From an uncultured virus (IMG/VR IMGVR_UViG_3300044506_000040) (Duplodnaviria; Heunggongvirae; Uroviricota; Caudoviricetes), in the IMG/VR virus record IMGVR_UViG_3300044506_000040: a DNA stretch of 57,570 bases; one strand, 5' to 3'. Positions 1 through 57,570 of this stretch are shown here, piece by piece. How positions within the stretch are numbered: position 1 is the stretch's first letter; the number at the start of each line of letters is the position of its first letter. The notes under the pieces are model-generated. The model did not search any database and was not told the DNA's origin. It worked only from the letters and a program-made list of their open reading frames with translations. A program made the position numbers and the translations under genes.

Positions 1-11
1 TGGCTAGCGAG

Positions 12-377
12 ATGACCATCAACATCTCGTTTTACAAGAAGCGCACCGATCTGCCGCCGGGCAAGCAGGAATGGAAGTGCGTGACGCGTATCAAGTCCGA
101 ACAGGGCAATCTCTCGCGTGCGTCGCTTGTCATGGCGATGATGTTCTTCGACATGCGTGGCTGGTTCGACTCGACCGAAGAAGCCGTGTCGCATGAGCGT
201 GCGCGTGATTGGGCCGAGAAGTATTTCCCGGGCTACGAGGACGACGCCGAGATGTTGCTTGAAGGAATCGCCAAGCTCAGCGTGGACTACAACCGCTGGA
301 GCGACGGCACGCTCACGAACAAGGAAGGCAATACGAAGATGCCCGGTTTCCACCACGGCATTTTCTTCTTCGAATAA
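12..377 (+). CDS. hypothetical protein
   Basis: 121-aa ORF with phage-like codon usage; no motif recognised. Confidence 0.6.
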   Translation: MTINISFYKKRTDLPPGKQEWKCVTRIKSEQGNLSRASLVMAMMFFDMRGWFDSTEEAVSHERARDWAEKYFPGYEDDAEMLLEGIAKLSVDYNRWSDGTLTNKEGNTKMPGFHHGIFFFE

Positions 378-398
378 GGCTCAAAGCAGACTGAGCCA

Positions 399-415
399 TA
401 TATCACCAACATGAG
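399..415 (+). promoter_or_regulatory. putative early (virion RNAP) promoter TATATCA-N6-TGAG
   Basis: Same spaced motif recurs at 13758, 26042, 34351, 56057; resembles phiKZ early consensus TATATTAC. Confidence 0.55.
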
Positions 416-450
416 CATCAATTCCGGTGCTCTATTACAGGACAGACATC

Positions 451-840
451 ATGACGTTCGACGTAAACGAATTGGTTGCGAAGATCGAAGCGACGGTAGT
501 CCCTGAGCTGCCGGAAGAACTGAACCACGCCATCTTGCGCCTGCATGTGAGCTCGCGCTTGGCAGTCGTGGGCGCTATCAGCAACGACAAGTTGAAGATG
601 CACATGCTGGTGAACAACATCCGGGAGGCTTCGCGTATGACCGCGGAGCTTCTCGTGTTCTCGCATTACTTTGCCAACATCAGTGGCAAGAAGTTCGTCT
701 CGCTTCCGCCGGATACGCAAACGGGTCTCGAGTCCCTCTCGATTCACGTCCAGCGTTCGACGGCGATTGTCGAGACGTACACCGATACGCTGCTCAAGAT
801 GCACGAAATGGTCAAGACGCGTATCGAGGCTCAGAAGTAG
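451..840 (+). CDS. hypothetical protein
   Basis: ORF; ATG at 451 after AGGA. Confidence 0.7.
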   Translation: MTFDVNELVAKIEATVVPELPEELNHAILRLHVSSRLAVVGAISNDKLKMHMLVNNIREASRMTAELLVFSHYFANISGKKFVSLPPDTQTGLESLSIHVQRSTAIVETYTDTLLKMHEMVKTRIEAQK

Positions 841-867
841 TTCATTAACAATAAACCAAGGAAAGCA

Positions 868-1071
868 ATGACGTCTCAGACTTTGCAAGAGAAGATCCTG
901 CTCGAACACGCCATTCGTGCGGTGACGGATCACTTCAACGACTTCATCGGTCAGTGCATGGATGAAAACGGCAAGCCCAAGGCGCCGTCCATGGGCGACC
1001 TGATGAAGGCGCGCGCCTGCCTGCCGACTCGCTGCCCCCACGCGTTCGTGCCGAAGGAGAAGAAGAAATGA
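868..1071 (+). CDS. hypothetical protein
   Basis: 67-aa ORF with AACCAAGGA RBS. Confidence 0.7.
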   Translation: MTSQTLQEKILLEHAIRAVTDHFNDFIGQCMDENGKPKAPSMGDLMKARACLPTRCPHAFVPKEKKK

Positions 1072-1586
1072 AGATCGGTAACTTCGGTCTCGATCGCCCA
1101 CGTGCCGAACAACTCTTTGACATGATCTGTCAAGAGCTCGACCGCCGCATGGGTCCGGAAGTCGGCTGGTCGGTGCTCCCCAATAACCTGCCCTTTGTCG
1201 ACCCGGTGTTCGCTTCGCGCATGCTGAACAATCAGCTGCTGGGGCTCTCGGCGTACGTCGCGTACGGGCAAGAGGGTGAGCTCAACCTGATGATGGTCGA
1301 GCAAGAAGTGGCCAAGGGCGGGGACTTCAATCTGAAGCTCTATCGTTACGGCCATCCGGAACTGATGTTCGTGTTCTGCTGCAAGAACGTGACGGCTGCC
1401 CAAGCGCCGCTCGCGGCTCGTCGGGTGTACGAGTTCTTCTACAGCAAGTTCTACAGCGAGCACAAGCGTTACGAATCGCTTAACAGCACTCAGCTGCCGG
1501 CGGTTCACAACGCAGTAAAGCAGGCATTCCCCGACCTCGACAACGCGCGTACGCTGGAAATGCATACGCTCGATCTGTCGCATTAA
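1068..1586 (+). CDS. hypothetical protein
   Basis: ATGA overlap with upstream gene. Confidence 0.75.
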   Translation: MKIGNFGLDRPRAEQLFDMICQELDRRMGPEVGWSVLPNNLPFVDPVFASRMLNNQLLGLSAYVAYGQEGELNLMMVEQEVAKGGDFNLKLYRYGHPELMFVFCCKNVTAAQAPLAARRVYEFFYSKFYSEHKRYESLNSTQLPAVHNAVKQAFPDLDNARTLEMHTLDLSH

Positions 1587-1611
1587 ACGCACTACAACCA
1601 AGGAGCCGTAC

Positions 1612-1977
1612 ATGAAGCTGATTCTCACGAACCACTACCCGTTCCCGTATCCGGAAAACATCTCCGAAGAACACGGCGAGCGTCTGTCGAGCGAATCGAC
1701 GGATCGTCAACTCGAACTGCACAACGTGATCCACTTCGAGCAGAAGCACACGACGACGGTGGAGTTCGGCGATCTGGAAGCGTACACGGAAGCCAAGCAG
1801 AAGACTGGCTGGAAGCCGTGGGGCACGGAAGGCACCGAGCAGTTTATCCTCGAAGCGCCGGTGAGCTCGGATGACGGCTATGGTCCGTACGCGGCGATCA
1901 TCGTCAAGAACGAAGCGTGGTGCGGCACCATCTTGGCGGCGGACGTGGAAACGTACACCAAGGTCACGCACGACTAA
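1612..1977 (+). CDS. hypothetical protein
   Basis: AAGGAG RBS; followed by hairpin. Confidence 0.75.
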   Translation: MKLILTNHYPFPYPENISEEHGERLSSESTDRQLELHNVIHFEQKHTTTVEFGDLEAYTEAKQKTGWKPWGTEGTEQFILEAPVSSDDGYGPYAAIIVKNEAWCGTILAADVETYTKVTHD

Positions 1978-1983
1978 GGCAGT

Positions 1984-2014
1984 GGGCGGGCTTCGGTCCG
2001 CCCCTTATGCCGTC
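1984..2014 (+). terminator. GC hairpin (UUCG loop) followed by TTATGCCGTC
   Basis: GGGCGGGC-TTCG-GTCCGCCC then TTATGCCGTC. Confidence 0.6.
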
Positions 2015-2024
2015 AGGAGGCATT

Positions 2025-2456
2025 ATGTTGTCCAAAGCAGTCAGGCTGCGTCGCCGCATCAACCGTGAACGTCGCAAGCAGCCCGCGTGGCGTAGTTGCA
2101 TGCAGAACTACAAGCAGAGCCAGCTCACCTTTCTTAAGCTGAGCCGCAATGCACAGGTCGGCGCTACGGGTTCGCACAGCATCGACAGTCTGAAGTACTC
2201 GCTCAATATCAGCCGGTCGATCCAGCTGAAGAAAGAGCAACAGACGATGACGCGTCCCGAATTCATCGAAGAACTCGAGCGCGCTCAGAAGGTGCGGCAC
2301 CATTCGTGGCAGTTCGTCGCCTGGGCCCGCATTCTGGCCGAAACCAAGGTGGAACTGCGTGACGACATGAAGTCGTTTCGCCAAGTCTTTAAGGCGCAGG
2401 TTCGCAAACGTCGCGAAGCCAAACGGGGTATTTTGAGAAGGCTCACGCAACAATAA
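2025..2456 (+). CDS. basic hypothetical protein (MLSKAV N-terminus)
   Basis: AGGAGG RBS before ATG 2025; very R/K rich. Confidence 0.7.
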   Translation: MLSKAVRLRRRINRERRKQPAWRSCMQNYKQSQLTFLKLSRNAQVGATGSHSIDSLKYSLNISRSIQLKKEQQTMTRPEFIEELERAQKVRHHSWQFVAWARILAETKVELRDDMKSFRQVFKAQVRKRREAKRGILRRLTQQ

Positions 2457-2484
2457 CCAAGTCGAAACCAAGGAACTCAGAACG

Positions 2485-2958
2485 ATGGGAACAACCAAAC
2501 TCCAGAAAGTCCTCGCCCTATCCCTCCTAGCAGTAACCGCAGTAACGGCGCAAGCGTGCCGTGCGGATTGCTTTGACGCTGCGGCGCACTACCAGAAGGT
2601 GCGACCCGTGATCTTGCGCGGCATTGCAAAGGTCGAGTCTCAAGACAATCCTCACGCGATCAACCACAACAAGAACGGTTCGGTTGACTACGGCATGATG
2701 CAAATCAACTCCATCCACCTGAAGGAGTTGAAGAAGTACGGGGTGCACAAGGCCGATCTCATGAACGCGTGTAAGAACATCTACACGGCGGCTTGGCTCT
2801 ACCGGCAGAAGGTCGATCTCCATGGCGATAACTGGGTCGCTGTGGGCAGCTACCATTCGGAAACACCACGCGAGCGCTGGAAGTACGCGCGCAAGGTGCA
2901 ACTGGCAGTGCAGGAGCTTGCGTACGAGGAACGCATTCAACTGGCTGCAAACAACTGA
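2485..2958 (+). CDS. lytic transglycosylase (SLT domain, IagB/PilT-like) with signal peptide
   Basis: IAKVES catalytic Glu motif, DYGMMQINS, AVGSYHS; hydrophobic N-terminus. Confidence 0.9.
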   Translation: MGTTKLQKVLALSLLAVTAVTAQACRADCFDAAAHYQKVRPVILRGIAKVESQDNPHAINHNKNGSVDYGMMQINSIHLKELKKYGVHKADLMNACKNIYTAAWLYRQKVDLHGDNWVAVGSYHSETPRERWKYARKVQLAVQELAYEERIQLAANN

Positions 2959-2964
2959 GGTCCT

Positions 2965-3165
2965 ATGACACCCGAACAGGTACAGGACGCTATCGGTAAA
3001 ACGGTGGTCGTCAACGCGAAACGCGACATCGGTATCGATCCCGACATCCGTCGCATTATCGGCAAGGACAGCACACTCGTCAAGCAGTGCAGAAGCGGAC
3101 TGCTTCAAATCGAACACGAAGGCAAGCACTATTCGGTGCCGATGTCTAATGTCGATTTGAAGTAA
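2965..3165 (+). CDS. hypothetical protein
   Basis: GAGG RBS; followed by hairpin and T-tract 3173-3212. Confidence 0.65.
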   Translation: MTPEQVQDAIGKTVVVNAKRDIGIDPDIRRIIGKDSTLVKQCRSGLLQIEHEGKHYSVPMSNVDLK

Positions 3166-3234
3166 GCGTTTTGGTCGACCCTAATCCTTTGGTGGGGTCG
3201 ACTTATTTTTTTGGTTCCTTTAAAGGTAGAAACA

Positions 3235-4128
3235 ATGCGAACAACTCTCATGGGCTCGCCGATGCGTGCCCCGGCAACGGTGATTCAGCCCGTGCAAGAA
3301 GTCATCGCGTGCGAGGGCTTCCTCGACATCATCAAGCAGGTCTTCGGGGGCAAGCGTGCCAAGATGGATCCGAAGACGCACCGTGAGCATATCAACCAAG
3401 CGTTCTATAAGGGCGCGGCTCACGTGAAGAGCTACATCGCCCAGACCTTCGCCAATCGCGACTGGGTCGAATCGCACTACAAGCCCGAAGCCCATCACGT
3501 GAATATCCGTGACTGGCACTATCTCGCGTTCCAGGGCAAGATGCATCAACCGAAGGAAGTGCTCGATCACTTCTCGAAGGGCTTCCTCGATGCCCAACGC
3601 AAGTACGACGGCGTGGGACAGATCGAGAAGTACGTCAAGGAACTGGACGAAGCCGAAGAAGCGATCGAAGCGTTCTACCAGATCCATGACGACGACGTCG
3701 ATGCGGTGGAGAACTTCGCGCGCACCCAGATGCAGCAGATCGAAGTGCCGCCGAAGATGAACTGGAATGAGCGTCATTCCTCGATGCATCAGGCACCGAA
3801 GGAAGTGCAAGCGCTTCCGACCCTCACGACCAACCAGGTCATCGAAGCAGCAAACGAAATCCTGAAGGTGATGGATATCGTCAAGAAGTACGAAGGGGCC
3901 GTCTGGAACTCCATGCCCGGTAGCGGCTGTGACGCGCATGAATTCTGGGGTGAAAACGAATCGACGGGTTACGACGGTGAACAGCTGCGTACCGGCGACG
4001 TGGGTGACTTCTTCTACTTCCAGAGCACACCCGATGAAGTGTGCGCCACGGTCTCCGTGCCTTTCAGTGACTTGCAGGATTCCATCTTGGCCGTCTGTGC
4101 CTGGCTGATCCTGACCTGTCCGGATTAA
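3235..4128 (+). CDS. putative virion head protein
   Basis: N-terminal ACE-GFLDIIKQVFG resembles phiKZ-type protease site plus amphipathic helix. Confidence 0.55.
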   Translation: MRTTLMGSPMRAPATVIQPVQEVIACEGFLDIIKQVFGGKRAKMDPKTHREHINQAFYKGAAHVKSYIAQTFANRDWVESHYKPEAHHVNIRDWHYLAFQGKMHQPKEVLDHFSKGFLDAQRKYDGVGQIEKYVKELDEAEEAIEAFYQIHDDDVDAVENFARTQMQQIEVPPKMNWNERHSSMHQAPKEVQALPTLTTNQVIEAANEILKVMDIVKKYEGAVWNSMPGSGCDAHEFWGENESTGYDGEQLRTGDVGDFFYFQSTPDEVCATVSVPFSDLQDSILAVCAWLILTCPD

Positions 4129-4237
4129 ACACGCGAAACTAATGATATAGCGGGTATGAGGAGAGCGCTCTCCTCTCCGTCATGCCTTTCTTTTTTGGCA
4201 TGTTCCTTCCTTTTCCTTTGCAAAGGTAAACACAATC

Positions 4238-4591
4238 ATGTCCGGTCCTACTCCCGTTACGACCCCGAGCGTCGATCAGCGCGTGCAATTCATGTCGGCT
4301 GACGCTCCCCTCGCTGCTGTCATCGTCAACATCTGGGGCGACGGCGCCGTGGACGTTGTGGTCGACGACGCTTCGCTGCCGAACGGCCCGCAGCTGTTCA
4401 AGCGCCAGACGTACGTGCCGTACGGTGCTACGTTCGTGCCCCCGGTCGACCCCGTCACCGGCAACACGCTCGACCCGCGCTACGTGGCGCAGCTGACGAC
4501 GGGCTCGGGCCTGCCGGCTGCTGGCCTGCAAAACACGACCCCGTCGATCGACGGTGTTGTCGTTCCCGGCACGGAACCCCTCGAAAGCTAA
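4238..4591 (+). CDS. hypothetical protein
   Basis: Strong codon bias; downstream hairpin terminator 4629-4664. Confidence 0.7.
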   Translation: MSGPTPVTTPSVDQRVQFMSADAPLAAVIVNIWGDGAVDVVVDDASLPNGPQLFKRQTYVPYGATFVPPVDPVTGNTLDPRYVAQLTTGSGLPAAGLQNTTPSIDGVVVPGTEPLES

Positions 4592-4746
4592 TCCGCTTTC
4601 TTTCCTGAAGACGATTTACCGCATTGGTGCCCCTGCTGAGTTGGTAGCTCGGCAGGGCTTTTTTGCCGTCAGGTTAAAAAAACACAGTTCAAGTATCTTC
4701 TGAACGGCACACTCAGCCCTTCCATCAATAACCGGAGAATAACGAA

Positions 4747-5268
4747 ATGACGAAACAAGTAACCCTCGAAACGAACCATGGCAAGATCGTAATTCAGCTC
4801 GACGATAAGGCCGCCCCGAAGACGGTGCAGAACTTCCTGAACTACGTGAACAAGGGCCACTACAATGGCCTGATCTTCCACCGCGTGATCGACGGCTTCA
4901 TGATCCAGGGCGGCGGCTTCAACGAAGGCATGACCCAGTCGGCGACCGATGCACCGATTCAGAACGAAGCGGACAACGGTCTGAAGAACGACAAGTACAC
5001 GATCGCGATGGCGCGCACGAACGATCCGCATTCGGCCACCGCCCAGTTCTTCATCAACGTCAACGACAACACGTTCCTGAATCACTCGTCGAAGACCCCG
5101 CAAGGCTGGGGCTACGCCGTGTTCGGCAAGGTCATCGAAGGCCAGGACGTCGTCGATGCGATCAAGAAGGTGAAGACGGGCAGCAAGGGCTTCCACCAGG
5201 ACGTGCCGACGACGCCGGTCATCATCACCAAGGCCGACAGCGAGCACATCGTCGGCGCGAGCGTCTAA
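4747..5268 (+). CDS. ppiB: cyclophilin-type peptidyl-prolyl cis-trans isomerase
   Basis: [39 protein letters not shown]. Confidence 0.97.
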
Positions 5269-5269
5269 C

Positions 5270-5674
5270 ATGAATACGCCGCATCTGTACTTTGTTCCGG
5301 AACTCATCGAGTGGGGCACCCACACTCAGACGAACCACCCGGAGGCCGGTTGGATTCCGGCTCGTCCCTTGGGCTTCCAAGGACTCTCGCTGCGCCGTCG
5401 TCTGTCGTTGGCCTGGGGTGTGTTCACGGGCAAGTACGATGCGGTGTATTGGGAACCGACACTGGCTGACCTGCATCGGAATGCCATGGCGGTTCCCGAG
5501 CAACATCTGCCACCGAAGTTTGTGGAGATGCCGCCGGTGTGGAACCAGGGTGAAGTGAATTCAGCGGCGGCGATGGCCGTTGCTGCGACGAACATCTCGC
5601 CGTTGGAAATGGGTAGCGTCGGCTGTCTGCCGTTGGTCTACTACAAAGAACGTGCTGTGGAGGAAAACAAATGA
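5270..5674 (+). CDS. hypothetical protein
   Basis: ORF packed in operon; WIPARP motif. Confidence 0.65.
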   Translation: MNTPHLYFVPELIEWGTHTQTNHPEAGWIPARPLGFQGLSLRRRLSLAWGVFTGKYDAVYWEPTLADLHRNAMAVPEQHLPPKFVEMPPVWNQGEVNSAAAMAVAATNISPLEMGSVGCLPLVYYKERAVEENK

Positions 5675-5886
5675 GTTTCGGTGGCATGAATCCCGTAGCG
5701 GCTGCTCAGCTGGCTCGATCGCTTGATCAAGATGCACAGCTGGCTGCGGCTGAAGCCGTGGCTGCGCTTTACGAGGGCGATGAGCGTCCGTGCATCCAGG
5801 CTGATGTGATGAACGCCTTCAACCAAGGCATTCAGTGGGGCCGTGCGAATCCGGCACCGAAAGCCGATGACGTACGTTCCGCCTGA
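5671..5886 (+). CDS. hypothetical protein
   Basis: ATGA overlap; shares AFxxGxxWGRxNP with the next gene. Confidence 0.65.
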   Translation: MSFGGMNPVAAAQLARSLDQDAQLAAAEAVAALYEGDERPCIQADVMNAFNQGIQWGRANPAPKADDVRSA

Positions 5887-6250
5887 CGGTGGGGTGATGC
5901 AGCGCGATCTTGAGCGTCGCGCTGTTGCTCCCGCCATCGAAGAGTTTATCGAGACCCGCTTTCACCGCGAGTCGGATCACACCAAGCTGTGGCTCAAGCA
6001 GGCATTCACAGCAGGTGTGGAATGGGGGCGTCAGAATCCGTCGCAGGCTGACCTCGTGCAACTCAAGGGCTTGATCGCCTCGATCACGGAACTCGAGAAC
6101 GATGCTGAGGCGGTCTCCAAAGACGAGAAGACACACATCGGCATGCGGGTGATGGCGCAGGGTATTCAGCAGGTGTGCGCAGTGGCTCGTGTGCTGGCAG
6201 CCAAGATCGCAGGCAAAGGGAAACTCGTCGATGAGCAAACCACGGGATGA
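5867..6250 (+). CDS. hypothetical protein
   Basis: AFTAGVEWGRQNP motif; start uncertain. Confidence 0.65.
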   Translation: MTYVPPDGGVMQRDLERRAVAPAIEEFIETRFHRESDHTKLWLKQAFTAGVEWGRQNPSQADLVQLKGLIASITELENDAEAVSKDEKTHIGMRVMAQGIQQVCAVARVLAAKIAGKGKLVDEQTTG

Positions 6251-6482
6251 ACTGAAGCGCTTACGCTATCGTGGGGAGCGCACGAGTAACTGGATGGCTC
6301 GGCAGTCTGCGGGCTACACGGGTTACTGCTGTCCAGCTTGCGGAGTGGAAGGCTATTCGGAATCGATGAGCAAGCAGGAGCGCCGGCATAAGCGCGCCCG
6401 TTACCTCATCGATAAGATCAGGAAGGATGGGGGTCAATTCGATGCTAGTGAAGAACAACGCATACTGGCGGCGTGTGATTAA
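6231..6482 (+). CDS. small hypothetical protein with CCPACG
   Basis: ORF in operon. Confidence 0.55.
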   Translation: MSKPRDELKRLRYRGERTSNWMARQSAGYTGYCCPACGVEGYSESMSKQERRHKRARYLIDKIRKDGGQFDASEEQRILAACD

Positions 6483-6483
6483 G

Positions 6484-6684
6484 ATGGGTAAGCGCACCCC
6501 GCGCAAGAGTGTCTGTACCTCCGGTCCCGTGAACTACGACTGGAGTTGCAAGACCCTGCGTGTGGTGTTTGTGCGCTACCACCCCGGCGCGAAGACGATT
6601 GCGCGTCGTCTGCGTCAGGGTCGCCCAGCGAAAGCCGATGTGGATGGACGCCTGTCCTGCTACATCAGCCCCGGTCGTTATTGA
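6484..6684 (+). CDS. small basic hypothetical protein
   Basis: Fills the gap between two genes. Confidence 0.5.
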   Translation: MGKRTPRKSVCTSGPVNYDWSCKTLRVVFVRYHPGAKTIARRLRQGRPAKADVDGRLSCYISPGRY

Positions 6685-6691
6685 GGACATC

Positions 6692-7414
6692 ATGGAAGCA
6701 GTAAAACGTTTCAAAGAGAATTTGCGCGGGCAAGACTGGGCGGTGGGGGATGTCCATGCTCACGTCTCACGGCTGCGCGCAGCCCTCAAGGAGATTGGCT
6801 TTGATCCCGCTGTGGATCGCCTCTTCTGCACGGGGGATTTGGTGGACCGCGGGGATGAACCGTTCCAGGTGCTGAACCTGATGAAGGAACCCTGGTTCTA
6901 TAGCGTCATGGGCAATCACGACGACTTCGCTGTCCGGCTGTGCGAGGATCGTCCCATCGACATCAAGCGCTACATCGAAGGCGGTGGCGGCTGGAATATG
7001 CAGAACACGCGTGAGAACCAGCAGCGCTTTGCTGATGCGTTCCGCGACCTGCCCTTTGCCATCGAGGTGGAAAACGACAGGTACGGCATGGTTGGGATTA
7101 CGCACGCGAACTGCGTGAAGCCGACCTGGGCGGAATTCACCCAAGCCCTTCGGGATCAAACCGAAGGCACACAAGTTCAGAAGACCGCACGGCACGATGC
7201 GATGTGGGATCGGGATCGTTTCAAGACGGGAACGCATGAGATCATCCCCGATATCCGCGCTGTGATCGTGGGTCACTGCACGACGCCGGTACCCAAGGTA
7301 CTGGGCAACGTGCACTTTATCGATACGGGTGGCTGGACGAGTCGGCGAGCGTTTACGTTCATCAAGCTGGACTCTCTCGTCACCATCACTGTTAGAACCG
7401 CAGAGGGAACATGA
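6692..7414 (+). CDS. metallophosphoesterase / Ser-Thr protein phosphatase (PphA/NinI-like)
   Basis: GDVHA, GDLVDRG, GNHD, VGHC, IDTG motifs. Confidence 0.92.
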   Translation: MEAVKRFKENLRGQDWAVGDVHAHVSRLRAALKEIGFDPAVDRLFCTGDLVDRGDEPFQVLNLMKEPWFYSVMGNHDDFAVRLCEDRPIDIKRYIEGGGGWNMQNTRENQQRFADAFRDLPFAIEVENDRYGMVGITHANCVKPTWAEFTQALRDQTEGTQVQKTARHDAMWDRDRFKTGTHEIIPDIRAVIVGHCTTPVPKVLGNVHFIDTGGWTSRRAFTFIKLDSLVTITVRTAEGT

Positions 7415-7788
7415 CCGCCGCACAAGAGAAGATCAGCGTATATGCCAGCATGAGCCAGATGGGTGAACTCGTGAAGTTCATGATCGGCTGCTGGCAGGAG
7501 CACGTGTTTCAAGAGAAGGAACGCACGCCGGAAGAACTCCTGACGGTGCTCGAAGCGCGACCGGATTGGACCGAGCGTGTGAAGATGTTCATCACGCACG
7601 CAGCAAAGACGGCGTTCGCTGACATGACCGCTATCGAGATGCTCGCCGGTAAGCTGAAGGTCGGCAAGCTGGAAACGCGTGGGGAAGACTGGCTGCAAGA
7701 TCGCACCATGGCGGATCCGCTCGATAAGCGCGTGGCTCGCGTCATCAGCGAAGCCAAGTACTGGGACTGGTCACTCGCGCACGGGTAA
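7411..7788 (+). CDS. hypothetical protein
   Basis: ATGA overlap. Confidence 0.7.
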   Translation: MTAAQEKISVYASMSQMGELVKFMIGCWQEHVFQEKERTPEELLTVLEARPDWTERVKMFITHAAKTAFADMTAIEMLAGKLKVGKLETRGEDWLQDRTMADPLDKRVARVISEAKYWDWSLAHG

Positions 7789-7791
7789 GCC

Positions 7792-8271
7792 ATGGACTAC
7801 TATCTCGATACCGAGTTCAACGGGTTCGGTGGCAAGCTCATCTCGTTGGGGATTGTGCGCCAGGACGGACACGGCTTGTACGTGATCTACCCGAAGCTGG
7901 AAAGCTACACGGAGTACGTACGACAGAACGTGCTGCCCCATCTGGAAAATGCGCCGGCGTTTGCCTTGCACATGAATCCGGGTGCAAAGGCCGGGAACCT
8001 CTTGGAAGAGTTCTTCAAGGGCGACCCGTGTCCGAACGTGATCTGCGACTGGCCGGATGACGTGAAGTACTTCTGTGAAGAGATGTTGCTGGGACCGGGT
8101 AAGCGTATCAAGGTGCCGCGCATCACGTTTGACATCCGACCCATCGAGTCGTATCCGACCAAGCTCCGTGGGGCGGTGCAGCACAACGCGTTTTGGGACG
8201 CACTGGCGCTGAAGGCCAAGTGTGAAGAGCTGGACGAAGAGCACATCAAGAGTGGTGCGTACTTCCGATAA
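7792..8271 (+). CDS. DEDDh 3'-5' exonuclease (Rv2179c/DUF5051-like)
   Basis: LDTEF...LISLGIV...D..HNAFWDA. Confidence 0.8.
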   Translation: MDYYLDTEFNGFGGKLISLGIVRQDGHGLYVIYPKLESYTEYVRQNVLPHLENAPAFALHMNPGAKAGNLLEEFFKGDPCPNVICDWPDDVKYFCEEMLLGPGKRIKVPRITFDIRPIESYPTKLRGAVQHNAFWDALALKAKCEELDEEHIKSGAYFR

Positions 8272-8281
8272 CAGAACCAAC

Positions 8282-9115
8282 ATGAAAACACGCGAAGAAG
8301 AAATCCAAGAAGCGGTCGCACTCAACGAAGAGATGCGCAACGCACCGGGGATCAAGACCGGCATCAGCCTCAACATCCCGGAGAACTGGGATTGGGGCGA
8401 GAAGGTGCTGTCGTATAAGCGCACGGTCCTTCAGATCAAGACGTCGTATTCGGCAGCTGTCCACTTCCTGATCGATGTGACGGATCCCGACAAGATCGCC
8501 GTGAAGGCCATCGACGAGTTGCTCTTCCAGTCGGGCAACAACGAAACCTTCAGCGCGGTCTGTACGGTCCTCGCGAACTACGTCAAGATGTTCAGTGACT
8601 GGTCGATGAAGCGCGGGATGCTGGAACTCGTGCCGAACACGCTCGGTGGTTTCCGTGGCGCGTTCTATCTGCATGCTGGACGCGCACCGACCGAGCAGGA
8701 ATGCTTCGATGCGGGTGTGCGCTCAGGCCTGCAACGTCCGCGTCGTCCGGGCTTGGGGGCGCAGTTGTACTACCTCGCATCGCCCTTCACGAACGAGGAT
8801 CCGCGTATCCAGGAATCGAACCGCATCTGGGTGTGTCGCAAGGCTGATGAGCTGATCGAGCAAGGCATCTACTGTGTCTCGCCGATCGCGCATAACCTCG
8901 CGGTCATCAAGGAGTCGGGCGCGCCACACAAGACCGGTTGGGACAAGTGGCGTGAGCATGACCTCACTATCTTGCGTAAGTGCGATCGCGTGATCGTGCT
9001 GAAGCTGCCGGGCTGGGAGAAGTCGGTGGGGGTGTCGGAAGAAGTGAAGACCGCACGGGAACTCAACATCCCGGTGGACTACGTCGAAATGGGGGAGACG
9101 TATGAACCGCAGTAA
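8282..9115 (+). CDS. protein with C-terminal DUF1937 (nucleoside deoxyribosyltransferase-like) domain
   Basis: YLASPF...SPIAHN...W..HDL.IL..C...LPGWEKSVGV..E. Confidence 0.75.
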   Translation: MKTREEEIQEAVALNEEMRNAPGIKTGISLNIPENWDWGEKVLSYKRTVLQIKTSYSAAVHFLIDVTDPDKIAVKAIDELLFQSGNNETFSAVCTVLANYVKMFSDWSMKRGMLELVPNTLGGFRGAFYLHAGRAPTEQECFDAGVRSGLQRPRRPGLGAQLYYLASPFTNEDPRIQESNRIWVCRKADELIEQGIYCVSPIAHNLAVIKESGAPHKTGWDKWREHDLTILRKCDRVIVLKLPGWEKSVGVSEEVKTARELNIPVDYVEMGETYEPQ

Positions 9116-9392
9116 GAAGGTGCGTGAGCGCAAGGATCGCAACAAGTTCGAACGTTACATGAAGCGCATTCATGGACCGAACTGGCGTTCGAAGTTTGCC
9201 GACCAGAAGGTCATCCCGGTGCCGCATGACTGGCAAGAACGCATTGGTCCGGGCTTGCACTACGTACCGAAGATGCCGGTTGCGCGAGCGCTGACGGTCG
9301 AAGAGATCCGTCTGCAACTCAAGCGCGCCGCAGGTATCACGCCGGGCACGCAGCCGAAGGGTTATACCGAGGGCGTTTCGCCCAACGCATAA
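9102..9392 (+). CDS. basic hypothetical protein
   Basis: GGAG RBS; overlaps upstream gene. Confidence 0.6.
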   Translation: MNRSKKVRERKDRNKFERYMKRIHGPNWRSKFADQKVIPVPHDWQERIGPGLHYVPKMPVARALTVEEIRLQLKRAAGITPGTQPKGYTEGVSPNA

Positions 9393-9636
9393 TGGCCGGC
9401 TACGCTGTCTATCAATGGTGGTGGAGGTACTTCCTCCACCTTCACCTTGACGCCGTCGGACCGAAGTGGGTGTTTCACTACTCGCGTCCGATGTACGTCG
9501 AAGGCATTCCGATGATCCCGGGATGCTAAGTCATTGATAGTAAAGTATTTTTTTACTGCAATGCGTAAGAGTATGTGAGAGAATACACAATGCATGTACG
9601 AGGGACCTTCAGACCCAAACCTCCGACATGCCCACC

Positions 9637-10121
9637 GTTGTGGTAACGCGACGGACGGAAAGTGATCTAAACGCAAGTTGTGTCGATAGTAGAGAGATGA
9701 GTGGGGGAATCGGTATACCCCGGGGATCTTGAGTCTCCCGTATGCGAATCAGCGTCCTCTCAACGGGACTAACGCATGCTGGCTGTCATTGGCCGCGGCC
9801 TCAGGCCAAATGTGAGTTCGATTCTCACCTCAGAAAGCAATGACCGAACACTCTACTTGGATGGGCACTCTGCACTACCTAGTCTAACCGAAAGGAGGAC
9901 GTGGTAGGTCTTGACTCGACAGCACCACCCTAATTGGGCTCCGTTGGCAAATCCACGGGCTTGCGGGTGAAATGAGTCAACCTCTTAATGGACTGGCCGG
10001 CCTAATCACCCGGCATGACGTGATGCGGGCGGCTGCTCTGGGATGTAATTCTCAGGCTGCAAACTGCGTTAGCACACGCTAAACGGTTACAGGACAGAAA
10101 TGTCACGAGGCAAATTGGGCT
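9637..10121 (+). ncRNA. candidate large structured ncRNA with embedded tRNA-like domain
   Basis: ORF-free; helices 9688-94/9851-57, 9911-17/9974-80, 9875-79/9903-07, GNRA hairpins, D-arm and T-arm lookalikes; boundaries approximate. Confidence 0.6.
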
Positions 10122-10137
10122 GTGTTCTTTCACATCT

Positions 10138-10225
10138 GGGGAGGTGCCCGAGAGGCTAAAGGGGGCAGACTGTAAATCTGTTGGGCTTAGGTCCTACATT
10201 GGTTCGAATCCAATCTTCCCCACCA
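10138..10225 (+). tRNA. tRNA-Tyr(GTA)
   Basis: Cloverleaf, long variable arm, CTGTAAA loop, encoded CCA. Confidence 0.95.
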
Positions 10226-10238
10226 GAATTCGTAGTAC

Positions 10239-10314
10239 GGCGATGTAGCTCAGTCGGTAGAGCAGCGGGATCATAATCCGTTGGTCGTCAGTTCGATTCT
10301 GACCATCGCCACCA
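10239..10314 (+). tRNA. tRNA-Met(CAT), elongator type (Ile2 not excluded)
   Basis: GGCGATG/CATCGCC acceptor, CAT anticodon, CCA. Confidence 0.9.
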
Positions 10315-10330
10315 GTCGTCTTTGTAGTTC

Positions 10331-10407
10331 CGGAGTTTAGCGCAGCCCGGTAGCGCACCTGATTTGGGATCAGGGGGTCGTAGGTTCGAATCCTACAATT
10401 CCGACCA
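10331..10407 (+). tRNA. tRNA-Pro(TGG)
   Basis: CGGAGTT acceptor, TTTGGGA loop, CCA. Confidence 0.95.
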
Positions 10408-10425
10408 GTATTTGTTGTGTCAGTG

Positions 10426-10511
10426 GAAGACGTGGCCGAGCGGCTGAAGGCACCAGATTGCAAACCTGGCGGCGAAAGCCCACGTGGGTTCGAATCCCAT
10501 CGTCTTCTCCA
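10426..10511 (+). tRNA. tRNA with GCA (Cys) anticodon and long variable arm
   Basis: GAAGACG/CGTCTTC, U73, TTGCAAA loop, variable arm GGC-GAAA-GCC. Confidence 0.85.
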
Positions 10512-10526
10512 TTGAATTGTTTCAAT

Positions 10527-10604
10527 CCCGCGGTAGCTCAGTCTGGTAGAGCGGCCACCTCGAATGGTGGTGTGTCGTTGGTTCAAATCCAACCCAAGGG
10601 GCCA
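10527..10604 (+). tRNA. aberrant tRNA (8-nt anticodon loop CTCGAATG, two acceptor mismatches)
   Basis: Canonical D and T arms and CCA; identity unresolved. Confidence 0.65.
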
Positions 10605-10628
10605 AGTTTCAACTAGACATGCTTAGGT

Positions 10629-10705
10629 GTGGCCATAGCTCAGATTGGCAGAGCATCGGGATGTGGCCCCGAGGGTCCCGGGTTCGATTCCCGGTGGTCA
10701 CCCCT
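10629..10705 (+). tRNA. tRNA-His(GTG), lacking encoded G-1 and CCA
   Basis: GTGGCCA/TGGTCAC, C73, ATGTGGC loop; ends CCT. Confidence 0.85.
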
Positions 10706-10727
10706 AAGGTGTTTGGTGTTTCACAGT

Positions 10728-10807
10728 GGTGCTGTTCTTCTAGAGGCCTAGGATGCTGGTTCGTGCACGAATCGGAGACAGGGGTTCAAATCCCCTACGG
10801 CGCCCCA
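10728..10807 (+). tRNA. aberrant tRNA: Glu-type body with extended anticodon arm
   Basis: TCTAGAGGCCTAGGA D-arm and AGGGGTTCAAATCCCCT T-arm typical of tRNA-Glu; 20-nt anticodon arm; CCA. Confidence 0.7.
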
Positions 10808-10825
10808 CTTTCTTTTTCCTTCAGT

Positions 10826-10909
10826 GCGGGGCTCCGGTAGGAACTGGGCTATCGTGAATGCATGCATCGATAGTTTGGTGGTGGTTCAAAGCCACTTGCA
10901 GCCCGCTCC
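10826..10909 (+). pseudogene. degenerate tRNA-like remnant
   Basis: T-arm GTGG-TTCAAAG-CCAC, paired ends GCGGG/CCCGC, CTATCG/CGATAG stem; no proper D arm. Confidence 0.4.
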
Positions 10910-10917
10910 CCTTTTCT

Positions 10918-11007
10918 AGAGAGATGTCCGAGCGGTTTAAAGAGTCGCCCTGCTAAGGCGATGTGTGGGCAACTGCACCAAGGGTTCGAATCCCTTTCTC
11001 TCTGCCA
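10918..11007 (+). tRNA. tRNA-Ser(GCT)
   Basis: AGAGAGA/TCTCTCT, long variable arm, G73, CCA. Confidence 0.95.
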
Positions 11008-11012
11008 TATTG

Positions 11013-11043
11013 AGCCAGGCTTCGGCCTGGCTTTTATGCCGTC
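11013..11043 (+). terminator. hairpin + TTATGCCGTC ending the tRNA array
   Basis: AGCCAGGC-TTCG-GCCTGGCT-TTTATGCCGTC. Confidence 0.75.
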
Positions 11044-11067
11044 AATTTTGTGTACAAGGAGAAGACT

Positions 11068-11637
11068 GTGAATAACATCCCGCGATTGTTTCACATCACG
11101 TTTGACGGCCGGCTACCGAAGATGCTCACGCCGCGTAAGCCCGCTGGCAGTGATGACAAAGACCAAGGCATTCTGAAAGAGTTCACGGCACCGCGTGTGT
11201 CGTTTGCGCCGAGTATCTTTCATTGCCTGCAAGCAATCATCCCCAGCGTCTATGAGAAGCTCTTCTCGGACGAGGGACAAAAGAACGGCGTGGACTTCTT
11301 TGTCTACCAGATGAAGCCGGGCCAGAAGGTACGCATCAAGACGCCAATGGAACTCACGAAGGAGCGCCTCGTGTGGGACGCGCACATCACGCATGAGTAC
11401 TGTGTGCTCGATCCGGTGGAGATCGTCCCGCTTGGCAAGATCAACGCTTGGGTGGATAAGATTGATCCGGGCCTGACCATCTACCCGTACAACGATCACT
11501 CGCTGGAGCCGCAGAAGAATAAGCTCTGTGAGGATGCGCGCTTTAAGAAGACGGACCGGGCGCAGGACCTGGTGTTCTTTGGCCAGCAGCATGACAAGGT
11601 GGCCACGGAGTCGTTGCCCGCTTATTTGAAGTGGTGA
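11068..11637 (+). CDS. hypothetical protein, possible ADP-ribosyltransferase-like fold
   Basis: LFHIT...LTPR...PRVSFAPSI...HE pattern; C-terminal PAYLKW. Confidence 0.55.
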   Translation: MNNIPRLFHITFDGRLPKMLTPRKPAGSDDKDQGILKEFTAPRVSFAPSIFHCLQAIIPSVYEKLFSDEGQKNGVDFFVYQMKPGQKVRIKTPMELTKERLVWDAHITHEYCVLDPVEIVPLGKINAWVDKIDPGLTIYPYNDHSLEPQKNKLCEDARFKKTDRAQDLVFFGQQHDKVATESLPAYLKW

Positions 11638-11713
11638 AGTAAGATTTCATTGTGCAGTGCAATGACATAGGCAGCAATGCCGGGAACTCCATTCACCTAT
11701 TCATAACGAAGAA

Positions 11714-12205
11714 ATGAAAACGATTCTGATCGCCGCGATGGCAAGCAACCGTGTCATCGGCAACAAAGGACAAATTCCGTGGATGGGCCAATTCCCGGAA
11801 GACATGAAGCACTTCAAAGAGACGACCACGGGCAACGCAGTGGTGATGGGCCGTAAGACGTACGAGTCGATCGGCAAGCCGCTTGTGATGCGCAGCAACA
11901 TCGTCGTCTCCCGTACCATGCGCGATCCCGCACTGCCCCTCCTCACGGTGCGCGATTCGCTGGAAGGCGCACTGAACCACTGTCGCCGCGAAGGCCGTTC
12001 GTTCTGCTACATCATCGGCGGTGCGGACATCTATCGTCAGGCATTGCCGTTCGCCGACCACATCTACCTCACTCGCATTCACAAGGAGTTCGAGGGTGAT
12101 ACGTACTTCCCGGCGATCGATCGCAATCAGTTCGAGATGTCGGTGGGCTTCGTGCACGAGACCGAACACTTCGGCTACACCTTCGAGCACTGGGACCGTG
12201 TCTAA
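11714..12205 (+). CDS. folA: dihydrofolate reductase
   Basis: IAAMASNRVIG...IPW...EDMKHFKETT.GNAVVMGRKTYESIGKPL..R.N; IIGGADIY; GDTYFP. Confidence 0.97.
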   Translation: MKTILIAAMASNRVIGNKGQIPWMGQFPEDMKHFKETTTGNAVVMGRKTYESIGKPLVMRSNIVVSRTMRDPALPLLTVRDSLEGALNHCRREGRSFCYIIGGADIYRQALPFADHIYLTRIHKEFEGDTYFPAIDRNQFEMSVGFVHETEHFGYTFEHWDRV

Positions 12206-12566
12206 GTTCAAGGAGATGCGCCCCGGTGTGTTCTGTCACTGGTGCCCGGGCTGCGAATGCAGTCACTGGATCTATACAGACGGCAAGGTCACCTGGCAGA
12301 TTACGGGTGACGAAGCCACGCCTACCGTGCGGCCCTCGCTGGCGCACGATCAGGGCATGCGGAAGACGGAGTGCCACTATCACATCACTGATGGGAAGCT
12401 GGAGTACTTCTTCGACACGCACCATCAGTACCGCAGTCAGACGATCGACTTACCCGATTGGGATGAACGCATCCACAACCCGTACACGATCCGACCCAAG
12501 CATGAGAAGAACCGGGTCGGGAAAAGCGCTATGGTGTGTGGGTTCAACTTCAACGATCGGAGTTAG
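12198..12566 (+). CDS. DUF6527-like Cys/His protein
   Basis: WCPGC..SH...W...G....PTVRPSL...CHYHITDG pattern; GTG start inferred. Confidence 0.65.
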   Translation: MSKFKEMRPGVFCHWCPGCECSHWIYTDGKVTWQITGDEATPTVRPSLAHDQGMRKTECHYHITDGKLEYFFDTHHQYRSQTIDLPDWDERIHNPYTIRPKHEKNRVGKSAMVCGFNFNDRS

Positions 12567-12568
12567 TT

Positions 12569-13015
12569 ATGTCACTTCTTTTCTTCGCAGCACTCGCGCT
12601 CATCGCGCTCCAGTTCACCAGCGGCATCGGCCAATGGATCAGCGAGAACCAGAAGGCTACGCAAACCGTGGCCTGGATGCAATGGCTCGTGGGCAAGTTC
12701 GGTCTCGCCCCGACGATCATCACGACGCGTGTGGTCATCATCGCGGCGGCGGTTGTCGCGTATGAACTGCAACAGCATTGGCTCGTTTGGGCGCTGCTCG
12801 CAGCTTCGGCTTGGTATCTGTACAAGACCGGCAAGTACGTGGCGATCTGGGCGGAACTGAAAACCGATGCAGTCAATGCAGTCGACGGTGCCGTCACCAA
12901 TGCGGTGGACACGGCCATCACCGACGTGACCAAGCAGGCCATGCACGATCCCAAGGAAGCACAAGCCTCGATGGCTGCGGCTGCCAAGGGCGTCGACGTT
13001 TCGAAAATGGGCTAA
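12569..13015 (+). CDS. membrane protein
   Basis: Three hydrophobic segments; terminator hairpin follows. Confidence 0.7.
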   Translation: MSLLFFAALALIALQFTSGIGQWISENQKATQTVAWMQWLVGKFGLAPTIITTRVVIIAAAVVAYELQQHWLVWALLAASAWYLYKTGKYVAIWAELKTDAVNAVDGAVTNAVDTAITDVTKQAMHDPKEAQASMAAAAKGVDVSKMG

Positions 13016-13021
13016 CGCCAA

Positions 13022-13047
13022 GGGGAGCTTCGGCTCCCCGCTTATTC
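13022..13047 (+). terminator. hairpin terminator, 26-nt identical copy at 33761-33786
   Basis: GGGGAGCTTCGGCTCCCCGCTTATTC at both loci. Confidence 0.7.
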
Positions 13048-13061
13048 TGTTAGGTTGATAA

Positions 13062-13646
13062 ATGCCAAAGCGAATCTACAAGTCATTGGAGACGGTTGAC
13101 GAGACGCCGACCTCCATGGTGATCCGTGCCTTTCTCGCGTTCCCCCAGAAGCCGACTTGCATCTGGGACGTGGGCTGCGGCACAGGCAAAGTGCTCATCG
13201 AGTCGAAGCTGCGCTATCGGGACGTGAAGCTGATCGGCATCGAGGTGAACCCGGACTACCCGGCAGTTGCGCGGGAGAACATGGAGCGCCATGGCGTGAA
13301 TCCGGCGGACATCGATATCCATCTGCGCGATGCTTGCTACGACGACCTGAGCGATCTGCAACGCCCCGACGCTATCTACCTGTCCTGTGCAGGCCGGGCC
13401 GAAGTCAACCTCATCCCCATTCTCTGGGAGCATCTGTTGCCCGGTGGCGCGATCGTCTGTAACGTGAGCCAGTACGGCAAGCACCCGGACATCCCCAACT
13501 GGGTGGCGCGTCTGCGTGGGGCACAGGAAGCCTACGGTGGCAAGCTCGAAGACTACACCCACTGGTACGACCTGAGCAAGAACGGGCGCAAGGACAAGTG
13601 GGCGGTGGAAGACGCCATCCACTGGGAAGGTCAGAAGCCTGTGTAA
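13062..13646 (+). CDS. class I SAM-dependent methyltransferase (CbiT-like)
   Basis: IWDVGCGTG motif I, GIEVN, LLPGG. Confidence 0.85.
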   Translation: MPKRIYKSLETVDETPTSMVIRAFLAFPQKPTCIWDVGCGTGKVLIESKLRYRDVKLIGIEVNPDYPAVARENMERHGVNPADIDIHLRDACYDDLSDLQRPDAIYLSCAGRAEVNLIPILWEHLLPGGAIVCNVSQYGKHPDIPNWVARLRGAQEAYGGKLEDYTHWYDLSKNGRKDKWAVEDAIHWEGQKPV

Positions 13647-13757
13647 AAATACCCACAGGGTAATGCTATGTAGGGCCTCGGCGAGGTGTCCGTCACGTGT
13701 CTTCGGACGCGGGGCGGCCACTTCCGGTTTTATGCCGTTTCATCGAAAAAACAACCA

Positions 13758-13774
13758 TATATCATCCTTCTGAG
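13758..13774 (+). promoter_or_regulatory. putative early promoter TATATCA-N6-TGAG
   Basis: Recurrent motif with A-tract upstream. Confidence 0.55.
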
Positions 13775-13844
13775 TCCGTTGGGTAAAACTGACGGCGCCG
13801 TGCTATTAGTTGACTAGAGGATCACAACAAGAGGAATGAATTAA

Positions 13845-14294
13845 ATGAAGCCGCTCTCCCCCGTATACGAGTATTTCGCAGGTGTCTCACAGCAGGCCAT
13901 GGATGCGAAGCCGCCGTACAGAGGTAAAGTGGAATTGCTGCACTTTGGCGATTACGTTCTCGTGAAGAGCGAAATCTCGGCCAAGATCGAGCGGCGCTGG
14001 TTTCATCAGGAAACCCCGATCGCTTACTACCACCTGCCCAAAGAACTTCGCCTACCCATCGTGGAAGAGATGTACCGCTCGGGTTGCGTGGCGAAGGAAA
14101 TCGCCGAACTCATCGGCGTGTCATCGACCACCATCGCGACCGACATCAAGGAATTGATGGGCATGTGTCGCATGACCGAGTGCAGCCAGTTTAAGGCTCA
14201 GGACGTCACCCCGACGGACCTGATCCTCAAGAGCACCACCAGCCAGAAAATGGTGAGAGGCCACAACCCGCAATACGCTCCACCGTCGTGGTGA
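13845..14294 (+). CDS. HTH DNA-binding protein (sigma-4/LuxR-like)
   Basis: GCVAKEIAELIGVSSTTIATDI. Confidence 0.7.
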   Translation: MKPLSPVYEYFAGVSQQAMDAKPPYRGKVELLHFGDYVLVKSEISAKIERRWFHQETPIAYYHLPKELRLPIVEEMYRSGCVAKEIAELIGVSSTTIATDIKELMGMCRMTECSQFKAQDVTPTDLILKSTTSQKMVRGHNPQYAPPSW

Positions 14295-14406
14295 AGGCGA
14301 TTGTGCGGTTGTGTGAGTGGATCCTCATGAACCCCGAACGGCGTAAAGTCCGGTGGGCGATGGAGGATCATTTTGAAAGGGAAATGCGCAAACTCAAGGA
14401 GCGCAC

Positions 14407-14919
14407 ATGACTTCCACGGAAAAGAAGGTTGGCGACGGGACCTCGGTTGAAGTGTTCACGACCCCTGGCGTTGAAGGTGGTCCGGACTTTGAAGTCTCCC
14501 GTGTGACCGATGGCACGAACATTGCTGTCGTCCACGAACATCCGGTTGACACCGCAGCAGGCGCGCTCGCCCTCGGCGCGACCGTCTCGGTTCATACCCC
14601 GGACCCGCATCAACGCAACTACCTCGCCTGGAACGACGGCTTCACGCTCGTTCATGGTGCGGCTATCAAGATCGGCGCACTGTGCACGTCGGGCGATGTG
14701 AAGATCGACTGGGGCGCCGTCATCGATCTGGCCGGTGGCAAGGTCGACCCGGACTACAAGGTCAACGGTGAACCGCAAGGTGCGCTCGTCGGGGAATTCA
14801 CCGACAACGACGACCCGGCGATTGTCCATGAAGTCTACATGGAGCGTTACACCGAACGCTTCTACTTCTACAAGGACTCCCCGGAGCGGACCACCGATCT
14901 CTCACCTGCTAAAGGCTGA
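14407..14919 (+). CDS. hypothetical protein
   Basis: AAGGAG RBS. Confidence 0.7.
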   Translation: MTSTEKKVGDGTSVEVFTTPGVEGGPDFEVSRVTDGTNIAVVHEHPVDTAAGALALGATVSVHTPDPHQRNYLAWNDGFTLVHGAAIKIGALCTSGDVKIDWGAVIDLAGGKVDPDYKVNGEPQGALVGEFTDNDDPAIVHEVYMERYTERFYFYKDSPERTTDLSPAKG

Positions 14920-14921
14920 CG

Positions 14922-15641
14922 ATGGGTTGCGATATCCATAGCGTCTTCCAGGCGCGCATTGACGGGGAGTGGGTGGACGTTGCTACCTTCTGGGACGACG
15001 AACGCCACTACCAGCTCTTTGCCGCGCTTGCGGACGTACGCAATGGATATGGCTTCGCTGGGGTGCCGTATGCGGAGTGGATCAGACCCATCTCTGCTCC
15101 GCGCGGCTTACCCAAGGATTTCGAGTATTACTGCTGGGAGCACCCGACCCATGTGGAAGCACTCGTGCCATTTAGACGGGGATGGTGGGAACAAGACCAT
15201 CCCCTCGAAGCGAAGTCCATGGATCCAGACACGATCGGTGTTCTTACCGGTTATCGCTACAGCGACGACACCATCACATTGCATGAATGTGCGATCTGGA
15301 TGGGGGACCACAGCTTCAGCTGGCTCATGTCAGACGAGATGCTGAACTGGTTCAATAACGAGGCGAACATACCTCGGGTGAAGATCGGTGTGCTCTCCAA
15401 GCCGATGTTTGAAGCCTGGGATAAGGTGAGTCAGCCACAGGAATGGTTCGGTGGTATCTGGGGCAAAGACACCGTCACCATCAACGAGTGCGAAGTCGGC
15501 AAGGTGAGTGGCCCTTGGGACTACGTGCGCGTCACATGGGAAAAGACCTTGAAGGATGAACTGTCTTACTTCTTCAAGGAAGTTCAACGCCTGCACGATA
15601 CGTACGGCAAAGTGCGCTTCGTGTTTGGTTTCGATAGTTAG
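14922..15641 (+). CDS. conserved phage protein (MGCDIH...RFVFGFDS type)
   Basis: MGCDIH, RHYQLFAALADVRN, PRGLP, DHSFSWL motifs. Confidence 0.75.
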   Translation: MGCDIHSVFQARIDGEWVDVATFWDDERHYQLFAALADVRNGYGFAGVPYAEWIRPISAPRGLPKDFEYYCWEHPTHVEALVPFRRGWWEQDHPLEAKSMDPDTIGVLTGYRYSDDTITLHECAIWMGDHSFSWLMSDEMLNWFNNEANIPRVKIGVLSKPMFEAWDKVSQPQEWFGGIWGKDTVTINECEVGKVSGPWDYVRVTWEKTLKDELSYFFKEVQRLHDTYGKVRFVFGFDS

Positions 15642-15653
15642 GAGGAGAGCCGC

Positions 15654-16238
15654 ATGGACAAGCCCGTGCCCCTTCACATGCGGCTGTTCAACGCCGCGTT
15701 CAAACTGCCGTTCCTCTCGTTCAAGGCGAAGGAGCGCATTGCCCACAGCTTTCTGAGTCCTGAGAAGTCCAAGGAACTTCGCGGGATGATGCATGACCTC
15801 GTGGGTGGCATGAACCAACAGTTCGGCACCTACGAAGCGATCCTCGAGTACGCGCCGAATTACGCCAAGTGGAATACGCCCGAAGAAGTCGAGAAGATTC
15901 AGGGCGGCAAACTCGTGGCGTCTGGCTGCGCAATGGCATCGCAGGATTACTGGAGCGTCAAGGCACTGGACCTCTTCTTCGCGAAGTACGTCAACAGTGC
16001 TGCGGACCACGAAGCATTCTGCCATGCAGTGTATCGCTTGGCCTTCAGCATGCAGGAGTGGGGTTACATCGACGGCGAATCGAAGCCGAAGAAACTCACC
16101 GATGAGCAAGAGGCTGAGCTGCTCGAGATGCAGTGGTCTGCCATGTCGATGGCACTCGCCGACGAAATGAAAGACAAGGGGAAGTCCGCCCAGCAGTGGA
16201 TGACCGAACTGAAACCGTTATTCTACCCCCAAGGTTAA
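15654..16238 (+). CDS. hypothetical protein
   Basis: AGGAGGAG RBS. Confidence 0.75.
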   Translation: MDKPVPLHMRLFNAAFKLPFLSFKAKERIAHSFLSPEKSKELRGMMHDLVGGMNQQFGTYEAILEYAPNYAKWNTPEEVEKIQGGKLVASGCAMASQDYWSVKALDLFFAKYVNSAADHEAFCHAVYRLAFSMQEWGYIDGESKPKKLTDEQEAELLEMQWSAMSMALADEMKDKGKSAQQWMTELKPLFYPQG

Positions 16239-16241
16239 AGA

Positions 16242-16538
16242 ATGTCGCTCGTGAATCAACAAGTCTTTCTCACCCCCGGCGCGTCCTTCACGCTCACGGC
16301 AGCCAAGGTCTCCTTGGGTCCGCAAGCGGATAACACCGACGCCATGGTGACGTTTGACCAAAGTGCTGCCATGCTCGGCAACCGTGACTCGTTGCACGGT
16401 GGCGTTCAGGTGGGCACGATCGAAGTTGATGTGATGCCGAACGTGCCGATGGACTTCAACGTCTACATGGACGAAGCCTCCGGCAAGTTCTACTACAACC
16501 ACCAGGTCGTAATGCGCGACGGCGTAACTCCCCACTAA
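16242..16538 (+). CDS. hypothetical protein
   Basis: ORF in operon. Confidence 0.65.
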   Translation: MSLVNQQVFLTPGASFTLTAAKVSLGPQADNTDAMVTFDQSAAMLGNRDSLHGGVQVGTIEVDVMPNVPMDFNVYMDEASGKFYYNHQVVMRDGVTPH

Positions 16539-16573
16539 CGCCCAAGCCAAGAACATCAAACCAAGGAAAACCC

Positions 16574-18040
16574 ATGAAACACGCCATCCATATCCGCAAG
16601 GTCCTCCTCGCTGAAATGCCGGGCTTTCGTCCGCAGTTTCGTCGACCCTTTGACGTGGTCGGTCGCCCCGAAGATAACGAGGCGCTGATCAACGAGGTCC
16701 TGAAAGTCGAAGACCTCGTCGACGTCGACCGTGTTACCCCCAGCAAGATTGCACCTCACATCAGTTCCTTCCTGCGCTACTCGGGCGAAGCACAGCCCGC
16801 CTTCCCGCCGCCCCTGGGCTGGAACACTCCGCGCTACTCTTTCGCTATTGAAGTTGAAGTCAAGCCGGTGGCCTTTTCCGGCAAGCAGATCCTCACGGTC
16901 TACGGCTACACCGACACGGTCGCCGAAGTGCAAGACGGCAAGATCAGCGATGCCCAGCTGAATGCGCTCACCTTCCACATCAACTCGATCGTCACCGCGC
17001 GCAGCCATCCGGGTGCACCGGAAAGCCACGTGGCGCCGTACACCCAGATGGTCGCCAACCACCACTACTACAGTGATGCGAATTTCGCTGGCAACTTCAA
17101 CAGTGCCAACGTCGTCGAATCGCTGCGCCCGTGCGACATTCTGGCGCGGCTGAGCGCACTGGAAGTTGCGCCGGAAATGGTGGGTGGGGCGTTGGTGGAT
17201 ATGCGCACGATCGTGGGCTCAACGCCGCGCGCATCGGATCGCATGAACGTGAACCCAGCGCATCTGCTCGCGAAGATTCTGGACGGCTATGTGACGGCGC
17301 TCGAAGGTGCACGGGCTAACACCCATCAGTCGGATCTGCTGGAAGAAGCGCGTAGCCGTATCCAGGAATCGCCGGCTGGCATGAATCCGTTCCTGCGTGA
17401 ACTCGTGGGGGACCGTGCAGCGGGTGCGACGCGGGAATTCAAGATGGAAGATCTCCTGCGTATCGATGCGTCAGTGGGCGAGCGCATGACTATCGTCACG
17501 GGCAGCAATGCGGATAAGGATCTCGTGCACTCCAGCCGTTACAGCGACTGGGATGAAGAGAGCCTCGAAGCGTTGATCGCTTATGCGGTGGCCATTCAGG
17601 TGCCGGCAGCCATGGGTCAGACCGGACTCACGAAGCTGGTGTTCTCGCTGGAAATGTCGGGCACGTCGGGTAACTGGCGCGAGTCGGGCTTGAACTTCTC
17701 GGTGGTGGATCTGGCAGGCCTCTTGCCGGCTCACGACAGCCGCGCGAAGGAAGAGTTCGTGCTGGAGATGCTCGCGGCGAACATCCCGCAGTGGTCGGGC
17801 AATTACACCATCCCGCTGTACATGAACGTGGAAGCTAGTCTCAACGGCCTCACGATTGTGGACATCTCGATGACGCCGGACTTCGGCAAGAAGAAACGTT
17901 TCGTCATGCCGTCCTTCATGGACGGTTTGGTCAGTCCGGTGTTGGCGCGCAAGACGGACCAGATGTCGGAACTCGCCAATGTCGCTGACGGCATTGGGGC
18001 TCTGTTGAATGTGATCTTCGAACGGATCCCGATGGCGTAA
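16574..18040 (+). CDS. phiKZ gp68-like protein (putative nvRNAP promoter-specificity subunit or paralog)
   Basis: Motif order GW...R..F, GYTD, FHINS, LRPCD, D.RT, S.R.N..P, P.F.D.L.SPV recalled from gp68 homologues; 488 aa. Confidence 0.6.
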   Translation: MKHAIHIRKVLLAEMPGFRPQFRRPFDVVGRPEDNEALINEVLKVEDLVDVDRVTPSKIAPHISSFLRYSGEAQPAFPPPLGWNTPRYSFAIEVEVKPVAFSGKQILTVYGYTDTVAEVQDGKISDAQLNALTFHINSIVTARSHPGAPESHVAPYTQMVANHHYYSDANFAGNFNSANVVESLRPCDILARLSALEVAPEMVGGALVDMRTIVGSTPRASDRMNVNPAHLLAKILDGYVTALEGARANTHQSDLLEEARSRIQESPAGMNPFLRELVGDRAAGATREFKMEDLLRIDASVGERMTIVTGSNADKDLVHSSRYSDWDEESLEALIAYAVAIQVPAAMGQTGLTKLVFSLEMSGTSGNWRESGLNFSVVDLAGLLPAHDSRAKEEFVLEMLAANIPQWSGNYTIPLYMNVEASLNGLTIVDISMTPDFGKKKRFVMPSFMDGLVSPVLARKTDQMSELANVADGIGALLNVIFERIPMA

Positions 18041-18119
18041 CGAAGTAGGACAGGGGGTTCTGAGCAAGCCCCCTGAGTAGTTCAATTAATCTAAACCAAC
18101 TGAAACGAAAGGTAAAGCA

Positions 18120-18569
18120 ATGAATACGAAAGAACTCGACGTCGTTGAAGACGCCATCCTGCAAGCGTATCAAACGAACAAGAAGTCCAAGCGCCGTGTG
18201 CAGATCAAAACGGACCAGTTCAACGGTCTCACGATGCTGGAAGTCTTTGTCGGTAATGTGAAGACGGGCGACGTCAAGCACCGCGTGCGCTTCTTCCGCA
18301 ACAACGTGGAAGTGTTCTCGTACTGGATGGCGCAAGAGGACCGCAACCCGATCATCGCGAAGATGCTCTTCGAAGGCTATACGCAGAAGCGTATCTCTGA
18401 GATGCTTGGTCTCAGTGCGGGCACCATCAACAAGGACGTGCGTTACATGCGCGATCACACGGTCATGCTCGACGGCTATCAGTTCCGCAAGCCGGCCGCA
18501 GCCCCCGTGAAGAACTCGCGCTGGAACACGAAGTCCAAGGCCAAACAACCGTCCGTCTCTGTCCATTAA
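18120..18569 (+). CDS. HTH DNA-binding protein, paralog of 13845-14294
   Basis: GYTQKRISEMLGLSAGTINKDV. Confidence 0.7.
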   Translation: MNTKELDVVEDAILQAYQTNKKSKRRVQIKTDQFNGLTMLEVFVGNVKTGDVKHRVRFFRNNVEVFSYWMAQEDRNPIIAKMLFEGYTQKRISEMLGLSAGTINKDVRYMRDHTVMLDGYQFRKPAAAPVKNSRWNTKSKAKQPSVSVH

Positions 18570-18579
18570 GGAGATCTTC

Positions 18580-18930
18580 ATGGCAAAGAAGCACCTGGAA
18601 CCGATCGCGAACACCAACACCGATACGATGGAAAACGTGTTCGCTAAGCTGCGCGAGTTCGGCGCCACGCAAGACATGCTGGACTACATCGCCGACACAG
18701 TGCGCGCGCAGCGTGATCGCTACGGTCCGTTGAAGATCGGCCTTGGCATGGGCATCGACCGGGATGCGACGGTGAAGAACCCCGAGACCAAGGAAGAGTT
18801 GAAGTGTGAACTCATCGTCTTCCACATGAACATCTCGAAGAGCGATACGCCAGAGAAGTTGGAGAACACGGTCGTCATCGGTTTCATGCTCAAGGACGGC
18901 AAGATCGATCAACTCGTCAACATGAGCTAA
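18580..18930 (+). CDS. hypothetical protein
   Basis: TAAGGAG RBS. Confidence 0.75.
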   Translation: MAKKHLEPIANTNTDTMENVFAKLREFGATQDMLDYIADTVRAQRDRYGPLKIGLGMGIDRDATVKNPETKEELKCELIVFHMNISKSDTPEKLENTVVIGFMLKDGKIDQLVNMS

Positions 18931-18995
18931 CAGTTTTTCAGCAGTACCCTTTCCCCACCGCAGTACCCCTATCGAACGTTATCAAGGAAACGAAA

Positions 18996-19850
18996 ATGAA
19001 CAAGCAAGCCATCAAGACCATCTCGATCGCCGACCTGCAAGAACACCTGCCGAAGCTGCCGTTCACCAAGATCGTCGGTGTCGACTTCACGCATCGTGAT
19101 CTGCACATCAGCAAGCTGCCGCATATCGAGCTGTCGCTGGTGGATGTGAAGACGGCGGAGAAGGCCCGTGTGCTGCTGCGCTTCGAAGAAATCACCTACG
19201 GTCCGCAGTACGACTACCAGGTCACCCAGAACCTCTTCAGCGAATGGGTCGCCACGCTGCTCGACGCCATCAACCAGATGGGCGACACGGATGAAGGCGG
19301 CGAGCGTACGACGTACGCCTTCGTCACGCACCTGGACGCACCGTGGGGCAACCCGCATCAGCACGCAGCACAGCAGGTTGGCTTCTTCTCGCCGACGGAC
19401 GCGAGCCTCTACAGCAAACCGCGTTCGAACGAAGAGATCGCGCGGCAACTGGTGGCGAACCGCATGATGGCGACCATGGGAACGGCGCAGACCCGCACCG
19501 TGGCACACCTGGGTATCAGCCTCTACAACAGCGAGAAGGGCGATCCGTTCCTGAGCCTGACCGGCAACCTCGGTCACGGCGTCAGCTTCTCGGCAATCCT
19601 CACGCAAGACGAGCCGGGCCAGAAGAAGTTCGTCGAGGACCTGGAGGATCAAGGCCATGCGGTCGCTCAAGTTCACATCGGTGGCAAGAAGTACATCCTG
19701 AGCACGGGTTACGCATTCGGCCTGTCCGAACAACTGGGCGACATGCTCAACATCAAGTCCGTCGAAGCCGCATTCGTCGGTCTGTGGGGCCAGTACTTCG
19801 AAGAACTCGGCCTGAAGGCGCTGCCGATCGAAGTCGTCGCCGTCAAGTAA
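18996..19850 (+). CDS. hypothetical protein
   Basis: Strong codon bias; terminator at 19907-19945. Confidence 0.8.
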   Translation: MNKQAIKTISIADLQEHLPKLPFTKIVGVDFTHRDLHISKLPHIELSLVDVKTAEKARVLLRFEEITYGPQYDYQVTQNLFSEWVATLLDAINQMGDTDEGGERTTYAFVTHLDAPWGNPHQHAAQQVGFFSPTDASLYSKPRSNEEIARQLVANRMMATMGTAQTRTVAHLGISLYNSEKGDPFLSLTGNLGHGVSFSAILTQDEPGQKKFVEDLEDQGHAVAQVHIGGKKYILSTGYAFGLSEQLGDMLNIKSVEAAFVGLWGQYFEELGLKALPIEVVAVK

Positions 19851-19965
19851 TGCAGTAGTATCAGTGGAGTACCGTGCATGGAAAGGGGTTTTCATGTATG
19901 GTTTTGGGAGCCTCGTTCTGAGGAGGGCGGGGCTCCTATTTTTTTCTACCCCTAAAGGTAATGAG

Positions 19966-20382
19966 ATGATCACCCCCGTCAAAGTCGCAGTTGTCGGAGA
20001 ACCTCTTACGAGCGAAGTATTGGCTCAAGGCTCTGACGCATTCGATAAACTTGACGCGCTCTGGGCATCGGGCACGCCGCGCCTCACTTTTTCTGGTTGG
20101 GTACGTGGGAACTACATGACGCTGGAAGGTCTGCGCCGGGACACCTGGCCGCGCATCTATCAGCTTTACAAGGCCCAACGTATCAAGATTGGCAACCACA
20201 TCCATGAAGCCTATCGCTTTGTGTTGATGGCGGTGCCGGAATTGAACCTCCAGCGACTGGAAGACTTCACTCCTGAAGTGGAGAAACGTCTTCACGCGGA
20301 ATCCATGATCTTCACCTGCTACCTCGTGGCAGGGAACCACGGTCTCATCACCACTGTCATCAATCCCAGATTCAAGGACTGA
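19966..20382 (+). CDS. hypothetical protein
   Basis: AAGGT RBS before ATG 19966. Confidence 0.65.
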   Translation: MITPVKVAVVGEPLTSEVLAQGSDAFDKLDALWASGTPRLTFSGWVRGNYMTLEGLRRDTWPRIYQLYKAQRIKIGNHIHEAYRFVLMAVPELNLQRLEDFTPEVEKRLHAESMIFTCYLVAGNHGLITTVINPRFKD

Positions 20383-20383
20383 G

Positions 20384-20998
20384 ATGGAAGACAACGAGGA
20401 AGAACGCGAAAGTAACCCGACCTATCTGCTGCGCTTTCAAACGCACGATGGTCAGACTTGGTATTACGGCTGTAATTCGGCAGCATCGTACTTCTCGGGT
20501 TTGTTTCCGCCTTCGAGCATTGGTCCTCAACGGCGTGAACAAACCGCCAAGCTCATTGGCATCGTGGACGGCAACATCGTCAATAGTGGACCGCTCCTCT
20601 TTGATGATTACGCCGGTGCCTACGACGTCATGCAGATGTTCCAGGATGCGCCGTACTTTGTCTATGGTCAGATCGAGACCGAGACGGCTGGCATCCAGGA
20701 AGTCAAGGCGAACCTGCTCACGAAGAACGTGAATCCCGTCTTCAACGTCGAGACGGGTGTCGCCAGTGCTTCAGTCGTGAACTTTCACGATGGGGTCTTC
20801 ATCGAACTGTGCGCAACGCGCTATGTGAAGAACCCCGACGCCTGGACCATCAAGCCGCACGAGGACCCCAGGCTTAGTTATGATGTCAAGGTGGCCGAGA
20901 GTTATCTTGTCTACCCGCTCCTGCGTTACCCGCTCACCTATCGGAAGAAAGAAAATGAACCAACCGAACAAACAAAAACAACTGGACAAGATCAGTAA
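20384..20998 (+). CDS. hypothetical protein
   Basis: ORF in operon. Confidence 0.7.
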   Translation: MEDNEEERESNPTYLLRFQTHDGQTWYYGCNSAASYFSGLFPPSSIGPQRREQTAKLIGIVDGNIVNSGPLLFDDYAGAYDVMQMFQDAPYFVYGQIETETAGIQEVKANLLTKNVNPVFNVETGVASASVVNFHDGVFIELCATRYVKNPDAWTIKPHEDPRLSYDVKVAESYLVYPLLRYPLTYRKKENEPTEQTKTTGQDQ

Positions 20999-21548
20999 GT
21001 TCCTCAGCTTCGTGCTGCGCCACAAGCCGGAATCGATCGGGATCATCCTGGACCGTGAAGGCTGGACGGGCATCGATCTGCTGATCAAGCATGCAACGAT
21101 GGCCCCGGACGGCATGACGTTCGATCGCCCGACGCTGCTGGAAGTCGTGGTCACGAACGGCAAGCAGCGTTTCGAGATCTCCTCGGACGGCTCGCGCATT
21201 CGTGCGGTGCAGGGTCACTCGACGACGGAAGTCGATCGCAGCTTTGTCGAGAAGGTCCCGCCGGCAGTGCTCTATCACGGTACGGCCCGCAAGACGATCG
21301 ATCCGATTCTCGACGACGGCCTGTTGCCGATGTCGCGTCAGTACGTGCACCTCTCGGAAGACTACGAGACGGCACTGGAAGTCGGCCAGCGTCACGGCAA
21401 GGCAGTGGTGCTGGAGATCTATGCAGGCGCCATGCACAAGGCTGGTATCAAGTTCTACCAGGCTGAGAACGGCGTGTGGCTTACCGAGAAGGTCGGCCTG
21501 GATCACATCTCGGTTATTCTGAAGCGGCCCGGCAATGCTGCATCGTAG
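20955..21548 (+). CDS. kptA: RNA 2'-phosphotransferase (Tpt1/KptA)
   Basis: ISKFLSFVLRH.P, KQRF, IRAVQGHS, LYHGT, RQYVHLS, NGVWL. Confidence 0.95.
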   Translation: MNQPNKQKQLDKISKFLSFVLRHKPESIGIILDREGWTGIDLLIKHATMAPDGMTFDRPTLLEVVVTNGKQRFEISSDGSRIRAVQGHSTTEVDRSFVEKVPPAVLYHGTARKTIDPILDDGLLPMSRQYVHLSEDYETALEVGQRHGKAVVLEIYAGAMHKAGIKFYQAENGVWLTEKVGLDHISVILKRPGNAAS

Positions 21549-21637
21549 CCTGTTGGATAAGCCCAGGAAGCATAGCGTCGACGCCTCGATGTATTGCTGC
21601 CTCTACGCCATCCCCCTGACTCCACAAGGAACTGGTA

Positions 21638-22549
21638 ATGCTCAGCAAGCAAGTGAAGGAACGCATTCGCAAGAACAAGCAGCGACGCGTGATGTGTCGC
21701 AAGAAGGCCGGGCGTGAATTGCAGCGCGCCATGCGACGCGCTCGTCAGCATCCGAGCGACTTCCTCAACATCTGGTCGCCGGTGAACAAGAACGGTCGCA
21801 GCTTCAGTTTCCTGAAGGGCATCGACAAGCTCATCGAGCAGGGTCTGAATGAACCGATTCCCACGGGGTTCGAATCCATCCAGCGGATGTTGAAGGGCGG
21901 TGGCTTTAAGCGGGGTGAGTTGCCGATCCTCATCGGTCGCGCGGTGCCGCAGCATGAACGGCGCACGGACTTCAACGGTTACCTGATCAACAAGGCGATG
22001 GAGATGGGTAAGCCTATCCAGATCTCGTTGGAGCACGAACCCTTCTACGATCTGGAAGCGCTGCCCAAGCCCATGCCGGAATTCATCATCGGGCTGGATC
22101 CCGGTGCGAAGGAAGGTGATCAGAGCGCCACGAAGTTCATGACCATCGTGCGGGGCAAGCGTCGTAATCCGGCGACGGGCTCGATCTTCGACATCAAGAT
22201 GGATTTCAGCAAGGTCAGTCTGGAAGACATCGGGAAGGCGGGTGATGCGCAGGAGATCTTCACGCAGCGCGAAGTGGATAGCCGCATGGCAATGCTCTCC
22301 GAAGCGACGGTGGCGCCACGCATGTATAAGAAGCCGGACGGCACGATGGAGGTGATCAGCTACGACCTGGTGAATGCCCAGGAACCGAGCGATGCGCTTC
22401 ACGCCGTTCAGGTTGCGCAAGCAGCGTACGCCCGCCACATGGACAGCTGGGTTGAACAGGTGAAGGCGCCCGATGCCGTCGAAGGCAAAACGTTCTTCAC
22501 GATCGATTCCTTCTCGGAATTCGAGGATAAAGATGCGAATCGTCCTTGA
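21638..22549 (+). CDS. hypothetical protein with degenerate DnaB/RadA-like segment
   Basis: IPTGFESIQRMLKGGGFKRGEL but no Walker A; MLSKQV basic N-terminus. Confidence 0.65.
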   Translation: MLSKQVKERIRKNKQRRVMCRKKAGRELQRAMRRARQHPSDFLNIWSPVNKNGRSFSFLKGIDKLIEQGLNEPIPTGFESIQRMLKGGGFKRGELPILIGRAVPQHERRTDFNGYLINKAMEMGKPIQISLEHEPFYDLEALPKPMPEFIIGLDPGAKEGDQSATKFMTIVRGKRRNPATGSIFDIKMDFSKVSLEDIGKAGDAQEIFTQREVDSRMAMLSEATVAPRMYKKPDGTMEVISYDLVNAQEPSDALHAVQVAQAAYARHMDSWVEQVKAPDAVEGKTFFTIDSFSEFEDKDANRP

Positions 22550-22964
22550 ACCGAATAGCGTCACCTTCATCGACGATGTGGGTGAAGAGATCTATTACAA
22601 CCTGGCGGCCGCGCAGTTCGGCTACGCGCTTTCGTGCATTCATGATCGTTCCTACTTCAGCTACGATCATCCGGGCGATGAGTACCGTGCCGCGTGCGAT
22701 TACTTCCATCGCCATCTGAAAGACGCCTGTCGAATTTCAGAGCAGCGTAAGAAGGACAATCGTGCACGGCGCTTTGTGCGCGACTTCCTGCGCGAGTGGA
22801 CCTACCTCCTGTACCGCAAGGGCGTGGAGTGCAATTACACCCCCGAGACCATGCCGCCGCACGTGCTCGAAGAAGTACGGGTGGAAGCGCATGCGATCGT
22901 CACGAAACGTTATACGGAGTTGGACAATGCTCAGCAAAGCAGTCAAGGCACGCATCAAACATAA
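22533..22964 (+). CDS. hypothetical protein
   Basis: GAGGA RBS. Confidence 0.65.
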   Translation: MRIVLEPNSVTFIDDVGEEIYYNLAAAQFGYALSCIHDRSYFSYDHPGDEYRAACDYFHRHLKDACRISEQRKKDNRARRFVRDFLREWTYLLYRKGVECNYTPETMPPHVLEEVRVEAHAIVTKRYTELDNAQQSSQGTHQT

Positions 22965-23484
22965 CGAGCAAGAGCGTTTGAGGCGTCGTCACATTCGCCT
23001 CTTGCAGAAGTACTTCATCAAGTCGTTGATCATCCCGATCCCGGCGCGTTCGCAGTTCCGTCTGAAGGACTTCCTCAAGGAAGCCGGCATCACAGATAAG
23101 CAGATGTTCCTGGCCAAGTACACCATCGTCTACTATCCAGCACATCGGAAGGACAAGGACATCATCTACGGTCAGTTCGTGCGCAGTATTCGGGATCCGT
23201 CTTTCTGTAGCTTCATGATCAACGTGAAGACGAAGACGCTGCACGGCCTGACCGTCGAAGGGTTTCAGATCAACCTGGAAGAACGCCGCGCGTTCGATCT
23301 GCGACCCAATCCGAACAACTGTTCGACCTGCAAGTACAAGACGATGAATGACGGCGAACCCGGCCACTGCTACATGTTCCGGGATGAACCGCAAGAAGTA
23401 TGCATGCAGCATAGCGGCCGTGCTGACATGTTTATCATCAGCCCCAAGCGGTACTCGGCCTTCTTTCCTGTCAAATCTGAATAA
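22927..23484 (+). CDS. hypothetical protein (MLSKAV N-terminus, C-terminal Cys cluster)
   Basis: CSTCKY...HCYMF...CMQH. Confidence 0.7.
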   Translation: MLSKAVKARIKHNEQERLRRRHIRLLQKYFIKSLIIPIPARSQFRLKDFLKEAGITDKQMFLAKYTIVYYPAHRKDKDIIYGQFVRSIRDPSFCSFMINVKTKTLHGLTVEGFQINLEERRAFDLRPNPNNCSTCKYKTMNDGEPGHCYMFRDEPQEVCMQHSGRADMFIISPKRYSAFFPVKSE

Positions 23485-23490
23485 CGAAAA

Positions 23491-24000
23491 ATGAAGAAAA
23501 CAATTCTGGCCGCACTCTTGTGTGTGGCCGCACAAGCACACGCTATCTCGATTGCGTCGGTTCACGTCTCGGTGCCGCATGTGGCTGTCGAAAGCGTGCA
23601 CGTCTCGACGCCGTCGGTTCACGTCACGGAAGTCGCTCCGCACATCAGCGAGAGCGCCGCCGCGGAAAGTGCTGCGATCAATGCAGCAGAGCGCGCGAAC
23701 GAGACCCGGGGTCTGGCCGTGAAGCCGAGCTCCTCGCAAGACGAAGACACGCAGCGCGTGATCAACCAGACGAATCAGCAGATCATGCTGGCTCAGGCGC
23801 ACCAGTCGCGCGTTGAAGCGGACGCTGCTTCGGAAGCTTCGGGCACGGACGCAACCGAGCAGACCGATTACGAGAAGTGGATCATCGGAGCGATCGTCTC
23901 CGTCATCCTCTTCGGTATCATCGGCTTTCCGCTCTACGGCTCATTCAAGGAGAAGCAAGGTGAGCAAGAAAACAATCGACGTTCTGGTTCGCGACGTTAA
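23491..24000 (+). CDS. exported/membrane-anchored protein
   Basis: Signal peptide ending AQAHA, repeated VHV(S/T)/PH units, C-terminal TM helix. Confidence 0.75.
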   Translation: MKKTILAALLCVAAQAHAISIASVHVSVPHVAVESVHVSTPSVHVTEVAPHISESAAAESAAINAAERANETRGLAVKPSSSQDEDTQRVINQTNQQIMLAQAHQSRVEADAASEASGTDATEQTDYEKWIIGAIVSVILFGIIGFPLYGSFKEKQGEQENNRRSGSRR

Positions 24001-24406
24001 GCAGGGCAAGACGATCTGGCTGGTGAACGTCACCATTGTCGACGGCATGTCGGATGAGCATCGCATTGAGCTCATGAAGCGTTATCCGCATTTGCCGGAA
24101 CGCTGGGCAAATGACGACGCCTGGGGACGGGCGCGGATTCGCAAGCCCGAGCAGATCTTCGTGCACAACCGCGAAGCCATCCTGGAAGAGCTCTCGTATC
24201 TGTGGCCGGCCGCACGGGCCTTCAACCGTCGGAAAGACGCTTGGGCTTACTACGGCCTGGTGGCGCCGGTGGTGGCACAGAAGTTCCTGGAATTGGAAGC
24301 GCGCTTCCCGCCGCATATCAACATGCCCAAGAACTGGATCGGCAAAGATCTGGCACTAACGCTGGCTGAAATCCCGATGGATGCCAGTATGAAGGAGAGG
24401 AAATGA
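23960..24406 (+). CDS. hypothetical protein
   Basis: GTG start after AAGGAG. Confidence 0.6.
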   Translation: MSKKTIDVLVRDVKQGKTIWLVNVTIVDGMSDEHRIELMKRYPHLPERWANDDAWGRARIRKPEQIFVHNREAILEELSYLWPAARAFNRRKDAWAYYGLVAPVVAQKFLELEARFPPHINMPKNWIGKDLALTLAEIPMDASMKERK

Positions 24407-24687
24407 GAGAGAAGCCCATGCGCGTGTGGTCGTTTCGCGCGGAGTGTCAGGCGGATGCGGAGAAGTTCCGTGACCGCTGCTTGGAAGTGCAGATCAAGAT
24501 GACGATGGACATCGTGCCGGACGGTGGCGGCTTCCCGGATGTGGAGGCTGAGATGAATACGGACGCCACGATGAACCAGATGCACGACATCCTGCGCACC
24601 ATGCCAGACAGCCACGTGATGATCCAGACCCTGCGCGAATGCCCCCGTGCCGAGAACTCCATGGAGCGTGACACGACGATCTGGTAA
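24403..24687 (+). CDS. hypothetical protein
   Basis: ATGA overlap. Confidence 0.7.
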   Translation: MREKPMRVWSFRAECQADAEKFRDRCLEVQIKMTMDIVPDGGGFPDVEAEMNTDATMNQMHDILRTMPDSHVMIQTLRECPRAENSMERDTTIW

Positions 24688-24719
24688 TGGTTTGAAGATG
24701 AACCATTAGGAGAGTCGTT

Positions 24720-25139
24720 GTGAGTACGCCCGTAGGTATGCAAGAGTTGGATCCGATGGTCGATGTGCTGGTTCCGGCCAGTGAACAAGCCATCCTCTTC
24801 AACATCGCGATGTTTGGTGGCACCGAGCTTAGCGTCAACAATGGCGCGGGCATGGAGCACATTCTCGAAACGTTTCAGATGCTCAAGTTCAAAGCGATCA
24901 ACGACTTGGGCATTGCTTCGCCGCAGTACTACGCCTACCGCTCGGATGTGCAACCCGATTCGCAATTCATCATTGCCGGGCCGAGTGGTATGGTCGTCAC
25001 CAACGAGACGCAGCCCCAGCATGTGCGCATGGAGCTGATTCTCAATAGCAACGGTCAGATCGTGCAGGCCGGTGCTGTGTTTGAAACGAGCGATACCTTC
25101 CCTGAAGCAAACCCCCTTAACCCTCCCAACACTCGTTGA
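24720..25139 (+). CDS. hypothetical protein
   Basis: AGGAG RBS, GTG start. Confidence 0.65.
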   Translation: MSTPVGMQELDPMVDVLVPASEQAILFNIAMFGGTELSVNNGAGMEHILETFQMLKFKAINDLGIASPQYYAYRSDVQPDSQFIIAGPSGMVVTNETQPQHVRMELILNSNGQIVQAGAVFETSDTFPEANPLNPPNTR

Positions 25140-25146
25140 GGCAAGT

Positions 25147-25521
25147 ATGAAACCTGTCCGCGCAGCTTGCGGCGTCTTTGTCGCACTCTGCATGAGCACG
25201 CTTGTATATGGTAACTGGCCGAGCACAAACGAAGTACCGTCCATTACCGATCTGGCGTATTTCCCCAACCCCCTCATCCGTCACACTGGCAATGTTGACC
25301 CGCGTGACACCATTGATGCAATTGTGAAAGATGCCACCGCCGATGGTGGCAGTGTAGTGCTGTGTCGCAATAACCACTGTTTGGATCTGGCGACGCATAA
25401 GGACATGGGGCAGGCTCAGGACGGGTATTACGTAGTGTTCGACCGCAATTTGCCGGGGTATGAAGAGCTGTTGAAGAAGTACCAAGAACGTATCCAGAAC
25501 TGGATGCAACAAAGCGACTAA
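25147..25521 (+). CDS. putative exported protein
   Basis: Hydrophobic N-terminus. Confidence 0.6.
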   Translation: MKPVRAACGVFVALCMSTLVYGNWPSTNEVPSITDLAYFPNPLIRHTGNVDPRDTIDAIVKDATADGGSVVLCRNNHCLDLATHKDMGQAQDGYYVVFDRNLPGYEELLKKYQERIQNWMQQSD

Positions 25522-25533
25522 ATAAGGAAGAAC

Positions 25534-25944
25534 ATGTCAGGCATCAAGATCAAGATTGAAGGCGGGGATCTCGCCTTGCGTGCAGCGATTGCCACGTCGA
25601 TTGCTGAAGGACTCAAGCGCGACGACTTCACCAACGTGAAAGCGAAGGTGACGATGGTCTATACGGAAGTGGACCGCGATGTGGGTGGTGCGCCGAGCCG
25701 CAACTTCAGCAAGCGCAGCATCCTGGTGGACGGTGTAGAAACGGCCAAGCCGGGCCTGACCGAAGTGATCATCGTCAGCCCGGAAATCGCGGTGACCTAT
25801 CCGGCGTGTATCGAGCATGTGAAGGACGCTACGCCGGCTAAGCTGGAGACGCCGATCTTGATCGACATGGACTGTCGCCCGCAGTACCAAGAGCGCGCCG
25901 AAGAAGCGTTCTTTAAGGGTGAAGAAGCACCCCAGCTCTTTTGA
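25534..25944 (+). CDS. hypothetical protein
   Basis: TAAGGA RBS; hairpin+TTATGCCGTC follows. Confidence 0.75.
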   Translation: MSGIKIKIEGGDLALRAAIATSIAEGLKRDDFTNVKAKVTMVYTEVDRDVGGAPSRNFSKRSILVDGVETAKPGLTEVIIVSPEIAVTYPACIEHVKDATPAKLETPILIDMDCRPQYQERAEEAFFKGEEAPQLF

Positions 25945-26041
25945 GCACTGGCCGGGTCCTCGGACCTGGCCTTTATGCCGTCTTTTTTCTTTGGCATTAC
26001 TACGTAAGGCTGAAAATCACGATCCTAGAATTTTTCAGATA

Positions 26042-26058
26042 TATATCCCGCGCCTGAC
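26042..26058 (+). promoter_or_regulatory. putative early promoter TATATCC-N6-TGAC
   Basis: Variant of recurrent motif heading the small-gene island. Confidence 0.5.
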
Positions 26059-26116
26059 GAATACCACAAGAATGTTCGTCGATCTATCCTAAACCAACCT
26101 GAAAAGGAGCTTCACC

Positions 26117-26518
26117 ATGAACGCAATCAACCTCCGCCTCGTCGCTACCCGTGCTGCTGAACTCGGCGAACAAGCAATCGACACCGTTGTCGATAACGCC
26201 GACAACCTCGTCGACACGGTCACGGACGGCGAAGCAACGAAGTCGCTGGGCGACAAGGTGCTCGACACGCTGAGCAACAAGTTCGTCATCGGCGGCCTCG
26301 TGGCAGCAGCAGCTGCCGCTGTGGGCTACGGCGTCTACCGCTACATGAAGTCGGACGACAAGCCGGCAGCTACGCCGGCTCCGGCGCCGGCCGCCAACGC
26401 AGAACCGGAACTGACCACCGAGCAGATGGTGGACAAGGCCCGCGAACTGCTGACCGCAGCCGAAAGCAAGATGAAGGCCGCGAAGGTCGCCACGCCGGAA
26501 ACGGCTAAGGCTGCCTAA
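26117..26518 (+). CDS. single-pass membrane protein
   Basis: VIGGLVAAAAAAVGYGVYRY; strong codon bias. Confidence 0.8.
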   Translation: MNAINLRLVATRAAELGEQAIDTVVDNADNLVDTVTDGEATKSLGDKVLDTLSNKFVIGGLVAAAAAAVGYGVYRYMKSDDKPAATPAPAPAANAEPELTTEQMVDKARELLTAAESKMKAAKVATPETAKAA

Positions 26519-26592
26519 GCAGTCAAGTAGTACAAGCGCCCGGGGCTTCGGTCCCGGGCTTTATGCCGCCACTTAACTCAATGGAGATGATC

Positions 26593-26811
26593 ATGGGCGA
26601 CGGATTCAAAGGCTTCATCTTTGGCTTAGGCGCTACCTGTGGCGTCATCCTTGGCCTGTACGCAGGCTTCAGGGCCATTGAGTTCATTGGCTATGCACAG
26701 GCTAAGCGCGAGTTCGCTCGCGAGAAGGCCATGGAAGAACAGCTCGAACAAGCGCGCCGCGAAGGCAGCCGCACGATCGAGCACGGCACCAGCACTCCGG
26801 CTGCCGCGTAA
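26593..26811 (+). CDS. small membrane protein
   Basis: Gly-rich TM then coiled coil. Confidence 0.7.
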   Translation: MGDGFKGFIFGLGATCGVILGLYAGFRAIEFIGYAQAKREFAREKAMEEQLEQARREGSRTIEHGTSTPAAA

Positions 26812-26877
26812 CACAACCGCTTTTCTCCCGCAGTACCCTCACGCATTCCCTCTCTCAACTTTTGTAAAGGAAACATC

Positions 26878-27102
26878 ATGAGCATCATCAAACAAATCGC
26901 TTGCATCGGCGCTTACGCAATGGGCTTCGCCGTCGGTACCTACGGCGCCTGCAAGGTCGTGAAGATCATCGAGAAGAAGTTCCCGATGCAGAACAACCCG
27001 CTGGAAGTCGAGATCCGCACCTCGGGTCGCTCGACGCTCGACGACATGAACAAGTCGTCCTCGGCTTCGCATGGCGGCCCGCTGCCCGCAGCCCCGCTGT
27101 AA
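26878..27102 (+). CDS. small membrane protein
   Basis: AAGGA RBS; IGAYAMGFAVGTYG. Confidence 0.7.
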   Translation: MSIIKQIACIGAYAMGFAVGTYGACKVVKIIEKKFPMQNNPLEVEIRTSGRSTLDDMNKSSSASHGGPLPAAPL

Positions 27103-27179
27103 GCAACACCTATCCCTTCGAGAAGTAGAAGCACCGCTTTACAAACCCACATCCCTTCAATCGTTTTAGGAGTAGCACC

Positions 27180-27326
27180 ATGAAAGACATCCTCAAGAGC
27201 TTCGGCGTTGGCGCAGCAGTGGCATCGGCACTCATCGGCGGCACCTACCTCGCCGCCCGTCTGATCGACGCTGCGGAAATCGGCCTGAAGAAGTTCGAGA
27301 AGCCGGAAGAAACCCCCGCGAAGTAA
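27180..27326 (+). CDS. 48-aa membrane peptide (not in ORF track)
   Basis: TAGGAG RBS; MKDILKSFGVGAAVASALIGGTYLAARLIDAAEIGLKKFEKPEETPAK. Confidence 0.7.
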   Translation: MKDILKSFGVGAAVASALIGGTYLAARLIDAAEIGLKKFEKPEETPAK

Positions 27327-27394
27327 AGCGGGACAATCGGCGGGGGCTCTGACGTGGGGCCCCAGTCAAACCCTGTCACATCGAGAGCACTACC

Positions 27395-27727
27395 ATGCAA
27401 ACGCAACAAGTCTCACCCGCAGCTTTCAAGCTGACGAGCGTTAATCCGCTCATCTCGTTGTTCGACCACGTCACTCGTATTCAGCAGCGTGAGCTGCGCC
27501 CGAGCGACGAAGAGCAGCGCCTGATTTTCCGCAGCAAAGTCACCCGTGCCCTGCTTCAGTACATCGATCGCAAGGTCGACGAATCGTACGGCACGCCGTA
27601 TCACAATCGTGTACGCAACATCGCTTATGAGCGCATCGCACCGACGAGCTCGGTCGAGAACCTCATCATCGAGTTGCGCAAGCGGATCTTTATGATCCAT
27701 AACGCCAAAAAGAAGTACACCCACTAA
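27395..27727 (+). CDS. hypothetical protein
   Basis: ORF in island. Confidence 0.7.
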   Translation: MQTQQVSPAAFKLTSVNPLISLFDHVTRIQQRELRPSDEEQRLIFRSKVTRALLQYIDRKVDESYGTPYHNRVRNIAYERIAPTSSVENLIIELRKRIFMIHNAKKKYTH

Positions 27728-27738
27728 AGGAGTCCACT

Positions 27739-27927
27739 GTGGACTTTTTCACGATGTTCTGCATGTGGTTCCTCGGTGACGCTAAAGCTCAAGCCGTGTC
27801 GCCGGCGGAACTCGTAATCGGTCTGATGATTCTCCTCGTGGGCGTCGTCATCCACTTCAACCTGAAAGGCGAACGCGAGCTCAAAGCTACGCTCGACGCC
27901 GTCAACCATATCCAGAGGCCTGTATGA
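27739..27927 (+). CDS. small membrane protein
   Basis: AAGGAG RBS; TM helix. Confidence 0.7.
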   Translation: MDFFTMFCMWFLGDAKAQAVSPAELVIGLMILLVGVVIHFNLKGERELKATLDAVNHIQRPV

Positions 27928-28070
27928 GTCTGATCTTTACGCTGTTCGCTCACCGCAAGGTGAACACGATCGTCAAGCAAGTGCACGCTGAGCAAAAGGA
28001 AGAAAAGCCCGCTCAGCCCGGCACGCCCGATCGCCCGCAAGACATCCTCCAACCGCAAGTCATCTCGTAA
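27924..28070 (+). CDS. 48-aa peptide (not in ORF track)
   Basis: ATGA overlap; MSLIFTLFAHRKVNT... Confidence 0.55.
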   Translation: MSLIFTLFAHRKVNTIVKQVHAEQKEEKPAQPGTPDRPQDILQPQVIS

Positions 28071-28080
28071 AGGAAACATC

Positions 28081-28218
28081 ATGCTGCACACGCTCCACTG
28101 CATCGCTTGGGACATCATGGGTGTCGTCATCGCCGTCGTCGCCATCTCGTTGACTGGCGCCCATGCCAAGAAGACCTGCTACAAAGGCTACAGCACGTGG
28201 CAAAAGAAGCGCAACTAA
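28081..28218 (+). CDS. 45-aa membrane peptide (not in ORF track)
   Basis: AAGGA RBS; MLHTLHCIAWDIMGVVIAVVAISLTG... Confidence 0.65.
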   Translation: MLHTLHCIAWDIMGVVIAVVAISLTGAHAKKTCYKGYSTWQKKRN

Positions 28219-28424
28219 TGGCTACGCTTCAACAATGGTGGAGCTTTGAGGCACTCTACTATCAGTACGAAGTCCTCACCCTGGCAGGACTGCTGGTTTT
28301 CTTCATGGTCGCAGGCGTCATTCGGCTGAAGTTGCCTAAACGCGTGGACCATGAAAAAGTCCAGCAAGCAATACAGCAATTGTCACAATCCCGTACATCA
28401 AAGGAGCGCCATCATGTCCGTTAG
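28218..28424 (+). CDS. small membrane protein
   Basis: TAATG coupling; TM helix. Confidence 0.65.
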   Translation: MATLQQWWSFEALYYQYEVLTLAGLLVFFMVAGVIRLKLPKRVDHEKVQQAIQQLSQSRTSKERHHVR

Positions 28425-28731
28425 TACCCATGAACTGAACATCTTCTTCAGCACGAAGGCGCTGCTGCAAGATGTGGAGTTGATGCTCAAGCCGTTGCAA
28501 GAGGACGACTTGGAGGGCCGCGCTCAACTGGCTGATAAAGAAGTTGCAGCGATGGACCTGGCTGATGAAGCCCTGGTTTATCTGAACGACGCAATAGAAA
28601 AGCACTCGGGCACTGAGAAGTTCGCCCGGGCCATGGAAATCGCATACGCCCCGATTCCCGATGAACTCATCGGTGGACTGAAACGCGTGAGTGAATATTA
28701 CCGGCGCGCGGAAGTCATCGAGACGCTCTAG
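28414..28731 (+). CDS. hypothetical protein
   Basis: AAGGAG RBS. Confidence 0.7.
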   Translation: MSVSTHELNIFFSTKALLQDVELMLKPLQEDDLEGRAQLADKEVAAMDLADEALVYLNDAIEKHSGTEKFARAMEIAYAPIPDELIGGLKRVSEYYRRAEVIETL

Positions 28732-28740
28732 GAGACAGGC

Positions 28741-28932
28741 ATGAACAGCCGTCATGTGAAGATTGGAGTAGCAGTAGTGACGGCCGGCATCGCGATTGGA
28801 TATGGCTTCATTGAAGTCGAACGTCGTGAAGCAATAAAAACGCTTGACAAGAAAAAGCAGTTGCAGTACAGTAGTACCACGCTGTTCAGCAAGGCAGCGG
28901 ATAATTCTAAACCAAGTTGGAGCAAACAGTAA
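28741..28932 (+). CDS. small membrane protein
   Basis: AGGAG RBS; IGVAVVTAGIAIGYG. Confidence 0.65.
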   Translation: MNSRHVKIGVAVVTAGIAIGYGFIEVERREAIKTLDKKKQLQYSSTTLFSKAADNSKPSWSKQ

Positions 28933-29180
28933 TGAGCAATAACAAACGTAACCTGCCGAAGGCCGTCCGCATCGCCCTGGCCCACGATCACATGGTTCCG
29001 CATGAGATCGCCGAAGTCATGGCTGACGAGATGCAACACGAGTACGCCGGTGCAATTCGCCGCCTGAACGATTTGAGCGAACGCATCGATGACGCACTCG
29101 CGTTCTTCAGTCTCTCGTCGGACGGCATTCGTGCAGAAGCGCCCTGGCATAATCAGCCGGGTCTGTGCGAAGGCTACTAA
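28932..29180 (+). CDS. hypothetical protein
   Basis: TAATG coupling. Confidence 0.65.
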   Translation: MSNNKRNLPKAVRIALAHDHMVPHEIAEVMADEMQHEYAGAIRRLNDLSERIDDALAFFSLSSDGIRAEAPWHNQPGLCEGY

Positions 29181-29279
29181 GCCACCCGCTACCTCCCACG
29201 CAATAGTGGGAGTGGCACTGTAGTACCCCGCCGGGCTAACGTCTGGCGGGGCTTTACCTATTTCCTATCTGGAGTTATC

Positions 29280-29639
29280 ATGTCCCTGGCTCAATCGATC
29301 TACGTCGGCTTCATCGTTTTCGGTGCACTCGTCCTTTCCTCGGCTACGCTCTACGGCGCATTCGGTAAGGGTAGCTACGCGAAGATCATCCGTGACGTGC
29401 AACTCTACAACGCGGCGAACCAGTACCTGAAGTACGGTCGCGTCATGCACGGCTTCTTCGGCGTGAGCATCATCCTGATTAGCTGCTACATCCCGCTGCT
29501 GCTCGGCTGGAACGTGGCTGCCGTCTTCACGCTGATCGTCTCGTCGATTCAGTTTGCCTATCAAATGCGCCTCATGGCCAAGGTCTCGAAGGATCGCAAG
29601 ATCCTCAAGAGCGCCCAGGACCTGAGCATCTTCGCTTAA
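29280..29639 (+). CDS. three-TM membrane protein
   Basis: Hydrophobic segments; GGAG RBS. Confidence 0.75.
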   Translation: MSLAQSIYVGFIVFGALVLSSATLYGAFGKGSYAKIIRDVQLYNAANQYLKYGRVMHGFFGVSIILISCYIPLLLGWNVAAVFTLIVSSIQFAYQMRLMAKVSKDRKILKSAQDLSIFA

Positions 29640-29656
29640 CTGTCAGGAGAAAGAAC

Positions 29657-29926
29657 ATGCATCACTACGCCCACGCAATCTTCGCTGTCCTGCTGCTCGC
29701 AGTCTTCATCGGTGTCATCCTGAAGCTGCACCTCGCTGACGTCGCTTCGACGGCACCGAAGGAAGTCGCACCCTGCCACAAGACGTGCGCCTACGTCAAT
29801 CTGCTCACGGGTGAAGTGCGCACGGTTGAACCTGGCTTTGTGGAATTCTGTATCGAAGGCCTTCTCAACAAGGTCACGACCAACGGCGCGAAAAGCCGTC
29901 TTCATCTCCAACCGGAACCCGTCTAA
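29657..29926 (+). CDS. small membrane protein
   Basis: N-terminal TM. Confidence 0.7.
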   Translation: MHHYAHAIFAVLLLAVFIGVILKLHLADVASTAPKEVAPCHKTCAYVNLLTGEVRTVEPGFVEFCIEGLLNKVTTNGAKSRLHLQPEPV

Positions 29927-29962
29927 CTAACCCAAGCATCGCATAGCCTCCAGAGGTGAGTC

Positions 29963-30190
29963 ATGGTAGACGCAGTCAATGCAGTTACTGGATTCGTACC
30001 CTTCTCGGAGCTTATGCGAGAAGCCCAAGAACGCGACAGACGTGAACGGCAAAGCAGGCCTTACAAGCCTAACGCTACGCCGGTCCCCACGCCTGTCGTG
30101 CCTTCGTCGATTGTTCAGATCTCCCAGCGTGCCCGGGACCTCTATGCGGCTGAGCAGACTGCTCGGCCGACTTGGGACTGGGACATGTGA
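29963..30190 (+). CDS. hypothetical protein
   Basis: GAGGTG RBS; terminator 30227-30252 follows. Confidence 0.65.
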   Translation: MVDAVNAVTGFVPFSELMREAQERDRRERQSRPYKPNATPVPTPVVPSSIVQISQRARDLYAAEQTARPTWDWDM

Positions 30191-30314
30191 ACGAATTGCT
30201 CCGAGTGCCGAACGCACTCTTTTATGGGGGACCTTCGGGTCCCTCTTTTTTTGCTGTCTTTTTTTCTTGTTGATTTCTATTGTGTGTTGTATAACCTTTT
30301 GGAGAACCAACAAC

Positions 30315-30749
30315 ATGTGGCAAAAGCTCTGGGCCCGCATTGGCCCGTATGTAACCCTGCAAGTCCTGGTGAAGTTCATTCAAGAAGAACTCTCGATGGT
30401 CTTCGCGTTCATCGCCAAAGTCTGTGGTGACATGTTCACCAGCTGGAACGGTGACGTCGACCCGGCGCGTCTGATCCCGTACCTGCTGTGCGGGTTGTTC
30501 GGTGTGTTCTTCCTGTGGTTCACCTACCTCGACACGATCTGGCATCACTCGTTTAACAGCATGGCGTTCAGTGCTGGGGCGGTGTCACTCGGTGCGCAGT
30601 TCGTGGCAGCTGCCGGCGGGGTGCGCCTGAAGCAAAGCTCGGAAATCCCGATGACGCCGGACGACCATCAACACCTCGGGGCGCGCAAGCCCAAGTCGCT
30701 GGTGCGGCGCGTGGTGCAAGGCGCGGTCAATGGGGCCATGGATAAGTAA
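30315..30749 (+). CDS. membrane protein (holin-like topology possible)
   Basis: GGAG RBS; two to three TM segments, basic C-terminus. Confidence 0.6.
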   Translation: MWQKLWARIGPYVTLQVLVKFIQEELSMVFAFIAKVCGDMFTSWNGDVDPARLIPYLLCGLFGVFFLWFTYLDTIWHHSFNSMAFSAGAVSLGAQFVAAAGGVRLKQSSEIPMTPDDHQHLGARKPKSLVRRVVQGAVNGAMDK

Positions 30750-30788
30750 AAACCGCACGACGGCTATTCTATGCGGGGAGAAATCCCT

Positions 30789-31327
30789 GGTAGTACCGTT
30801 GATACTGTCTGAAGAGGAGTGCAAGTCTCCAGTGCCTCTGATTGTGGTCTTTACCACGGTCGGGGAACGCTCAGGTGAAACGCCTGCGAAAGTGCGGCAC
30901 GAGATCCTTATCTCGGTGGTGGTTGTTGGTGTGATGGGCTTGACAACAGACTGTCGTGAGACAGCCTAGAGCCCACAGGGTGCCGTGGGGGTACCAGATA
31001 CACTGCTTCCTCTTTAGCTGTTCTCACAGTCTATGGTCTGATACCGATTAAAAGACCACGTGTGTTTGCCCACACGCAAAGGGTTTCTTGCTGGCCCGAC
31101 TGCCTATTCGGTACGCCCAGTGGATCTGGGAAGTTGTACTCTGGTTGAGCGTTGCTCCTAGAACGCAGCCTGCTGAGGATTATCCGTTCGGCGCATCAGT
31201 GTATCGGTGCGAGCGTCAACGCTAGTGTGCGTTTGGGTACAGTAGAAGTCTATTGAAACGGTCGTCTCCCCGGATGAGATAGATGAACGCTGTACCACGG
31301 CCGTCCTCAGTGGGCTGTGGCATTACC
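30789..31327 (+). ncRNA. candidate ~540-nt ornate structured ncRNA
   Basis: ORF-free; paired ends, 16-bp helix, 8- and 9-bp long-range pairings, GNRA/UUCG hairpins, 3' U-tract. Confidence 0.7.
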
Positions 31328-31355
31328 CCTTTTTTTATTTTGCTAGCTTAAACAA

Positions 31356-31940
31356 ATGACACAAGACCTGGCAGCATTGGTACAAGTCTACGACGATGTA
31401 CCGATCCCTCAGGCGCTGCGCGGGGAGTTGCAACGTCTGACGCAACAGCCCATTTGGGCTAACAACTGGACCACCAATAACTACGCGTATAAGAACTGGG
31501 GCGCGTTGTTTATGGGAGGCTCGGACGCTACTGACTTGGGGAACTGCGAAGCAGAACTCTACGCAGATCGGCGCACCTACCTCCTCGGTAAGTTCTGGGC
31601 GATCATCAAACAGAAGTACTTGCCCGAGCATGAACTCTTGCGCTTTTGGGCGCTGAGCTTCACGCAAGGCATGGATGGTCACGTCCACATCGATGGCAAA
31701 GAAGAGGATTACTACACGACGCTTCTCTATATCCACAATGAGTGGCAAGCTCATTGGGGCGGAGAGCTCATGTACTTCACGCAAGATGAGTCGGATATCA
31801 TCAAGGTGATTGAGCCTAAGCCACTTCGCGTCATCATCTCGCCCGGCCACATCCCTCACCGCATCAGCCCCCCAACACGAGAGACTGACAAGATGCGTGG
31901 TGTGCTCGGTTTTCGTTCGAGGAAAAGAAGAGAAACATGA
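31356..31940 (+). CDS. 2OG-Fe(II) oxygenase (prolyl-hydroxylase-like)
   Basis: HxD (HID), WGGE, distal H (IPH), R (MRG). Confidence 0.9.
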   Translation: MTQDLAALVQVYDDVPIPQALRGELQRLTQQPIWANNWTTNNYAYKNWGALFMGGSDATDLGNCEAELYADRRTYLLGKFWAIIKQKYLPEHELLRFWALSFTQGMDGHVHIDGKEEDYYTTLLYIHNEWQAHWGGELMYFTQDESDIIKVIEPKPLRVIISPGHIPHRISPPTRETDKMRGVLGFRSRKRRET

Positions 31941-32560
31941 AAGCAATGGGTAGTTTGATGGATGAGGTGCACGTCTATGACGACATCATCCCGAAAGACA
32001 TTCAGGCCCGCTTGGCAGAGACCGTCAAGAAGGAACTCTGGACCTATAGCTGGCAGACCGCGCCCTGGGACGAGTATCCCGTCTGGGGCCGCAGCGTGGC
32101 GAATCCGTTGCGCGGCAACCAAAACGCAGAAGAGAACCTCATGCGTGACGGTCACCAGATCGACTCGGCTGAAATCTGGAAGCTCTTTACGAGCACCTTC
32201 CTGAAAGGCCACAGTCTCATGCGCGCCTTCGTGATTGGGTTTCATCACGGCTGCGAAGGCTATGCGCACGGTGACAACACTGATCCTGAGGATCAGGGTA
32301 AGATGGGCAATGGCCTGAACCTGACGAACTATCGTTCGACGATTATCTTTGCCTTCGATGAGTGGCAAGCTCATTGGGGTGGCGAGATGGTCTTCTACGA
32401 TCGTGAGATGAATGACATCATCTGCGCGGTGGAACCGAAACCGTTCCGCGTGATCACGTTCCCGGGACTGCTGCCCCACAAGCCGAACGGGCCGACCCGT
32501 GAAGCTCCGCAATACCTTCCGCTGCTCTCGTTCCGCTCGAAGCAGATCCTCCGCATGTAA
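31937..32560 (+). CDS. 2OG-Fe(II) oxygenase paralog lacking the 2OG-binding Arg
   Basis: HGD, WGGE, LPH; Leu at the Arg position. Confidence 0.85.
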   Translation: MKAMGSLMDEVHVYDDIIPKDIQARLAETVKKELWTYSWQTAPWDEYPVWGRSVANPLRGNQNAEENLMRDGHQIDSAEIWKLFTSTFLKGHSLMRAFVIGFHHGCEGYAHGDNTDPEDQGKMGNGLNLTNYRSTIIFAFDEWQAHWGGEMVFYDREMNDIICAVEPKPFRVITFPGLLPHKPNGPTREAPQYLPLLSFRSKQILRM

Positions 32561-32570
32561 GAAGAGAACC

Positions 32571-33200
32571 ATGAACCAAGCAATTCAAACGAAGCACGCT
32601 GACCTCATCGCCCGCATTCAGATCCATGACGGACTGATCCCGGCTGAGCTCCAGAACGCCATCGCCGCGCTCATGAAGCAGCCGCGCTGGGCCTATGGCT
32701 GGAAGAGCAACGCCGAGAAGGACAAGTACAGCTTCTGGCACACGCACTTCGCCGGTGGCGACCTCAATAGCCGCGTGAACTGTGCGGATCAGCTGCGCCA
32801 AAAGCCGGAGAACTTCTCCGTGTATCAAGTGTGGGATCTGCTCAGCAAGACGATCCTGCAAGGCCACGAGCCGCTGCGCGCGTATGGCAACGCGCACACG
32901 TTCGGCACGGAAGGCTACATCCACGTCGACAACCGCGACACCGAGAACTACTTCTCGACGATCATCTACACGAACCCGGACTGGAAGGCGCCGTGGGGTG
33001 GTGAGACGCTGTTCTACTCGCTCGACGAGAAGGACATCATCAAGGCTGCCGCAGCGGTTCCGTTCCGCATCGTGACGTTCCCGGGGCACATCCCGCACAA
33101 GGCGAATGCGCCGGCGCGTGACTGCCCGCATCTGCGCACGGCACTCGTGTTCAAGTCGCACGTGGGTGCCAAGCCCGTCATGCCGACGGAAGCTGCGTGA
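32571..33200 (+). CDS. 2OG-Fe(II) oxygenase (prolyl-hydroxylase-like)
   Basis: RAYGNAHTFG..GYIHVD, WGGET, IPH, LRTALVFK. Confidence 0.92.
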   Translation: MNQAIQTKHADLIARIQIHDGLIPAELQNAIAALMKQPRWAYGWKSNAEKDKYSFWHTHFAGGDLNSRVNCADQLRQKPENFSVYQVWDLLSKTILQGHEPLRAYGNAHTFGTEGYIHVDNRDTENYFSTIIYTNPDWKAPWGGETLFYSLDEKDIIKAAAAVPFRIVTFPGHIPHKANAPARDCPHLRTALVFKSHVGAKPVMPTEAA

Positions 33201-33754
33201 TGGGGTTTCCCATCGCGGTAGTGGCGCACGACTACGATCCGTATGAGGACTGTCTCAAGCAGTTCCATACGGACACGACCAGTCATACGGGCCGGACTCT
33301 TTTCGAACACCTGAAGGGTACGCGAGACCTCCTGAAGAAGTGGGGGATGCCCGAGCACGTCCAGGTCGCGGGGTTGTTCCACTCGATCTATGGCACGAAC
33401 ATCTTCACGACGCCCAGTGCCTCGTTTACCGATCGGGATCTGCTCCAGGCCCTGATTGGCACGAAGGCGGAGTGGCTTGCGTATTTGTTCTGCGTGGCCA
33501 AGCGTCCGAAGGCGTTCTTCGATGCGTTCGAAGACAATAGCATCCACAATCGCTTTGGCTTTCATAGCCACATGGTGACCAATGTGGAAATCCATGAGCT
33601 GATCGCTATCGAAATCGCGAACCATATGGAGCAGGACATGGGTGCGGAGTTGGTAGCGAAGGTCTGGGATCGTTCGATGTACAACACGCTCCTGACGAAA
33701 ACTGCCATGGACGACATGCGTCGCTTCATGTACAAGCACGGTATCACGCGTTAA
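33197..33754 (+). CDS. DUF6817 family HD-like protein
   Basis: HTGRTLFEHLKGT..LL..WG......AGLFHSIYGT...IG..AE.LAYLFC. Confidence 0.8.
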   Translation: MMGFPIAVVAHDYDPYEDCLKQFHTDTTSHTGRTLFEHLKGTRDLLKKWGMPEHVQVAGLFHSIYGTNIFTTPSASFTDRDLLQALIGTKAEWLAYLFCVAKRPKAFFDAFEDNSIHNRFGFHSHMVTNVEIHELIAIEIANHMEQDMGAELVAKVWDRSMYNTLLTKTAMDDMRRFMYKHGITR

Positions 33755-33798
33755 ACGCCGGGGGAGCTTCGGCTCCCCGCTTATTCCGAGAACTAATA

Positions 33799-34296
33799 AT
33801 GGCTATTGAGAAATTGCTGTATCACGGCTCGGGGTTCGACCAGAACGAACTGATGCCGGGTTACCTGCGCAGCGGTGAGATCGTCAAATGGGACGAGACC
33901 GAATCGAACGAGTGGCTCTATACGACCTCCAGTCGGGATGAAGCCATTGCAATGGCATTCGCCTCGATGATCGAGAAGAAGTTCCAGTCGACCGAGTATG
34001 AGCGCCGGGGCAACCATATCCGGGTGCGCTTCCCGATGGAAGTGGCGCCGACGCTCGCCGAGCTCAAGCAACTCGAACTCTTCTTGTACACGATCCGCTT
34101 GGCGGAAGAAGACGGGTGGCAGAAGAACGCCAACGAGCACAACCAGATCAAGACTGAGTGGAAGACTCAGGCTACGATCGACAAGAACATCCTGAATAAG
34201 GAAAAGGTCGATCTCGTGAAGTGGCTCGCGAATAAGCAAGTCACGCTCCTCGGTGGGGGCAAGGGTGACACACCGCCCAACTACCTGATGTGGTAA
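33799..34296 (+). CDS. ADP-ribosyltransferase-like protein (Arr-like pattern)
   Basis: LYHGS....L.PG ... LYTTS....A ... EW; C-terminal PNYLMW. Confidence 0.55.
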   Translation: MAIEKLLYHGSGFDQNELMPGYLRSGEIVKWDETESNEWLYTTSSRDEAIAMAFASMIEKKFQSTEYERRGNHIRVRFPMEVAPTLAELKQLELFLYTIRLAEEDGWQKNANEHNQIKTEWKTQATIDKNILNKEKVDLVKWLANKQVTLLGGGKGDTPPNYLMW

Positions 34297-34350
34297 AAGG
34301 CTGGCGGGCTAGTCCCGCCCCTTATGCCGCAATGAAAGAAAAGTCAGACA

Positions 34351-34367
34351 GATATAATGCCACTGAC
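34351..34367 (+). promoter_or_regulatory. putative early promoter variant GATATAA-N6-TGAC
   Basis: Degenerate copy of the recurrent motif. Confidence 0.35.
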
Positions 34368-34410
34368 CTACCAATCAAGGTCACAACAACAAACCAAACG
34401 GAGCAAAGCA

Positions 34411-34869
34411 ATGGAACAAAACATCGATCGTTCGCATCTTCCCCTGCGCATGGTGGCGCGCGTGATCATCAAGAAGGAAGGTCGCATCCTGCTCGGTCAG
34501 GTGCGGGTGAACGGTATGACGGTCTGCTACAACTTCCCGGGCGGCGGGGTGGAAGAGAACCACACGGCAGAAGAAACGGTCGCCAAGGAAAGCCTGGAAG
34601 AAGTCGGGGTGGTGATCACCAACATCCGCCCGCTCGGAGTGAACCTGCCCGCCGAACATCCGATGGGCAAGAAACGCGAGCATCTCTTTCGCGGCACGGA
34701 TAACCACTACTACGTGGCTGACTTCGTGCGCTACGACAAGAGCCAGCTGAACAGCGAGGGTGATGAAATGCCCTTCACCTGGGAGCGTCCCGAAGGTGCC
34801 ATCCAGCGCATGGAAGCGAAGCCGGATCCCTTCAACGCCATCCGCATCCTCGCCATCCAGGCACTGTAA
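34411..34869 (+). CDS. Nudix hydrolase
   Basis: FPGGGVEENHTAEETVAKESLEEVG variant Nudix box. Confidence 0.9.
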   Translation: MEQNIDRSHLPLRMVARVIIKKEGRILLGQVRVNGMTVCYNFPGGGVEENHTAEETVAKESLEEVGVVITNIRPLGVNLPAEHPMGKKREHLFRGTDNHYYVADFVRYDKSQLNSEGDEMPFTWERPEGAIQRMEAKPDPFNAIRILAIQAL

Positions 34870-34940
34870 AGTACGAGTAGAAACTTACACGCCTCGGGAT
34901 CGTATGAGGCTAGTCAACCTACAACCACCGAGAACCAATC

Positions 34941-35513
34941 ATGGCTATGCTGCAAGAAAAACACATCAAAACGCTCGACGCGATTCTGAACAAGGAAATC
35001 AGCGGGATCTTCTTCCTGCGCAACGAGCTGCAAGACTTCATGGTGAATGACGACATCACGCAACTGGTCAAGCGTGCTGAAGCCATCGCCGAAGAAGGTA
35101 AGGTGAAGAACGCGGGTCGTACGTTCAATCCGAAGTACAAGTTTAGCCGTCTCGTCGATGCGGACACGGTCAAACCCAAGATCGTGTTTCAAGTCAGTCT
35201 GCCGGGCAACCACTTCCACAACGCGGAAGTGATCGGCGAGATGCAGTTGACCCTGAACCTGCACGATTACGGTGCGGTGACCTTCAGTCTGCCGGAAGAA
35301 AGCGAAGCCGAGAAGCTGGCGCGCGAGAACAAGTGGAAAGTAAGCAAAGAAGAGCTCGAAGCGCTTGACAATGTGATCAAGGCTGCGCGTGCACTCCAGG
35401 CGCTTGGCAATCACAACTTCCCGGTGGCCGTACAGATCGACAGTAATGGGCTGAGCTTGAACGCTCACTACAACGATCCGATGCGAGCCGTTCGTCTGGC
35501 TATGGCTGGATAA
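34941..35513 (+). CDS. hypothetical protein
   Basis: 190-aa ORF. Confidence 0.75.
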   Translation: MAMLQEKHIKTLDAILNKEISGIFFLRNELQDFMVNDDITQLVKRAEAIAEEGKVKNAGRTFNPKYKFSRLVDADTVKPKIVFQVSLPGNHFHNAEVIGEMQLTLNLHDYGAVTFSLPEESEAEKLARENKWKVSKEELEALDNVIKAARALQALGNHNFPVAVQIDSNGLSLNAHYNDPMRAVRLAMAG

Positions 35514-35534
35514 CCATCCTTCTAGGAGACGAGG

Positions 35535-37778
35535 ATGTCTCTGATTTTCGGGCGTCAGGGTTTTCGGACTCTGGCGCAACTTGCGGACGCCGTGATCCAA
35601 CAGATCACACTGAACCAGACGGACTACAACACGCTGCATGCTCTGGTTCAGCAGGCGACCACAATCGCGCAGGCGAAGTATCCGAATGCGACACTGTTCT
35701 TTGTGACGTTCTCGGATGACCCCAACAATGATGAAAGTGGTTGGGTGCGACAAATCTGCGTGTGCTACAACACGGCGGCGGTGACGACGCATTGGGTGAC
35801 GGCCGTTGAGTTCCCGATGCGTGCGACCAATGGTGGCTACTACGCGGACCTGAGTACCGCGACGGTGATCACCAACGTCACGGGCTCCTCGATTGGCGAC
35901 ATCATTCCGACGGGCTCAGACGGCACGAGTGGCGATGGCACAGGTTCGAGTGATGGTGGCTCGTCCGATGGCGTCACGCCGCCTACGCCGGTGCTGGGCG
36001 TGCGACCTGCCTGGTTCCAAGGCTGGGGCTCGCCCAGTCAGTATGGTGAAGTCACCAAGATCGGCTCCACGATGTATTTCAACGTGGATGGCACAGCGCC
36101 TTGGGCGAATGCGGCCACCAATCCGATTCAGTATGCGGAGAATGGCTCGGGTGAGGCGGATCTGGAAATCGCCGTCATCAACTCCAGCACCCTGCAACTG
36201 GAAACGGAACAGCCGACCTCGTGGGCGATCACGGCGGTCAGCAGCAACATCACGATGGGCAACTCGTCTGTCTCAGCACCTGGTGGCAATGGCACGTCGG
36301 TCTATTCGGATCCCGAATGGTATCTGTCGTATCTGCCGCAAGATGGCGATAACCTCGTGATGGATGAAGTCACGACGCTGACGCTCACCGGCACGTATGG
36401 TGACAACTCGACGATTGTGGGCACGGTGACGCTGACGAAGGTTTCGGCCTTCAGCTATCCGACGACCAGCAATCCGGGTGTCGTAGGTGTGCGCCCCAGC
36501 TGGCAACAGAACTGGGCTGAAGGTGGTCCCGAGATGCTGCCGCTGCAACTCAACGGCACGATGTACGACACCGTCGACGGTACAGCCGGCTGGCAGCCCG
36601 CGAACAACGCCAAGGTGGCCTTCACAGGCGGCACCGCAGATTGCTATCTGGACTTGACGCTCATCAATCCGGCGAACAATCAACCGGAGAGCATCCAGCC
36701 AGTCCAGTGGAATGTGATGTCGGCCACCGTGGTGGATCCGAGTGGATCGAGCTTCACGAGCCCGAACAACCTGAGCGGGCAATCGGTGTATGCAGCCGCT
36801 GCTTGGCAGCTGCACGTCGATGGCGGCAATGTCTCTGATACGGTCTTCACGTTGACGGTGCAGGGTGTGTTTGCAGACAACACGCAGATCACCGCGTCGA
36901 TCAATCTGTACTACGTGCCGTACGCGCCGACCTACACGTATCAGTTCGCGCATGCGGGTCAAGCGTTGGAGATGGAAGTTCAGCCGCTGATCTACAACTT
37001 CAACGAGGCGACGGAGTTTGGCTGGTTGGGGGTGAACTTCATCCTCGAACAACCGAACTACACGAGCTCGACGAGCATCAATGGCGTCACGAACTACAGC
37101 GACGCGACGGGCTTCATGTCGATTGCTAACCAGGAAATGCCTGCGGGCACGACCCCGGGTGGTAATGAGAATGCACCAGGTTACAACTACCCGGGTGGTG
37201 TGGGTTCCAGTTCGCTCTCACCGGCTCTGGACTTCCTGCCGGCATTCAAGGCCTCGCTGCCGACGGCGGTGCCGATCAACACGGATAGCGACATCGACTC
37301 GCTGTGGACAAACGCCTTTGGTGCCAATGGTCCTGTGGCCGTGGGCACACAACTGGTGAACTACAGCGGCACCGAGACAACGGGCTTCAGCATCGGCAAC
37401 ACGGTGACAGCCCATGCGGCTGTTGATGGGGTCTTTGCTAGTGTGACGGACTTCATCAATACGGTCTCTGGCGCCTTTGCAAATGAAGACGCTATGTGGG
37501 GCAACTGCACGAGCGCCGCGAGCGCCTGTGGGGTCTATAGCGGCCCCAATCAGGTGATTCCGATGCCGCTGTGGGCAACGCAAACGTATTCTGGCTCTGG
37601 CTGGACAAGCGTGGCCAGTTATGGCAACGATACGGTTGCAGGTGTTGCTGGCTGGCAGCCGACTGAAGGTGGTCTGGCAGGTAACCCGGCTGGTTTTGTT
37701 GGTGCAATCATGACACCGATTACAGTTCTGATCGAGCGCGTTGCAGGTCCCGCACCGACACCGCAGTACCCTTCCTAA
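35535..37778 (+). CDS. putative virion surface/fibre protein with tandem beta-rich repeats
   Basis: S/T/G/N rich, very Lys-poor; GVRP(A/S)W...TMY..VDGTA.W repeat twice. Confidence 0.65.
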   Translation: MSLIFGRQGFRTLAQLADAVIQQITLNQTDYNTLHALVQQATTIAQAKYPNATLFFVTFSDDPNNDESGWVRQICVCYNTAAVTTHWVTAVEFPMRATNGGYYADLSTATVITNVTGSSIGDIIPTGSDGTSGDGTGSSDGGSSDGVTPPTPVLGVRPAWFQGWGSPSQYGEVTKIGSTMYFNVDGTAPWANAATNPIQYAENGSGEADLEIAVINSSTLQLETEQPTSWAITAVSSNITMGNSSVSAPGGNGTSVYSDPEWYLSYLPQDGDNLVMDEVTTLTLTGTYGDNSTIVGTVTLTKVSAFSYPTTSNPGVVGVRPSWQQNWAEGGPEMLPLQLNGTMYDTVDGTAGWQPANNAKVAFTGGTADCYLDLTLINPANNQPESIQPVQWNVMSATVVDPSGSSFTSPNNLSGQSVYAAAAWQLHVDGGNVSDTVFTLTVQGVFADNTQITASINLYYVPYAPTYTYQFAHAGQALEMEVQPLIYNFNEATEFGWLGVNFILEQPNYTSSTSINGVTNYSDATGFMSIANQEMPAGTTPGGNENAPGYNYPGGVGSSSLSPALDFLPAFKASLPTAVPINTDSDIDSLWTNAFGANGPVAVGTQLVNYSGTETTGFSIGNTVTAHAAVDGVFASVTDFINTVSGAFANEDAMWGNCTSAASACGVYSGPNQVIPMPLWATQTYSGSGWTSVASYGNDTVAGVAGWQPTEGGLAGNPAGFVGAIMTPITVLIERVAGPAPTPQYPS

Positions 37779-37868
37779 TAACTAGATAGCAGTACCCTTT
37801 GGACCCGGGGAGCAGTCAGCCCTGGGTCTTATGCCGTACCCCACCCATCCACTGTATAGTGAGGAAGT

Positions 37869-39362
37869 ATGTTCACCCTTAACGATTTCTTTAACAGCAA
37901 ACCCCTGAGTCCGGAAGGCGAGTCTCCCCAGCAGCCTGAACCGATTCAACGTGTCACCGGTTGGAAACCCAAGCACGATCCGAGCTACTACGACAACAAG
38001 ATTCCTGAGAAGGAAGTCGAGCAGCCGGCGTTGCTTCTGGAAGATCTCGTCCCCGAGGGCTCACTCGCTGAGCGCCCACCTGTCAACCTCTTTCTTCCGA
38101 AGTCTCTCATCCGTCCCGAGCATGCTGAAGCAGCCCGTGAAGCGAAGCGTCAACGCCGCGAGCAAAAGGAGCAGAAGAAGCTCCAGCGCAAGCAGGCGGC
38201 AGCACTCAAGGAGCAGGAACGCTTGGGTCGCATTCCGCCCCTGAACCCGACACTCACGGGCACCGAAGCGGCACTCGATACGTTCTTGCGGCGTCACAAG
38301 CGCTGTATTGAACTCACGCGTAACAAGACGATCCTCGTGGAGATTCTGGAGGAGATCCACAGCCGTCAAGAGTTCTATCTGGATAAGCTGGAGCTCTATG
38401 TCAAGCGCCTCTTTGACCTCACCAAGACTGCCAAGGAATGGGATGTCATTGTGCCGGGTATCGGGCAGACGTTGGTGGCAAACCTGATCGGCTACTGGAG
38501 CTTTGCCGACATGAAGGCAGCGTCTCTGGTGAACCGCAACAAGGTGAAGAACCTGCGTTTCGGGATGGAGCTTGGGTTCATGGAGGAGAAGGAACTCTTG
38601 CAGGTGAAGGATGCGGCTGAAGTGCTGCGCAAGAAGAACGCGGGCATTGCCACGAAGGGACGCTTGCGTCGGGACCAGACGGAAGTCTACAACGGCACGC
38701 AGCTGGCGGGGAAGTTCAACTCGGGTCAGATCAACGAACTCCTGAACGACTACGTGGCCATGTATCGCACGCCGCGCCTCGTGGGGGATAAGGACGAGTT
38801 GAAGGCAATTGCCGTGAAGCGTTTCTTCGAGATGGACAGCGTGGATGATCTCACGCCGTACCTCATCGCGAAGGTCTTCCCGCCGAGCTTTAAGCCGCGC
38901 AATGTCGAGCAGAAAGAAACGCGCCTGTTCTTCCACATCCGATCGGCCATGCTCAAGGATGAGAAGTTCAACGCCATGACGGCGTATCTGAAGCTCAAGC
39001 CCTGGTGTGCGACGCCTGAGATTGATCAGGAGTTGGAGCGCGTCATTGGCGAGATGGCAGGTGGTAAGCCGCAGCGCTGGGCGCAGTTCATCCGTCGTAA
39101 GTATGGCGTCGTGCTGCTGGTGCTCGATCACCGGGCAGGCATTGGTCTCATTACCGAGAACGAGAAGATCGTCCGCATCGTCAAGCTCAAACTCAAGGAA
39201 GCGCGAGACGAGCAAGACAATGAGGATTCGATCGACACGATTCCGGAAGACGAACGCCAGCCGGACTTTGCAGATCCCGACGAGCGGCCCCGCATCACCC
39301 TCACGAGTCACGATCCCGCGTTTGCGAACGCATTCAAAGAACTTCATAACCGCAACAAATAA
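37869..39362 (+). CDS. hypothetical protein
   Basis: 497-aa ORF, GAGGA RBS. Confidence 0.8.
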   Translation: MFTLNDFFNSKPLSPEGESPQQPEPIQRVTGWKPKHDPSYYDNKIPEKEVEQPALLLEDLVPEGSLAERPPVNLFLPKSLIRPEHAEAAREAKRQRREQKEQKKLQRKQAAALKEQERLGRIPPLNPTLTGTEAALDTFLRRHKRCIELTRNKTILVEILEEIHSRQEFYLDKLELYVKRLFDLTKTAKEWDVIVPGIGQTLVANLIGYWSFADMKAASLVNRNKVKNLRFGMELGFMEEKELLQVKDAAEVLRKKNAGIATKGRLRRDQTEVYNGTQLAGKFNSGQINELLNDYVAMYRTPRLVGDKDELKAIAVKRFFEMDSVDDLTPYLIAKVFPPSFKPRNVEQKETRLFFHIRSAMLKDEKFNAMTAYLKLKPWCATPEIDQELERVIGEMAGGKPQRWAQFIRRKYGVVLLVLDHRAGIGLITENEKIVRIVKLKLKEARDEQDNEDSIDTIPEDERQPDFADPDERPRITLTSHDPAFANAFKELHNRNK

Positions 39363-39373
39363 GGAACAGAAAC

Positions 39374-39775
39374 ATGTCTGAACTGATTACCAGCATCGGC
39401 GGCATGCCGCACGGCAAACTCGACGCGAATGGCGTGGAAGATGTCCTCGTCTACATCGGCACGAACGGCGGCTCCGATGAAGTGAAGATTGAGCTGGGTA
39501 AGTGGATGAAGACCAAGGTCAACGGCGACCCGAAGTACACCGGTGTCAGCGCGATCATCTACGACAACCCGGTGCCGGATTTGATCACCCAGCTTACGGG
39601 CGGCCAGATCAAGGCCTCGAAGGTGTTGACGGTGGTGTTGCGCGTGGAAGGTGTGGACATCGCGAGCATCCCGGAAGAAGAGCGTCGCAACTACTTCATC
39701 CAGTACGACTGCATTCTCGGCATGGATGAAGGCAAGATCGTCAACCTGTTTGACATGGCTGACGCACTCGAGTAA
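39374..39775 (+). CDS. hypothetical protein
   Basis: TAAGGA RBS. Confidence 0.75.
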   Translation: MSELITSIGGMPHGKLDANGVEDVLVYIGTNGGSDEVKIELGKWMKTKVNGDPKYTGVSAIIYDNPVPDLITQLTGGQIKASKVLTVVLRVEGVDIASIPEEERRNYFIQYDCILGMDEGKIVNLFDMADALE

Positions 39776-39814
39776 TCCCCAACTCGTAACAACATCAAAC
39801 CAAGGAAACAAGTC

Positions 39815-40186
39815 ATGAAAGAGTCTTTGCAAAAGGCGCTGGATACGGGCGACGTGGGTAAGGTCCCGAGCTTCTTTCTCGGGCGCCTCTTCCGCAAGCT
39901 GCTGATCGAGATGCACGTGGGGCCGACCCGCTGGGCTGAACTCGCGGGCGTCTATCGCGAGCCGGGCTTCACGGGCACGCGCAAGCAGGAGAACGACACC
40001 AAGCGTCGCCTCATGGCGAATCTGGCCAAGCCCAACATCTCGGTGCGCAACTTCCTGCCGGCCATGCGCTTTCTGCGTGTGAAGTCGTTCAAGCTCACAC
40101 TCGAAGTCGAGTTCCACAACGCACCTAGTGTGTCGGTGTCGGACACTGTCAACGTGGGCTACGGCGAACACCACACCACCCACTAA
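39815..40186 (+). CDS. conserved jumbo-phage protein (paralog of 41079-41498)
   Basis: LGRLFRKLL...ISVRNF..AMRFL.V..F.LTL pattern. Confidence 0.65.
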   Translation: MKESLQKALDTGDVGKVPSFFLGRLFRKLLIEMHVGPTRWAELAGVYREPGFTGTRKQENDTKRRLMANLAKPNISVRNFLPAMRFLRVKSFKLTLEVEFHNAPSVSVSDTVNVGYGEHHTTH

Positions 40187-40252
40187 GCACGACCCTGGGC
40201 GTTACCCAAGCGCCCAGTCTACAACCAACATAGAACCAAGGAAGAACGAATC

Positions 40253-40798
40253 ATGGCAAAGTACCAAGACATGGCCAAGCTGGCCGCAGCCCACTTCGCT
40301 GGCGGCACCCCGGTCGCGTTCGCACGTCAGTACCTGATGCAGGGCGTCCTTGCCCACTCGATGGTGTATGACAAGATGCGCAAGGACGCGCCCAAGAAGC
40401 GTGGTCTCTCGCGCTACATCGCGGACTCCAATGCCGTGGAGTTCTCGTTCCGCACGAGCATCGACGGACTGATCATCTCGAAGGGCTCGGAATACATGGC
40501 CAACCTCACCGGCACGGAAAGCTACAAGCAGCGCCGCGAGGTGCTCTTCACGCCGCAGCTAGCCGGCATGGGCTTCACCTACTGCTTCTTCGAAGAACTC
40601 ATCAGCATGACCGGGCAGGAGATCAGCCGGATGGTGAGCGCCAAGGAAGTCACGAGCCTCACCCCGACACCGAAGAACACGACGCGCATCAACGTCGAGT
40701 TGCTCGATCAAGTCATCGTTGACATCGTGCAGTTCCTCTACACCGAGAAGCCGACCGATAAGACGCTCGCGAGCGTGCGCATGCAACAGGCGGCCTAA
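40253..40798 (+). CDS. hypothetical protein
   Basis: AACCAAGGA RBS. Confidence 0.75.
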   Translation: MAKYQDMAKLAAAHFAGGTPVAFARQYLMQGVLAHSMVYDKMRKDAPKKRGLSRYIADSNAVEFSFRTSIDGLIISKGSEYMANLTGTESYKQRREVLFTPQLAGMGFTYCFFEELISMTGQEISRMVSAKEVTSLTPTPKNTTRINVELLDQVIVDIVQFLYTEKPTDKTLASVRMQQAA

Positions 40799-40812
40799 CC
40801 AAGGAGAACGCT

Positions 40813-41079
40813 GTGAAGAACACGATACGTATCCTGGAAGCCTTCGCCACGATCAAGACACTGATCGCGGACGTCGAGGCACGCTCGAAAGAGCAGGGCA
40901 ACAAGAAGCTCACGGCCGACGAGATGAAGATCGTCGCGGACGCCACGCGTCTCATGGTCGATCTGCGCAACGAGTACATCCGCGTGAGCGGCCTGCCCGT
41001 GACGGCGATCTGCCAGATCTTCGAACTCTCCAACCAACGCGTGTATCAGATTCGCGGCAAGCAAAAGAAGGCGGCGTAA
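40813..41079 (+). CDS. small protein with C-terminal HTH
   Basis: PVTAICQIFELSNQRVYQI. Confidence 0.65.
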   Translation: MKNTIRILEAFATIKTLIADVEARSKEQGNKKLTADEMKIVADATRLMVDLRNEYIRVSGLPVTAICQIFELSNQRVYQIRGKQKKAA

Positions 41080-41498
41080 TGAACGAACCCCTGTTTGAAC
41101 GCCACGCCTATGGTCGCCCGCCCGAGCGCACCAAGCCGAACGTCGACCACCTCTTGGGCGAGCAAACCCTGATCGACGCCTCGTCCTTCCTGGGCTGCCG
41201 CATGCGTGAACTGATTCAGGCACGCGTCGGTGGTTACGGTGGTCTGCTGGAGAAGACGAAGGCGTTCCTCGAAGCGCGCGTTCCGCTGTATGATCCGGAG
41301 ATGCTCGAAAAGCATGCGATCCGGCTCGCCGGTGAGCTCTTCGTGATGGGGACGGTCGACATGGACATGAAGACGTTTGCGCTGGGTCTTCAGATCCTGG
41401 GCTTCGAGAGCATGCATGTCGAACTCACGCTCAGCGAACAGGGCGGCGGTATTCCCATGTCCAGTACGGGCAAGGTGGGTCTCGGAGGTCCGGTATGA
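41079..41498 (+). CDS. conserved jumbo-phage protein
   Basis: TAATG coupling; MDMKTFALGLQILGFESMHVELTL. Confidence 0.65.
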   Translation: MNEPLFERHAYGRPPERTKPNVDHLLGEQTLIDASSFLGCRMRELIQARVGGYGGLLEKTKAFLEARVPLYDPEMLEKHAIRLAGELFVMGTVDMDMKTFALGLQILGFESMHVELTLSEQGGGIPMSSTGKVGLGGPV

Positions 41499-41746
41499 CC
41501 TACACCTCGCGTCACGAAGCAGAACTGCGCTTGTGGGCTTCTGAGCAGCCGGAGAAGCCTTTCTTCATCGATGTGTGCGACACCTTCGACTACGAGAACT
41601 ATCCGGTGCACTGCACGCAGGAAGAACTCGCGGAAGAAGTGAAGAAGCACGACAACGTGAACATGCAGCGTGTGGAAGGTGTCTACAAGAAGGACGAGAA
41701 GGAAGGCTTCATCTACGTCCATCGCGACGGCACTCCGGTGCATTAA
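41495..41746 (+). CDS. hypothetical protein
   Basis: ATGA overlap. Confidence 0.65.
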   Translation: MTYTSRHEAELRLWASEQPEKPFFIDVCDTFDYENYPVHCTQEELAEEVKKHDNVNMQRVEGVYKKDEKEGFIYVHRDGTPVH

Positions 41747-41750
41747 ACCT

Positions 41751-41795
41751 GACGGCATAAGCCCCCTCCCAACCGGGAGGGGGTCTATGTCGCTT
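41751..41795. terminator. bidirectional hairpin between convergent blocks, flanked by TTATGCCGTC (- strand) and CTATGTCG (+ strand)
   Basis: GACGGCATAA-GCCCCCTCCC-AACC-GGGAGGGGGT-CTATGTCG. Confidence 0.7.
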
Positions 41796-41814
41796 ACTTC
41801 TTTTTTTGGCTGTT

Positions 41815-44187
41815 TTAAGCAGCCAAGCGATCAAACGAACGCGATGCATCACGCATGTGCGCAAGCGCACTGCGAACGCGATCTTCCTGGAACTCGTGCT
41901 CACCACTCATCTGCTTGAGTGCCGTGTCCACGACCTTGATCACAAACTTCTGATAACGCGAGACCGCGCGATGCGCGTCCGTGTAGTAGTTGGTGAAGAC
42001 CGCCATGCCTTGCGTGATGGTGCGTACACGCATGGAGACGAACCGCACTTCACTGTTGAGTGCATGTGCCACGTAGTCAGTGGCCGATGCGCTGCTACCT
42101 GCCGAAATCGCAACGATCTTGCTGCTCAACCCTTCGAGCGCCGTCTCCAGCGTCTTGAGTTCCGTAGCTGCCGACTGCACTTCTGCGATCACCGCACGCA
42201 CCGTACGGAAGGTCGTGTCCGTGATGGCTGCCACGTGCATGAGACGATCACCCGTGGCCGGCGTGTCGATCTCGAAGTCACCGGTACCATGGCTCTCCCG
42301 GGCTGCCTGGAAGCGCTTGATATCGTTGGCCAGTTGATCGGCGTCGTCCGTCTTGCCACCTTCCCGGTCCAGGGCACTCTCGAGAGTCTTCTCGACGCGG
42401 TGCTGGAAGTCTGCAACGCGTTGCTGACGCTCCGACGCGTCCTTGATGGTGTCAATCTGAGCGGCTTCTGCGATGAACTTGGGCAACAGTTCATTGAGCT
42501 GCTCGTAGCGCCGCGCAAGCGCCTCGATCGGCTTCAGGTGAGAGAACTCACGCGCGAGCTGTTCCAGGTTGCTGCCGTAGCTTTGCGAGAAGAGAATCAA
42601 TGCCTCGGGGCGCGGCAGACCCGAAAGGAACTGACTCTTCATGCTTTCAGCCGTGGCGTTCAGTGCATCGACAGGCTTCAGATGACCGATGCCCGCGTCT
42701 TCCGTGGCAATGCTTTCCGTTGCCGGCTTGCCGAGCTTCGCACGCAGACCGTCGATCTTGGCCTGCGACTTCTTGACGAAGTCTTCGTCGCTGCCGATCC
42801 AGTGATCGTGGTCGATGCCGCCACCATACATCGAGTGCATCGGCTGACCGTTCTGCTTGCGACGGCGCGTATCCGACAGACGTTCGTTGGCGGCATCGAG
42901 GAGACCTTGCTCGTCGTCGATCTGCGACTGAATCTGCTGGGCATGGGCCGAAGATTCTGCCTTATGCTTTTCCGGATCCAGTTTGGCACTGGTCTGACCG
43001 ATCTTGGGCTTGCGGGCATTCAGTGCATCCGTAACCGGACCACCTTGACCACGCACCGTTCCAGCGTCCAGATCGAACGTCTTGCTGGGATGACCATCCA
43101 GCATTTCGTTCACTTTGTCATTCTGCTCGCGAACACGGCCGGCCGTTTCATTGACCTGATTGACATGGAACTGGGTCTTCGGATCGGTGGCACCTTCCCG
43201 GCGCGTAACCTTAATGCTGGAGGGATCGAGTGGCTTGATGGACTCGTGAGGCTGCTTGAGCTTGTCCGTCAAATTCTGCGTGTGCTCTGCGTCCTTCGCG
43301 GCTTCACCCACGTGATCCTTCAGTTCATTCACGAGCTTGTCATCGCCGCTCTTGGCAGTAACGTCGCCGCCCAGGTTCTGGACTTCCTTCTTGTAATGCG
43401 CGACGTCCGATTCGAGTTCATCGATCCGAGACTGACGTGCCCCCTTCTCCTTCGCTTCAGCCAGCTCACGCTCGACATTGCGCAGAATCTGTTCGGTCTG
43501 CTGACGCTTGGAATCGCTACCCTTTGCGCCACTACCGTGCTTCTCCTGCATCATCTGCGCGGCCTTCTCGGGACCATGCTCCTTCACCAGCTTGACCGCT
43601 TCGTCACCGCGGCGCTGAATCTCCGGAATCTGACTGCGCAGTCGATCGGCTTCCGCATGCGAAGCTTCCGCTTGCTTGTTCAGGCGCTCGACTTCCGGAT
43701 CCGTTGCACCCCCATCCTTCTTGTTGGTGAAGGTAGTCGTCTTGCCGTCCTTGGTGAACTGCAAGTCGACCTCAACGTGGGGCAGCTGCTCCAGCCAGTC
43801 GCGGAATGCTTTCTCGAAGCCGCTGGCCGCCTGTTCAGCCGCTTCCGCTTTCTCCGGCGTGACGGTGTTGCTCTTGCCCGTGATCCACAACCAGAACTTC
43901 TTGACGTACTCGATGATCTTGCGGACCACGAGCTTGATCGTTTCCCAGACCGTATTGATCACGCCTTCGAGTGCGACTTGGTAGTCTTTGCTCGTGGCGC
44001 TACGATCATAGGCCAGTGCCAACAGGGAACCTTGACCCCGGTTGGCGTGCATGAGGGCATCGCATTCGAGTGCGAGACCCTGGGTGATGCTGCGCGTTTC
44101 GAGTTGTGCGCGTACTGCATCCAGCGAGGCAAGGTGCCCCTCCAGTGCAATCAGGTCGACCTCGGCGCGTCGTACCGTGTAATCCAT
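41815..44187 (-). CDS. virion internal head protein with long charged insertion
   Basis: Repeated ALE sites, VALE-GVINTVWETIK..IIEYVKKFW helix typical of phiKZ-like head proteins. Confidence 0.75.
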   Translation of the reverse strand: MDYTVRRAEVDLIALEGHLASLDAVRAQLETRSITQGLALECDALMHANRGQGSLLALAYDRSATSKDYQVALEGVINTVWETIKLVVRKIIEYVKKFWLWITGKSNTVTPEKAEAAEQAASGFEKAFRDWLEQLPHVEVDLQFTKDGKTTTFTNKKDGGATDPEVERLNKQAEASHAEADRLRSQIPEIQRRGDEAVKLVKEHGPEKAAQMMQEKHGSGAKGSDSKRQQTEQILRNVERELAEAKEKGARQSRIDELESDVAHYKKEVQNLGGDVTAKSGDDKLVNELKDHVGEAAKDAEHTQNLTDKLKQPHESIKPLDPSSIKVTRREGATDPKTQFHVNQVNETAGRVREQNDKVNEMLDGHPSKTFDLDAGTVRGQGGPVTDALNARKPKIGQTSAKLDPEKHKAESSAHAQQIQSQIDDEQGLLDAANERLSDTRRRKQNGQPMHSMYGGGIDHDHWIGSDEDFVKKSQAKIDGLRAKLGKPATESIATEDAGIGHLKPVDALNATAESMKSQFLSGLPRPEALILFSQSYGSNLEQLAREFSHLKPIEALARRYEQLNELLPKFIAEAAQIDTIKDASERQQRVADFQHRVEKTLESALDREGGKTDDADQLANDIKRFQAARESHGTGDFEIDTPATGDRLMHVAAITDTTFRTVRAVIAEVQSAATELKTLETALEGLSSKIVAISAGSSASATDYVAHALNSEVRFVSMRVRTITQGMAVFTNYYTDAHRAVSRYQKFVIKVVDTALKQMSGEHEFQEDRVRSALAHMRDASRSFDRLAA

Positions 44188-44252
44188 TTCCTTGTCACCT
44201 AGCAAAATAAAGGAGGGGCCGAAGCCCCTCCGGTCAACTAGAAACTTCTAGC

Positions 44253-46697
44253 TTAATCTTCGAACACCTTCTTCTCGAGGAAGTCGGTGAAGCTCATGCT
44301 GCCGCTCTTAACGATCCCGCCGTTGGCCCATTCGACCACCTTGCCAGCGTTCAGGATGTAGTAGTGACCGTCACCGATTTCCATCAGGGGGATGGCTTGC
44401 TTCGGGAACGTGTCGCTACGGCTCAGGTCTTCGTACATCTCGACCGCGCTCAGGTGACCGCGCGCCGCGCCGTAAACTTCATTGCCGCCGCAAGCAATGT
44501 AGCCGAAGTCCTTCAGGTACTTGCGGTACGCGACCGGAAGCTTGAAGCCGATGGCCTTCTCGAGTGCCGCGATTTCTTCATCGTTGGCGCCCTTGAACTT
44601 CGCCTTCTTCGACTTGGCGGTTTCCATCAGACCTTCGAGGGCAACCTTCTTGCCGTCGACATCCCAGCCGTGATGTTCGAACGTGGCGTCCACGCGCTCG
44701 AGGACAGCGTCCAGACGTTCGCCCGCTTCCTTCAGGAGAGCTTCACGTTGTTCCGGATGCGTCTTGATCTTCTTGTCGAACTCGGCCTCGATTTGACACA
44801 CGTCGTGCACGATGTGAATGCGAATGCCTTCGCTCGGAATCACTTCGGCTTTGTCGTAGATCTTGTCGATGATCGCAGCGTGATGCTCGCCCACGGCGCC
44901 TTCTTCAACTTCGGTGTAGGCTTCCTTGGCCGGCTTCAGTTCCGCGCCTTCGATTTCCGGCGTTTCGCCCGTCTTCGTCGGATCCACGGCGTGGCCTTCG
45001 ATGTCGCACGTCGACTTGCTCGGGTCGACTGCTGCACCATGCACCATGTCCGTGGCTTCGTCCTTCTTGCCTTCCGTTGCGGCATGCATCGGGGCATCGA
45101 GGTCGTCCGTGTTGATCGGCTTGTCGCCATTGATCTGCTTGGCTTGCGCTGCCAGGCCCGGATTGACCGCCGGCGTGCTTTCCTTGTGCAGGTTGGCATC
45201 GCCTTCACCGCGTGCGAACGCACCCGATTCCGGATTGTCCATGCCTTCCATGGCGTGGTTCTTCGCATTGAAGATGGCACGCAGGGCCAGGTAGTTCAGG
45301 TACTTGCTGGCCTTCAGCGCACGAGCGACTTCTTGCTGTGCCGGCGTTTGCACGGCACGCATCAGCACGCGCGAGACCGCGAGGATCTTCTCGTACAGAT
45401 GCACCGAACCCATGGCGTGTTCGCCTGCGTCTTCGGCCTTCGCGTCGGCTTGACCCTTGGCTTCCGCAGCCTTGACCGCGCCTTCCATCTCGTCGATCAT
45501 GCGCGCCACTTCACGCTCAGTCGACAGGAAGTAACGCACGTCGTTGATGTAGCCTTCCGCGGCTTCCAGCACGCGACCGATGTCGCTGCCGTTGAGCACG
45601 ATCTTGCCCTTGTCGTCGCCCACGCCTTCGTAGATGGCGCGAGCAGCCATGACCGGCGCAGCAACCGCGTGAGCCATACCGCCCGTCGTGGCACCCACCA
45701 CCGGCAGAGCCGACGCCACCACGCGACCACCGAACGACTGCACACCCGCCATGATGGCGTTACCGACCGTCGCCCCGATGGGCTTGGACAGCGTGACCGG
45801 CTTGGCGCTTGCGAGCACGTCCAGACGGTTCTTGCCGCCGCGCTTGACAGCGACAAACTTGGACGAGCCGAAGCCTTCCACATCCAGGAGGTGCTCGTCG
45901 AACAGTTCCGAGGGCGACTTCAGTTGCTCGACAGCCTTCGCGAGCTTTTGCACATCCGCGTCGGTCTTCAGGCTCGAGCCGCGCAGCAGCTTCGCAAGCG
46001 CATCGATTTCGGCGAGTACGCGCTTCGGGTATTCCTTGAGCGCGAAGTTCGACATCTGGCGGTCTTGACGCAGCAAGCCCATGAAGTCGCTGAAGCGATA
46101 TTCCTTCATCGCCTTCGTGTTCGACAGGAAGTAGTCGAGGCCGACGAAGGCCACGGCGATTTCCTGATTGCCGATCTTGTTCTTCTTCGAGTTGTACTCG
46201 GCCTTGTTCTGGAGCGTCTTCTTCTCGTACTTGTTGAGAATGCCCGAGGTCGAGCGGAAGAAGTCGCCGATCACGTCCTTGTGGTGCTTGAAGTGCAGCA
46301 CGTAATCTTGGAACAGATTGAAGATCACCTGACGGAAACCTTCGAGCGCCACCGCGCCCTGTTCTTCGATCGATTGCGTCTCGACGCTTTCCATCGACGG
46401 CAGATTGATTTCGTAGCCGACGGTCGTCGCGCAGCGTTGCGCGGCGTCACGGATGAGGCCGAGCGTAACTGCGTTCAGTTCCTTGCGCTCGATCAGACCT
46501 TCGAGCTGGATGCTGTAGTCACGGATGGCTTCGGCGGCGACGTTCATCGCATTGCCGTAGTCCGCCCATGCATCAGCGCTGTCAGCGTAGCTGCCCAGCT
46601 CCGAATCCCCACCTTCGGGCAGGGAGTCGTCCAGGTTCTCGAGCGTGAGGCCGCGGTCACCAAACGCCGCCTTATGGATGAGGGTATTCAGGTCCAT
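44253..46697 (-). CDS. virion head polyprotein with C-terminal SMI1/KNR4 (SUKH) domain
   Basis: SME/ALE/AME/ATE sites; C-terminal EEIAALEKAIGFKLPVAYRKYLKDFG...GDGHYY...SFTDFL. Confidence 0.8.
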   Translation of the reverse strand: MDLNTLIHKAAFGDRGLTLENLDDSLPEGGDSELGSYADSADAWADYGNAMNVAAEAIRDYSIQLEGLIERKELNAVTLGLIRDAAQRCATTVGYEINLPSMESVETQSIEEQGAVALEGFRQVIFNLFQDYVLHFKHHKDVIGDFFRSTSGILNKYEKKTLQNKAEYNSKKNKIGNQEIAVAFVGLDYFLSNTKAMKEYRFSDFMGLLRQDRQMSNFALKEYPKRVLAEIDALAKLLRGSSLKTDADVQKLAKAVEQLKSPSELFDEHLLDVEGFGSSKFVAVKRGGKNRLDVLASAKPVTLSKPIGATVGNAIMAGVQSFGGRVVASALPVVGATTGGMAHAVAAPVMAARAIYEGVGDDKGKIVLNGSDIGRVLEAAEGYINDVRYFLSTEREVARMIDEMEGAVKAAEAKGQADAKAEDAGEHAMGSVHLYEKILAVSRVLMRAVQTPAQQEVARALKASKYLNYLALRAIFNAKNHAMEGMDNPESGAFARGEGDANLHKESTPAVNPGLAAQAKQINGDKPINTDDLDAPMHAATEGKKDEATDMVHGAAVDPSKSTCDIEGHAVDPTKTGETPEIEGAELKPAKEAYTEVEEGAVGEHHAAIIDKIYDKAEVIPSEGIRIHIVHDVCQIEAEFDKKIKTHPEQREALLKEAGERLDAVLERVDATFEHHGWDVDGKKVALEGLMETAKSKKAKFKGANDEEIAALEKAIGFKLPVAYRKYLKDFGYIACGGNEVYGAARGHLSAVEMYEDLSRSDTFPKQAIPLMEIGDGHYYILNAGKVVEWANGGIVKSGSMSFTDFLEKKVFED

Positions 46698-46771
46698 TGT
46701 CCTTTTCCTGTTTCATGGATAATAGATAGCTACAGATGAAACAGCTATTCATCAAATGATTTATGCCTGTC

Positions 46772-48889
46772 TTATGGCAACGTGGCCCATTGCGCCCACA
46801 TCGGTTCTTCCTCGACGTGGAAGCCTTCCATGGCGTAGCCGTTCAGCACCATGTTGTCCGAGAACTCTTGCAAGAGAATCGGGCTCAGGTCCATCGGGGT
46901 TTCGCCGGCCGTGTTCAGCTCCGGGTCCATGGTCATGTAGCTCTCACGCGAGATCGCACCCACCAGCGGCGAATTCTCAAAGCCCATGATCTCATTGACC
47001 TGCTCGCGACTCCAGTTCATGATGTCGATCGTGCGGCTCGAGATGTTCACCTCGTTGCCCGTATCCAACACCACGTCGTAGATGTCGACGTCTTCATCCT
47101 GCCCCAGACGCTTCACCCGAGCGACGGCCTGATCGTATTCAAACGAGCGGAACGGGGAGTTCATCATGATCTCCACATTCGCCATCACGAGCGGGACCGC
47201 CGACGAGAGCGACTGATAGGTCGCAATCATCGGGTTGGCGTCTTCCGAATTCTTAAACTCGTTCACCATGCCAGCGAGTTCGTTGTTGGTTTCCCCATAG
47301 ACCCGCAACGGATGATAGCCGCGCGCCTTCAGGTAATCCCCTGCTGCATCCACTGCACCCACATAGCTGGTAAAGATGAGCGTCTTCTTCAAGGCGCTAT
47401 CGATGATGTTCTCCAGCCCCATGTGTGGCACCATGTCGGCAATACACTGGCCACGCTTGCGGCCCAGCACGTTGCCCAACGCTTCCCCTTGCACCTTCAG
47501 TTTGTAGTACTTGACCACCGACTTCGATTGCTTGAGGTTATCGCGCAGCTGCTTAGGCAGCGCTGGCATGATGATCTTCTGTTCGTACTTGTTGCACCAG
47601 ACGGCCATCTCCTGATGCATCTTCGGGTCATAGCCCCGGCGGATCTGTTTCATGTACCGCATGTACGTCTTGAAGTTGTCCTTCTGCTCAGGCGTAATCA
47701 GCGTGCGTTCAAACTGGTAGATCGCCTGGTCATACATGCGCTCGTACATCCGCATGTTGGACTGGTAATGCTGCACCCGCTCCTGGATGAAGGCTTTCAT
47801 CTCAGCACGGATGGCGGTCAGGGTGTAGTCCTTCGCGTTCGGGATCACCACCTTGACCTTGTGGTGCGTGACCTTCACATCCACCACGCTGTTGGAGTCA
47901 ACCTTGTAGGTGACCTTGCCGAGACGGTGCGCAAGCACGTCATTGGCGCGACTCGTGTTCTTGCCGTAGATCGCCTTGAAGCGCATTTGCGCGTCTTCAT
48001 CGAACATCGGATCGATCGTACGGAACAGAGGCGCCATTTCGCCGCCTATGGCCTTCACAGGCGTGCCCGACTCCCACAGTACATACTGACAGCGCGTGAC
48101 GTTACAGAGCTCAATAAAGAGCTGCGTACGCAACGCTTCCATTTCATTCATCCCGTGCGACTCATCCAACAGGATCACTGGTTTGCTCCAGTGGTTCTGG
48201 CGGACGAACTCCATGAACTTCGGCAGGAAGTCGTAGTGGATGATGTAGTACTTCTTGCCCCGGGGAATGGCCGTACCCATCTGGGAGTGCCAGTAACCCA
48301 CCGGACGCTTGAACTGCTCGACGATCGTATCTTCCCAGACCTTCTTCACAGCCCGTGGCGGACAGACGATGATGGTCACATCCGCGTGCAGCATCAGGGA
48401 GAGCGACAGACCCATGAAGGTCTTGCCCGTGCCCGGTCCTGCACCGAGGAGTGCCCCACGCAACTTGAAGCGCGGGATCATCTCGTTAAACCAATCGAAG
48501 AAGCCGTCCTGGTGTTCCAGCGGACCCCACTTCAGTTGGTTCAGCTGTTGGCGATCCAGGATGTCGGGATGCCGTACGAGCGTGTCTTTGAGCCACGTGT
48601 GCTCGTACATGAGCGCCACGATCTTCTTGAGCGCGCGGATCGGGGCACCCTTGCGCTTTTCGTTGATGATGCGCGTGAAAGCATAGACGACGTCCACGGC
48701 AAAAAAACGATTGAATGATACTTCCGACGGCGTAATTCTGGAGAACAGGTTCTCCGCGATCTTACTGGTTCCCCACACCTCGTAGATCGTCTTCATTACG
48801 CTATCGCCGGGTAAGCCAGTAATGCGGATGAGATCTCCGCTTTCCTGGACCTCGATCAGACCGAGGACTCGACGCAACGCCGCAAACAT
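46772..48889 (-). CDS. SF2 (SNF2/DEAD-like) helicase, probably virion-associated
   Basis: GPGTGKT, DESH, SGTP, QAVARVKRLGQ. Confidence 0.9.
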   Translation of the reverse strand: MFAALRRVLGLIEVQESGDLIRITGLPGDSVMKTIYEVWGTSKIAENLFSRITPSEVSFNRFFAVDVVYAFTRIINEKRKGAPIRALKKIVALMYEHTWLKDTLVRHPDILDRQQLNQLKWGPLEHQDGFFDWFNEMIPRFKLRGALLGAGPGTGKTFMGLSLSLMLHADVTIIVCPPRAVKKVWEDTIVEQFKRPVGYWHSQMGTAIPRGKKYYIIHYDFLPKFMEFVRQNHWSKPVILLDESHGMNEMEALRTQLFIELCNVTRCQYVLWESGTPVKAIGGEMAPLFRTIDPMFDEDAQMRFKAIYGKNTSRANDVLAHRLGKVTYKVDSNSVVDVKVTHHKVKVVIPNAKDYTLTAIRAEMKAFIQERVQHYQSNMRMYERMYDQAIYQFERTLITPEQKDNFKTYMRYMKQIRRGYDPKMHQEMAVWCNKYEQKIIMPALPKQLRDNLKQSKSVVKYYKLKVQGEALGNVLGRKRGQCIADMVPHMGLENIIDSALKKTLIFTSYVGAVDAAGDYLKARGYHPLRVYGETNNELAGMVNEFKNSEDANPMIATYQSLSSAVPLVMANVEIMMNSPFRSFEYDQAVARVKRLGQDEDVDIYDVVLDTGNEVNISSRTIDIMNWSREQVNEIMGFENSPLVGAISRESYMTMDPELNTAGETPMDLSPILLQEFSDNMVLNGYAMEGFHVEEEPMWAQWATLP

Positions 48890-48956
48890 AGTCTATTCTC
48901 TTTCCTTAGGGCGTGATAGGAGTGCGGTTGCCCGCACCCCCGATCACAGTGTAGTG

Positions 48957-50030
48957 TTACGCGTCTTGCTTGTTCAGCTTGTTCAGGCGCTCCTGCGTCG
49001 CGTCGCTTTGGCGACGCATGCGATCCTTGAGGGTTTCGGTGTCCGAACTACCTTCACCGCCCCCGACGCTACGGCCCAGCTTGTTCATCCGTTCCTGGAA
49101 CCGATCGAGGCGGCCGTTCATGTCCGCGCCTTTCTGCGTCGGCGTCGGAGCCGGCGTCGGCTTCTTGATGTGAGTGGTCGGCGTCTCACCACGGTTCAGC
49201 GCATCGATCTCTTCCTGGATCTCGGCCTGACGTTCCGGCGAGTCACCATGGATCTTCGACATCTGGAGCTTGTGCTTGGCGAGCGTGTTATCCGGCACAT
49301 GCTTGCCCGACGACACGATCGGCGTCTCGGCCTTGCCAGCATCGCGCTGCGCCTTCAGCTTCTTGAGCGTCGTGAAACGCGCGCCGTGCATCATGCGTGC
49401 TTGACGGACGGCGAACTTCACCGTGGCCGCATCGATGATGTCGCTATCGAGCAGCTTGCGAATGAACGAGTTCGACGCGCCTTGTTGCCAGAGCACGGCT
49501 TGCTCGGCACCGAAGTGCATGGCCTTCTCCAGACCCGTGATCATGTCCTCGACCTTCGCGCCACCAGCGGTCACCGCGTAGTTGTCGGCTTCCTTCTCGT
49601 GCGTGATGAATTCGTGGTAGCCGCCCCATCGTTGCTGTTCGAGGTGGCGGTGGTTCACGTGACCGTACTCGTGCTGCACCACGGCGTCGAATTCGCCTTG
49701 CGACATCGACGCCTTCAGCTTCGAGCTAAAGAGCGCGAGGTACACATCAGGCGGGTACTCGACGACCTTCTTGATCTCGGGCAGGAGCGACGGGTTGTTC
49801 GTGGTCGTTGCGTCCACGTAGCCGCCCTCGACAGCCCGCAGGAAGTCTTTGGCCTTCTCCAGCATCGGACGGGCAAAGACGAAGACACAGGCGCCCCCCA
49901 TGCCCGCGAGCACGGGGTCGTCAGTGATGAGCAACTCGACGTGGCGCTTGTTGATCATTTCCGCTTCGAGCGCGGGACGGAAGTTCGGTTCGAGGCCGAG
50001 CGACCAGAGTTGTGAAACAAAGCTTTTCAT
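48957..50030 (-). CDS. HExxH zinc metallopeptidase-like protein (M48-like), probably virion
   Basis: VVQHEYGHV...HEKEADNYA; N-terminal GLE/ALE sites. Confidence 0.75.
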   Translation of the reverse strand: MKSFVSQLWSLGLEPNFRPALEAEMINKRHVELLITDDPVLAGMGGACVFVFARPMLEKAKDFLRAVEGGYVDATTTNNPSLLPEIKKVVEYPPDVYLALFSSKLKASMSQGEFDAVVQHEYGHVNHRHLEQQRWGGYHEFITHEKEADNYAVTAGGAKVEDMITGLEKAMHFGAEQAVLWQQGASNSFIRKLLDSDIIDAATVKFAVRQARMMHGARFTTLKKLKAQRDAGKAETPIVSSGKHVPDNTLAKHKLQMSKIHGDSPERQAEIQEEIDALNRGETPTTHIKKPTPAPTPTQKGADMNGRLDRFQERMNKLGRSVGGGEGSSDTETLKDRMRRQSDATQERLNKLNKQDA

Positions 50031-50044
50031 GATTGTCTGCTCAC

Positions 50045-51163
50045 TTAGCACATGCCGATGACTTTGAAGAAATTGAGCGCTTCATGTTGCTCATACAGCG
50101 AGATGTTCTCTTCCATCTCGTGGCCGATGTAGAAGAAGCTCGTCGTGATGTGGCGCACCAGATCAGTCATCGGTGCCTTGATCCAGTTCACGTAGTGTTT
50201 GTTCAGGCCCAGAAGCTGCTTGACGGCTTCGGCGCTACCGTCTTGAGCACCGGTGCTCAGCTTCTTGACCATCGTGTCCGTGAGGCGCATCATGCCTTGG
50301 GCGGCCGAGACGAGTTGCTTGTACTCGCCGTTCTTGAAGTTGTCCATCTCGTCGAGCACGCCTTCCATGTTCGCGTAGACCTTGGCGAGGTCCTCGATCG
50401 TCATGGGCGTGAAGAGAATGTCTTGGTGGCCGACTTGCTTCTCGGCGAGCACCAGACGGTGCGCGTCCAGATCGCTGCCACCGCCACCGTACGTCACGCT
50501 CACGTTGCCCAGCATCTCTTGCTGACCGACGTGGAACGCATTGTGTTCCATTTCCTGAACGATGCGCTCGTAGAGGCCGGCAGCGTTTTCCACCGTCGCG
50601 GCTTCCAGCGTCTTGCTGATCTTCACGATCCGCTGATCGACGATGTACTTCGCGTAGTCATCGGTCACCACCGTGACAGCAGCACGCGTGCGCGTGAGGG
50701 CACCCAGGAGCTCTTCAGCGCCCGTGATGGCCTTGCCGCCGATCATGAAGGCTTGCACGTTGGCGTGGGCGATCACGATGTCTTTGTGCGAGTCTTTGAG
50801 CTTTCGGTAGACTTCCGGGTTCGTGCTGAGCGACTTGACCTTCGTCATCATGCGCTTGATGTGCAGACGTCGACGACCGAGCACCGTGAAGTGCGCTTCG
50901 AAGAACGCGACGATCTTTTCCCAGATCTTCTTCAGGAAGGCCAGGAACTGCTGCCAGTACGCCTTGAGGGTCTCCCCCAGGCTTTCGAGTGCGATGCCTT
51001 CCATCGCGACGTTCAGGCCTTGCAGACCGATCAGGTGTTCACGGATCTCGTCGAGCATGCTCACGCTGTCACAGATCGTGTTGTGGTCGAGGATGTAGTG
51101 CTCGATCTCCAGATGGTCTGGATGCTGATCGGCTGGCTGATTCAGGATTTCGATGTCGTCCAT
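50045..51163 (-). CDS. virion internal head protein
   Basis: AMEGIALES followed by WQQFLAFLKKIWEKIVAFF helix. Confidence 0.75.
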   Translation of the reverse strand: MDDIEILNQPADQHPDHLEIEHYILDHNTICDSVSMLDEIREHLIGLQGLNVAMEGIALESLGETLKAYWQQFLAFLKKIWEKIVAFFEAHFTVLGRRRLHIKRMMTKVKSLSTNPEVYRKLKDSHKDIVIAHANVQAFMIGGKAITGAEELLGALTRTRAAVTVVTDDYAKYIVDQRIVKISKTLEAATVENAAGLYERIVQEMEHNAFHVGQQEMLGNVSVTYGGGGSDLDAHRLVLAEKQVGHQDILFTPMTIEDLAKVYANMEGVLDEMDNFKNGEYKQLVSAAQGMMRLTDTMVKKLSTGAQDGSAEAVKQLLGLNKHYVNWIKAPMTDLVRHITTSFFYIGHEMEENISLYEQHEALNFFKVIGMC

Positions 51164-51298
51164 TTTTTGTCTTCCACGGTGGAATAAATATTGCACCAGT
51201 TCAGTACCCGGCATAACAACGGAACCGACCCAAGCCACCCCAGGGATTGCAGGGCGGCCTGGAGTCGATTCCATGAACGAGTACTACTGTTCACATAA

Positions 51299-52888
51299 TT
51301 ACACCGGCGAAAAATCGAAGAACGGCTTCTCATCCTTACTACCGATTGGACCACCGCCGACAGCACGACGCGAGAGATCTTTGCGTCCTTCGTCGAAGGG
51401 AATCCCGTACTTCTCGAACTTGAGGACCGTGTACAGATCCTTGGGGTTCGTCTGACCGATGATCCGGTGCTTACCGCGCTGGCAGGTCAGGAACGACTCG
51501 CCATTGACCTTCTCGATGTGGATGAAGATCTCCAGGTCAACTTCCTGGTCGATCTGCTTACAGCCCCGATAATAGCCCTTGCCGGGCAGTTCCTGCACGA
51601 AGTCCGCTTTACCGTCGCGGATCATCTGCTTGGCGTCCGTCGAGAGCTGGTGCGGCGTCACGAACGCAATCTTCTTAGCGCTCATGAAGTTACGCACTCG
51701 GCGATACATGTCTTGCACGTCGGTGCCCGTCGGTCCTTGTGCGCAACCGGTCGTCGGCAGCATCGGGAGGTAGTCAGCCATGCACATGAAGATCTCGTAA
51801 CCATCGGCTTCGAGTTCGAGCATGCGGTTGCACAGATGCTTGTAGGTCCAGTCCGAAGGATTGACCCGCTCCATGATGACTTCGAAGCCATTGACGCGCA
51901 GACGCTCGGCCACGTACTTCGACATCACCAGCACGAACTCGTCCTTCTCTTCCTGCGTCATGACCTTGAAGTCTTCCTTCGTCTTCACCACGATCTCGTC
52001 GGCACGACCATCGTAGTTCATGATGACTTCGTAGGCGTACTGGAGATTCAGTTCCAGATCGTCTTCGAAGCTAACACGGTAAAGCAAAGGCTTCTTCACG
52101 GGCACAACTTCCGGGAACGCTGTCTCCGGAGTGTTGAAGAGGGCGACGCCAATAAAGGTTCCGAGGGAGAACCCCGTCTTAAAGTTATGCTGGAGCGCAC
52201 CGATCACGGTTTCCTGGCCGCGACGGTAGCCGCCGCGCAGCATGCGGTTAATACCCTGCCAGGGCGTCTTCAGGACGCTGCCACCTTCTTCGGCCTTCTG
52301 CACTTCCTTGAAGACCTTGACGACTTCTTCGATGTGCGCGAAGTTGACGGAGGAGACAATCGCAGGGTCACGCCGTTCGCTGTCAACAGTGAAGGGTTCC
52401 AGGTCCGTCACGAGTTGCGACAGGAACTGCTTCATGTTGACGATCTCGCCACGCTTGAAGCGAATCGCAGTCGAGGCGTTGTTGACGATCTCTTGCGCCT
52501 TCTGTTCTTGCAGCACATCGTGCAGCGAGCGACGCAGGTTGACGGCGGTGCGCTTGATCTTGTTATCTGCGAGCTCTTTGTCGATGCCTTCTTGGAGCGA
52601 ACCAAACAGCGCTTCGTCGGTATTGCAATCCACCTTCAGCTGCTGCAACAGTTCGATCGGCTCGTACTCATGGTCGAGCGGCTGCTCGCACATCGTCAGA
52701 GCGGTCTTCTTCAGACCGGTGATGATATCTCGTTCGTTGTCCAGACCCATCTGTACTTGTGGATCTTTGATCAACCCGAGAATGCTGCGCACCAAAGCGC
52801 TACTGTTCTCGTGACTCCCCAGGAGTTGTGACTCACGATACAACAAGGTGATGCACTTCACCAGGAGGAGCTTGGCATTCGGGTTCAT
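51299..52888 (-). CDS. DnaB-like replicative helicase (phiKZ gp118-like)
   Basis: GGYRRG...GALQHNFKTG, SFED, DY, TPHQLS, DQEVD, RGKHR; divergent from the capsid gene as in phiKZ. Confidence 0.9.
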   Translation of the reverse strand: MNPNAKLLLVKCITLLYRESQLLGSHENSSALVRSILGLIKDPQVQMGLDNERDIITGLKKTALTMCEQPLDHEYEPIELLQQLKVDCNTDEALFGSLQEGIDKELADNKIKRTAVNLRRSLHDVLQEQKAQEIVNNASTAIRFKRGEIVNMKQFLSQLVTDLEPFTVDSERRDPAIVSSVNFAHIEEVVKVFKEVQKAEEGGSVLKTPWQGINRMLRGGYRRGQETVIGALQHNFKTGFSLGTFIGVALFNTPETAFPEVVPVKKPLLYRVSFEDDLELNLQYAYEVIMNYDGRADEIVVKTKEDFKVMTQEEKDEFVLVMSKYVAERLRVNGFEVIMERVNPSDWTYKHLCNRMLELEADGYEIFMCMADYLPMLPTTGCAQGPTGTDVQDMYRRVRNFMSAKKIAFVTPHQLSTDAKQMIRDGKADFVQELPGKGYYRGCKQIDQEVDLEIFIHIEKVNGESFLTCQRGKHRIIGQTNPKDLYTVLKFEKYGIPFDEGRKDLSRRAVGGGPIGSKDEKPFFDFSPV

Positions 52889-52983
52889 GTTGATTAGTTA
52901 TAAATAATGTGAGACTGATTTTTCCGGGACATAGAGTTGTCCCCGGGTGTTTTTTCTTACCACGTGTTCTTTCTTCGGGAGCG

Positions 52984-53568
52984 ATGATGACACCTGCCCG
53001 ACCGATCAAGAAGGTTGTCCTGGTCCCGTACTGGGTGCAGGAAGCCCTCGCTCGGCACCACTGCGGTCTGCAAGACGCGCTGAACTTCGATCAACTGGTG
53101 CGCTTTATTAACACCAATGATTTGATTGGATATCTCTCGCTTCAGGATTACCTCCTGGAGCTCGCTGGTTACGAGGTGCACGGCAACGTCCTCGAAACCA
53201 AGTGGAACGAATCCGCTTGTTCGGACAGTTCCAAAACACTTTTGACGCAAACTATTATTCCGCTGGCTCACAACCCGGAGTACTTGGAAGACGTCAGCGA
53301 CCGGTTGTTCTCGCAGAATTCTGTGTGTGACCGACTGCCGCACCACGAAAATGCCTTTAATGTATATGACAGCACTCATGATGCTGCCTGCATCGTCATT
53401 AATCCGGGGTTCTTCACCGAAGAAGCCGGCTCTGACGGGCATCGTGCGGCACTCATCGTCGCAGTGTTAAAAGTATTGTATGCGTACAACGCGTACCACG
53501 AGGTGGCTCACACCCCTCTGTTCAAGCGTTATCTTGAATTGTTGGCTAAGAAAGAGCTGACGGTTTAA
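52984..53568 (+). CDS. conserved jumbo-phage protein between DnaB and capsid genes
   Basis: Syntenic position. Confidence 0.65.
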   Translation: MMTPARPIKKVVLVPYWVQEALARHHCGLQDALNFDQLVRFINTNDLIGYLSLQDYLLELAGYEVHGNVLETKWNESACSDSSKTLLTQTIIPLAHNPEYLEDVSDRLFSQNSVCDRLPHHENAFNVYDSTHDAACIVINPGFFTEEAGSDGHRAALIVAVLKVLYAYNAYHEVAHTPLFKRYLELLAKKELTV

Positions 53569-53623
53569 GGTCAACAAGCCCCAGTAGTAGTCTTCTTTTT
53601 AACTAAAAGGTTAGGGATCACTC

Positions 53624-55846
53624 ATGACCGCTCTGTTTGCAAACAAGGGTCGCATCGGCACTTCGGTCGCTTCGCCGGTCGACACCCTGGTGGGCGCCCT
53701 GCGCCAAGAAATGAACCACAGCGGCGCTGCATTCGCGTCGCGTCAAATCTCGCAAGCCGCCATCTCGATGGAAGCGATCGATTCGTCGCTCACGCGCGAA
53801 CTGAACGACAGCCTCGAAGGCCTGAACGCTTCGCTCGAGAGCATCCTGAAAGAACACGGCATGCACGACCTGACGGCCGCGCAGCGCAACGCTGGTCTGG
53901 CTGCGATGGCGCTCACGGGCGACATGGCCGGCTTCCTGCACGCGGGCATCAAGCACGACCAGGTTTCGACCGAGTCGATGAAGTTCATCGTGCCGGGCGG
54001 CGAAGATCGCATGTTCGATCGTATCAAGCCGGCGCTGGAAGCGTACGACGAGAAGGAAAACAAGAACGCGGTCGTGTACTCGGTCGCGTACAACCTTCAA
54101 GCTGCGCGCCAAGACGAATTCGGTGAAGCGTTCTTCCCGACCGTCGTCGTGACCCCCGACCAAGTCGGCTACACGGTCTCGATCCGCCTGATCGAAGTGT
54201 ACAACGAACCGAAGCGTCCGATCTCGGGTGCTCCGTCGCAGAACTTCGGCCGTCGCAACATCGTGCAAGCGGTGATCGACCCGACCATCCTGCGCAACGA
54301 CCAGACGAAGATCGTCCCGGTCTACCGCACGGAAAGCGAAGGCTACTTCGTCACGAACGCGCAAGTCGCGCCGTACGCAGTGCAGCTGACGGACAACACG
54401 CAGATCACGACGGCGCCGCTCGCAGTCGGCCAGAAGTTCTCGCTGCTCGGCCTGTCGCAGACGGAAGCCCTGCTCGAAACGGGTATCCTCGACATCACCG
54501 ACGCGATCGACACGCAACTCGCGCTCGACGCAGTGTACGTGCAGTTCACGGGCACGGTTGGCGGCACGCCGACGACCGAAGTCGTGAAGTTCAACACGCG
54601 TCAGCTGCCGCTGGCTGTGTTCAACTACGCTCCGCAGAACGTCTACCGTCAGATGAACCTCCAGTTCAAGACGGAAACGCTGCTGATCAACGCGAACACG
54701 ACGCTGGCTGACGGCGGCGCATCGCAACTGCTCGCACCGCTGGTCTCGGGCAACTACGAAGCGCGCTTCGGCTTCTCGATGTTCGGTTCGGTGAACCTCG
54801 AACTCGGCGACACGGAAATCAACACGTCGTCGGTCGGCCTGACCTCGATCAAGAACTCGAGCGACGTCGCTCTGGGTCTCGGCTCGGGCACGGGTGCAAC
54901 GCTGGCAGCGATCTTCACGGGCGCGACCGTTATCGGTTACGACCTCGACGCTCGTCGCACGAACTCGAACCGTCGTCAACGTGGTCAGCTGCTGAACACG
55001 AACTTCTACAACCAGATCTACACGGTGCCGCTCCTGGCCCCGATCACGATCCCGCGTCCGATGCAAGTCGGCGACGCGAACGACTCGTCGGATCTGGCAG
55101 CACTCATCACGGCAACGCGCATCCGCACGTCGAACGCAGCCGTGGACGAACTGCTCCGCATTCAGGACCTGCTCGCTGAAACGACCAGCGCCCTGAACAC
55201 GACGGCCACGCCGAACAGCGCTGCCGATACGCCGGAAATCCTGGGCGTCTCGCGCTTCATCGTTCAGCCGGCTTACATCGAGAAGAACCTCGAGATCGAC
55301 TCGTCGACGGACTCGCTGAGCGCGCATCAACGCGCGGCCGACATCCAGGCGACGCTGGTCAACTGCCTGCGCGACATCGCGTACACGCTGTACGTCCAGT
55401 CGGGCTACAAGGCAGCCTCGGATGCGCTCGCTGGTGGCGTTGGCCCGGTGCCGACGGTCATCATCGGTACGGATCCGTACATCGCACGTTACCTGATGGT
55501 GACGGGCGACCTTCGCACGCTGGGCGGTCAGTTCGACGTCAAGATCGTGTCGACGCTGAACGAGCGCATGGCTGGCAAGATCGTCATGTCCTTCGGCGAC
55601 GAATCGAGCGCGAAGGCTGGCACGCCGAACCCGCTGCACTTCGGTAACATGGCATGGAAGCCGGAAGTCACGGTCGTCCTGCCGATGATCCGCAACGGCG
55701 CACAGTCGAAGGAACTCACGGTCCAGCCGTCGTTCCTGCACATCTGCAACCTGCCGGTTCTGGGTGTGATCAACGTGTCGGGTATCAGCGCCATTGCGTA
55801 CAGCAAGGTGCCGGTCGAGTTCGACACGGTGACGCAGCTGCCGTAA
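53624..55846 (+). CDS. major capsid protein (phiKZ gp120-like)
   Basis: 740 aa, ALE-AYDE maturation site, RQDEFGEAFFPTVVV, N.NRRQRG, extreme codon bias. Confidence 0.93.
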   Translation: MTALFANKGRIGTSVASPVDTLVGALRQEMNHSGAAFASRQISQAAISMEAIDSSLTRELNDSLEGLNASLESILKEHGMHDLTAAQRNAGLAAMALTGDMAGFLHAGIKHDQVSTESMKFIVPGGEDRMFDRIKPALEAYDEKENKNAVVYSVAYNLQAARQDEFGEAFFPTVVVTPDQVGYTVSIRLIEVYNEPKRPISGAPSQNFGRRNIVQAVIDPTILRNDQTKIVPVYRTESEGYFVTNAQVAPYAVQLTDNTQITTAPLAVGQKFSLLGLSQTEALLETGILDITDAIDTQLALDAVYVQFTGTVGGTPTTEVVKFNTRQLPLAVFNYAPQNVYRQMNLQFKTETLLINANTTLADGGASQLLAPLVSGNYEARFGFSMFGSVNLELGDTEINTSSVGLTSIKNSSDVALGLGSGTGATLAAIFTGATVIGYDLDARRTNSNRRQRGQLLNTNFYNQIYTVPLLAPITIPRPMQVGDANDSSDLAALITATRIRTSNAAVDELLRIQDLLAETTSALNTTATPNSAADTPEILGVSRFIVQPAYIEKNLEIDSSTDSLSAHQRAADIQATLVNCLRDIAYTLYVQSGYKAASDALAGGVGPVPTVIIGTDPYIARYLMVTGDLRTLGGQFDVKIVSTLNERMAGKIVMSFGDESSAKAGTPNPLHFGNMAWKPEVTVVLPMIRNGAQSKELTVQPSFLHICNLPVLGVINVSGISAIAYSKVPVEFDTVTQLP

Positions 55847-55937
55847 TTCTGGATGGGGGAGTGAGTGATCCGTAGTGACTCGGTGCACTAGAGTTGCTGC
55901 TTCCCCATGTTGGAAACGGACTGATTCACTGGGGCTA

Positions 55938-55982
55938 AGCCTCCTGCGGCTCTTCGGGGTCGTGGGAGGCTTCTATGCCGTC
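55938..55982 (+). terminator. long hairpin + CTATGCCGTC after capsid gene
   Basis: AAGCCTCCTGCGGCTC-TTCG-GGGTCGTGGGAGGCTT. Confidence 0.75.
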
Positions 55983-56056
55983 AACTCAGTTCGGAGCATC
56001 TCATTCCCTTATGCCGTCATTTTTTCCAACCCTCTGATTCAACGGGATTTCGATGA

Positions 56057-56073
56057 TATATTACATCCTTGAG
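56057..56073 (+). promoter_or_regulatory. putative early promoter TATATTAC-N5-TGAG
   Basis: Exact phiKZ early consensus TATATTAC upstream of the nvRNAP-subunit operon. Confidence 0.65.
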
Positions 56074-56139
56074 CAGTAAAGAGTAGGTCTTGCTGGGTTT
56101 GTGAGTACGCCCGACCGGCAAGTGTTCTAGGAATGTATC

Positions 56140-57315
56140 ATGTCACTTAATCACTTCCTCCCTGATGCCATCTTCGGCGAGCCTGAGCTTAATCAGATCA
56201 CGCCAGCGGCAGTGGCGGATCTGGTCAATGGCGAAAGGTTCAGTTGTACACGACGGTATTTGAATTATTCGGGTAAGCCGATTACCGTTATCGAAAGGAA
56301 TGGGTTTCGTCACCGGTTCGACTCGCAGCACAGCTATCACCAGTCGAGCTTTGTGATCGTCACCGATTGGAAGATCCACAGAAACTTTCATCCGGCGTTT
56401 GTGGACTTCATCAAGCAGGAACGGGAAAACGAAACGAAGCTGATCTTGAAGCTGCGTGAGCTGCTCACCAAGTATCAGCCAACGTTTCATGACAACTATC
56501 TGTATCTTAGAACGGAGGAGAAGATTGGGCTAGCGGATCTGGAGCGCCACCGTGGGGAGATTTACGATCACGAGCATGACGTGGTCGTGAGTACCTTCAT
56601 GGGCAAAGACGCAGGTCCACATCCGTATAGCTCAGAAGGGCGAGCGCTTGCCTTGCTCAACAATGTAGAGCGGCTGGGGGAAGCCAATGCGTTTTGTGAG
56701 ACGATACAAATCGTCGACAACGAAGGCAAGTTCGGTGACCGGTTCATCAATCGGAACAAGATGGTGTATCGGATCGATGCGGTGCAAGATCTCACGCGGG
56801 AAGATGGGGTTTGGGTCATTCGCAATAAGCCGTTTGAGAATACCCGGCTCCCGAGCCAAATGGGATGGCGTCGCTATACGTTCGAAGAAGCGGACGACTT
56901 GCTGGAGCTGTACAAAACTTACGTAGAGGCGCTACATTGTGGTGACGCGGAACATAAACGTAAGGAAGCAATGCTTGAGGCCGAGACAGGATTGGCCAGA
57001 GAGCGTTACGAACTGAACGAACAAAAGCTGCGCCACCAGCGTGAACAGCAAACTTGGGAAGCCGAGAAGGCGAGACTTCAGACCAACTTCGAGCGGCAGC
57101 AGGCAGCGTATGCTGAAGAGCAGTTCCGAGCGAAGATGGAGCTGGACCGGGTCAAGCACATGTACGAGCGACAGATGCTTGATATGAAGTCGTCATCGGA
57201 ACGCCGAAAGGAAACCTCCGAGTGGATGAAACAGATTCCAGCGATCCTCGGTGCTTTGGGCGTAGCGTGGTTGAGTTATCAGACCGCCAAGTATGCTAGT
57301 AAGCGTGACAAGTAA
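56140..57315 (+). CDS. conserved jumbo-phage protein (phiKZ gp122-like position)
   Basis: Coiled coil and C-terminal hydrophobic tail; synteny. Confidence 0.7.
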   Translation: MSLNHFLPDAIFGEPELNQITPAAVADLVNGERFSCTRRYLNYSGKPITVIERNGFRHRFDSQHSYHQSSFVIVTDWKIHRNFHPAFVDFIKQERENETKLILKLRELLTKYQPTFHDNYLYLRTEEKIGLADLERHRGEIYDHEHDVVVSTFMGKDAGPHPYSSEGRALALLNNVERLGEANAFCETIQIVDNEGKFGDRFINRNKMVYRIDAVQDLTREDGVWVIRNKPFENTRLPSQMGWRRYTFEEADDLLELYKTYVEALHCGDAEHKRKEAMLEAETGLARERYELNEQKLRHQREQQTWEAEKARLQTNFERQQAAYAEEQFRAKMELDRVKHMYERQMLDMKSSSERRKETSEWMKQIPAILGALGVAWLSYQTAKYASKRDK

Positions 57316-57348
57316 AGAGAACTAACTCGAACCAAGGAGTAAGAACCA

Positions 57349-57570
57349 GTGGACGCAGAATTGTGTCGCGTCATTGACGCGAATCAACCGAAACTGAATC
57401 CGGACATCTGTAACGGATATGCCTCGTACCAAATGGGTGCTAATTCGACCCAGGATGGCGAAGCTGCGCGATATATCGATCGCGTGTTCCGTTCGGCAGC
57501 CGCAGACTTTCCGGAAGGCCTGACGTACGAGGGATGCCGCCCCTGTACGCCACTGGAAGAATTCAACGAA
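57349..57570 (+). CDS. non-virion RNA polymerase beta-like subunit (phiKZ gp123-like), truncated by window edge
   Basis: GTG after AAGGAG; MDAELCRVIDANQPKLNPDICNG...YID...FPEGLTYEG..CTP.EE; synteny with capsid. Confidence 0.75.
   Translation, partial: MDAELCRVIDANQPKLNPDICNGYASYQMGANSTQDGEAARYIDRVFRSAAADFPEGLTYEGCRPCTPLEEFNE

What the first reader, a model, noticed from the sequence alone, without database searches (positions are those of the whole stretch)
9688..9857. tRNA mimic with ~70-nt expanded variable region and no CCA, embedded in a bigger fold
Seen: Leu-like D arm (TGGGGGAATCGGTATACCCC), anticodon-like hairpin (GGGA-TCTTGAGTC-TCCC) and perfect T arm (GTGAG-TTCGATT-CTCAC). The variable region carries two extra hairpins (ATGCG/CGCAT with GTCC/GGAC; TTGGCC/GGCCAA). 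The acceptor has only 4 bp (TGAG/CTCA) and continues into an outer helix instead of NCCA. GTCATTG 9785-91 can pair with CAATGAC 9838-44 (pseudoknot or alternative fold). Inference: an elbow mimic that could decoy anticodon nucleases, synthetases or RNase P, rather than a decoding tRNA.
Basis: partly seen in the sequence, partly recalled or inferred. Interest (0 to 1): 0.7.

Follow-up and report, generated by a model that had tools for sequence, protein, structure and literature searches.

The report
Sealed tRNA-Leu look-alike RNA of phages
Large phages carry a conserved RNA that keeps the folded body of a leucine tRNA but has no anticodon and no free acceptor end, so it most likely imitates a tRNA rather than decodes; its target is still unknown.

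Summary
Window 9688-9857 (+) is one copy of a conserved, phage-restricted non-coding RNA family that ARAGORN and Rfam 15 do not recognise. I found at least 17 distinct members, one strong copy per genome. Carriers include the cultured jumbo phages RTH11, LucasX, RP12 and RP31.

The family keeps the core of a class II tRNA-Leu:
- U8, the 3-bp D stem with the tRNA-Leu D loop, the variable-arm hairpin, U48 and the T arm.
- Only 3-4 acceptor pairs (GAG/CUC).

It lacks a conserved anticodon loop and a CCA end. The 3' strand runs through a purine linker into a 7-bp helix (9785-9791 with 9838-9844). With a flanking 4-bp stem, this helix forms a classical H-type pseudoknot. An outer helix closes both ends.

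On 17 sequences, 96.4% of pair cells are standard pairs and 14 of 22 pairs show compensatory changes (0 of 500 shuffles reach this).

The RNA has no conserved protein neighbour. It persists far from tRNA genes, and in one complete 223-kb phage genome with no tRNA gene at all.

Best reading (about 0.4): a trans-acting, non-reactive mimic of the tRNA body. Its function is inferred, not shown. I class it as a new variant of a known kind (tRNA mimics).

The parts
9688..9694 (+). Outer closing helix, 5' strand (AGTAGAG)
   Evidence: It pairs with 9851-9857. At this position 8 of 14 members have helices of 9 bp or more with different sequences (9-15 bp), none matched by any of 300 shuffles. The window's own 7 bp is weak alone, matched by 36 of 300 shuffles.
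9698..9701 (+). Acceptor remnant, 5' strand (U-GAG)
   Evidence: GAG is invariant in 17 of 17 members and always opposite CUC, so there is no covariation. The fourth pair, U-A, exists only in some members.
9702..9720 (+). U8, G9 and the tRNA-Leu-type D arm (3-bp stem, 11-nt loop holding G18 G19)
   Evidence: The loop nucleotides are invariant. The middle stem pair covaries: GC 8, CG 4, UA 4, UG 1. The same 5' motif is carried by ordinary phage tRNA-Leu genes.
9722..9738 (+). Hairpin 1, remnant of the anticodon arm (GGGGA, loop UCUUGAG, UCUCC)
   Evidence: A close soil relative has 9726 A>G with 9734 T>C (A-U to G-C) and a loop change at 9730, from one contig at depth 3.1. The loop length and sequence are not conserved in the family.
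9742..9777 (+). Hairpin 2, branched (ATGCG/CGCAT enclosing GTCC/GGAC)
   Evidence: The sequence allows it. Member L252 has the same layout. Six members have a simple hairpin here with loop AAUUGA, AAUUAA or AAUCGA. I did not test it statistically.
9780..9795 (+). Pseudoknot hairpin: stem S1 (UGGC 9780-9783 with GCCG 9792-9795), loop of one U plus B5 (GUCAUUG 9785-9791)
   Evidence: S1 is 95.5% paired and 2 of its 4 pairs change on both sides. S1 was not part of the covariance model.
9797..9811 (+). Hairpin 3 (GGCC UCA GGCC), the tRNA-Leu variable arm, then AAAU ending in U48
   Evidence: It is conserved as GGCC-UUA-GGCC in RTH11 and LucasX and as GGUC-UCA-GACC in RP12 and L004; it is absent in L005. 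The U before the T stem is kept in 16 of 17 members.
9812..9828 (+). T arm (GUGAG UUCGAUU CUCAC)
   Evidence: 100% paired, and 3 of its 5 pairs change on both sides. The T-loop letters G53 U54 U55 C56 A58 are invariant.
9829..9837 (+). Acceptor remnant 3' strand (CUCA) and the purine linker GAAAG
   Evidence: CUC, and the G and two A of the linker, are invariant in 14 sequences, but part of this stretch was fixed by the search patterns. Linker variants are AGAAAG, AGAGAG, AGAGAA, UGAAAG, GGAAAG, GGAGAG and AGAGUG.
9838..9844 (+). Pseudoknot strand B3 (CAAUGAC), pairs with 9785-9791
   Evidence: All 7 pairs change on both sides. Paired cells are 91.2% on the MAFFT alignment and 92.9% on 17 sequences.
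9845..9857 (+). Linker CGAACA and the 3' strand of the outer helix (CUCUACU)
   Evidence: Position 9847 is A>T in G001 and in two soil contigs, in the unpaired linker.

Best explanation
Window 9688-9857 encodes a stand-alone, non-decoding RNA that descends from a class II tRNA-Leu gene.

Shown:
- The RNA keeps what builds the tRNA core and elbow: U8, the D arm with G18 G19, U48, the T arm, the variable-arm hairpin and three acceptor pairs.
- The anticodon loop is free to decay.
- The 3' strand is tied back by an H-type pseudoknot. The order is S1, one U, B5, S1, then a long loop holding the variable arm, the T arm, CUC and a purine linker, then B3.
- An outer helix closes both termini.

Inferred:
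- The RNA is made as a stable 130-230 nt species. In tRNA arrays it is freed by the processing of its tRNA neighbours.
- It acts in trans as an inert copy of the tRNA body. It would occupy a host or phage factor that reads the tRNA elbow and class II core, such as a tRNA-directed nuclease or modifying toxin, RNase P, LeuRS or a tRNA-modifying enzyme.
- It offers nothing to charge, decode or cut at the usual sites.

My confidence that it is a genuine structured RNA family is about 0.9. My confidence in this mode of action is about 0.4.
For: Structure:
- On the MAFFT alignment of 14 members, 96.3% of cells are paired and 11 of 18 pairs change on both sides. No shuffle of 500 reaches this, and slid controls give 35-49% paired.
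- On 17 members the figures are 96.4% and 14 of 22 pairs. This includes stem S1, which was not in the model.
- A microvariant gives a compensatory change in hairpin 1.

A discrete family:
- The covariance model scores members at 77-137 bits.
- Ordinary or long-insert phage tRNA-Leu genes score at most 56.8 bits. Of 94 loci with the tRNA-Leu 5' motif, 11 score 94 bits or more and the rest 56.8 or less.

Autonomy:
- All 14 records examined hold one strong copy.
- Thirteen loci, each about +/-8 kb around the element, share no protein neighbour apart from near-identical relatives.
- The 99-aa upstream ORFs are not homologous.
- Complete genome G006 (222,670 bp) holds the RNA but gives no RF00005 hit. 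RP12 (G003) and G002 keep their 2-3 tRNAs more than 100 kb away.

Phage restriction: of 80 pattern hits scanned from 185,579 species genomes, one is a member. It lies on a 286-kb Paraburkholderia contig and scores the same as viral contig L252.

Not decoding:
- ARAGORN and Rfam tRNA find nothing at the element.
- The hairpin 1 loop is 3 nt (CGC) in L003 and L096.
Against: - No expression data: no RNA run holds the stretch, so the transcript and its ends are not shown.
- No binding partner is identified, and no co-occurring protein was found. TROVE appears in 2 of 10 genomes, one of them weak and broken, the other 58 kb away. Tpt1 appears in 1 of 5.
- The GAG/CUC pairs never vary, so that helix rests on analogy with tRNA.
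- The window's own outer helix is weak when taken alone.
- Single-sequence folding is unremarkable.
- Members were found with patterns that fix parts of the D loop, the T loop and CCUC..GA.AG, so the invariance there is partly by construction.
- Alignment A3 was fitted to the model and therefore leans towards D, B and T.
- Six of 13 loci sit within 25 nt of a same-strand tRNA, and the window's copy is 280 nt upstream of one. That also fits a cis-processing role.
Confidence: 0.4

Rival explanations
1. It is a cis-acting processing or stability mark. On this reading the tRNA-shaped fold recruits RNase P, RNase Z or RNase E to cut the phage transcript, as do plant-mitochondrial t-elements or mascRNA. 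The pseudoknot and outer helix would then protect the new ends.
For: - Six of 13 loci have a same-strand tRNA 0-22 nt away. L059 abuts tRNA-Gly, L005 lies 3 nt after tRNA-Leu and 10 nt before tRNA-Thr, and L003 has tRNAs on both sides.
- The window's copy heads a 7-tRNA array.
- Earlier notes of this scan read other anticodon-less phage tRNA mimics this way (unchecked leads).
Against: - The acceptor has only 3-4 pairs. It has no free 5' or 3' junction and no RCCA, and the strands run on into a pseudoknot and a closing helix.
- No gene or tRNA is consistently next to it.
- It is kept in a complete genome without tRNA genes, and more than 100 kb from the tRNAs of RP12 (G003) and G002.
Confidence: 0.2
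2. It is a tRNA scaffold. The conserved tRNA-like frame only stabilises the RNA, and the working part is the variable insert (hairpins 1 and 2), acting as a lineage-specific antisense RNA or aptamer.
For: - The insert between the D arm and the pseudoknot ranges from about 35 nt (L005) to about 125 nt (L004).
- Six members share a hairpin 2 loop of AAUUGA, AAUUAA or AAUCGA.
Against: - The insert is the least conserved part and changes by whole-hairpin indels even among close relatives (L003 against L059 and L078).
- Selection is visibly strongest on the pseudoknot, the linker and the tRNA core.
Confidence: 0.12
3. It is the RNA part of a known tRNA-like RNP, that is, a Y RNA (YrlA) bound by Rsr/Ro, or a tmRNA relative.
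For: - Like YrlA, it joins a tRNA-like domain to a closing stem (abstract of PMC4201824).
- A partial YrlA match of 22.3 bits overlaps the T-arm side of L096.
Against: - No Rfam YrlA or tmRNA match at the window's element, and no tmRNA call by ARAGORN.
- In the YrlA model the T arm precedes the D arm (alignment). Here the order is that of a tRNA.
- TROVE appears in only 2 of 10 carrier genomes. One hit is weak with 3 stops, the other is 58 kb from the element.
- There is no tag reading frame and no CCA.
Confidence: 0.05
4. It is the precursor of a decoding tRNA-Leu that becomes functional after removal of the 70-nt insert, or it is simply a decaying tRNA-Leu pseudogene.
For: - The 5' motif is that of phage tRNA-Leu genes.
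- The letter that would be position 73 is always A. That A73 is the tRNA-Leu discriminator is recalled knowledge, not from a call.
- The window's hairpin 1 has a 7-nt loop.
Against: - Removing 9741-9810 does not rebuild a 7-bp acceptor.
- L003 and L096 have a 3-nt loop in hairpin 1.
- A pseudogene would not keep 14 of 22 pairs through compensatory change across phages that share no neighbouring genes.
- A pseudogene would not stay single-copy in 14 of 14 records.
Confidence: 0.04

Closest known systems
Class II tRNA-Leu (Rfam RF00005), especially phage tRNA-Leu(UAA) genes
   Same: - 5' motif GAG-U-G, then a 3-bp D stem and an 11-nt D loop with G18 G19.
- A variable-arm hairpin, U48 and a 5-bp T stem with the GUUCGAnUC loop.
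- An A at the discriminator position.
It is clearly the ancestor.
   Different: - No 7-bp acceptor, no CCA and no conserved anticodon loop.
- About 35-125 extra nt between the D arm and the variable arm.
- The 3' strand folds into an H-type pseudoknot and the ends are closed by a helix.
- It is not found by ARAGORN or the Rfam tRNA model.
YrlA, the tRNA-like bacterial and phage Y RNA (Rfam RF02553; Chen et al. 2014, PMC4201824, abstract and outline seen)
   Same: A non-decoding RNA with a tRNA-like domain and paired termini. It is also found in phages and mimics tRNA for tRNA-recognising enzymes.
   Different: - YrlA is circularly permuted relative to tRNA: in the model the T arm comes before the D arm.
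- Its closing stem takes the place of the anticodon stem and binds Rsr.
- Here the order is that of a tRNA and the closing stem extends from the acceptor side.
- Rsr (TROVE) is absent from 8 of 10 carrier genomes.
Plant-virus 3' tRNA-like structures (TYMV type, TLS-His; PMC8127992 seen in a search listing only; the TYMV anatomy is recalled)
   Same: tRNA mimicry in which the strand 3' of the T arm takes part in a pseudoknot.
   Different: Those elements sit at the 3' end of an RNA genome, end in CCA and are aminoacylated. This one is an internal gene of a DNA phage with both ends sealed.
t-elements and mascRNA-type tRNA-like processing signals (PMC1920247 and PMC8457004 seen in search listings)
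   Same: A tRNA-shaped fold without decoding function, embedded in longer transcripts. The MALAT1 case also has a leader-trailer pairing.
   Different: Those have an acceptor-like stem that RNase P and RNase Z cut. This family has 3-4 acceptor pairs and no accessible junction.
Phage T4 small RNAs RNAC and RNAD from the tRNA region (PMC3014915, one passage read: 'their biological roles are unknown')
   Same: Stable non-tRNA RNAs encoded among phage tRNA genes, with unknown role.
   Different: I made no sequence or structure comparison, because the T4 sequences were not fetched. Any structural likeness is recalled, not tested.

Membership tests
tRNA (RF00005) | Detected by the family model (29 bits or more) or by ARAGORN | tested here: not met
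   No hit at 9688-9857 at the gathering threshold or at E<=10. ARAGORN lists only the 7 downstream tRNAs. In 10 member loci no tRNA hit falls on the element.
tRNA (RF00005) | 7-bp acceptor stem with a free 3' end (discriminator plus CCA, encoded or addable) | tested here: not met
   Only GAG/CUC, plus U-A in some members, can pair. The 3' strand continues into the linker, the pseudoknot and the outer helix.
tRNA (RF00005) | 7-nt anticodon loop with U33 | tested here: not met
   The hairpin 1 loop is UCUUGAG in the window (C at the place of U33), CGC in L003 and L096, and branched in L059 and L078.
tRNA (RF00005) | Core and elbow nucleotides (U8, G18 G19, U48, U54 U55 C56, A58) | tested here: met
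   These are invariant columns in 14 sequences. U48 is kept in 16 of 17.
tmRNA | Detected by ARAGORN or the Rfam tmRNA models; acceptor with CCA; tag reading frame | tested here: not met
   ARAGORN gives no tmRNA. Rfam gives none at the element. The only trace is a 13.6-bit T-loop match in L145 at E=0.79.
YrlA / bacterial Y RNA (RF02553) | Model score of 69 bits or more and the permuted order (T arm before D arm) | tested here: not met
   No YrlA hit on the window's element. The best hit on a member is a partial 22.3 bits. The order here is D arm, then T arm.
YrlA / bacterial Y RNA (RF02553) | Encoded with an Rsr/Ro60 (TROVE) gene | tested here: not met
   TROVE hits in 2 of 10 carrier genomes. 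G005 has 25 bits with 3 stops. G008 has an intact gene 58 kb from the element.
t-element / mascRNA-type processing signal | Acceptor-like stem whose 5' and 3' junctions are cut by RNase P and RNase Z | not testable with these tools
   The anatomy argues against it (3-4 pairs, sealed ends), but no cleavage assay or RNA-end data were available. There is no RF01684 hit at the element.
H-type pseudoknot (structural class) | Stem 1, a short loop 1, stem 2 formed by the hairpin loop with a downstream strand, no loop 2, and a loop 3 that crosses stem 1 | tested here: met
   S1 is 4 bp and 95.5% paired. One U follows, then B5 of 7 nt, with S1b directly after it. B3 lies downstream, and all 7 B pairs covary. 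The three-dimensional stacking is inferred.

The most novel reading that the evidence does not exclude
Large phages use an end-sealed copy of the tRNA-Leu body as an RNA effector. On this reading the RNA binds and blocks a host factor that recognises the elbow and core of class II tRNAs. Candidates are a tRNA-cleaving or tRNA-modifying immune effector, RNase P or LeuRS. That would make it an RNA-only anti-defence or host-takeover factor, kept even by phages that carry no tRNA genes.
Probability: 0.25. Interest if true: 0.85.

Novelty: new variant of a known kind. Interest (0 to 1): 0.62.

Why it matters
- tRNA mimicry is well known in RNA viruses and in bacterial Y RNAs. Non-decoding tRNA look-alikes of DNA phages are barely described.
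- This family gives a precise, testable example: a tRNA core welded to an H-type pseudoknot with both functional ends removed.
- It is single-copy, phage-restricted, and present but unannotated in four cultured jumbo phages.
- Being kept by a complete phage genome that has no tRNA genes argues that the tRNA shape itself is the selected product.
- Finding its partner could reveal a new layer of the phage-host conflict over tRNAs.
- The fold is also of interest to RNA structural biology, and genome annotation pipelines currently miss it.

Tried and rejected
- **Single-sequence folding.** It gives no signal (z -0.82).
- **BLAST against cultured phages.** The L003 and L096 elements found nothing.
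- **Conserved neighbours.** None across 13 loci. The 99-aa ORFs just upstream in RTH11, LucasX and RP12 are alike only between RTH11 and LucasX (53%).
- **Co-occurrence.** No link with Rsr/TROVE or Tpt1.
- **Promoter and terminator consensus scan of 9300-11300.** It found one promoter-like and one terminator-like site, both on the - strand near 11,045-11,100. That is no more than in shuffles, and none is by the element.
- **Expression.** No RNA holder is listed for window 9300-10700. The four runs I laid are DNA contigs, and X5 gave no cover.
- **Model jumbo phages.** phiKZ scores 26.5 bits (two adjacent tRNAs). XacN1 scores 32.4 bits (a long-insert tRNA-like gene with a full acceptor). 201phi2-1 and EL give no match. 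None is a member.
- **Earlier findings of this scan.** Nothing by place or by sequence.
- **Literature.** Five searches found no description of this RNA. PMC10690425 predicts 10,006 unnamed viral structured RNAs from IMG/VR. I saw passages only, not its supplementary models, so this motif may be among them.
- **Readings considered and dropped.**
  - Hammerhead: the window's GAUGAG is CGAG in other members.
  - K-turn or tandem G-A at the acceptor top: not conserved.
  - Group I intron: the insert is too short and has no conserved core.
  - attP fragment: both halves of the fold covary.

Full report
**What is in the window**

The window is DNA of a phiKZ-like jumbo phage. It holds a phiKZ internal head protein domain at 50045-51274 (-) and a divergent DnaB-like ATPase at 51299-52888 (-). 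The nearest held record, G001 (323,678 bp), is 99% identical over 9530-10140.

Positions 9530-11050 hold no convincing ORF. They hold 7 tRNA genes from 10138 to 11007. The finding lies 280 nt upstream of the first of these, on the same strand.

ARAGORN, Rfam at gathering thresholds and Rfam at E<=10 report nothing inside 9689-9857. A chance-level c-di-GMP-I-UAU match (9622-9688, E=0.9) touches only the first base. The minimum-energy fold is unremarkable: z = -0.82, with 35 of 200 shuffles folding as well. Taken alone, the sequence would not stand out.

**Relatives**

A BLAST search against cultured phages found one 87-nt match in Xanthomonas phage RTH11, in an unannotated gap. Reading it showed the same 5' and 3' halves, with different but complementary T-stem and outer-helix sequences.

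I then ran pattern scans of IMG/VR:
- The 3' motif gave 5 loci.
- The tRNA-Leu-type 5' motif gave 94 loci.
- A tighter 3' motif gave 16 loci.

Filtering these in a script gave 14 distinct members, and the covariance model added two more. LucasX brought the total to 17 sequences. RP12 is the same record as viral contig L007, and RP31 matches as well.

Most of the 94 loci with the 5' motif are ordinary phage tRNA-Leu genes. The covariance model R1 separates the two groups cleanly: 11 of the 94 loci score 94-137 bits and all the others score 56.8 or less. All 14 carrier records have one strong copy (92.7-136.8 bits), and the further matches are T arms of tRNAs.

Of 83 pattern hits in one genome each of 185,579 bacterial and archaeal species, 80 were scanned. 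One is a member, on a 286-kb Paraburkholderia contig, with the same score as viral contig L252. phiKZ, 201phi2-1, EL and XacN1 have no member.

**Anatomy, in window coordinates**

| Part | Coordinates | Sequence or note |
|---|---|---|
| Outer helix O | 9688-9694 with 9851-9857 | closes both ends |
| Unpaired | 9695-9697 | three nt |
| Acceptor remnant | 9698-9701 with 9829-9832 | UGAG / CUCA |
| U8 G9 | 9702-9703 | |
| D arm | 9704-9720 | 3-bp stem, 11-nt loop |
| Hairpin 1 | 9722-9738 | remnant of the anticodon arm |
| Hairpin 2 | 9742-9777 | branched |
| Stem S1 | 9780-9783 with 9792-9795 | its loop is U9784 plus B5 |
| B5 | 9785-9791 | pairs with B3 |
| Hairpin 3 | 9797-9807 | the tRNA-Leu variable arm |
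| U48 | 9811 | |
| T arm | 9812-9828 | |
| Linker | 9833-9837 | GAAAG |
| B3 | 9838-9844 | pairs with B5 |
| Linker | 9845-9850 | CGAACA |

B crosses the acceptor remnant, so the fold is pseudoknotted. S1, one U, B5, S1 with no spacer, a long loop and then B3 is the layout of a classical H-type pseudoknot. I infer that the purine linker lies along S1, as loop 3 does in such knots. That step is not tested.

**Evidence for the pairs**

- On the MAFFT alignment of 14 sequences (mean column identity 46%), the helices A, D, B and T give 96.3% paired cells. Eleven of 18 pairs change on both sides. No shuffle of 500 reaches any measure, and sliding the partners gives 35-49% paired.
- Within that alignment, B has 7 of 7 covarying pairs, T has 3 of 5, and the middle pair of D covaries.
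- On 17 sequences aligned to the model, with S1 added, 96.4% of cells are paired and 14 of 22 pairs change on both sides, again with 0 of 500 shuffles. S1 was not in the model; it is 95.5% paired, with 2 of 4 pairs changed on both sides.
- GAG/CUC never varies in 17 of 17 sequences. That helix therefore rests only on its tRNA-like position.
- The outer helix cannot be aligned by column. Eight of 14 members have 9-15 bp there that no shuffle of 300 reaches, each with a different sequence apart from close relatives. The window (7 bp, 36 of 300), L005 (21 of 300), L004 and L072 are not significant alone.
- A soil-metagenome relative carries 9726 A>G together with 9734 T>C, which turns an A-U pair of hairpin 1 into G-C. 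It also has a loop change at 9730. This comes from one contig at depth 3.1 and so needs care.

**Caveats**

- The scans fixed parts of the D loop, the T loop and CCUC..GA.AG, so invariance there is partly by construction. However, the 5'-motif scan did not fix the 3' half, nor the reverse.
- Alignment A3 leans towards the model's helices.

**Why it is not a tRNA, tmRNA or Y RNA**

The acceptor has 3-4 pairs and no free end. The hairpin 1 loop ranges from 3 nt to branched inserts. No Rfam family matches the element in the window or in 10 other member loci.

In the YrlA model the T arm precedes the D arm, whereas here the order is that of a tRNA. TROVE genes occur in only 2 of 10 carrier genomes. 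One hit is weak and broken, and the other is 58 kb away.

**Context**

- Six of 13 loci have a same-strand tRNA 0-22 nt away: L003, L005, L013, L059, L078 and L145. The window's copy heads a tRNA array.
- Six of 13 loci have no tRNA within their 450-600 nt flanks.
- No protein is shared by the neighbourhoods beyond close relatives.
- Complete genome G006 has the RNA but no RF00005 hit. RP12 (G003) has 2 tRNAs 117 kb away, and G002 has 3 tRNAs more than 150 kb away.

The RNA is therefore an autonomous gene. It often travels with tRNA genes but does not depend on them.

**How it most likely works**

Shown: selection keeps the tRNA core and elbow, the pseudoknot and the closed ends. It does not keep an anticodon loop or an acceptor end.

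Inferred: a stable RNA of 130-230 nt that presents the tRNA-Leu body while offering nothing to charge, decode or cut. It would act in trans by occupying a reader of that body. I give this about 0.4.

The rivals are:
- a cis processing or stability mark (0.2);
- a tRNA scaffold that displays the variable hairpins (0.12);
- a Y-RNA-like or tmRNA-like RNP component (0.05);
- a spliced tRNA precursor or a pseudogene (0.04).

**Comparison with what is known, and novelty**

The ancestor is a class II tRNA-Leu. The nearest functional analogues are these:
- YrlA (PMC4201824, abstract seen);
- t-elements and mascRNA (search listings only);
- plant-virus tRNA-like structures (search listing and recall);
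- the unexplained T4 RNAs RNAC and RNAD (PMC3014915, one passage read).

Five literature searches found no description of this family. PMC10690425 lists 10,006 unnamed candidate viral RNAs, and I could not see its supplementary models, so it may include this motif.

Earlier notes of this scan describe other anticodon-less tRNA mimics in phages, none of them this family. They are unchecked leads.

I rate it a new variant of a known kind.

Noticed in passing
window 10527-10604 (+): ARAGORN calls a tRNA of unknown identity with a 4-letter anticodon (cgaa) in an 8-nt loop. Rfam tRNA scores it 44.2 bits with two mismatched acceptor pairs. It could be a quadruplet-reading or another non-standard tRNA.
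   Followed up: partly
window 10727-10808 (+): Between tRNA-His and tRNA-Ser lies a cloverleaf with an 8-bp acceptor, a T arm with loop UUCAAAU, and a long stem closed by a 4-nt loop where the anticodon arm should be. Its fold z-score is -2.21, and there is a weak tRNA-Sec-like hit of 23.2 bits. It looks like a second, different anticodon-less tRNA mimic in the same array.
   Followed up: partly
window 10826-10912 (+): A further stretch has a T-arm-like hairpin and complementary ends. Its fold is not significant (z -1.04).
   Followed up: partly
window 20880-21548 (+): This ORF encodes an RNA 2'-phosphotransferase of the Tpt1/KptA family (E 1.1e-46). It is present in 1 of 5 carrier genomes tested, so it is not linked to the RNA.
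   Followed up: partly
L015, L017/L020/L080, L065, L070, L088, L090, L030, L046 (viral contigs); XacN1 AP018399.1 37058-37237: These are phage genes with the tRNA-Leu 5' half, a full 7-bp acceptor (some with ACCA) and a T arm. They have 70-110 nt in between and no normal anticodon loop. They score 23-57 bits with the family model, so they form a different class of odd tRNA-Leu derivatives.
   Followed up: no
G005:C1:190175-190561: A weak TROVE (Ro60-like) match of 25 bits, interrupted by 3 stop codons, lies 3.3 kb from that phage's copy of the RNA.
   Followed up: partly
window 9860-10137 (+): The 280-nt gap between the element and tRNA-Tyr has no ORF of 40 aa or more on the + strand; one 43-aa ORF lies on the - strand at 10002-10133. 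It folds only slightly better than shuffles (z -1.5 and -1.7). I did not compare it with relatives.
   Followed up: partly

Follow-up and report, generated by a model that had tools for sequence, protein, structure and literature searches.

A phage gene cassette resembling the SmaO/SmaX hydroxylase-oxygenase cascade lies beside a conserved structured RNA

The closest described system is a two-enzyme cascade from a graspetide-type RiPP cluster, in which the 2OG hydroxylase SmaO and the mono-iron HD-domain oxygenase SmaX convert Asp into β-hydroxy-Asp and then into aminomalonate (Kim et al., J Am Chem Soc 2025, PMC12186529). According to the available text of that paper, SmaA carries its modification at DGDG, and SmaO requires a Gly following the Asp. 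SmaX, which HHpred assigns to DUF6817 and HD_4 only, holds its iron by two His and one Asn (H39, H63 and N143), and mutating H31, H39, H63, T68, R104, N143 or Q147 nearly or fully abolishes its activity; SmaO-SmaX fusions are reported as well (PMC12186529). Hydroxylation beside an acid group, followed by four-electron oxidative bond cleavage by an HD-fold iron enzyme, is also the course taken by PhnY/PhnZ and TmpA/TmpB, but these differ in their mixed-valent diiron centers, their free phosphonate substrates, C-P cleavage and a hydroxylase of another fold family. It had been supposed that no function was described for tandem oxygenases combined with a DUF6817 protein. This does not hold, as a 2OG hydroxylase acting with a DUF6817-type enzyme is the SmaO/SmaX cascade (PMC12186529). 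The enzyme pairing and its chemistry are already described, whereas the setting reported here is a phage, and phages are not mentioned in the available parts of PMC12186529.

The window, meaning the whole 57,570-nucleotide stretch of uncultured virus DNA that was analysed, carries four closely packed genes on the + strand at 31356-33754, which are ox1, ox2, ox3 and the DUF6817 gene. The features of the locus are the following.

30315..30749, + strand: up1, a small membrane-type protein (ATG at 30315, 144 aa); conserved on the upstream side of the RNA and outside the cassette
30760..31341, + strand: conserved structured RNA of ~580 nt; fold z -3.3, RNAalifold covariation, no Rfam family
30800..30892, + strand: 5′ module of the RNA; hammerhead-like core, T-loop-type hairpin and variable hairpin
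31165..31320, + strand: 3′ domain of the RNA; long-range closing helix 31165-31182 / 31303-31320, then a T-run at 31330-31341
31356-31940, + strand: ox1, 194 aa; 2OG/Fe(II) oxygenase paralog (PF13640, E 2.6e-7), accessory cassette member
31937-32560, + strand: ox2, 207 aa; 2OG/Fe(II) oxygenase paralog (PF13640, E 4.8e-4), accessory cassette member
32571-33200, + strand: ox3, 209 aa counted from the ATG (PF13640, E 1.5e-4); conserved partner of the DUF6817 gene
33197/33200-33754, + strand: DUF6817 gene, 185/184 aa (PF20680, E 1e-25)
33759-33787, + strand: GC-rich hairpin (stem-loop 33759-33779) with a UUCG loop and the tail CUUAUUCC, 3′ of the DUF6817 stop
33799..34296, + strand: p5, 165 aa, phrog_13483, function unknown; next gene after the cassette, marking the insertion point
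35892..35981, + strand: Asp-Gly-rich linker GSSIGDIIPTGSDGTSGDGTGSSDGGSSDG, residues 120-149 of a 747-aa protein (35535-37778)

The stop codon of ox1 is overlapped by the ATG of ox2, and that of ox3 by the start of the DUF6817 gene; in the ORF list, ox3 begins earlier, at a GTG at 32499. Pfam matches and alignments confirm that the block encodes three HxD...H oxygenase paralogs and a DUF6817 protein in which HD has become HS. The single terminator thought to close the block is borne out only in part. A hairpin is present 3′ of the DUF6817 gene (-18.9 kcal/mol, z -1.8), but its U-tract is weak, and since the stem-loop at 33759-33779 is followed by a tail of only CUUAUU, the hairpin is terminator-like rather than a textbook terminator.

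The DUF6817 protein scores 90.1 bits with PF20680, for which the curated cut-off is 25.2. H30, H38 and H62 are the only conserved His residues of the family. Neither H38 nor the pair H62-S63 varies across all 19 family members, which thus lack the HD-dyad Asp, and N142 is present in 15 of the 19 and replaced by Asp in the other four. By alignment, H30, H38, H62, T67, R103, N142 and Q146 in the window correspond to H31, H39, H63, T68, R104, N143 and Q147 in SmaX, a correspondence drawn from a constant one-residue offset and from an alignment with one of the paper's listed homologues rather than with SmaX itself. All seven residues reported there as functionally tested are conserved in the window protein (PMC12186529). 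The pattern HHHSTRNQ, which includes these seven residues, recurs in 27 of the 28 viral relatives, the exception being a truncated protein, and the seven SmaX-essential residues are kept in 35 of the 80 bacterial DUF6817 relatives. The window protein also shares 41% identity (E 3e-29) with an ORF (L096:3336-3893) on the contig NZ_WMDQ01000025.1, which supplementary file 2 of PMC12186529 gives as carrying a SmaX homologue beside TauD; the TauD neighbor was confirmed here. The AF2 model (pLDDT 94.2) has an HD fold, and among the Foldseek matches listed, all are HD-domain proteins, with a best TM of 0.60 at an E of only ~1e-2. We propose to class the DUF6817 protein as an atypical HD-domain mono-iron oxygenase of the SmaX type, with its chemistry read from homology.

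All three oxygenases match PF13640, with ox1 alone exceeding the gathering score. The H118-x-D120...H176 triad (ox3 numbering) is invariant in the three paralogs and 14 aligned relatives, and so is R183, the basic residue taken to bind 2OG in the double-stranded β-helix. The R189 position holds Arg in ox1 and ox3 and Leu in ox2; ox2 thus has one of two conserved Arg missing, and it carries a 12-residue insert after the HxD. The AF2 model of ox3 (pLDDT 89.5) has PHD2 as its best Foldseek match (E 8.5e-10, TM 0.66), and its fold is that of a PHD2-type protein hydroxylase. Based on its size, its gene pairing and the existence of an ox3-like/DUF6817 fusion, ox3 is a proposed SmaO-like Asp β-hydroxylase, where the size of SmaO, ~202 aa, was deduced from similarity fractions in the available supplement of PMC12186529. 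The other two paralogs are confined to the two closest jumbo phages: the orthologue of ox1 (41% identity) is found solely in L002, whose ox2 orthologue is 71% identical. As additional hydroxylases, they probably broaden the choice of sites or residues. Unlike SmaO/SmaX, the cassette of the studied phage combines a single SmaX-type enzyme with three hydroxylase paralogs.

In 28 of 29 viral loci, the DUF6817 gene is preceded on the same strand, at a distance of 0-0.9 kb, by an ox3-like gene. Among 80 bacterial loci, an ox3-like gene adjoins the DUF6817 gene in 12 and other 2OG oxygenase families do so in 10 more, and a single-ORF ox3-like/DUF6817 fusion is found in a Luteibacter chromosome (L097). 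Of the 80 bacterial DUF6817 genes, 57 are without an adjoining 2OG oxygenase, so the family is not invariably used as a pair. Together ox3 and DUF6817 make up the core unit, and this moves through phages and bacteria either as two paired genes or as one fused gene. This matches the SmaO/SmaX arrangement as far as it is described in PMC12186529, in which a ~200-aa Fe(II)/2OG hydroxylase is paired, and sometimes fused, with a ~185-aa HD-fold DUF6817-type protein lacking the HD Asp.

A further likeness to what is reported for SmaO/SmaX (PMC12186529) is that Asp in Gly-rich sequence adjoins the genes in many relatives. Among 1,984 ORFs of the window and the 29 viral loci, just 8 reach at least 10 GD/DG per 30 aa, and all 8 end directly before an ox gene. 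In small phages, the gene before the ox/DUF6817 pair has a Gly/Asp(Glu)-rich C-terminal tail in 17 of 24 evaluable loci, with no such tail ahead of the pair in the other 7. Gly-Asp-rich ORFs also adjoin the pair in L064 and in the fusion locus L097, and the DUF6817 gene in L107. The extreme Gly-Asp tails before the pair in small phages resemble the DGDG target of SmaA. In SmaO/SmaX the substrates are small secreted peptides, whereas in these relatives the C-terminal tails of virion-morphogenesis proteins 240-600 aa long are the likely substrates, and near the cassette there is no GG-leader precursor peptide, PCAT transporter, ATP-grasp or other RiPP class enzyme. In the studied phage no Gly-Asp-tailed protein was found, and the (GD)3 coding pattern has 0 matches in its 323,678-bp twin genome, where DGDG-coding matches number 13 versus 7 in the control. 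The 747-aa protein encoded 1.8 kb downstream of the cassette has, in its linker, the top GD/DG density (6 per 30 aa) among 1,569 frames of at least 80 aa in the twin genome. The linker is not conserved, relatives having the N-terminal 120 residues only, and it may be regarded as a weak substrate lead.

By homology to SmaX, it is rather likely that at 31356-33754 a giant soil phage carries its own form of the "hydroxylate, then cleave" cascade of SmaO and SmaX. In such a cascade ox3, as an Fe(II)/2-oxoglutarate hydroxylase, would hydroxylate the β-carbon of Asp in a Gly-rich protein or peptide sequence, and the DUF6817 protein, with one iron held by H38, H62 and N142, would oxidatively cut the Cβ-Cγ bond of β-hydroxy-Asp to yield aminomalonate, from which a later loss of CO2 could give Gly. 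The original prediction of a self-contained modification module is supported in this respect, with proteins or peptides as its most likely targets. It is plausible, if still tentative, that phages use such an enzyme pair on their own virion or morphogenesis proteins, turning Asp in Gly-Asp-rich tails or linkers into β-hydroxy-Asp and aminomalonate, and that the jumbo-phage expansion to three hydroxylases lets several kinds of site be marked. Aminomalonate chelates metals, is chemically unstable and can break down to Gly. If true, this would be a post-translational chemistry not known from any virus and would provide a concrete job for some long-unexplained phage 2OG oxygenase genes, those of cyanophages included.

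Two other accounts of the enzymes have to be weighed against this cascade. The DUF6817 protein could be an alarmone hydrolase of the Mesh1/SAH/RelH type that lowers host (p)ppGpp, with the oxygenases as prolyl hydroxylases that are unrelated to it in function and modify host translation factors. Mesh1, SAH and RelH are the best structural matches of its model (TM 0.55-0.60, E ~1e-2), RelA/SpoT HD domains match weakly in the profile search (E 0.05-0.5), and the ox3 model also matches a complex of P. putida P4H with EF-Tu (Foldseek rank 45), on which that P4H reportedly acts. This account is nevertheless very improbable indeed, as the small alarmone hydrolases (Mesh1/SAH/RelH; HD_4) are marked by an intact HD dyad for the Mn2+ site, whereas in all 19 DUF6817 family members the Asp of this dyad, which binds metal in such enzymes, is replaced by Ser; the conserved residues fit SmaX instead, and the fusion together with the pairing in 28 of 29 viral loci argues that both enzymes serve a common pathway. 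It is also quite unlikely that the pair forms an auxiliary metabolic module acting on a free small molecule by C-P/C-C cleavage in the manner of PhnY/PhnZ or TmpA/TmpB. The logic, with an HD-domain oxygenase taking over from a 2OG oxygenase, is identical, and SmaX homologues in NRPS clusters may use free or carrier-bound amino acids, both points being made in the available text of PMC12186529; the want of an obvious Gly-Asp-tailed protein in the studied phage points the same way. However, the set of 4 His and 2 Asp that defines the diiron HD oxygenases PhnZ, TmpB and MIOX is absent here, where only H38, H62 and N142 are found, and TmpB comes at rank 44 in the DUF6817 fold search with a TM of 0.28. 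Moreover, the fold of ox3 is neither that of PhyH nor that of TauD, and Gly-Asp-rich proteins adjoin the pair in many relatives.

The large RNA candidate seen upstream of the block has proved real, conserved and structured. The 30750-31355 gap holds no credible ORF, and its + strand folds with z -3.3 relative to shuffles, 0 of 100 of which were as stable, the - strand being weaker (z -2.0). Of the 121 pairs in the RNAalifold structure, 41 show compensatory changes, and the RNA is conserved in three other jumbo-phage records. Full-length copies were found by nhmmer only in L001, L002, L003 (=L044) and L034/L203, which represent four related jumbo phages. Rfam 15 includes the large ncRNA families GOLLD, ROOL, HEARO and OLE. 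Its covariance models give 7 tRNAs as the only gathering-score matches in the window and, at E<=10 across 30650-31450, one chance-level match (snoRNA, E 6.7). In the 3′ domain, the closing helix pairs alignment columns 547-564 with 710-727 and shows compensatory changes at seven pairs.

The 5′ module consists, in order, of CUGAAGA (30809-30815), the hairpin GGAG-UGCAAGU-CUCC (30816-30830), the variable hairpin and CAGGUGAAACGCCUG-CGAAA (30872-30891). In its two hairpins, 97.5% of cells are paired and 6 of 8 pairs have changed on both sides, a level of pairing reached by 0 of 500 shuffles. The module also occurs stand-alone in other phage and metagenome contigs. It is like the type I hammerhead in having the core strands CUGANGA and CGAAA in the correct order, but differs in having a T-loop-type hairpin and a conserved CAGG-UGAAAAG-CCUG hairpin in place of a simple stem II, and the Rfam hammerhead models do not match it. 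In 11 of 13 stand-alone copies, the core is followed by a hairpin opening with A and closing with U (one copy has G and C instead), then by one C/U/A and a strand pairing with the 5 nt before CUGANGA. The hammerhead arrangement of stem III, H17 cleavage site and stem I was looked for in the large RNA of the window and not found.

Homologues of up1 with the pattern NWNGDxDPARL...GVRLKQ lie upstream of the RNA in L002 (3140-3502) and L003 (4047-4487), the L003 copy ending at its C-terminus in GAGGDGDGDGSDGDG, and two terminator-like hairpins (30203-30255) precede up1 in the window. On the other side, p5 homologues are present in L002, L003 and L034 (699-214, downstream of the RNA). The cassette is inserted between the RNA and the backbone gene p5, and the RNA belongs to the backbone of the jumbo-phage lineage.

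The original prediction had joined RNA and cassette into one functional system, with the RNA as substrate, scaffold or trans-acting regulator of the oxygenases. The two immediately adjoin in three of the four phages having the RNA, and in the window 14 nt separate the end of the T-run (31341) from the ATG of ox1 on the same strand. These three phages are related and syntenic, amounting to one evolutionary event, so shared descent suffices to explain the adjacency. The fourth, a complete genome of 278,988 bp, has the RNA followed by a p5 homologue, and it carries no DUF6817 gene. Conversely, the RNA is absent from all 25 small-phage loci carrying the ox/DUF6817 pair and from all 78 bacterial DUF6817 loci other than a Paraburkholderia copy of L003. 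None of 48 metagenome loci matching a 20-nt block of the RNA encodes an ox, DUF6817 or p5 protein, and five further jumbo records with the 5′ module only are without DUF6817 (a positive control was run). SmaO and SmaX, for their part, act on peptides without any RNA, as far as the available text reports (PMC12186529). Across phage and bacterial genomes, then, the distributions of RNA and cassette are separate, largely what the original prediction had named as evidence against itself; a functional tie to the oxygenases is unsupported, and a single system is distinctly improbable. The RNA appears to be a genuine conserved element apart from the cassette that shares at most its transcript. As ox1 follows the RNA at a distance of 14 nt, with no promoter-like site in the interval, a shared transcript and cis-regulation are possible. 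The RNA might then act as a cis-acting leader of the downstream operon (the cassette here, p5 in the phage lacking the cassette), either riboswitch-like or as a ribozyme-processed 5′ UTR, in which case the link would be transcriptional only. The T-run stands directly 5′ of the operon in the window and in L002, and stand-alone 5′ modules sit directly 5′ of start codons; in L032, the closing helix has GGAGG as its 3′ strand, which stands 9 nt 5′ of the ATG. We still regard such a leader as somewhat doubtful, given that 580 nt with a closed 3′ domain is far above known leaders in size, that L034 has ~290 nt and a separate strong hairpin between RNA and p5, and that L003 has no T-run. No RNA run was found to contain the stretch.

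Cyanophage S-RIM50 (KU594605.1) has a comparable array, with a DUF6817 gene after tandem ORFs of ~190-200 aa, one of which matches 2OG-FeII_Oxy_5 and one, weakly, 2OG-FeII_Oxy_3, and with a glycine-rich-domain protein adjoining. It differs from the window in that the tandem ORFs are not detectably ox3-like by tblastn and the DUF6817 protein is shorter (137 aa). All genes of this cyanophage array are annotated as hypothetical.

The four genes between 31356 and 33754 all lie on the plus strand, with ends that overlap or almost touch, and the gap before them (30750-31355) contains no credible ORF. The original prediction was therefore correct in its observation of a packed gene block with an upstream RNA candidate. 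The features are as follows (residue numbers are those of ox3):

30760..31341, plus strand: conserved structured RNA of about 580 nt
ox1, plus strand: 194 aa, matches PF13640; H118-x-D120...H176 and R183 kept
ox2, plus strand: 207 aa, matches PF13640; H118-x-D120...H176 and R183 kept, Leu at R189, 12-residue insert
ox3, plus strand: 209 aa, matches PF13640; H118-x-D120...H176 and R183 kept
DUF6817 gene, fourth of the block, plus strand: 185 aa, matches PF20680 (E 1e-25)
33799..34296: p5, the gene after the block

The products of ox1, ox2 and ox3 share 31-36% pairwise identity and are paralogs, each matching the PF13640 family of 2OG/Fe(II) oxygenases; the second conserved arginine, R189, is the one replaced by leucine in ox2. 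A T-run in the gap stops 14 nt before ox1. After the DUF6817 gene comes a GC-rich UUCG hairpin whose U tail is weak.

The window comes from a jumbo phage and shares 99% identity with an IMG/VR record of 323,678 bp (G002), which stood for the window's phage in the genome-wide searches. Seven tRNA genes, helicases and a NinI-like phosphatase are encoded in the window. The stretch is present in three soil-metagenome DNA runs, one of them possibly its source, and in none of the RNA runs among the sequencing runs searched, and the region has no blastn match in the INPHARED phage collection. Within the tRNA array, ARAGORN reports at 10527-10604 (plus strand) a tRNA of undefined identity whose anticodon has four bases (cgaa) and sits in an enlarged loop; it scores 44.2 bits as a tRNA in Rfam and may be either a miscall or a tRNA of the frameshift-suppressor type. 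At 30203-30255 (plus strand), two successive terminator-like hairpins fall within the mechanically listed ORF 29979-30749, the second being GGGGGACC-UUCG-GGUCCCUC followed by U7 (z -3.6). The true start of this gene is therefore probably the ATG at 30315, which would leave 29927-30314 largely non-coding.

Our literature search found DUF6817 mentioned only in Kim et al. 2025 (PMC12186529). In that paper, the 2OG hydroxylase SmaO first turns Asp into beta-hydroxy-Asp. SmaX, an atypical enzyme of the HD-domain type with HHpred matches solely to DUF6817 and HD_4, then breaks the Cbeta-Cgamma bond, so that aminomalonate is left. SmaX is without the Asp of the HD dyad, holds a single iron by H39, H63 and N143 and also requires H31, T68, R104 and Q147; alanine variants of all seven residues are nearly or fully inactive (PMC12186529). 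The window's DUF6817 protein carries H30, H38, H62 (followed by Ser), T67, R103, N142 and Q146. In an alignment of 19 members, five of these show no variation and the other two almost none. The full seven-residue pattern is found in 27 of 28 viral relatives, the remaining one being truncated, and in 35 of the 80 best among 353 confirmed bacterial loci. In 26 of these same 80 (L043-L122, the best of 353), the position of SmaX Gln147 is occupied by Phe, which suggests a subfamily with a different substrate. The window's protein shares 41% identity (E 3e-29) with an ORF on Flavobacterium contig NZ_WMDQ01000025.1, a contig listed in the supplement of PMC12186529 with a SmaX homologue beside a TauD oxygenase. 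The AF2 model of the DUF6817 protein (pLDDT 94.2) has an HD fold, and the solved structures that come closest to it are those of small alarmone hydrolases, with modest scores (TM 0.55-0.60). The best match of the ox3 model (pLDDT 89.5) is the protein hydroxylase PHD2 (E 8.5e-10, TM 0.66). A complex prediction for ox3 and the DUF6817 protein, run without controls, scored 0.00 and has no bearing either way. We hold with moderate confidence that the gene block would be a new phage variant of the recently described SmaO/SmaX enzyme cascade. The combination of oxygenases and DUF6817, for which the original prediction knew of no described function, thus has a counterpart in the SmaO/SmaX cascade of PMC12186529.

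Of the 29 viral loci found by searching with the DUF6817 protein, 28 have an ox3-like gene on the same strand, 0-0.9 kb upstream; the one locus that lacks it is a 4.6-kb contig. All three oxygenases are found only in the window's near-identical twin and in one other jumbo phage (L002, 284,983 bp). L003 and a Paraburkholderia sp. isolate contig (L044) are one and the same element; there, ox3 is the sole oxygenase and is accompanied by DUF6817. Thus, ox3 and DUF6817 form the conserved unit. Of 353 confirmed bacterial loci, the best 80 were compared: the DUF6817 gene has an ox3-like neighbour in 12, an adjoining 2OG oxygenase of another family (2OG-FeII_Oxy_5, TauD or PhyH) in 10 and unrelated neighbours in 57. 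Two loci are arranged as follows:

L097:4389-5507, plus strand: ox3-like and DUF6817 domains fused in a single ORF, Luteibacter sp. chromosome
L227, 28841-34059: cyanophage S-RIM50 locus (KU594605.1), 137-aa DUF6817 gene after four overlapping ORFs of about 150-200 aa

The Luteibacter fusion agrees with the SmaO-SmaX fusions mentioned in PMC12186529. About 0.8 kb upstream of it, a 175-aa ORF contains the Gly/Asp/Tyr-rich stretch GGGDGGYYGDGGGYYGDGGGDSGGDG. The S-RIM50 locus, whose genes are all annotated as hypothetical, has no tblastn match to ox1-3; by Pfam only, one preceding ORF matches 2OG-FeII_Oxy_5 and one weakly 2OG-FeII_Oxy_3. Like the window's gene, the S-RIM50 DUF6817 gene comes after a tandem array of ORFs of about 200 aa, which includes two recognisable 2OG oxygenases. 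A protein with a Gly_rich_2 domain is encoded after it on the opposite strand.

Phages, and cyanophages and jumbo phages in particular, carry an abundance of 2OG/Fe(II) oxygenase genes to which no function has been assigned. To our knowledge, the Asp-to-aminomalonate cascade has been characterised so far in one bacterial RiPP cluster only, and aminomalonate has turned up in protein hydrolysates for decades, with no source in proteins known to us. Tying a recurrent phage oxygenase set to this cascade would give it a specific chemistry that is testable by mass spectrometry, and for many small phages it would also name a candidate substrate, the Gly-Asp tail carried by the product of the neighbouring upstream gene. 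Phage virion proteins would then be a new and tractable place to seek aminomalonate. Judged by titles and abstract openings, literature searches on aminomalonate and phage returned nothing related, and those on SmaX, HD domain and aminomalonic made no mention of phage enzymes.

In phages of about 41 kb, the pair sits in the morphogenesis region, downstream of the portal gene and upstream of virion structural proteins. The ORF ending directly before the oxygenase gene often bears a C-terminal tail of the form ...GDVGDVGDVGDV...TGDGDTGDGDTGDGD... or ...GGDDGGDGGDGDGDGGDG.... Of 24 evaluable small-phage loci, 17 have a tail rich in Gly/Asp(Glu) and 7 lack one before the pair. Among 1,984 ORFs from the window and 29 loci, 8 contain at least 10 GD/DG per 30 residues, and all 8 are the ORF before the oxygenase gene. 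The Gly-Asp-tailed proteins of the 41-kb phages are of 240-600 aa with repeats such as (GDV)n, (TGDGD)n and (GGD)n, and the three tested have no PHROG family. Gly-Asp-rich ORFs also adjoin the pair or the DUF6817 gene in three bacterial loci. Proteins with extreme tails, encoded between the portal and oxygenase genes, and two proteins of the Paraburkholderia sp. element are:

L004:3658-5373, plus strand: extreme Gly-Asp tail
L012:3550-5361, plus strand: extreme Gly-Asp tail
L019:3840-5339, plus strand: extreme Gly-Asp tail
L011:3723-5174, plus strand: extreme Gly-Asp tail
L014:140-850, plus strand: extreme Gly-Asp tail
L135:425-2458, plus strand: tail-fibre-like protein with repeated NPH motifs, ending ...GDDGDDGDDGDGDGDGDGDGDGGDGG, (DG)n; Paraburkholderia sp. 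element
L003:4047-4487, plus strand: small membrane protein upstream of the RNA, ending GAGGDGDGDGSDGDG, DGDGDGSDGDG tail; Paraburkholderia sp. element

SmaO requires a Gly after the Asp (PMC12186529), and Gly-Asp tails beside the pair fit this requirement. From their composition and position, the Gly-Asp-rich proteins beside the pair are likely a class of substrate. A 99-aa ORF adjoining the DUF6817 gene in a Terriglobia MAG (L107:4428-4727, minus strand) contains CGDCGDGADCGDGGDGGDGGDGGDGDC and looks like a Cys/Gly/Asp-rich precursor peptide.

The window's own phage has no Gly-Asp tail, as searched in G002. The (GD)3 coding pattern with at most one mismatch has 0 matches there, the DGDG coding pattern has 13 against 7 for the control, and a six-frame scan returned only Gly/Ser/Asp linkers. 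The richest DG/GD stretch among the 1,569 frames of the genome is the linker (35892..35981) of a 747-aa protein encoded at 35535-37778, 1.8 kb downstream of the gene block. This putative substrate is only a lead because the linker is missing in the homologues of G003, G004 and G005, which cover only residues 6-122. Outside the window, the G002 protein at 175695-176723 (plus strand) has the Gly/Ser/Asp-rich stretch SDGTSGGGSGSDGTGSGG...GSDGTDP and shares the motif SDGT with this linker, and another such stretch, GGGGMGDLGGGGGDSGGLGDLGG, occurs at 183473-186700 (plus strand).

The upstream RNA is real, large and structured. It folds better than its shuffles (z -3.3) and is conserved block by block across four jumbo-phage records, in which RNAalifold predicts 121 pairs, 41 with compensatory changes, including the long helix closing the 3′ domain. 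The original prediction had joined the RNA and the genes into one system, and their co-occurrence does not bear this out. A profile built on the four full-length RNAs finds these four elements only, with no match in 25 small-phage loci or in 78 other bacterial DUF6817 loci. Furthermore, the fourth RNA-bearing phage, a complete genome of 278,988 bp with terminal repeats, has no DUF6817 gene by the same search that was positive in the other three, and DUF6817 is also absent from five more jumbo records carrying only the 5′ module of the RNA. In that fourth phage a p5 homologue comes after the RNA, whereas in the window p5 comes after the gene block. The RNA thus appears not to be part of the oxygenase/DUF6817 system, and the simplest reading is that the genes were inserted, or lost once, between two backbone features of the phage lineage. 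It is possible that both are on a shared transcript in the window's phage.

In the window and six related loci, Rfam families are limited to tRNAs and chance-level matches. The RNA, which has no Rfam family and whose 5′ module recurs alone as a hammerhead-like element before phage genes, is worth its own study. The module consists, in order, of CUGANGA, a T-loop-type hairpin, an optional hairpin, a CAGG-UGAAAAG-CCUG hairpin and then CGAAA. It is also found alone in other phage and metagenome contigs, in copies that share the core and are about 65-140 nt long; several directly precede start codons, and the copies have no Rfam match. These include, among others:

L032:1488-1553, minus strand: stand-alone module
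L033:1461-1539, plus strand: stand-alone module
L152:467-538, minus strand: stand-alone module
L168:1575-1662, minus strand: stand-alone module
L174:111-209, minus strand: stand-alone module
L194:394-530, plus strand: stand-alone module
L211:350-426, minus strand: stand-alone module

Two hairpins of the module show strong covariation; only these two, which are well aligned, were tested formally, since MAFFT mis-aligned the variable stem III/stem I part. Stems I and III were instead parsed with a script and by visual inspection, the latter correcting two rows. Eleven of 13 stand-alone copies have the type I hammerhead order, namely a stem III hairpin, one C, U or A, and a strand pairing with the 5′ flank; this closure was not found in the window's RNA. 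Where a type I hammerhead has stem II, the stand-alone modules have the T-loop-type hairpin and a second conserved hairpin. By their sequence pattern, the modules may represent a hammerhead variant not recognised so far, or else a motif that regulates in cis. A literature search on T-loop hammerhead ribozymes in bacteriophage, judged by titles, returned no such motif. At the 5′ edge of the RNA, a TAT-N3-TATGCG block is present at window 30768-30778 and at the aligned ends in L002, L003 and L034 (the other RNA-bearing elements), and may mark a promoter or start site specific to the phage; TATG-type late promoters have been reported for phiKZ-like jumbo phages.

Follow-up and report, generated by a model that had tools for sequence, protein, structure and literature searches.

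The window, a stretch of 57,570 nucleotides of DNA from an uncultured virus of the Caudoviricetes, carries what is, judged by its sequence, a conserved and folded RNA of about 540 bases that belongs to giant phages. Positions 30773-31336 probably specify a dedicated late transcript with two parts, a hammerhead ribozyme and a conserved 3' domain. The first part (30804-31030) would be a hammerhead with an open stem I (type I topology) that cleaves itself on the 3' side of C31025. The predicted 5' product is about 253 nt long and ends in a 2',3'-cyclic phosphate, and the predicted 3' product is about 310 nt long and starts with a 5'-hydroxyl. Such a cut would set the 5' end of the 3' domain without a host nuclease. 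Just behind stem I lie invariant nucleotides, those of the strand AAGUUGU and those of CGCAGCCUG/UGGGNUGCG at the foot of a long helix, which may pack against the ribozyme. The features are as follows.

30765..30775, plus strand: leader motif TATTCTATGCG with TATG (30770-73); candidate phiKZ-type late promoter, start G30773
30776..30787, plus strand: leader hairpin GGGA-GAAA-UCCC, read from the sequence
30804..30808, plus strand: hammerhead stem I, 5' strand ACUGU, pairing with 31026-30
30809..30815, plus strand: core strand CUGAAGA (C3 to A9; N7 is A); CUGANGA is invariant (17/17)
30816..30830, plus strand: stem II (hp1), 4-bp GGAG/CUCC with a 7-nt T-loop-like loop UGCAAGU
30831..30871, plus strand: insert of variable length that separates hp1 from hp2, a 13-bp hairpin around GUGGU-CUUU-ACCAC in the window fold
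30872..30887, plus strand: hp2, CAGG-UGAAACG-CCUG, and a conserved C, between stem II and G12
30888..30891, plus strand: G12, A13, A14 and A15.1; GAA is invariant (17/17)
30892..31023, plus strand: stem III with a 132-nt inserted domain that holds the hairpins at 30900-15 and CUGUC-GUGA-GACAG (30951-64)
31024..31025, plus strand: U16.1 and C17; predicted self-cleavage between 31025 and 31026
31026..31030, plus strand: 3' strand of stem I, ACAGU, with which the predicted 3' product begins
31131..31137, plus strand: invariant junction strand AAGUUGU, between hairpins CCCAG/CUGGG (before) and UCUGG/CUAGA (after)
31164..31180, plus strand: long helix, 5' strand (CGCAGCCUG...); base conserved, outer part covarying
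31184..31300, plus strand: 3'-domain cap, in which CCGU/ACGG closes a junction of three hairpins, GGUACAG/CUGUACC (31236-42/31290-96) included
31303..31319, plus strand: long helix, 3' strand (...UGGGCUGUG)
31320..31336, plus strand: tail GCAUUACCCC followed by U7; possible 3' transcript end

Distribution and conservation

About 27 records contain the RNA, among them those of two cultured phages, FLC9 (Burkholderia) and RSF1 (Ralstonia); in PaBG (Pseudomonas) only the ribozyme part is present. The RSF1 and L014-type RNAs are the most compact of the complete forms. Many of these sequences are close relatives, and together they represent some 9-10 independent lineages. The RNA is carried by jumbo phages, phiKZ-like ones and others, that come from soil and infect Proteobacteria. 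Each of five related jumbo-phage genomes carries exactly one copy, and a reversed control pattern gave no matches. Self-cleavage, transcript ends and knock-outs are directly testable in the cultured phages FLC9, RSF1 and PaBG.

Members were gathered by pattern scans with a 19-nt motif, which includes a covarying hairpin and is common to the window and FLC9, and with looser forms of this motif. They come from IMG/VR, JGI metagenomes, one MAG contig and GenBank phages. The first motif scan produced 11 matches, ten with a full ribozyme and one by chance (L015), and a scan with a short-gap pattern added four compact members. Two gapped scans for the 3' domain returned mostly chance matches, with L051 as the sole real member among 160 of the matching loci listed. 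Three soil DNA runs yielded one more distant relative, with few changes and an unchanged AAGUUGU. When GenBank phages were searched with blastn, the elements of the window, L257 and L253 had no match and that of L014 matched only a 31-nt core in FLC9. Searches with the flanking proteins (tblastn and related loci) led only to the same phage, FLC9 and distant cyanophage oxygenases, and a literature search for "Burkholderia phage FLC9" found no paper.

A preliminary description of this DNA had noted a gap of about 600 bp without a credible ORF and had proposed that it encodes a large, ornate noncoding RNA in a proteobacterial jumbo phage. The gap is real, and a large, structured noncoding RNA, conserved and belonging to a phiKZ-like jumbo phage, is borne out. 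The longest ORF wholly inside the gap (30750-31355) has at most 79 codons' worth of amino acids, there is no conserved ORF, and no stop-free frame common to the homologues was found. The plus strand has a minimum free energy of -233.5 kcal/mol compared with a mean of -208.7 kcal/mol for 100 shuffles (z = -3.66), none of which folds as well; this comparison had been named as a check. The minus strand of the gap is less distinct (z = -2.0).

Scanning the window with cmscan against all 4227 Rfam families, at the gathering threshold and at E <= 10, gave only chance-level snoRNA and sRNA rows, and FLC9 and seven homologous loci, compact forms included, gave nothing relevant at E <= 10. In these same sequences there is no match at E <= 10 to the hammerhead models and no covariance-model match to ROOL, GOLLD, OLE or other large Rfam RNAs. 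The preliminary description had considered a divergent member of ROOL or GOLLD, a kinship that the proposed cmscan check did not bring out (E <= 10), or else a new class, which agrees with an RNA that matches no catalogued family.

The hammerhead and its elbow-like contact

Hammerheads are the best-studied small ribozymes. Their consensus has a core strand C3-U4-G5-A6-N7-G8-A9, a second strand G12-A13-A14 that runs into the A15.1-U16.1 pair, and at H17 any nucleotide except G. Positions 30804-31030 most likely form such a ribozyme, and the predicted cut falls between C31025 and A31026. All sequence requirements of the hammerhead are present across 17 distinct sequences. N7 is the sole core position that varies (U in 14, A in two, C in one), the C preceding GAA is invariant, A15.1-U16.1 is kept in 16 of the 17 (L012 has G-C), and H17 is C in ten, A in six, U in one and never G. 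RSF1 and the L275 type supply two further complete ribozymes. L280 has no convincing closure; CUGANGA is kept there too, as it is in RSF1 and the L275 type.

The helices around this core covary. Stem I has five base pairs in every member, with three to five pair types per column and double changes in all five columns. Its paired cells (53 of 55 in 11 distinct rows, shuffle mean 27.1) and those of stem III (58 of 70, shuffle mean 38.3) are counts that none of 500 shuffles reaches, and both are biased upward because the cleavage position was chosen by best pairing in each sequence. The complete set of features that closes the junction occurs at exactly one of 392 window positions. In its strict form it occurs at least once in 12 of the 17 sequences, at 13 positions in all, where an estimated 0.08 or so per sequence would be expected. 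Cross-clade MAFFT alignments leave the 3' strands of stems III and I unaligned, and pairs were therefore counted on motif-anchored positions.

The insert in stem III ranges from 11 to 190 nt among members. In the window, the stem III pairs adjoining the core (AGUGCGGC/GCUGUUCU) include a U.U mismatch and G.U pairs. Nearest-neighbor folding prefers another structure, with the hammerhead-constrained fold at -206.0 kcal/mol against a minimum of -230.3 kcal/mol, and in the minimum the core strand pairs with 31007-18. From the clade-A sequences, RNAalifold returns the 3' domain and misses the hammerhead junction.

Stem II and a second hairpin downstream of it account for what is most unusual in this ribozyme. 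All 68 cells of the hp1 stem are paired, and its inner pairs covary. The outer pair is G:C in 17 sequences, U:A in RSF1 and A:U in the L275 type. The hp1 loop reads U-(G/U)-C-(A/G)-A-G-U throughout. After an insert of 3 to 60 nt comes hp2, with 63 of 68 stem cells paired and the loop U-G-N-A-A-N-G in 16 of 17 sequences (that of FLC9 is one base short). In every member 19 to about 80 nt, made up of this insert, hp2 and a C, separate the 3' strand of hp1 from G12, and we therefore describe the RNA as a four-helix hammerhead variant. Passages of Perreault et al. (2011, PMC3088659) report that natural hammerheads with a stem II of only one or two base pairs are active and that one- or two-base core insertions already lowered activity. 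The position of hp2, within the catalytic core region, thus speaks against the hammerhead reading.

The two loops vary together. Position 2 of the hp1 loop and position 6 of the hp2 loop combine as G:C (6), G:A (7) or U:G (7) and in no other way, and both positions had been left free in the gapped search patterns. The combination switches inside clade A (in L264) and inside clade C (L255 versus L014), and C3 of hp1 and G7 of hp2 are invariant. In T-loops U1 and A5 are invariant, position 4 is occupied by a purine and two trailing nucleotides complete the loop, and at the sequence level both the hp1 and hp2 loops conform to this consensus. T-loop modules occur in the tRNA elbow, where T-loop and D-loop make contact, as well as in RNase P, T-box leaders and the ribosomal L1 stalk. 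From the covariation we infer that the hp1 and hp2 loops touch as the T-loop and D-loop do in the tRNA elbow, and that this contact probably clamps the active fold. Similarities to the elbow include a 7-nt loop closed by G-C whose first nucleotide is U and whose fifth is A, and an invariant loop C that faces an invariant G of the second loop beside the covarying pair. We take the U:G form of this pair to be equal to the elbow pairing. In contrast to tRNA, the putative contact, predicted from covariation alone, joins two neighboring hairpins inside a ribozyme in reverse order, and there is no acceptor or anticodon arm. The loop pair is a precise structural prediction that is testable by mutation.

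Other readings of this region were tried and rejected. A one-pair stem II, in which the G after the core would close the junction with the C before GAAA, was discarded because the same G changes in step with the C that follows hp1, giving U:A in RSF1 and A:U in the L275 type. For a K-turn or C/D-box reading of CUGAUGA, the strands required for the flanking helix are not complementary. Resemblances to domain 5 of group II introns, to RNase P P4 and to twister-sister, pistol or hatchet had no Rfam match. The hammerhead in the 5' part, the main and defining feature of the RNA, was absent from the preliminary description.

Compared with type I hammerheads of bacteria and phages, as portrayed in part of the account by Perreault et al. 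(2011, PMC3088659), the window RNA has the same CUGANGA core, GAAA, A15.1-U16.1 and non-G H17, the same three helices at the core with stem I open, and the same intergenic phage context on the coding strand. It differs in its T-loop-capped stem II, in the fourth hairpin before G12 whose loop covaries with that of stem II, in a stem III that can hold 100-190 nt in this family, and in escaping the Rfam hammerhead models. The contact or pseudoknot between stem I and loop II of known hammerheads appears to be replaced by something else here, and our literature search found no description of a hammerhead in which a T-loop caps stem II and the core holds a fourth hairpin.

The 3' domain and the transcript boundaries

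The 3' domain (31026-31319) is organized around AAGUUGU and the long helix. AAGUUGU is present in 13 of 17 sequences, and RSF1 has CAGUUGU. Covariation of its two flanking hairpins is claimed for clade A only, because the automatic all-clade search was unreliable. In the long helix, 185 of 216 cells are paired and nine columns have changed on both sides, values of which neither is reached by any of 500 shuffles. Across 13 homologues, 219 of 273 cells are paired compared with 83-145 when the partners are slid. The helix contains a conserved G.R mismatch at 31168/31315, which is G-C in the window only, and a C-G pair at its base becomes U-A in RSF1. The CCGU/ACGG pairing of the cap has counterparts in GGUGU/ACACC (L005) and GGCGU/ACGCC (L009), the inner cap helices covary, and the cap interior varies from 50 to 180 nt. 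With its invariant AAGUUGU and CGCAGCCUG/UGGGNUGCG, the domain may represent a new class of functional RNA.

Several helices in the preliminary description can be recognized in this architecture. Its 16-bp helix (31165-80/31303-18) is paired at 16/16 positions in the window, 15/16 in L005, 13/16 in L009 and 14/16 in L264, and GGUACAG/CUGUACC at 7/7, 6/7, 6/7 and 3/7 in the same order, with two compensatory positions. The three local hairpins that it listed all exist. The CUGUC-GUGA-GACAG stem is invariant in all four clade-A sequences, the place of the hairpin at 30900-15 is taken by other hairpins in relatives (as read from the alignment), and a hairpin of other sequence stands at the leader position in L005, L009 and L264. 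Its crossing pairings are not borne out. All three, 30997-31005/31197-205, GTCGGG/CCCGAC (30859-64/31095-100) and 30866-73/31146-53, drop to 0-5 standard pairs in the three aligned homologues, and the last of them also clashes with the conserved hairpin hp2 and with a covarying hairpin. The pairing of the two ends (30789-97/31319-27) does have eight of nine pairs in the window, but this is no better than chance, with 70 of 200 shuffled tails forming as good a duplex with the 5' leader, and it is conserved in at most three clade-A members. A pairing of the leader (GGGGAGA) with the loop UCGUCUCC at 31263-70 was set aside; its registers differ among clade-A members.

The TATG that had been pointed out at 30770 is part of a conserved leader. 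TAT/TAA-NN(N)-TATGCG followed by a hairpin is found at the same place in L005, L009 and L264. The late promoter consensus of phiKZ, as stated in a portion of PMC4666361, is TATG with the G as start. The conserved TATG leader suggests a phiKZ-type late promoter. Elsewhere in the window TATNNTATG occurs once, at 53474, some 150 nt upstream of the major head gene; two occurrences are observed where 1.04 are expected, and the promoter reading therefore rests on conservation in only four relatives. At the other end, a run of seven T's (31330-36) may mark the end of the transcript. A U-tract follows the RNA in the window and L005 and is absent in L009 and L264 (two of four clade-A members), and a scan for intrinsic terminators names no site here.

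Possible roles

A more ambitious version of the two-part transcript is tentative. The RNA could represent a new class of four-helix hammerheads with a mimic of the tRNA elbow, made of stem II and the inserted hairpin, that is fused to a new large RNA domain, which docks on it through its invariant junction. The whole would then be one self-maturing machine of nucleus-forming and other jumbo phages that requires no host nucleases, and the elbow might be read by phage or host tRNA-handling factors. If these phages transcribe inside a shell that excludes host enzymes, self-processing RNAs would make sense.

Among the alternatives, the one that survives best, although we consider it unlikely, is a cis-acting 5' UTR in which the ribozyme and 3' domain control the downstream 2OG-Fe(II) oxygenase genes, for example as a self-cleaving switch that responds to a ligand or factor. 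An oxygenase is indeed the next gene in the window, L005 and L264, with three such genes downstream in the window, and the 3' domain of clade B and L264 runs straight into the ribosome site and start codon of the next gene, with no U-tract between. However, downstream genes differ between clades: gp132 of FLC9 is unrelated to the oxygenases of the window, L014 has more noncoding sequence and then another gene, and PaBG has tRNAs. The U7 after the RNA in the window and L005 also argues against a leader, as does the failure of any known riboswitch aptamer in Rfam to match.

It is improbable that the hammerhead-like core is a noncutting scaffold within an ornate RNA that stays uncut, as is thought for the multimeric RNA particles of ROOL and GOLLD. 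The extra hairpin adjoining the core and a hammerhead fold that is not the thermodynamic optimum would fit a scaffold, and so would the size and phage context that resemble ROOL, an RNA with a mean of 581 nt that is often in prophages and near tRNAs according to the parts of Weinberg et al. (2017, PMC5737381) that describe it. ROOL and GOLLD share with the window RNA a size class of about 400-700 nt, many multistem junctions, and carriage by phages, sometimes beside tRNA genes, but they have neither a model match nor sequence motifs in common with it. In those same parts of the paper we found no description of a self-cleaving ribozyme in either RNA, whereas the window RNA contains a predicted one. 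The catalytic nucleotides, moreover, are all invariant over deep divergence, with N7 alone free and H17 never G, and a scaffold needs none of that.

There is similarly little probability that the RNA serves as a tRNA mimic, with the whole molecule or the 5' fragment with its cyclic phosphate acting as a decoy or ligand for readers of the elbow, such as RNase P, tRNA-modifying enzymes, tRNA-cleaving defense nucleases or RNA-repair sensors. In seven lineages hp1 resembles a T arm, with a G-C closing pair and a U-U-C-R-A-G-U loop, and a G-G or N-G contributed by hp2 varies in concert with the hp1 loop. The RNA also lies in or beside tRNA genes in several phages: a tRNA-Asn ends 10 nt before stem I in L265, the PaBG copy is inside a tRNA cluster, and a tRNA is nearby in L008. 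Against such a role, the hairpin order is reversed relative to tRNA, the tRNA cluster of the window is 20 kb away, and no conserved partner protein is found beside the RNA. ARAGORN finds no tRNA genes in 30600-31500, nor does it place any within the element at 12 homologous loci, and the element likewise holds no tRNA-like gene according to the Rfam tRNA model.

Finally, an origin other than an RNA gene, whether a protein gene in decay, an intron or a mobile element, has a negligible chance of being correct: the absence of an ORF and nothing further speaks for it, while there is no shared reading frame, no match to group I or II introns, tmRNA or RNase P, a single copy per genome, and, from the comparison of homologues that had also been proposed, compensatory changes in at least five helices.

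A conserved RNA in the gap

No ORF is wholly contained in the gap that separates the stop codon at 30747-49 from the start codon at 31356. The longest frame, of 79 aa, begins within the upstream gene, and the others are <50 aa. This bears out the preliminary description of a gap without a credible ORF. The genes on both sides are on the + strand. The window is part of a 324-kb phage, an IMG/VR record being 100% identical to it. On this strand the gap folds more stably than dinucleotide shuffles of its sequence (-233.5 versus -208.7 +/- 6.8 kcal/mol; z = -3.66; 0 of 100 as good), while the - strand has a z of -2.0. The RNA had been likened to ROOL and GOLLD, and a cmscan search against Rfam found nothing relevant in 30600-31500 at E up to 10.

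Annotated genes in the window
10138-11004, +: cluster of seven tRNA genes, the sole Rfam matches at the gathering threshold
31356-33200, +: three tandem 2OG-Fe(II) oxygenase paralogues (Pfam PF13640; PHROG 274, labelled 'DNA endonuclease V'), directly 3' of the RNA

Two terminator-like hairpins with T runs occur at 30203-30245 (+) within the 256-aa ORF at 29979-30749. Because of these internal hairpins and an FLC9 homologue that covers only the portion from ~30360 onward, this ORF is probably two units, with the true upstream gene beginning near 30360.

A similarity search of GenBank phages gave no DNA-level match to the element. Burkholderia phage FLC9 was reached through a homologue of the upstream membrane protein, and 2 kb beyond that homologue it contains an unannotated gap of 508 nt (fold z = -3.17). 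Permissive blastn finds a single 23-nt match between the two gaps, containing CUGAWGAG and then a hairpin with an identical 7-nt loop (UGCAAGU) on a differing stem (GAG/CUC versus CCG/CGG). A motif scan of IMG/VR returned 11 matches, mostly on 243-323 kb contigs, and 10 also carry a second motif, GGUGNAANGCC..CGAAA. Locus L015 was set aside as a chance match. Gapped patterns with looser constraints picked up further members in JGI metagenomes, in IMG/VR and on one MAG contig. Pseudomonas phage PaBG and Ralstonia phage RSF1 came to light through short blastn queries. The motif pair is present in ~27 records overall, the element is single copy in five of five whole phage genomes, and a reversed control pattern has no matches. 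That the gap encodes a real, conserved RNA is close to certain.

The core and stems of a probable hammerhead

The 5' part of this RNA is very probably a genuine hammerhead motif. Every member has the same order of elements: a 5-nt strand, CUGANGA, a first hairpin (hp1), a variable insert, a second hairpin (hp2), C-GAA-A, a helix, U, a non-G nucleotide and the complement of the 5-nt strand.

Hammerhead parts in the window
30804-08 / 31026-30, +: stem I
30809-15, +: core
30888-91, +: GAAA
30891-98 (AGUGCGGC) / 31017-24 (GCUGUUCU), +: stem III
after C31025, +: predicted cut

The core letters are invariant in 17 distinct sequences except at N7 (U 14, A 2, C 1), the one free position, at which alone the CUGAAGA of the window departs from the majority. 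A15.1-U16.1 is retained in 16 of the 17, and H17 is C in 10, A in 6, U in 1 and never G. Stem I has 5 bp in all members, with 3-5 pair types per column, and 53 of 55 cells are paired (11 distinct rows) versus a shuffle mean of 27.1; for stem III the figures are 58 of 70 and 38.3. The 3' partners of these stems were chosen by best pairing, so closure was also counted strictly, requiring all 5 pairs of stem I, U16.1, H17 and no fewer than 4 of 5 pairs in stem III, with 392 positions tried per sequence. Such closure occurs in 12 of 17 sequences, at 13 positions in total, against a chance rate that we estimate at ~0.08 per sequence. The other five each have an internal mismatch. RSF1 and the L275 type provide two additional complete ribozymes, and no convincing closure was found in L280. 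The same four-helix hammerhead also occurs at 846-955 of L272, a 28-kb contig binned as a Thaumarchaeota MAG.

Two folding results count against the hammerhead reading. A fold constrained to it lies 24 kcal/mol above the minimum-energy fold, in which the core strand (30809-30819) pairs with 31007-31018, just before the 3' strand of stem III. Within clade A, to which the window belongs, the same 8-bp core pairing is available to L005, in which N7 has changed to compensate, but not to L009 or L264. This pairing may be an off-state (inactive conformer) or chance. The Rfam hammerhead models match no member examined. The predicted hammerhead is likely to be active in self-cleavage.

Stem II and an additional hairpin

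We assign hp1 as a 4-bp stem II because it directly adjoins A9, its inner pairs covary and its outer pair changes compensatorily (G:C in 17 sequences, U:A in RSF1, A:U in the L275 type). Its loop, U-(G/U)-C-(A/G)-A-G-U with a G-C closing pair, follows the tRNA T-loop pattern. Between stem II and G12 there is a linker of 3-60 nt, then hp2 (4 bp with a U-G-N-A-A-N-G loop) and a conserved C. Position 2 of the hp1 loop and position 6 of the hp2 loop, both unconstrained in the gapped search patterns, occur as G:C (6), G:A (7) or U:G (7) and in no other combination. The combination switches within clade A (L264) and within clade C (L255 versus L014), and the neighbouring C of the hp1 loop and G of the hp2 loop never vary. 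This covariation suggests that the two loops are in direct contact, as in the T-loop/D-loop elbow of tRNA; the form with U:G plus C:G matches the tRNA elbow pairs.

Perreault et al. (PMC3088659) report that natural hammerheads with a one- or two-pair stem II are active and describe core insertions of only one or two bases, most of which lower activity. Compared with these, a whole hairpin inserted between stem II and G12 seems to be new, and it is the main reason for doubting ribozyme activity.

The 3' domain, transcription and gene neighbours

A 3' domain follows the ribozyme in 13 of 17 sequences and in RSF1. Since four lineages (PaBG, L008, L012 and L272) have the same ribozyme and then other non-coding sequence, the ribozyme is a module of its own.

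Conserved letters of the 3' domain in the window
31131-37, +: AAGUUGU (CAGUUGU in RSF1)
31164-72, +: CGCAGCCUG, one strand of the long-helix base
31311-19, +: UGGGNUGCG, the other strand of the long-helix base

The long helix of this domain is the 16-bp helix of the preliminary description, with 219 of 273 cells paired versus 83-145 with slid partners. A comparison of 12 distinct rows finds pairing in 185 of 216 cells and two-sided changes in 9 columns, and none of 500 shuffles attains either count. Its basal C-G is U-A in RSF1, and a G.A or G.G mismatch within the conserved base is retained in 12 of 13 sequences, the window having G-C. A hairpin junction of ~50 nt (RSF1) to ~180 nt caps the helix. 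The cap hairpins covary in clade A, CCGU/ACGG among them, as does the previously proposed GGUACAG/CUGUACC helix, which holds. The local hairpins noted earlier are also real. Three proposed crossing pairings (pseudoknots) do not survive, retaining 0-5 standard pairs in homologues in the clade-A alignment, and one clashes with hp2. The proposed pairing of the ends has 8 of 9 pairs in the window, but the leader-tail duplex is no better than with shuffled tails (70 of 200 as good; 11 of 200 in L005, 14 of 200 in L009, other members worse).

The most compact forms, L014 and L255, have only a 16-nt hairpin between stem I and AAGUUGU, and the invariant letters therefore adjoin the distal end of stem I, the usual site of tertiary contact in hammerheads. 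These letters might dock on the elbow cap. A second conserved, G+C-rich and apparently non-coding stretch of ~250 nt lies between the RNA and the next gene in L014 (1600-1860) and L255 (1150-1420).

Candidate transcription signals in the window
30765-75, +: leader TATTCTATGCG; similar motifs and then a hairpin in L005, L009 and L264
53474-53484, +: TATTGTATGCG and then a small hairpin; the phiKZ-type major head gene (53624-55846) begins ~150 nt downstream

The only other copy of TATNNTATG in the window is the one ~150 nt ahead of the major head gene (2 matches versus 1.04 expected), whose product is of phiKZ type (PF25620, E = 4e-190). This site may be a late promoter of the type proposed for the leader of the RNA. 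PMC4666361 gives the phiKZ late promoter consensus as TATG, with G as the start. Because of the conserved leader motif, its second copy before the head gene and this consensus, a late transcript might begin at G30773 and end at the U7 run (31330-36); a terminator scan called no site at the 3' end of the RNA.

No protein partner is conserved beside the RNA among the clades compared. 2OG-Fe(II) oxygenases adjoin it in the window, L005 and L264, and the neighbouring gene in FLC9 is unrelated to them. tRNA genes adjoin the RNA in L265, with 10 nt separating the end of tRNA-Asn from stem I, and surround it in PaBG. The PaBG tRNA cluster includes a 1.5-kb stretch without annotated genes (735-2229) that has the same kind of hammerhead at ~1496-1582, and CUGGAUGAG precedes another T-loop-like hairpin, which lies ~25 nt behind that hammerhead. 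In RSF1, an unannotated 576-nt gap (768-1344) contains the whole RNA in compact form, behind which come a hairpin rich in G+C and a run of T.
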